A program made the position numbers and the translations under genes. Source: Promethearchaeia archaeon (lineage in GTDB: Archaea; Asgardarchaeota; Lokiarchaeia; Sigyniarchaeales; SOKP01). Taken from it: DNA of 13,520 bases. Positions 1 through 13,520 of the stretch are shown here, piece after piece. A model generated the notes under the pieces. The model searched no databases. It worked only from the letters and a program-made list of their open reading frames with translations, and was not told the origin of the DNA. The first letter of the stretch is position 1. Each line of letters starts with the position of its first letter. The stretch lies in the NCBI GenBank assembly GCA_046497275.1, contig JAWOFX010000030.1, positions 1-13,520 on the forward strand. Direction: 5' to 3'.

Positions 1-216
1 CTAAGAATGCATATAACTCCAGTAGATGTGTGTTTTTATGTATTGGAAGGTGAAGGAATAGTCCAAATTGGTAAAGAAAAAAAATCAGTTCAAAAAGATC
101 AATTGATTTTTAGCCCAGCAAAAGTTCCACACCGATTAAGCAACGAATCTGATAAAATTTTCAGATTTTTAGTAATTAAAACTCCCACTCCCACAGAAGA
201 AACTAAAAAATTATAA
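1..216 (+). CDS. Cupin domain protein, 5'-truncated by the window edge
   Basis: Frame 1 is open from base 1 (cta aga atg cat...). Cupin motif 1 (H-x-TPVDVCFYVLEGEG) and motif 2 (LIFSPAKVPHRLSN) are present. The ATG at 7 lies at the start of motif 1, so the true start is probably upstream. Confidence 0.85.
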   Translation, partial: LRMHITPVDVCFYVLEGEGIVQIGKEKKSVQKDQLIFSPAKVPHRLSNESDKIFRFLVIKTPTPTEETKKL

Positions 217-225
217 TTTTTTTTT
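217..225 (+). terminator. Oligo-T tract (T9), putative archaeal intrinsic terminator
   Basis: Nine Ts immediately follow the cupin TAA stop (214-216). Archaeal terminators are oligo-U tracts, but AT-rich DNA produces such runs by chance. Confidence 0.45.
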
Positions 226-301
226 ATTTATTAGATCAATTTATGCTAAAAGTCTAAAACTTATTCTATTTTGAATATAATATAGCAATCTACTAGGATT
301 T

Positions 302-306
302 GGTGA
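302..306 (+). promoter_or_regulatory. Shine-Dalgarno site GGTGA
   Basis: GGTGA lies 9 nt upstream of the ATG at 316 and is a typical archaeal SD core. Confidence 0.6.
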
Positions 307-315
307 TTAATATAA

Positions 316-981
316 ATGGAGAAAGAAAAGAATGAAAAGCAAACAGATATCGGTGTAGGTAAAAAAATATGTATTTGGCAAAATGTGGAGGAATGTGAAA
401 ATTGTAATTTAGATGAAGTATTATTTTGCCATCCAAAAACAAAATATTTGATTTATTTTGCCTTTCCTTTGTTTATAGGATTAATCCCTTTAATTTTAAT
501 CGTCATTTTCGCATTAATATCTTTACCCTTCAAACTTATATTTTTTATAAGTTGGGCGTTTTATGCTATGTTCTTTTTTAATATATGGGAAACACGAATT
601 TTATGTAATCATTGTCCATATTTTTCAAATGAATCTCAAAAAGTCCTTCATTGCCCGATTGATAAAGGTAAATATAAAGCCGGAACATATGATCCTGGAC
701 CATTAAGTTTATCTGAAAAAATTCAATTTGGCGTGGGAGGAATTTTATTGATGATCTTTCCGATACCTTTCTTAATAATTGCGGATTTATATTTAGCATT
801 GTTTATTTATGCAATTTCAATAGTTTTATGGATATTGAGTATTCAAAGTAATGTCTGTACGGATTGCGTTAATTTTGCATGTCCTCTCAATAGAGTACCA
901 AAAGATATAAAAAATAGGTTTATGGAGAAAAACCCGGTAATAAAGAAAGCTTGGGAAGAGAGAGGATATAAAATCGATTAA
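316..981 (+). CDS. Cys-rich integral membrane protein of unknown function (about 4 TM, three Cys clusters)
   Basis: 221 aa with an SD site. Two hydrophobic hairpins (about aa 44-91 and 136-176) and Cys motifs C19/C27xxC30/C38, C97xxC100/H112-C113 and C181xxC184xxxxC189P. Confidence 0.8.
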   Translation: MEKEKNEKQTDIGVGKKICIWQNVEECENCNLDEVLFCHPKTKYLIYFAFPLFIGLIPLILIVIFALISLPFKLIFFISWAFYAMFFFNIWETRILCNHCPYFSNESQKVLHCPIDKGKYKAGTYDPGPLSLSEKIQFGVGGILLMIFPIPFLIIADLYLALFIYAISIVLWILSIQSNVCTDCVNFACPLNRVPKDIKNRFMEKNPVIKKAWEERGYKID

Positions 982-1024
982 AAATTGGGAAATTTATGAA
1001 ATAAAAAAAGGTGTCTCCATAATT

Positions 1025-1981
1025 TTAGAGAATGGAGATAAAAAGATTGATAATAAGAATCATAATAGTAAATCCTAATACTCCTGCGAGGAAATAGAGA
1101 GGATTTCCTTTTTCTTTTTCAGGTAAAACTTCTCTTACTATAGTGTAGAGTATTACTCCTGAAACGAAAGAAAACAATAAATATAATATTTCTAGATTTA
1201 TTGGGTAAAAAATGTCCACAATTAAGTCAACTATCATACCAATAATTGCCGCAGATGCTAAAATTATCTTTTGAGTTTTTGTTTCCTTATAATCTAACTG
1301 TATATCTAAGTCGGTAAATACAATATGTTTACTAATAAATTTACTTTGTATTATTGTTCTAAAAAGTGCAAAAAAATAGAAAAGGATAGCAGAAATAAGA
1401 TCTACTTGTATTAGATTGATTAATATAATTCCAATGAGGAAATGATACGTAAAACTAGTGAAAAATCGCAGATTCCCTAATTCTTCGTTAATATGATTAT
1501 GAATTTTTATCTTAAAAATTTCAATATCGGATCGGATTTCTTTTCCTTGCTCATTTAAGCTATTTAAAACACTTGCTAGATCTTTCAACGCGAACTCATC
1601 TAATTTCTCATGCATCAATTCTTCACTTATGATACTCTCTATATTATCTTCTACTGCTTCTAAATTATTTTCCATTCTGATAAGTTTTCTTACTTTTTGC
1701 TGGGATTTAGATTCCACTTTTTGTAATATTAACTTTTCAGAAACATGAATGAAAACAAATCCTATTAAGACAAATAAATATTCAAAAAGAGTTAAGTGGA
1801 GAGGATAATCAGGTAAACGCTCAGCAATTTCTGGCAATACTACTAAAAAAAAGTATGCTATTGAAATTCCCGCGATAAATGAAATTGGAAAACTGGGGAG
1901 ATTTTTATCATAATACTCCGAAATGAAAAAAGTTATTCCAAAAGCAAACGCAAGAATGATGAGTGAGAATTTTATTAACAT
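1025..1981 (-). CDS. ZIP (Zrt/Irt-like) family-related divalent metal transporter with large cytoplasmic insertion
   Basis: SFIAGISIAYFFLVVLPE (TM2), GFVFIHVSEK (TM3), His in TM4 (YHFLIG) and C-terminal SGVILYTIVREVLPE match the ZIP fold pattern as I recall it. About 8 TM segments. Substrate cannot be determined. Confidence 0.7.
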   Translation of the reverse strand: MLIKFSLIILAFAFGITFFISEYYDKNLPSFPISFIAGISIAYFFLVVLPEIAERLPDYPLHLTLFEYLFVLIGFVFIHVSEKLILQKVESKSQQKVRKLIRMENNLEAVEDNIESIISEELMHEKLDEFALKDLASVLNSLNEQGKEIRSDIEIFKIKIHNHINEELGNLRFFTSFTYHFLIGIILINLIQVDLISAILFYFFALFRTIIQSKFISKHIVFTDLDIQLDYKETKTQKIILASAAIIGMIVDLIVDIFYPINLEILYLLFSFVSGVILYTIVREVLPEKEKGNPLYFLAGVLGFTIMILIINLFISIL

Positions 1982-2065
1982 TTGCTAGATTAAATTTTTT
2001 ATTTAAAATTTGATCCTTAATAATTTATAGAATAAATTAATTTTAAGTTTACTTACGCTGATATA

Positions 2066-2113
2066 GAGATGGAAATTCAAGCTCATGAAGAGAGAATAAT
2101 AAATTTCCATTTC
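2066..2113. repeat. 12-bp imperfect inverted repeat with 24-nt spacer
   Basis: GAGATGGAAATT (2066-2077) versus AATTTCCATTTC (2102-2113; reverse complement GAAATGGAAATT), an 11/12 match. Confidence 0.6.
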
Positions 2114-2122
2114 AGATATAAG

Positions 2123-2135
2123 AAAAAAAGAAAAA
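2123..2135 (-). terminator. Oligo-T tracts downstream of the 7TM gene
   Basis: The minus strand reads TTTTTCTTTTTTT, starting 5 nt after the stop codon at 2141-2143. Confidence 0.45.
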
Positions 2136-2140
2136 TATTT

Positions 2141-2893
2141 CTAAGTTTGAGTTAAAATAAAATTTTTTACAAATTGAGGCATATTTAATCCAAAATAAAA
2201 TGTGATCACACAAAACACTAAAATTATCCTAGATGTCACTAATCCCCAAATATCAAACCATATATAAGGAATAAGGGACCCAACGGTAAATAATATAAAT
2301 GATATCATTAGGAACTTTCCTTTTAACTTACTTTCTGCTACTTCTGCTTTTAATGCTTTATAAGCAAATAATACCCCCGAAATTAAAGCAGTAAATATTG
2401 CTGATAAATAAAATATTGTGGTGATTAAGCCCCATTGATAGCTAAATGGACCTATATAATTACCGATATAGCTAAAATCATAGAAAGTGAAAAAGACCAA
2501 AAAGAATTCGAGTAAAATGTTAATAAAGCCAAAGAAAATTAATATAGATTTTCTCCTTTTTGAACCAAGTAATTTTGTGAACGCGAATAACCAAAACATT
2601 ATAGCTAACGGAGCATAGTAAGTCATAGTCAAAGAAACGATGATTGTAATGTTTAAATAAAACAATTGAGACAATGTGGGATTTATTAGATTCCCAATCA
2701 ATATTGAAGGAAACACAATTGCATCAGAAAACCATGGTCCAGCCAAGCCAAGCCAAGCTAAACCCACATAAAGATGTTCTGGAGATTTGTATTGAAAATA
2801 CCTAAGAATTATTAGAATTGCGATAATAACCGCTACAACTACAAAAAAGAGACTAAACAATCCTTGCATAATTTCTGAAATTTCTAAATTCAT
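2141..2893 (-). CDS. Stand-alone 7-transmembrane protein of unknown function
   Basis: 250 aa with seven hydrophobic segments (about aa 10-30, 41-66, 76-106, 117-138, 154-178, 194-213, 215-236). Basic loops follow TM1, TM3 and TM5. No soluble domain is attached. Confidence 0.8.
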   Translation of the reverse strand: MNLEISEIMQGLFSLFFVVVAVIIAILIILRYFQYKSPEHLYVGLAWLGLAGPWFSDAIVFPSILIGNLINPTLSQLFYLNITIIVSLTMTYYAPLAIMFWLFAFTKLLGSKRRKSILIFFGFINILLEFFLVFFTFYDFSYIGNYIGPFSYQWGLITTIFYLSAIFTALISGVLFAYKALKAEVAESKLKGKFLMISFILFTVGSLIPYIWFDIWGLVTSRIILVFCVITFYFGLNMPQFVKNFILTQT

Positions 2894-3035
2894 GATTCTC
2901 TCATCTTTTTAATTATTAGTGATTATAATATTTATGAAAATTCTTTTTATTAATTTTTCATGTTTTTTAGATTAATGAGGAGAAAAATAAAATTACTATT
3001 ATCAATTTTTATTAACCACTAATAATATTTTGCTT

Positions 3036-3986
3036 ATGAATGTTAATCAATTAGAGTTTAACCCTTTATCAGAAAAAAATATTCTACAAATCCATCAAAT
3101 GTGTGAGGAAAATGTAAGATCTGTTTCTCATTCTCTTAAAACGTTCCAAGAAACGACATTAGAAAGTGATTTATTTAATCCTCATCTGAGTATCGTAGTT
3201 TCAACAAAGCAGAAAGAATTGATTGCCTTTTTTCTGGTTGTTTTACGCAAATCTTTAATATTAAAAAGATTTAGAAAAGTAGCTGTATTGAAATTTTTTG
3301 TGGTTGATAAAAAGTGGAGAAATAAAGGGATTGGATCTTATTTACTTAATCTATTAACAGAACGAATCAAAAATTCGGATCATAAATCGTTCAGAATGAA
3401 ATTTGAAGTAATGTCTTCAATGCCCGATTATCTATTTCCTGGATTAAATCCCAAACATACAGAGGCATTCTATTTTCTTAGAAAACATGGGTTTAAGAAA
3501 GGAATAGAAAGGATTAACCTATGCATATCATTAGAAGATTTAGAATTAAATCAACCATCCTCACAAAAGAAAAGATTTCTTATATCTCGAGCAGAAAAAA
3601 AAGATCAAAATGAATTAACTAGTTTAAAATTTATGCCAAAAGAGGACCAACTTGGGTTTTGGTCGGAAGAAATTGCCCTTACATTTAAAAAGAAACCAAT
3701 AACTACTTTTATTGCAAAAGATTTGGATAAAAATAAAATAATTGGTTGGGCTTCACACTCTGTTCAATTTCCAGGAAGTTTTGGTCCAACAGGGGTTAAA
3801 AAAAGTGAAAGAGGGAAGGGAATAGGGACTCTACTTTTAAAATGGTGTTTATGGGATCTAAAAACTAATTATAGAATTAGTAGAGTAATCATAAATTGGG
3901 TTGAAATAGACAAAATATATTTTTATTCAAAATCAATTGGAGCACATATTTGTGAAGTATACTGGACAATGAAAAAAAGGTTTTAA
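3036..3986 (+). CDS. Tandem GNAT-family N-acetyltransferase
   Basis: Two acetyl-CoA-binding motif A copies: FVVDKKWRNKGIGSYLL and GSFGPTGVKKSERGKGIGTLLL. ATG 3036 is preferred over the in-frame TTG at 3030. Confidence 0.88.
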   Translation: MNVNQLEFNPLSEKNILQIHQMCEENVRSVSHSLKTFQETTLESDLFNPHLSIVVSTKQKELIAFFLVVLRKSLILKRFRKVAVLKFFVVDKKWRNKGIGSYLLNLLTERIKNSDHKSFRMKFEVMSSMPDYLFPGLNPKHTEAFYFLRKHGFKKGIERINLCISLEDLELNQPSSQKKRFLISRAEKKDQNELTSLKFMPKEDQLGFWSEEIALTFKKKPITTFIAKDLDKNKIIGWASHSVQFPGSFGPTGVKKSERGKGIGTLLLKWCLWDLKTNYRISRVIINWVEIDKIYFYSKSIGAHICEVYWTMKKRF

Positions 3987-4086
3987 TTCAAGAGTAATTA
4001 GATTTTAAAAATAGAATTTAATTTTTATAATTCATTATACAATCATAATCATTTATTTGGTTAATTTTTCTTAGGGAAAAATTGTA

Positions 4087-4995
4087 ATGAAAAATTTTTT
4101 AATCATTAGTTCGACAAAAGATAAGGCATCTCTTAATATTCGAGATAAACTATTAGGATCTAAATCCATTTCATTTGAACGCAGTATAGATAAATGGCAC
4201 AATAATGAATTATTTGAGTTAAAAAATATTAATCTGAAGGATGATAAATACCATCCGTTCTTACAAGAAAATAAAGTACTCTTGGGAATTACTAATAAAC
4301 GACTTATATTTTTGGACGATTTAAAATTAGAGGATTCTAATATTGACCCAGATATTCTTATTTTTGCGAGTAGACATGCGTCGAAAACAGGGCGTCCCTC
4401 ATTTTTAGTTCATACAACTGGAAATTGGGGTGGAGATATTAGATATGGAGGGAAAAAGAAAGAATTATCCTTAGCAAGTGCTTTGATGGTAAAAGCGGGG
4501 TATTTATCTCTTAAAGAAAAAGCAAATCCGAGAAATGTAAATAATTTTTCTATAGATTTGGAAGTATCTCATCATGGTCCCACAACGCTGGAGAGACCAC
4601 TCGTATTCATAGAATTAGGAAGTAAAGAAAGTCAATGGCATCATAATGAGGCAGGAATTGTAGTTGCTGAGGCAATTATCGAAACATTGATAAAATATAA
4701 GAAATATTCTCAAGAAAGTTCCCAGAAAATTGGTGTAGGATTTGGCGGCACTCATTATGCTCCTCAATTTCAAAAATTGATAAATGAAAATAACATCGCA
4801 ATTTCATATATTTGTCCTAAATATTATATTAAAAATTTAGATCAGGATCTTATAAAACAAATGATTAATAAAAACTTAGAACCAGTCGATTATTTTCTCT
4901 TAGATTGGTCCGGTATTAATTCTGATGGAAAAAAGCATTTACTTCCATTACTTGAAAAATTTAAAATTCCCATAAAGAAAATTAAGGATTTTTAA
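4087..4995 (+). CDS. dtdA: D-aminoacyl-tRNA deacylase, archaeal DTD2 type
   Basis: Family motifs IFASRH, VHTTGNW, EVSHHGPT, FIELGS and GFGGTHYAP, in a 302-aa protein. Confidence 0.93.
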   Translation: MKNFLIISSTKDKASLNIRDKLLGSKSISFERSIDKWHNNELFELKNINLKDDKYHPFLQENKVLLGITNKRLIFLDDLKLEDSNIDPDILIFASRHASKTGRPSFLVHTTGNWGGDIRYGGKKKELSLASALMVKAGYLSLKEKANPRNVNNFSIDLEVSHHGPTTLERPLVFIELGSKESQWHHNEAGIVVAEAIIETLIKYKKYSQESSQKIGVGFGGTHYAPQFQKLINENNIAISYICPKYYIKNLDQDLIKQMINKNLEPVDYFLLDWSGINSDGKKHLLPLLEKFKIPIKKIKDF

Positions 4996-5016
4996 AATTC
5001 TTTTATTTTTTAGTAG

Positions 5017-5877
5017 TTAATTCTTAATTTCTTCAAAATATTTTATTAGATTTTTAAAAACGTAATCCACAGGTCCAAAACCTTGAGTTGCGCATCTCGA
5101 AAGTATTTCTTCAAGTAATTCATGATTTTTAATTTGAGAAGAGGGAGTAATATTTAGTTCTCGTATATTATAGAAACTTCTCCAAAAGTTTGTAGGCCAA
5201 TTGATAAGAAGACTGAGGCTTTCGTTATATTTTTTTTGCCCCTCCTCGCTCAATTCAAGTCCATCTTCAATAGTGTAGTAATTCTCATCGTCTTTCTTTT
5301 CTATAGAAATTATTCCATCTTTTTCAATCTCTTTCATTTTTGATTGTATTGTTTCCATATCTAACTCATCATTGAATATTTTATTCATATTTTTCAATAT
5401 TTCTTCATCTTTCTGACTTTTTAGTTTAATCATTGTATAATTTCGGGCTAAAATATTATATTTGAGAGGAACAGTTTCATGATCTATTTTGTTATATTGT
5501 ATAAGATTGCCTAATATTTCCTTCGCGACTAAATATTTGATTTTAGTCTGATCTTCTTTAGAGTATTTAGTTTTGAAAATTTTGGAGCTAAAGTACTCAC
5601 CATAAAGGGCTTTTAAAAGATTTTTAATCGCATGGTATCCATCAGCAACAGCATTTGACATTATTTCCAATGTTTTTATGCGATAATCAATATCTGAGAG
5701 AAATTTATCTTTATCTAACGGAATTTGACGAATAAGGTGAGGCTTAACATCAATTTGACTTAAATATTCATTCCACTTCTGCTGAAAACGAAAATTCTGA
5801 GTTTTTGCAATCCCAACAAGCTTTCGTATTACATCATATAATCTCTCTAAGAAGAATTTTTCATTAATTTCTGTCAA
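5017..5877 (-). CDS. Hypothetical protein with a possible central winged helix-turn-helix
   Basis: 286-aa ORF with a TTG start preceded by AAGGGA. The segment DEEILKNMNKIFNDELDMETIQSKMKEIEKDGIISIEKKDDENYYTI has a helix-helix-'GII'-beta-hairpin pattern like a wHTH. Confidence 0.7.
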   Translation of the reverse strand: MTEINEKFFLERLYDVIRKLVGIAKTQNFRFQQKWNEYLSQIDVKPHLIRQIPLDKDKFLSDIDYRIKTLEIMSNAVADGYHAIKNLLKALYGEYFSSKIFKTKYSKEDQTKIKYLVAKEILGNLIQYNKIDHETVPLKYNILARNYTMIKLKSQKDEEILKNMNKIFNDELDMETIQSKMKEIEKDGIISIEKKDDENYYTIEDGLELSEEGQKKYNESLSLLINWPTNFWRSFYNIRELNITPSSQIKNHELLEEILSRCATQGFGPVDYVFKNLIKYFEEIKN

Positions 5878-5993
5878 TTTGTGAAATCCCTTTTGAATAA
5901 TAATCTATTTTAGAATTATTTTAACTTTAATCTTATTTAACATTTTTATTAAAATTTCGATAATATATGGATAAATGGAATCCGCTTTAAAAA

Positions 5994-7181
5994 TTATTTT
6001 AATGAATGCATAACTCCTAAAACTTTATCAACTTGTTTTTCGTTTATAACCAATGGAGGGAGAATCCTAATTGTGGTTAATCCGGCATTTAATAATAATA
6101 ATCTCATTTTTTGAGCCTTTTGGATAAGATCATTTATCCTTATTCTATAATCCACCCCAATCATCAACCCTTTTCCCCTCACTTCTCTTATTAACTTTTC
6201 TTCTTCAGCAAAATCAGTTAAATCATCTAAAAATCTTTTTCCTTGCTTCTCTGCGTTTTCAACAAGATTTTCCTCTTGAATTATCTCGATCACAGCATTT
6301 GCAGCCGCACAACAAAGGGGATTTCCTCCATATGTGGTATTATGTTCTCCAATTTGCATTTTTTCAAAGATTTCTTCCGAGGAAATCATTGCGCTCATAG
6401 GCATTCCACCTGCAATAGCTTTAGCCATGCATATTACGTCAGGAACAATATCATAATGTTCAAAGGCAAACATCTTTCCTGTTCTTCCAAATCCTGTTTG
6501 GACTTCATCATCTATAAGGAAAATATCATTATCTTCACAAATTTCTTTTAGTTCTCTTACAAAGTCATAAGGTGCAGGATAAACTCCACCTTCACCTTGT
6601 ACTAATTCAATAAATATTGCGATGGTATTTTCATTTATCAATTCTTTAACTGAATCAATATCACCATAGGATGCGAATTTTATATGGGGAGATAACCAAG
6701 ATAGAAATGCCTTTCTATATTTTATATTATGTGTCATCGCTAAAGAGCCCAAAGTTCGCCCATGGAATGCCCTCTTAAATGCTATTACCTCAGGCTTATT
6801 TTTTCCCCTATTATTGGCTAAAACCAGCTTCAAGGCTGCTTCTATTGCTTCAGTACCACTATTTCCTAAAAATGTTTGTTTTAAAGGTTTAGGGGTTATA
6901 TTTGCTAGTTTTTCTAATAGTTTGTATCTCACTTCAAGGGGATAGCTTGGAGGGACCATCGTTAATTTTTCTACTTGTTCTTGTACAGCCTTAATAAACT
7001 TGGGATGGGAGTGTCCTATATTAACGACGGCGTGACCTGCTACACAATCTATATATTCATTATCTTCCTCATCAAAAAGTATAGCTCCTTTACCCTTCTT
7101 TATAACAATATCTTTTTTGGGGAAAAGTTTGCTATGGAAAAATCGTTCGGCTTCTATATTATTTGTAAAATCCTTCTGCAT
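5994..7181 (-). CDS. lysJ: Class III PLP-dependent aminotransferase, LysJ/ArgD-like ([LysW]-aminoadipate semialdehyde / acetylornithine transaminase)
   Basis: YIDCVAG..VNIGHSHP, NSGTEAIEAALK, AFHGRTLGSL, VQGEGGV, DDEVQTGFGRTG, AK(PLP lysine)AIAGG and TTYGGNP. The T-H-N-I-K-Y-R stretch after FHGRT resembles LysJ, but lysJ versus argD cannot be settled from motifs alone. Confidence 0.8.
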   Translation of the reverse strand: MQKDFTNNIEAERFFHSKLFPKKDIVIKKGKGAILFDEEDNEYIDCVAGHAVVNIGHSHPKFIKAVQEQVEKLTMVPPSYPLEVRYKLLEKLANITPKPLKQTFLGNSGTEAIEAALKLVLANNRGKNKPEVIAFKRAFHGRTLGSLAMTHNIKYRKAFLSWLSPHIKFASYGDIDSVKELINENTIAIFIELVQGEGGVYPAPYDFVRELKEICEDNDIFLIDDEVQTGFGRTGKMFAFEHYDIVPDVICMAKAIAGGMPMSAMISSEEIFEKMQIGEHNTTYGGNPLCCAAANAVIEIIQEENLVENAEKQGKRFLDDLTDFAEEEKLIREVRGKGLMIGVDYRIRINDLIQKAQKMRLLLLNAGLTTIRILPPLVINEKQVDKVLGVMHSLK

Positions 7182-7478
7182 AATTGAGATTCACATTTTT
7201 TTCATATGAATATAATTTTTTAAGTTTTTTAAACCAATTAATTCTTATTTTTTTTTATAAGTTAGAACAAATTGAGATTTCATAATTATTAAAATAATTA
7301 TTAGATAGCATAAACAGTTCTGAGGAAAATCTAAAGAAAGAAATTTTATAAAATACTAGCAATTTTGTTGTATAATTAAAGTAATAAGTAATAAAAACGA
7401 TAAATAACAAAAGTTCTAACTCAATAGTTATATCAAATTAAATATAAATTTTAAAAATATTTACACAGAGAAAATATC

Positions 7479-7859
7479 ATGAGATTAATTCATTTTGCTG
7501 TAGCTTCAAATTCAGAAGAAGAAAGCGACAGATTTTTTATAACATTATTAAATCTTCAAAAAGCAAGAGATTTTTCTGTTCCTTCTAGATTAATGGAAAA
7601 ATTTTTTGAAGTTCAGAAAGAGCAAAGAATTATAAGTTATGAAAATGAGGATTTTGCAGCTGAGGTATTTATAACCGGGGATCAAAGTAAACGAAAAGAT
7701 CTTTTTACTCATGTTTGTTTAGAAGTAGAAAATAGAGATAAAATGGTTAATGAAGCGCAAGAATTGGGATTCAAGATAATCAAAGTTCCGAGAGAAAATA
7801 GTGAGGGGTATTACTTATTTATACAAGATGGTTTTGGAAATATTTATGAAATTAAGTAA
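7479..7859 (+). CDS. VOC (glyoxalase/bleomycin-resistance) family protein
   Basis: N-terminal IHFAV...SDRFF..LL, mid HVCLEV and C-terminal LFIQDGFGNIYEIK. The paired beta-alpha-beta-beta-beta modules carry H/H/E metal-ligand positions. Confidence 0.85.
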   Translation: MRLIHFAVASNSEEESDRFFITLLNLQKARDFSVPSRLMEKFFEVQKEQRIISYENEDFAAEVFITGDQSKRKDLFTHVCLEVENRDKMVNEAQELGFKIIKVPRENSEGYYLFIQDGFGNIYEIK

Positions 7860-7940
7860 TTTGAAATAAGGGGAATAACATAAATTTTTAAAACTGTTTT
7901 TTTATATAATTTCTTGAACTACTATTAGTTCCAGTAGGGG

Positions 7941-8750
7941 TTGAATCAATTGCCATCATCATCATCATATAAATTTAAAATAGTAATGGGAGGATCAGAT
8001 CCAGAGAAACTTCCATTTTTTGAGAATTCTTTTTTTAATGGAACAGATTTCTCTCATATTGGCATTAATATAAACCCTATTGAATGCATAACAAGTTTTG
8101 GAGACTCTTATCTCTTTATTTTTTGGCATCTTAACCAAATGCAGAGATTTGAGTTTATGTTATCCTCTTTTTGCCACGGAGCATATGGTGGAATAATTTG
8201 TGTCGACAGATCTCATTTCGAATCTTATAAAGAAGCTATTAATTGGATTAAGATATTTCAAAGGCAGATTAAAAAGATTCCATTAATAATCTTCAGTTTC
8301 CAATCTAAAAATTCTCAAAATGAAGTATCAAATAAACAAGTGAGAAAATTAATAGAAGTATATAATCTTAAGGGCCTTTTTGGAATTTCTTCAGATGAAA
8401 AAATTAATTATCTACTTAAAAAAGATTTCTTCAGATTTGTTATTAAGATATTTAATGAGTCTAATGTAAATGAACAGGAGTTTTCAATTATGTTCCCAAC
8501 AGAAGAGAAGGATTTTATTAAATTCTTTGAAAGTTTTTCAACATGTCCTATTTGTAAAAAGAAAAATCACATTGAGAGTCTGAAAGAATTCTATTTTAGT
8601 AAAAGAGATGATATAATAAGACTAAGAGACAAATTTTTTGATTTGATGGATAAATCTTCTTATTTAGAAGAAAGATGGAGTAATTCATTGGATCTTGGGA
8701 TTTTATGTTGTTCGTGCTATAAAAAATATTTTAGTGATTCGGGTTCCTAA
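7941..8750 (+). CDS. Rab/Ras-like small-GTPase-fold protein with degenerate G-motifs and a C-terminal CxxC...CxxC domain
   Basis: YKFKIVMGG, IGINI, LFIFW, QRF, SSFCHGAYGGIICVD and ESYKEAINWI align colinearly with the Rab consensus. The C-terminus has C202PIC205 and C256CSC259. The TTG start is preceded by AGGGG. Confidence 0.8.
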   Translation: MNQLPSSSSYKFKIVMGGSDPEKLPFFENSFFNGTDFSHIGININPIECITSFGDSYLFIFWHLNQMQRFEFMLSSFCHGAYGGIICVDRSHFESYKEAINWIKIFQRQIKKIPLIIFSFQSKNSQNEVSNKQVRKLIEVYNLKGLFGISSDEKINYLLKKDFFRFVIKIFNESNVNEQEFSIMFPTEEKDFIKFFESFSTCPICKKKNHIESLKEFYFSKRDDIIRLRDKFFDLMDKSSYLEERWSNSLDLGILCCSCYKKYFSDSGS

Positions 8751-8771
8751 CTAATTACGAAATTCAGTAAT

Positions 8772-9185
8772 TCAAAAAAGTTCCGCTTTCTTAATGATTG
8801 TTTTATGATCAAAAGCTAATTTAAGATTTGGAAGTTTTTTTAATGGAATTATGTCCAATTCCGCAGCATCATCTTGCGCTTTTGGTTTCTCATTTTTGGT
8901 TATTGGTTCGCACATATATGCGACACTTACGGTATGTCCTCTTGGATCCCTGTCCGGTTTAGAAAAAACACCGATTAATTTTTTGATTTGGACATTGATA
9001 TTAGTCTCCTCCTTCGCTTCTCTAATACACGCTTCTTCGACGGTTTCTCCAATATCTACAAATCCTCCAGGTAAGGCATATTCACCTTTAAAAGGGGGAT
9101 TCTTTCGTTTTATAAGAATAATATGATTAGAATCATATAAAATCACGGCATCAACTGTTAACAAAGGGGTTTTTGGTTTAGCCAT
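8772..9185 (-). CDS. Nudix hydrolase, similar to archaeal ADP-ribose pyrophosphatase (MJ1149 type)
   Basis: Nudix box GGFVDIGETVEEACIREAKEETN plus LIKRKNPPFKG, PDRDPRGH, DDA and LAFDH. ATG 9185 (MAKPKTP) is preferred over the TTG at 9227. Confidence 0.9.
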   Translation of the reverse strand: MAKPKTPLLTVDAVILYDSNHIILIKRKNPPFKGEYALPGGFVDIGETVEEACIREAKEETNINVQIKKLIGVFSKPDRDPRGHTVSVAYMCEPITKNEKPKAQDDAAELDIIPLKKLPNLKLAFDHKTIIKKAELF

Positions 9186-9247
9186 TTTTTCAATTATAAG
9201 ATTTTTAATTCTAATAAAATTTTCCAAAAATATAATTATTAAATAGT

Positions 9248-12202
9248 TTATTTTAGAATTATTTTTTTGATATGGTTCTTTATCTCATCTGGTTCTAAAT
9301 CTTCTTTACCTATAAAGCCTTGTCCGAATTCATGAGATCCACCTCCTTTCCCACCAAAATGAATGAGAATTTCTCGAATGAAATTTCCTAAATGAATATC
9401 TAATTCTTTTGAAGCTTTTGATCCTAACATTCCCATTACTGTATACCCCTTTTTAGTCTTATTAATCAGTATAGTTATCGCATATTCGTCTTCTTTTAAG
9501 ATATTTTGGTTTAAGTTCTTTAAGTCTTCTTGAGAAAGATTCTCAAAATCTTCAATAACTAGCTTAAAATCTCTATATTTTGAGGCCTCTGAGAGTAATT
9601 CTTTTAGATACTCATTACTTAGTAATTTTTTCATTAAATCAAATTTTTCTTTTCCTTGTTGCCACTCTTCATAAAATTGCTTTACTTTGGTAATTAATTT
9701 TTCTTTCGGAATATTTAAAAAATCAGACAGCTCCGTTAGTATATCTCCCTTAAAGGTTTCAGCTGAATTGAGAGTCAGATCCTGTTCGTCTATTTTTCCT
9801 GTAGATAATGCTTTGTTAATATTTTTCCATTTCTGAAATAATTCTTTCACTCGCCCAACAATTCTTTCTTTCTCTATTCCAAAAAAAGATTTTAATTCAC
9901 TTATAATTTCCTTATTTCTTTTTTCGATTTGTTTAGATGCTTTTCCAGCGGTGAATATTAACCTTACAACCCCATCTTGGATTTTTTGTGATTTAATAAT
10001 ATTTATATGCCCTGTTTCAGAAGTATTATTCAAATGGGTTCCACCACAGGCTTCTACATCCACACCAGGCACTTCTACTATCCTTACTTTAGTTCCAGGT
10101 ACTGCTCCCCCTTGATATATTTCCATTCCATATTCTTGTTCTGCTTCAGAACGAGGCATAAATCTAAGATTCAAACCAATTCCTGCATCAACTATTTTGT
10201 TTGCTCGTTTCTCAATTGCGTTAATTTTTTCCGTTGTAAGTTGTTCGTAATGAGTAATATCGAGATGTGATGATTTTAAGGTTTTTTTTGCTCCCGCCTG
10301 ATTCACATGACTTCCTAAGATTTCTTGAGCAGCAGCATTTACTATATGAGTTGCAGTATGATGCTGTGAGAGTTGTCTTCTCCATTCTTCATCAACTTTT
10401 ATAGTCACTGTCTCGCCTTCTTTGAAAATGGGTTTTTCTTTAAGAACATGAATAACATGATTCCCTTGTTTAAATACGTCTTCAAATCTCTGACCATTTA
10501 TTGTGCCAACATCATGTAGTTGCCCTCCAGCTGTCGGATAGGCCACAGATTTATCCAATATCACCTTATTATCAATAATTTTAAGAACTTTTGCTTTATT
10601 TTCTACTTTTGTATAATCATAATAATATAATGATTCTGTTTCGGGGATATCATCTAAATCAAGTTCGATATCTTTCTTTGCTGCATCTTCTTGTTCTGAT
10701 TGTTCATGTCTCTGTACAACCAGATTAAAGAAGTTATCAGGGATTTTTACTTTAACATCATATCTTTTGGCAGCTTGTTTTACCATATCAGGACTGATTC
10801 CATTAGAATCATACATCTCTATTAACGTCTCTGTGTCTATTTTGCCCTTATTAAATTGTTTTTCTAGTATTTTATTAGCCTTTTTCTTTGTCGCATAATA
10901 TTTTTCTTTTTCCACTTCCAATATTTCTGTTATCTCATTTAAATTTTCTGAAACCTCTGGAAAAAGATCTTTCAATTCTTCAGCATGCCACTCACACACA
11001 TTTGGGATTTTAATATCCCAATTAAATTTATCAATAAATCCGATGGCTCTCCGGAATATTACACGGAGATTATATCCCCCCCCTACATTAGATGGTAGTT
11101 TTCCATCATGAATCGCAAATAGAAGACTTCTGGCATGTTCTGCTATCGAGTATAATCCTGTCATTGGCTGAATTATATCTCGTAATTTCTCAACAGTTAT
11201 ATCTAATTCTTCTGCAACTCTCTGCCATGCCGCATCCATATCCTCTACCTCATCAGTGTTTAAATATGCAGAATATTTAGAAAATCTGTTATATAATTTA
11301 AGATCTAATTTAATATTCGTAATACTCCTTAACTTAGAAAGCACATATGGGAAAGTAGCTTCATAGAGATTTGGAGTTCCTTGCGAGAACCATGCCACTC
11401 GCTCTTGTCCCAATCCCATATCCAATACCTTTAATTTTAATTCTCTTGGACCATTAGGAGTTTGTTCAAACATCGTATAGACTTGATTAAATAATTCAAC
11501 ACCTCTGCTAAAAAACTCAAGACTGCATCCGAATGACCCTCCACCAGCCCAGGAATCCTCATGAATTGTAATTTCATCCTTCGAAAGTCCGACACCAATC
11601 GTGATAAAATCATGCATATCCATAAATAATTGACCTTGATCCCATTCTTCAGGAGAGACGAATTGGTGTTGTCCTATCATTACAAATCCTGTACAATGAG
11701 CTGAAGTTATTCCTACATTTTCTATATCATTAAAGCGTAAACAAAATTGAGGGATTAGTAATTTTTTTGCGGGAGGTTCTTCTTCACCAGTGATAACATA
11801 TGGTTGAAAGGCGGATATAGAAGCTATTGTAAACTCAGAGGTAGGATTCCATCTTGCTACACAGGGATACCGTTTAATCGGGACATATCCTCTTGGTTCT
11901 AATATTTCCACAATTTTTTCCCAAACTCCAATATAAGATAATTTTTCAGAAGTAGGGTTATTAATTACTACATCGAAACCTCCTGAACATGCAGGATCTC
12001 CACAAACTTTTCTCTCTTTATGAGTAGTCCAAAAAAATGTTCCGCAACTAACACATTGTTTTCTCATATATCCTAAATTCCTAAGTTCCTTAGTTGGAAA
12101 GTATGCATCAGGATTTTTTGAGGCAATTTTTTTAAAGACTGTTTTTAGTTCTTTATCAGTTCGACAATCCTTAAGAAGTTCTATCTCATTTTCAGAAAGC
12201 AT
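9248..12202 (-). CDS. alaS: Alanine--tRNA ligase, archaeal type
   Basis: N-terminal CxxC..FW..CGDPxC, motif 2 QFCLRFNDIENVG, motif 3 DMGLGQER, GGGYNLR, editing-site HTATH and CGGTH, QAGA, and C-Ala GGKGGG. 984 aa. Confidence 0.97.
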   Translation of the reverse strand: MLSENEIELLKDCRTDKELKTVFKKIASKNPDAYFPTKELRNLGYMRKQCVSCGTFFWTTHKERKVCGDPACSGGFDVVINNPTSEKLSYIGVWEKIVEILEPRGYVPIKRYPCVARWNPTSEFTIASISAFQPYVITGEEEPPAKKLLIPQFCLRFNDIENVGITSAHCTGFVMIGQHQFVSPEEWDQGQLFMDMHDFITIGVGLSKDEITIHEDSWAGGGSFGCSLEFFSRGVELFNQVYTMFEQTPNGPRELKLKVLDMGLGQERVAWFSQGTPNLYEATFPYVLSKLRSITNIKLDLKLYNRFSKYSAYLNTDEVEDMDAAWQRVAEELDITVEKLRDIIQPMTGLYSIAEHARSLLFAIHDGKLPSNVGGGYNLRVIFRRAIGFIDKFNWDIKIPNVCEWHAEELKDLFPEVSENLNEITEILEVEKEKYYATKKKANKILEKQFNKGKIDTETLIEMYDSNGISPDMVKQAAKRYDVKVKIPDNFFNLVVQRHEQSEQEDAAKKDIELDLDDIPETESLYYYDYTKVENKAKVLKIIDNKVILDKSVAYPTAGGQLHDVGTINGQRFEDVFKQGNHVIHVLKEKPIFKEGETVTIKVDEEWRRQLSQHHTATHIVNAAAQEILGSHVNQAGAKKTLKSSHLDITHYEQLTTEKINAIEKRANKIVDAGIGLNLRFMPRSEAEQEYGMEIYQGGAVPGTKVRIVEVPGVDVEACGGTHLNNTSETGHINIIKSQKIQDGVVRLIFTAGKASKQIEKRNKEIISELKSFFGIEKERIVGRVKELFQKWKNINKALSTGKIDEQDLTLNSAETFKGDILTELSDFLNIPKEKLITKVKQFYEEWQQGKEKFDLMKKLLSNEYLKELLSEASKYRDFKLVIEDFENLSQEDLKNLNQNILKEDEYAITILINKTKKGYTVMGMLGSKASKELDIHLGNFIREILIHFGGKGGGSHEFGQGFIGKEDLEPDEIKNHIKKIILK

Positions 12203-12223
12203 TTTTAATCACTATCAATCAAG

Positions 12224-12233
12224 AATAGCTATT
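12224..12233. promoter_or_regulatory. Perfect 10-bp palindrome AATAGCTATT in the alaS/sirtuin divergent intergenic region
   Basis: Self-complementary as read, 22-31 nt upstream of the alaS ATG. The regulatory role is inferred. Confidence 0.35.
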
Positions 12234-12400
12234 AACCATCAAATTAAGGAATATAGGATTTCCTAAAACTTTTACTTTACGATTATTAAAAATTATTCCT
12301 TCACACTCTATAGAAAGAGAATATTAAAAAGAAAATATCGTTATAGAACTTATAAATATAATCATATATTCCAATTTCAAGTTTTAAATGATAAGAAATT

Positions 12401-13162
12401 ATGAAAAATAAAAACACTCTAAAAAAAAATGATTTTAAACTTGCAGCCGAATGGATCCGAGAAGCAGACCATGCTGTTATCTTTACAGGAGCGGGAGTTT
12501 CTGTTGAAAGCGGGATACCTCCTTTTCGTGGTGAAGATGGGTTATGGAATAAATATAATCCAATTTTTCTGAATACCACCTATTTTAGAGATAATCCTAA
12601 AAAATCTTGGGAGTTAATCAAGGAGATTTTTTATGATTTTTTTGGAAAAGCTAAACCAAATAAAGCTCATTATATTATCGCAGAATTAGAAGGGGAAGGG
12701 TTAATAAAAGCCATAATTACTCAAAATATTGATAATCTTCATCAAAAAGCAGGAAGTAAAAATGTTATCGAATTTCATGGGACAGCCCAAACTCTTACGT
12801 GTATAAATTGTGAAAAGAATGTAATTGCTGAAGAGTATTTGAGTGATTTGCCACCACGATGTCCTCATTGTAATGGATTATTGAAACCAGATTTCGTATT
12901 TTTTGGAGAACCAATTCCTCATAATGCACATTCAAAAACAATAGATGAAGTAACAAAAGCAGATCTATTTATTCTCGTTGGAACTACAGGAGAAATTATG
13001 CCTGCATCAACCATTCCATACATTGCTGAGAAAAATGGAGCCCATTTTATCGAAGTTAATATAGAAGAATCTCAATATACTCGATCAATAGTAGATATCT
13101 TCTTAGAGGGAAAAGCAACAGAAATTTTCCTAAACCTGAAAGACCATTTAAAAGTAATATAA
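12401..13162 (+). CDS. cobB: NAD-dependent protein deacylase (Sir2/CobB family)
   Basis: TGAGVSVESGIPPFRG, TQNIDNLHQKAGS, catalytic FHG, Zn ligands CINC/CPHC, KPDFVFFGE and GTT...PA. Confidence 0.95.
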   Translation: MKNKNTLKKNDFKLAAEWIREADHAVIFTGAGVSVESGIPPFRGEDGLWNKYNPIFLNTTYFRDNPKKSWELIKEIFYDFFGKAKPNKAHYIIAELEGEGLIKAIITQNIDNLHQKAGSKNVIEFHGTAQTLTCINCEKNVIAEEYLSDLPPRCPHCNGLLKPDFVFFGEPIPHNAHSKTIDEVTKADLFILVGTTGEIMPASTIPYIAEKNGAHFIEVNIEESQYTRSIVDIFLEGKATEIFLNLKDHLKVI

Positions 13163-13245
13163 ATAATTTAGATTGATTTCTTTAAAGTAAAATTCTCGTT
13201 TTGATAACCATTAATCACTTTGTCATCTCTCTCAAATTTTTGGAG

Positions 13246-13263
13246 TCAAAATAGCGATTTTGA
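13246..13263. promoter_or_regulatory. Inverted repeat TCAAAAT-AGCG-ATTTTGA, candidate dimeric transcription-factor site
   Basis: Perfect 7-bp arms with a 4-nt spacer, in the intergenic region about 85 nt upstream of the ATG at 13348. Confidence 0.45.
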
Positions 13264-13334
13264 ATTTATCCTAAGTATTAAATATCAGACTATAATATTT
13301 TTTCATCAATCCAATCTAATTTAAAAAAAATATG

Positions 13335-13339
13335 GGTGA
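13335..13339 (+). promoter_or_regulatory. Shine-Dalgarno site GGTGA
   Basis: GGTGA lies 8 nt upstream of the ATG at 13348. Confidence 0.6.
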
Positions 13340-13347
13340 AATTCAAA

Positions 13348-13520
13348 ATGGTAAATGTGTTAGTTACTGTTAAGTATCCTCCACATAAAACTGAGGAAGT
13401 TATTAAAGTATATACTTCGGGAAAAGCAGCAGAATATCCTGATTTTGTAAAGAGAAAATTTCAATGGGCTACACCAAATTATGATGTGAAAATCTATAAT
13501 GTATATGATATTCAAGATGA
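13348..13520 (+). CDS. Hypothetical protein, 3'-truncated (not in the ORF track)
   Basis: SD plus ATG, with 57 open codons to the window edge: MVNVLVTVKYPPHKTEEVIKVYTSGKAAEYPDFVKRKFQWATPNYDVKIYNVYDIQD. The beta-alpha-beta pattern looks protein-like. Confidence 0.75.
   Translation, partial: MVNVLVTVKYPPHKTEEVIKVYTSGKAAEYPDFVKRKFQWATPNYDVKIYNVYDIQD

Follow-up and report, generated by a model that had tools for sequence, protein, structure and literature searches.

PseudoGTPases have so far been documented mainly in eukaryotes, and the small GTPases of Asgard archaea have been studied as forerunners of eukaryotic trafficking switches. Surveys of Asgard small GTPases trim the sequences to the G domain and leave aside the fast-evolving members. 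The closest described systems to the protein reported here come from these two fields. Among eukaryotic class-i pseudoGTPases, CENP-M, p190RhoGAP (pG1/pG2) and AAGAB/Irc6p (psGD) all keep the fold of the G domain while their G motifs are eroded beyond nucleotide binding; they are conserved, and a scaffold role in protein interactions is known or proposed for them (PMC12490416, PMC5593906, PMC10211241). The class scheme is that of Stiegler and Boggon (2020), as cited in PMC12490416. The Asgard RasL/Rab-like GTPases, where RasL is the Klinger 2016 grouping as used in bioRxiv 10.1101/2024.02.28.582541, have the same Ras-superfamily fold, keep G1 to G5 and bind GDP/GTP; they are represented by the structure of Thor-Rab (7EZB, PMC10933270), which is without a C-terminal extension. 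Database searches in the same study returned no homologues of the Rab escort protein or of Rab geranylgeranyltransferase (PMC10933270). Our own full-text literature search, combining pseudoGTPase with archaea or Asgard, found no description of an archaeal pseudoGTPase.

The window analysed here, a stretch of 13,520 nucleotides from a Lokiarchaeial genome, encodes a protein that compares with both groups. Like the eukaryotic class-i pseudoGTPases, it is conserved, is predicted to keep the G-domain fold, has G motifs predicted to be eroded beyond nucleotide binding, and is proposed to serve as a protein-interaction scaffold. Unlike them, it is archaeal, independently derived and fused to a lineage-specific Cys5-His module, and motif-bearing positional orthologues survive, so that its conversion can be traced step by step. 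The RasL/Rab-like GTPases are its closest relatives by descent, but it is without any of their motifs, and its family carries a folded C-terminal module, unlike Thor-Rab. By sequence and structure it best matches Rab8, Rab5, Rab11 and Ran, at an identity of about 20-24%, and it resembles Rab at the core positions IGI, FxxW, RF, xxxGA and the D in beta4. Unlike Rab and Ran, however, it has no canonical nucleotide site and, unlike Rab, no terminal prenylation signal. Its archaeal origin, its lineage-specific metal module and its surviving motif-bearing positional orthologues are uncommon assets for a pseudoGTPase. The features of the locus are as follows.

7479 to 7859, plus strand: upstream glyoxalase/VOC-fold gene, the same-strand neighbour throughout the family
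7901 to 7909, plus strand: A/T-rich TATA-like box TTTATATAA, about 40 nt ahead of the start codon, read from the sequence
7936 to 7940, plus strand: Shine-Dalgarno-like AGGGG, 9 nt upstream of TTG 7950, likewise read from the sequence
7950 to 8750, plus strand: whole gene, G-like domain plus Cys5-His module, 266 amino acids from TTG 7950
7968 to 8456, plus strand: small-GTPase-fold domain without nucleotide-binding motifs, residues 10-172
7989 to 8012, plus strand: degenerate G1/P-loop GGSDPEKL, from alignment to Rab8A and orthologues
8127 to 8138, plus strand: degenerate G3, HLNQ replacing DxxG, from alignment to Rab8A and relatives
8292 to 8309, plus strand: degenerate G4, FSFQSK replacing [NT]KxD, from alignment to Rab8A and relatives
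8478 to 8747, plus strand: predicted C-terminal helical metal-binding module, residues about 180-269
8772 to 9227, minus strand: convergent Nudix hydrolase gene, then alaS; the conserved downstream edge of the syntenic slot

The mechanical open reading frame of this protein spans 7941-8750 on the plus strand in frame 1, and the residue numbers of the earlier note on this DNA count from TTG 7941. All the strings quoted there (FKIV, IGINI, LFIFW, QRF, SSFCHGAYGGII, D89, ESY..AINWI, GGSDPEKL, His39, HLNQ and FSFQSK) are found in this frame. The second TTG, at 7950, is the likely start because the AGGGG element upstream, the N-termini of the orthologues and the ESM Atlas record agree on it. The spacing of AGGGG suits 7950 and not 7941, the orthologues all start with M and four residues ahead of a conserved YKFK strand, and the ESM Atlas record begins at the 7950 start, which is residue 4 in the 7941 numbering. 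An alternative gene call (P0002, 254 amino acids) begins at ATG 7986 and would delete the conserved first beta strand. The TATA-like box may be the gene's own archaeal promoter. The interval 7968-8456 that had been assigned to the protein does cover the G-like domain, but the protein runs about 95 residues further, with a zinc-type domain extending to 8750.

Homology of the G-like domain to the Ras superfamily is secure, with scores that stay below the curated Pfam threshold. A phmmer search against all PDB sequences gave Rab8A as the best match (E 1.8e-6, residues 9-165), followed by Ran/Gsp1 (2.6e-6), Rab35, Rab5 and a Thorarchaeota Rab (Thor-Rab, E 2.3e-4). The Pfam Ras model (PF00071) reaches E 9e-4 and 19.2 bits, where the gathering cut-off is 21.6, and the Roc model reaches E 2e-3, also below its curated cut-off; a motif-bearing relative of the same architecture (P0011) scores 75 bits with Pfam Ras versus 19 bits for the window protein. 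Ten family members went into the AlphaFold model, which shows a mean pLDDT of 78 and the strand and helix order of a G domain (b1, b2, b3, a2, b4, a3, b5, a4, b6, a5). A confident a1 helix is absent from this model, residues 19-41 being non-helical at pLDDT 53-61. Foldseek matches the model to Rab8, Rab5, Rab11 and Ran with E of about 1e-9 and TM scores of 0.70-0.77 normalised by target (0.73 to Rab8/5/11), the first match being nucleotide-free Rab8 in the Rab8:Rabin8 complex. The predicted fold is therefore that of a small GTPase, which was the structural outcome on which the earlier proposal depended. The description of the protein as Rab-like holds for the colinear resemblance at RabF-like core positions, but the label is loose because Ran/Gsp1 scores as well as Rab8A, and Rab-defining features are unconfirmed. 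The genome carrying the window protein has 16 further Ras-like matches, so the protein is one of many paralogues. A two-copy homodimer prediction (alignment A1) scored 0.07 against a mark of 0.42 and is evidence neither way.

As had been proposed, the window protein has none of G1, G3, G4 and G5 and no switch-I Thr. Aligned with Rab8A by HMMER, it has GGSDPEK plus gaps opposite the P-loop GDSGVGKT, His39 opposite Thr40 of switch I, HLNQ opposite DTAG (G3), FSFQS opposite GNKCD (G4) and ISSDE opposite ETSAK (G5). SFQSK is likewise the counterpart of GTKSD in other alignments. The degenerate P-loop GGSDPEKL is acidic and contains Pro, and its Lys is variable among orthologues. Throughout the motif-less clade the Ser/Thr position of the P-loop is Leu or Ile, followed by an invariant Pro-Phe, and the G3 region reads WH/S/Y-L-N/S-x; the syntenic motif-bearing relatives have WDLK[V/D/G/A] as G3 and GTKxD as G4. 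The degenerate strings are themselves conserved in the clade, as GG.SDPE or variants, FWHLN or FWSLS, and SFQS or IYQS. A predicted G-domain fold with G motifs that appear too degenerate for binding fits the definition of a class-i pseudoGTPase.

The protein belongs to a two-domain family. A profile search of 1.84 billion representatives gave 63 clusters at E <= 1e-30, most of them colinear over both domains (profile positions 1-262). All family members share the C-terminal signature CPxC-x4-H ... CCxC; GxxxxGK[ST] and [NT]KxD are present in many of them and absent from many others. We built a maximum-likelihood tree of 59 two-domain members, using a quick search whose supports are to be taken cautiously. 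In this tree the window protein falls in a monophyletic clade of eight motif-less sequences (SH-aLRT 99), which is sister (95) to an intermediate that has lost G1 and G4 but retains the Trp-Asp of G3; the two are embedded (97) among sequences carrying G1, WD and G4. Elsewhere in the tree, another clade has likewise lost G1 and G4. The loss of G1 to G5 had been described as coordinated, and this part of the earlier note does not stand: the loss is stepwise, since even the motif-bearing relatives, with G1 and G4 in place, have no G3 Gly, no catalytic Gln and no clear switch-I Thr. Their alpha1 segment is also short. Because these relatives are so atypical, the ancestor may already have been unusual, and perhaps was never a classical switch. 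The motif-less and motif-bearing sets have conserved columns in common in three regions: DSYLF..W in the interswitch strands, F.F...SF..GA in the former switch-II/alpha2 segment, and CPIC..NH...LK.FY / G..CC.C in the module.

In the syntenic orthologues with G1 and G4 kept (L021-L028, L035 and L043), WDLK[V/D/A/G] stands in place of DxxGQ and the alpha1/switch-I segment is very short. These proteins may bind nucleotide and yet not be switches of the classical, hydrolysing kind.

The frame and its orthologues are conserved by selection. Eight full-length relatives (264-266 amino acids, 99-40% identity) came from a search of 5.8 billion clustered proteins, and those of the eight that are named are all labelled Lokiarchaeota. 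Orthologues at 40-81% identity have full-length frames in every one examined, in at least three genera (g1, g3 and g11), in agreement with the earlier description of an intact reading frame. For the window protein and its 81%-identical orthologue, the one unsaturated pair (NG86, dS about 0.5-0.6), dN/dS is 0.18 over the whole gene, 0.21-0.22 for the G-like domain and 0.09-0.12 for the C-terminal module, and neighbouring genes in the same genome pair give 0.07-0.135. For the G-like domain of two other motif-less pairs the values are 0.16 and 0.28, and for the G domain of motif-bearing relatives of similar divergence they are 0.05-0.18; these NG86 values come from few pairs of AT-rich genes, most of which are saturated. 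Constraint on the motif-less G-like domain is somewhat relaxed, yet far from neutral. The orthologues are under purifying selection (G-domain dN/dS 0.16-0.28) and do not show the neutral decay expected of a pseudogene, as the earlier note had argued from the frame of the window protein.

Synteny connects the motif-less proteins to their motif-bearing relatives. Among 121 genomes of the same order that were searched, matches were found in 59, almost all in one GTDB family, and at every locus examined the gene lies between a same-strand glyoxalase-fold gene and convergent Nudix and alaS genes (glyoxalase-fold gene > X < Nudix < alaS). In genera g5, g6, g8 and g12 the gene in this slot carries GGxxGSGKT, WDLK and GTKxD; in g7 and one g5 genome it is partly eroded; in g1, the genus of the window genome, and in g3 and g11 it has no motifs. 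The same slot is thus filled by motif-bearing genes in sister genera, which makes the pseudoGTPase the positional orthologue of a motif-bearing protein. The locus may represent a natural series from small GTPase to nucleotide-free scaffold, with G1/G4-bearing, eroded and motif-less versions at one slot, all fused to the module, and we put the chance of this reading at about even. If it is true, the orthologue pair is a ready system for asking what an effector surface does without a switch.

Several observations concern the slot itself. At L042:1520-2308, in genus g5, an eroding version reads GGSFNSGKNTV with GIKAN as G4, and its congeners keep the motifs; this version suggests that motif loss recurs in the family. 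In g6 and g8 the slot holds two tandem paralogues, each a Ras-like domain plus module and both with G1 and G4 (L023:604-2307, L024:1498-3230, L037:1565-3298 and L033:1550-3223). The mechanical Nudix frame at 8772-9227 (minus strand) is 151 amino acids long from a TTG start and exceeds the called orthologues (138-140 amino acids) by about 12-14 residues, and tblastn matches to it begin at residue 9-15; the true start is probably an internal ATG (MAKPK...). We do not claim a functional link of the pseudoGTPase to the glyoxalase-fold gene or to the Nudix, alaS or sirtuin neighbours, the synteny being conserved only within one family of close relatives, and the place of the glyoxalase-fold gene, the only conserved neighbour on the same strand, may reflect that kinship.

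The second half of the architecture is a C-terminal helical module of about 85 residues with five Cys and one His (CPxC-x4-H ... CCxC). An alignment of 70 copies shows C202, P203, C205, H210, G253, C256, C257 and C259 to be invariant, and both Cys clusters are flanked by many Lys. Modelled alone, the module forms four helices and a short knuckle at pLDDT 84. A search for a solved fold with VIA-align against 48,161 PDB representatives gave nothing prominent (best Z 4.1, to the N-terminal region of RecR), its structural neighbours in the Atlas (HNH and DksA/TraR-type zinc fingers) all have TM below 0.45, and Pfam and NCBIfam have no model that matches it, the sole hint being a sub-threshold YgiT zinc finger (E 0.14). 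The metal is probably zinc, with five Cys and one His being more ligands than a single zinc ion requires. We considered the CCxC as a Rab-type prenylation signal and rejected it: it is part of the invariant CPxC/H/CCxC set in a module with a confidently predicted fold, and it lies 11 residues from the C-terminal end of the window protein and not on the flexible extreme tail. The negative searches for Rab escort protein and Rab geranylgeranyltransferase homologues in PMC10933270 are a further reason for the rejection.

A whole-genome profile search found the module in 62 of the 68 genomes of one GTDB family and in none of the 232 genomes searched from 29 other families of the phylum. In the family of the window protein the module lies C-terminal to Ras-like domains, and the order is swapped in P0073, P0086 and P0100, where it lies N-terminal to a Ras domain (82-121 bits). 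Fusions in both orders speak for a functional link between module and Ras-like domain. A stand-alone form of about 140-170 amino acids occurs in nearly all genomes of the family, and in genus g2 it is the only form seen, a fusion to a Ras-like domain having not been found there. The window's own genome encodes such a stand-alone protein of 139 amino acids (L004:1495-1914, minus strand, which is G000:C118:25095-25346), with a low-complexity helical N-terminal part followed by the CPxC...CCxC module. Two tandem copies of the module occur in open frames of 430-499 amino acids in the whole-genome search (G054:C242:8326-8796, G062:C9:726844-727326, G083:C178:2075-2560 and G053:C59:6293-6784). A word-based search for the module in proteins longer than 471 amino acids found none, a weak result given these frames.

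Taken with the motif loss, these data make it probable, in our judgement, that the window protein is a nucleotide-free pseudoGTPase of class-i type working as a constitutive adaptor. It would have kept the Ras-superfamily G-domain fold and lost guanine nucleotide binding. Its precursor at this position would have been a Ras-like protein that already had the Cys5-His module and still carried G1 and G4. In the lineage leading to the window's genus and at least two others, the Lys/Thr of the P-loop, the Asp of G3 and the NKxD of G4 would have been replaced. The module has stayed conserved, as have the interswitch strands and former switch-II/alpha2 surface of the G-like domain. Given this conserved ex-switch surface and module, the protein most likely works as an adaptor that is constitutive and independent of nucleotide. 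We speculate that the ex-switch face holds a partner that the ancestral GTPase bound in one nucleotide state only, and that the metal module may give a second contact, for localisation or with a partner. The "adaptor or decoy" of the earlier note is, in the same way, a role that we infer.

Two other readings of the conserved domain have to be weighed against this one. Nucleotide binding without canonical motifs occurs in some proteins, and the G-like domain could use non-canonical residues to bind a nucleotide or some other phosphorylated ligand, as a class ii/iii pseudoGTPase or with a re-purposed pocket, and still be a ligand-regulated switch. Its fold is intact and under selection, Lys at position 23 aligns with the P-loop Lys and some orthologues keep an Asp in the column of the G4 Asp (SFQSD); the region replacing the P-loop and alpha1 is modelled poorly, at pLDDT 53-61, which leaves room for an alternative pocket. 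However, Lys23 varies among orthologues (I/N/S/D), the Mg-binding Ser/Thr has become Leu or Ile in a loop that holds Asp/Glu and Pro, and the Asp of G3 and the Asn and Lys of G4 are gone in the whole clade, and we regard continued ligand switching as unlikely. We consider it quite unlikely that the function resides in the Cys5-His module, through nucleic-acid, membrane or partner binding or Fe-S/redox chemistry, with the dead G domain a passive appendage left from the fusion. The stronger constraint on the module (dN/dS 0.09-0.12 versus 0.21), the stand-alone form in nearly all genomes of the family, including the genus without a fusion, and the Lys-rich surroundings of both Cys clusters would all suit such a module. 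The G-like domain is nevertheless also under purifying selection and has conserved surface motifs specific to its clade, and the joining of the module to Ras-like domains in both orders speaks against a passive passenger.

A decaying pseudogene, or a frame called in error and similar to GTPases by chance, is in our view a very improbable explanation. The Pfam score under the gathering threshold and a probable start other than ATG are what one might expect of such a frame, but every orthologue examined in the three genera has an intact, full-length frame, dN/dS is about 0.2, the PDB match at E 1.8e-6 comes with a confident fold match, and the synteny is conserved. The gene shows that at least one Lokiarchaeial lineage retains under selection a G domain that is dead to judge from its sequence. 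The living motif-bearing orthologues at the same locus allow direct comparative biochemistry. The putative metal-binding module is undescribed and has been coupled to Ras-like domains more than once, which makes it relevant to the targeting of Asgard GTPases in the absence of prenylation. The two-domain family is confined to one archaeal family, which limits the reach of these conclusions.

Near-identical DNA is present in sediment and freshwater-sediment metagenomes. Contigs from the RNA libraries of two salt-lake studies match 7514-8304 at 99% or more; strand and level are not readable from them and DNA carry-over is possible, so that they give a weak hint that the pseudoGTPase gene is expressed, and no contigs from RNA libraries fall on 8305-8743. 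One salt-lake RNA contig, 7514-7993, runs from the final part of the glyoxalase-fold gene across the 90-nt spacer into the first part of the pseudoGTPase gene, and may reflect read-through or co-transcription, with DNA carry-over as the alternative. Elsewhere in the window, at 5017-5877 on the minus strand, lies a gene for a 286-amino-acid protein with no Pfam match on record; it is 289-293 amino acids long elsewhere and is kept in all syntenic contigs between the genes for a DTD-like deacylase and a class-III aminotransferase.

Follow-up and report, generated by a model that had tools for sequence, protein, structure and literature searches.

The last 85 or so residues of the protein encoded at positions 7941-8750 of the window (the whole 13,520-nt stretch analysed here, from a Promethearchaeia archaeon; GenBank assembly GCA_046497275.1, contig JAWOFX010000030.1) form an autonomous, strongly conserved module, a new lineage-specific Cys5-His family in Lokiarchaeia. 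That this family is at once real, conserved, metal-binding and undescribed is, in our judgement, quite probable. Since the module is also found alone, on working GTPases and on leucine-rich repeats (LRRs), it looks like a lineage-specific docking piece rather than a repair for a dead GTPase.

A degenerate Rab-like fold followed by a Cys/His module

The features of the gene are given below, all on the forward strand; residue numbering throughout counts from the TTG at 7941.

7941..8750, +, whole ORF: 269 aa from TTG 7941, a Rab/Ras-like G-fold with a degenerate P-loop, then a C-terminal Cys/His module
7965..8456, +, about aa 9-172: G-like domain with a Rab/Ran fold (Foldseek; sub-cut-off Pfam Ras and Roc matches)
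8493..8735, +, aa 185-265: the module (column conservation, ligand pattern, AlphaFold2, dN/dS; no Pfam or NCBIfam family)
8544..8570, +: knuckle 1, C202-P-I-C205-K-K-K-N209-H210 (column conservation; DSSP)
8697..8717, +: knuckle 2, G253-I-L-C256-C257-S-C259, at the N-terminus of the last helix (column conservation; AlphaFold2)

The true start is probably the TTG at 7950, because the orthologue N-termini lie four residues ahead of the YKFK strand and a GGGG is found 9 nt upstream of this second TTG; the real residue numbers would then be 3 lower than those used here. AlphaFold2 with family alignments predicted the full-length protein at a pLDDT of 88.7 and a pTM of 0.82. The G-like domain has a Rab/Ras fold by Foldseek, whose alignments to Rab8, Ran and Rab5 span about 175 columns (E 4e-11 to 1e-9; best Rab match Rab8, 4lhx, E 4.2e-11, TM by target 0.74), none of them extending into the C-terminal tail. 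The Pfam matches to Ras (19.3 bits, cut-off 21.6) and Roc (18.7 bits, cut-off 27) both fell below threshold, and the P-loop is not canonical, reading GGSDPEKL in place of GxxxxGK[ST]. Nine close homologues of the protein were found, the named ones all labelled Lokiarchaeota, and throughout the close subfamily the degenerate P-loop is accompanied by an intact module. The gene lies between a glyoxalase-family gene on one side and a NUDIX-AlaRS-Sir2 block on the other, and the gene order is kept around the orthologue P0002 (81% identical).

Anatomy and predicted structure of the module

As an earlier note made from the sequence alone had pointed out, the tail carries C202-x2-C205, H210 and C256-C257-x-C259; translation of 7941-8747 on the forward strand and the base coordinates agree (first bases 8544 for C202, 8553 for C205, 8568 for H210, 8706 for C256, 8709 for C257 and 8715 for C259). 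The local motifs are CPICKKKNH in knuckle 1 and GILCCSCYKKYF in knuckle 2, where C256 and C259 make up a CxxC pair that encloses a further Cys, C257. The earlier estimate of about 50 helical residues between the Cys pairs was accurate: fifty residues were counted from C205 to C256, and AlphaFold2 placed helices 211-219 and 223-245 plus a loop in this interval.

The complete module is modelled by AlphaFold2 as a helix at 190-198, the CPxC knuckle, the helices 211-219 and 223-245, the loop, knuckle 2 and a last helix at 257-264, leaving each CxxC between two helices. DSSP assigned a beta-bridge pair on either side of the CPxC knuckle and started the last helix at 257, right after C256. Predicted alone, the module gave four helices with a pLDDT of 86.9 overall and 92-95 around both motifs. 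With the first CxxC in a knuckle and the second at a helix N-terminus, the predicted arrangement is that of a structural zinc knuckle plus helix, and it matches the layout proposed earlier, a split putative Zn-knuckle with a helical insert. Two CxxC motifs 20-80 residues apart were obtained by chance in 0.4% of 200,000 shuffles of the host protein, and conservation is a stronger argument than this shuffle test for the module being real.

Across copies, the module follows the signature F-x3-[FY]-S-x-C-P-[IVL]-C-x3-N-[H/D/E]-x3-L-x2-F-[YF]-[FY] ... G-[IV]-P-C-C-x-C-[FY]-K-K-x-F. It is mildly basic (pI 8.75 at the median, net charge +3.6 on average), although the net charge runs from -9 to +14 among copies and a basic surface is therefore not a conserved property of the module. 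A basic residue is found at position 229 in 96% of copies and at K261/K262 in about 60%.

Conservation of the ligand pattern and selection on the module

A phmmer search of the full library returned 273 matches at E <= 1e-3, and the tail region was present in 134 of the 157 sequences then compared. Among these 134 copies, the knuckle 1 residues were found in 132 (C202), 130 (P203), 134 (C205), 129 (N209) and 126 (H210, the remainder being E or D), and those of knuckle 2 in 133 (G253) and 132 each (C256, C257 and C259); L214 (129) and F195 (128) were the other conserved columns. The Cys pairs, on whose conservation the earlier note had made its proposal depend, are thus kept. In a larger set of 183 copies, which combines the phmmer copies with matches from a profile search, the full C-C-N-H-C-C-C pattern (C202, C205, N209, H210, C256, C257, C259) was present in 156. 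This count, together with the pLDDT of the module, upholds the view that the tail is folded and not disordered in the manner of a Rab tail.

The copies that deviate from the seven-residue pattern are mostly truncated rows or carry H to D/E replacements, and N209 is also found as Leu or Ile. H210 is replaced solely by Asp (6 copies) or Glu (8 copies), the pattern that would be expected at a metal-ligand position. C202, C205, C256 and C259 are all present in every complete module copy. In the tandem protein P0158, N209, H210 and C257 have disappeared together from the first copy, which keeps these four cysteines; for this reason we read the module as two units, a C4 core and an accessory H210/C257 pair.

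Comparison with P0002 gave a dN of 0.073, a dS of 0.875 and a dN/dS of 0.08 for the module, against 0.118, 0.532 and 0.22 for the G-like domain; P0002 is the sole pair for these estimates because synonymous sites are saturated in the more distant orthologues (dS above 1.5 or undefined). By this measure, the module appears to be the most constrained part of the host protein.

Search for known families

Pfam, NCBIfam, a PDB sequence search, Foldseek, VIA-align and the ESM Atlas gave no convincing match to the module, which leaves standing the expectation of the earlier note that the region would not coincide with an already described domain. The best Pfam match, a 12.7-bit fragment of DUF4428 at E 0.12, was taken as noise, as was a YgiT-type zinc finger from NCBIfam (E 0.0074, 16.5 bits), which lies below its cut-off of 20.2, covers the first knuckle alone and was set aside as a motif-level resemblance. 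FYVE, C1 and PHD families were not detected in the module by Pfam, PADLOC and PHROGs gave marginal matches only, and no eukaryotic counterpart was detected. The PDB sequence profile search returned weak matches throughout: TFE came up at E 0.0056, and two Rad50 zinc hooks, 1l8d and 6zff, at E 0.024-0.026. The nearest shapes in the ESM Atlas were TraR/DksA proteins, with a TM by query of 0.40-0.41 over residues 5-86 and 46-47 residues aligned; the DksA/TraR family (PF01258) gave no Pfam match to the module up to E 10, and no DksA chains were present among its Foldseek or VIA-align rows. A search of the window's genome with PF04423 (Rad50_zn_hook) scored 54 candidates and returned 0 matches, missing both module copies, and when the module profile was compared by hhalign with Rad50-hook segments from Lokiarchaeia, the probability was 26.8% and the E 6.8e-4 over 40 columns. 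No description of the module was found in the literature on Asgard GTPases, an absence that is not proof of its being undescribed.

Fusion partners and phylogenetic range

A census of 182 module-bearing clusters gave the following architectures.

G domain-module: 90 clusters
module alone: about 70 clusters, of which some may be fragments
LRR-module: 9 clusters
module-G domain: 5 clusters
module mid-protein, in 354-366 aa proteins without a Pfam match: 3 clusters
unassigned N-terminal region-module: 3 clusters
tandem module: 1 cluster
module-unassigned C-terminal region: 1 cluster

Many of the clusters with the module alone were found on short metagenomic contigs and may represent incomplete genes. 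The partner G domains are of Ras, Roc and Arf type, live and dead. Overall, the module-carrying proteins are GTPases, LRR proteins or stand-alone forms of 84-476 aa and have no ATPase heads; a search for longer homologues gave only 3 matches, among crowded candidates, and carries no weight. On a module tree of low resolution, the LRR fusions form one group (support 94), and the well-supported branches require at least four switches between the G-fused and unfused states.

Of 85 module-fused G domains, 67 retain the P-loop lysine, and 32 of 75 G-module clusters have the strict GxxxxGK[ST], which agrees with the earlier suggestion that the module is also attached to GTPases that are, to judge from this residue, active. 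The further suggestion that it stands alone is borne out by the roughly 70 clusters of this kind, including a complete 139-aa paralogue in the window's own genome. This paralogue, located on another contig (L002:1495-1914, minus strand), and the 7941-8750 gene are the only two module carriers of that genome. The neighbourhood of the 139-aa paralogue recurs in six other genomes around stand-alone genes of about 145-165 aa: a DUF711-type gene (confirmed by Pfam in both loci scanned) lies upstream in the same orientation, and a small convergent gene lies downstream; no GTPase gene adjoins the stand-alone module genes at the examined loci.

When 400 genomes of the phylum were scanned with the module profile, 125 of the 134 from the family to which the window belongs proved to carry it, as did 3 of 18 from two sister families (1 of 14 in one, 2 of 4 in the other); elsewhere in the phylum the scan gave only two marginal matches (E about 1e-4). 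The clusters carry the source labels Lokiarchaeota, Lokiarchaeia or Promethearchaeota, apart from one Odin- and one Sigyn-labelled bin. The module is essentially limited to one Lokiarchaeial family and order. The earlier description of a mobile Asgard domain is therefore right as to mobility, the module being found on either side of G domains, on LRR proteins, in tandem and alone, and too broad as to Asgard.

Proposed metal site and function

Zinc is the probable metal. C202/C205 and C256/C259 would jointly hold one structural Zn(Cys)4, the putative zinc clasping hairpin 1 (alpha1-knuckle-alpha2) to hairpin 2 (alpha3-knuckle-alpha4). Such a clasp between helical hairpins is the simplest reading of the predicted arrangement. 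H210, which is Asp or Glu in 14 copies, would form a second, accessory ligand pair with C257. A ligand from the G domain completing a second site was considered and rejected: none of C49, C78, H79 or C87 is conserved among the module-fused G domains. No G-domain residue co-occurs with the module in the 85 fused G domains (C49 is Cys in only 35), and the spare H210/C257 pair is therefore taken to be intrinsic to the module. Six conserved candidate ligands misfit a plain one-zinc site, and a binuclear cluster or an Fe-S centre are alternatives that we keep in view.

With regard to function, we tentatively suggest a metal-stabilised docking or assembly piece, a role that we give at best an even chance. 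Through such a module, a GTPase switch, an LRR or a coiled coil fused to it would dock on a shared partner or on other module carriers. The host protein of the window would act as a fixed adaptor, which follows if the module is its most constrained part and its G domain no longer binds nucleotide normally. The mild basicity of the module would also suit nucleic-acid or membrane binding. Taken as a whole, the combination of an autonomous module, a predicted clasp and a docking role is an explanation that we favour with modest confidence.

Alternative explanations

One alternative is that the module is related or analogous to the Rad50/SMC zinc hook but built from a single chain, with one more metal ion shared between the H210/C257 pairs of two modules, so that the carriers form dimers or split ROCO-like complexes. 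The 1l8d and 6zff matches, aligned over helix-CPxC-helix, point in this direction, as do weak matches to the LmuB hook region (E 1.6e-4 for P0186, 0.025 for the window module), the hhalign result over the CPxC and next helix, the two conserved ligands beyond C4 that were lost together in P0158 copy 1, and a heptad-like Leu spacing upstream of the module in stand-alone forms. However, the hhalign probability is far below that of established homology and the aligned His is out of register, Rad50_zn_hook misses both module copies of the genome, and the window protein is without an SMC/Rad50 ATPase or a long coiled coil; we regard this pairing as unlikely. A homodimer prediction with two full-length copies and four Zn scored 0.00 in both runs and has no weight either way. 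A bolder form of the same idea, which we hold to be a shade less probable still, is a self-recognising, metal-bridged connector: each copy would have a Zn(Cys)4 to itself, and the H210/C257 pairs of two copies would bind one more ion between them, as zinc hooks do. Roc/Ras-type G domains, LRR sensors and a coiled-coil carrier of nearly universal occurrence, all encoded by separate genes, would thereby be joined into non-covalent, ROCO-like signalling complexes within a single lineage of Lokiarchaeia, with the pseudo-GTPase of the window permanently "plugged in" to the single stand-alone carrier of its genome. The extra ligands can also be read as a redox or metal sensor, whose five Cys and His/Asp/Glu would hold an Fe-S cluster or else a metal site that is labile or binuclear, its state regulating the attached signalling domain in these anaerobes. 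Six conserved ligands instead of four, the exchange of His for carboxylates only, as is typical of Fe and Zn ligand positions, and the fusion to signalling domains (GTPases, LRRs) are consistent with this possibility. It is nonetheless doubtful, since the module has no likeness to Fe-S motifs or families in Pfam or NCBIfam, structural zinc classically shows just this geometry, a CPxC knuckle together with a CxxC where a helix begins, and the gene neighbourhood holds no redox partner.

Other readings start from the surface or the position of the module. A nucleic-acid-binding zinc finger, anchoring the fused GTPase or LRR to DNA or RNA, would account for the median pI, the mean charge and the nearly constant basic position 229, and would fit two weak matches, one to the zinc ribbon region of archaeal TFE and one to a PHROG described as a phage "DNA binding protein" (E 0.063), as well as the small gene convergent with the stand-alone form, which reads from its sequence as a winged-helix regulator and is blank in Pfam. 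Yet the charge varies from strongly negative to strongly positive among copies, the matches are at chance level and fall mostly on the coiled-coil-like lead-in and the CPxC, and Ras-like GTPases and LRRs are atypical fusion partners for nucleic-acid-binding proteins, all of which makes a nucleic-acid finger rather improbable. Even less probable is membrane targeting, with the module as a stand-in for the prenylated hypervariable tail of Rabs, through lipidation of the CC or a FYVE/C1-like lipid surface. The module does occupy the Rab-tail position in most fusions, its CCxC is followed by a basic-aromatic [FY]-K-K-x-F, and published work detected no terminal-Cys tails on Asgard Rabs, their mode of membrane attachment having been left open (PMC10933270). 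The CCxC, however, is at a predicted helix start behind a conserved G-I-P, families of the FYVE, C1 or PHD type were not detected, and, because the module is also N-terminal to G domains, mid-protein and on LRR proteins, it is unfit as a C-terminal lipidation signal. The earlier note had proposed that the module supplies what the dead G domain cannot, and a replacement of this kind, whether by origin or by persistence, would agree with the lower dN/dS of the module relative to the G-like domain and with the pairing of a degenerate P-loop and an intact module in the close subfamily. This proposal did not survive the census: the module is found as often or more often on intact GTPases, as judged by the P-loop lysine and the strict P-loop counts, and its most widespread form is free of a GTPase. 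We conclude that the module predates and is independent of the decay of this G domain, because it sits mostly on lysine-keeping G domains and is most widely distributed without one, and consider replacement very improbable. Least credible is a degenerate HNH (beta-beta-alpha-Me) nuclease finger, which was suggested by phage HNH fragments as language-model neighbours of the stand-alone paralogue (0.86-0.89, lead threshold 0.9) and by the superficial similarity of CxxC ... N-H ... CxxC. Pfam HNH (PF01844) gave 0 matches with 24 candidates in the genome, hhalign against Lokiarchaeial HNH gave a probability of 1.4%, HNH chains were absent from the fold matches, and no downstream metal-binding His or Asn is conserved.

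Significance

To our knowledge, the partners and localisation signals of the dozens of Ras-superfamily GTPases in Asgard archaea are almost unknown. One GTPase-fused domain is now defined by a signature, six candidate ligands, a predicted architecture, a fusion census and a phylogenetic range, and the tempting view of it as the rescue of a dead switch is corrected. The module (about 85 aa, or the natural 139-aa stand-alone form) is a small expressible handle for finding the docking sites of Lokiarchaeial GTPases. If self-pairing through a shared metal were true, it would represent a new route to ROCO-like assemblies from separate genes.

Comparison with known systems

The DksA/TraR zinc finger, a C4 finger of the treble-clef-like, knuckle-plus-helix type, resembles the module in having a CPxC knuckle in a short hairpin, the last ligand of the second CxxC in the first turn of a helix, and helices beside both motifs. 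The spacing between the knuckles is about 17 residues in DksA, whereas about 50 helical residues separate them in the module, which also has two extra near-invariant ligands, H210 and C257. There is no profile match between the two, the TM is below 0.5, and the context of the module, both in taxa and in domains, differs. The Rad50/SMC zinc hook (PF04423) shares with the module a helix-CP[VI]C-helix with a His and a Leu/aromatic periodicity just downstream, and its zinc ties two helical hairpins together, as we infer for the module. In Rad50, the CxxC pair comes from two chains, at the tips of very long ATPase coiled coils, while in the module both CxxC lie in one chain of 80 residues, the second thus being in cis, and no SMC-type ATPase is found in the module carriers.

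Among the accessory domains of Asgard small GTPases are roadblock/LC7, longin and several fused domains marked "?" (PMC10933270 Fig. 1f). The module is like these in being a small, non-catalytic fusion to the Ras superfamily that also occurs alone and has been shuffled in a lineage-specific way, but roadblock and longin are alpha/beta folds and the module is helical, built around Cys and His, and restricted to one Lokiarchaeial family or order. With the hypervariable tail of eukaryotic Rabs (CC/CxC prenylation), the module shares adjacent cysteines and a position C-terminal to a Rab-like fold. The Rab tail is disordered, whereas the module is predicted to be folded with its Cys internal, in the helix start G-I-P-C-C-x-C-[FY], and is found N-terminal to G domains and without any G domain as well. 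The CCxC, 10 residues from the end and in a segment modelled with confidence as folded, does not have the form of a prenylation signal, which would be CC, CxC or CAAX close to the end of a disordered tail, and database searches by the authors of PMC10933270 did not find homologues of Rab escort protein or Rab geranylgeranyl transferase for the Asgard proteins that they studied. Finally, the host protein resembles class-i pseudoGTPases with added interaction domains, in that a G-fold without a canonical P-loop is under purifying selection and is joined to an interaction-type module. This likeness concerns the host protein, whereas the module itself is mostly carried by G domains that keep the P-loop lysine.

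Start codon of the window protein

Within window positions 7937-7952, a GGGG immediately abuts the TTG at 7941; a second TTG, at 7950, follows this GGGG at a distance of 9 nt. The N-termini of orthologues agree with the start at 7950, from which the window protein, a Rab-like fold followed by the Cys/His module, would have 266 aa. Elsewhere in the window, a Pfam search with one further ORF gave no match:

5017-5877, minus strand: ORF of 286 aa, between a D-aminoacyl-tRNA deacylase gene and a class-III aminotransferase gene

At the same place, the orthologous contig (L032) carries a gene of 291 aa that belongs to no Pfam family.

Stand-alone and neighbouring module genes

The window's own genome (G000) also encodes the module by itself:

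L002:1495-1914 (G000, contig C118), minus strand: complete stand-alone paralogue of 139 aa

Upstream of this gene, and on its strand, lies a DUF711-type gene; downstream is a small gene in convergent orientation. This arrangement is repeated around the stand-alone module genes of six other genomes (loci L005, L007, L009, L011, L013 and L014). The DUF711 identity was confirmed by Pfam at L002 and L005, and L015 is flanked by a related DUF711-type gene. The stand-alone gene may be the ancestral, GTPase-independent form. In the profile scan, many stand-alone matches, from many related genomes, contained one in-frame stop; this probably reflects not recoding but the N-terminal lead-in included in the 129-position profile, which extends past the true start.

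In several related genomes, module-bearing genes were found as close neighbours, which suggests that the family has undergone local tandem duplication:

G146, contig C296: 3077-3394 and 4612-4935
G175, contig C341: 21841-22137 and 22768-23106
G170, contig C6: 381105-381437 and 382070-382360
G166, contig C16: 6746-7081 and 7622-7888

Module architectures

One homologue, P0158 (311 aa), has two modules in tandem. Its first module has lost N209, H210 and C257 together while retaining the four CxxC cysteines, and this natural variant tells a core C4 set apart from an accessory pair. In three other proteins (P0093, P0117 and P0131; 354-366 aa) the module lies mid-protein, as it does in open frames of 361-366 aa in the same-genus genomes G275 and G277; Pfam gave no match in the 130-150 residues flanking these modules on either side. 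Finally, leucine-rich repeats precede the module in nine proteins of 262-297 aa (P0186, P0188, P0189, P0191, P0196, P0197, P0199, P0200 and P0201). Together with the Roc-type G-module proteins, these LRR-module proteins recall the parts list of ROCO proteins, here spread over separate genes.
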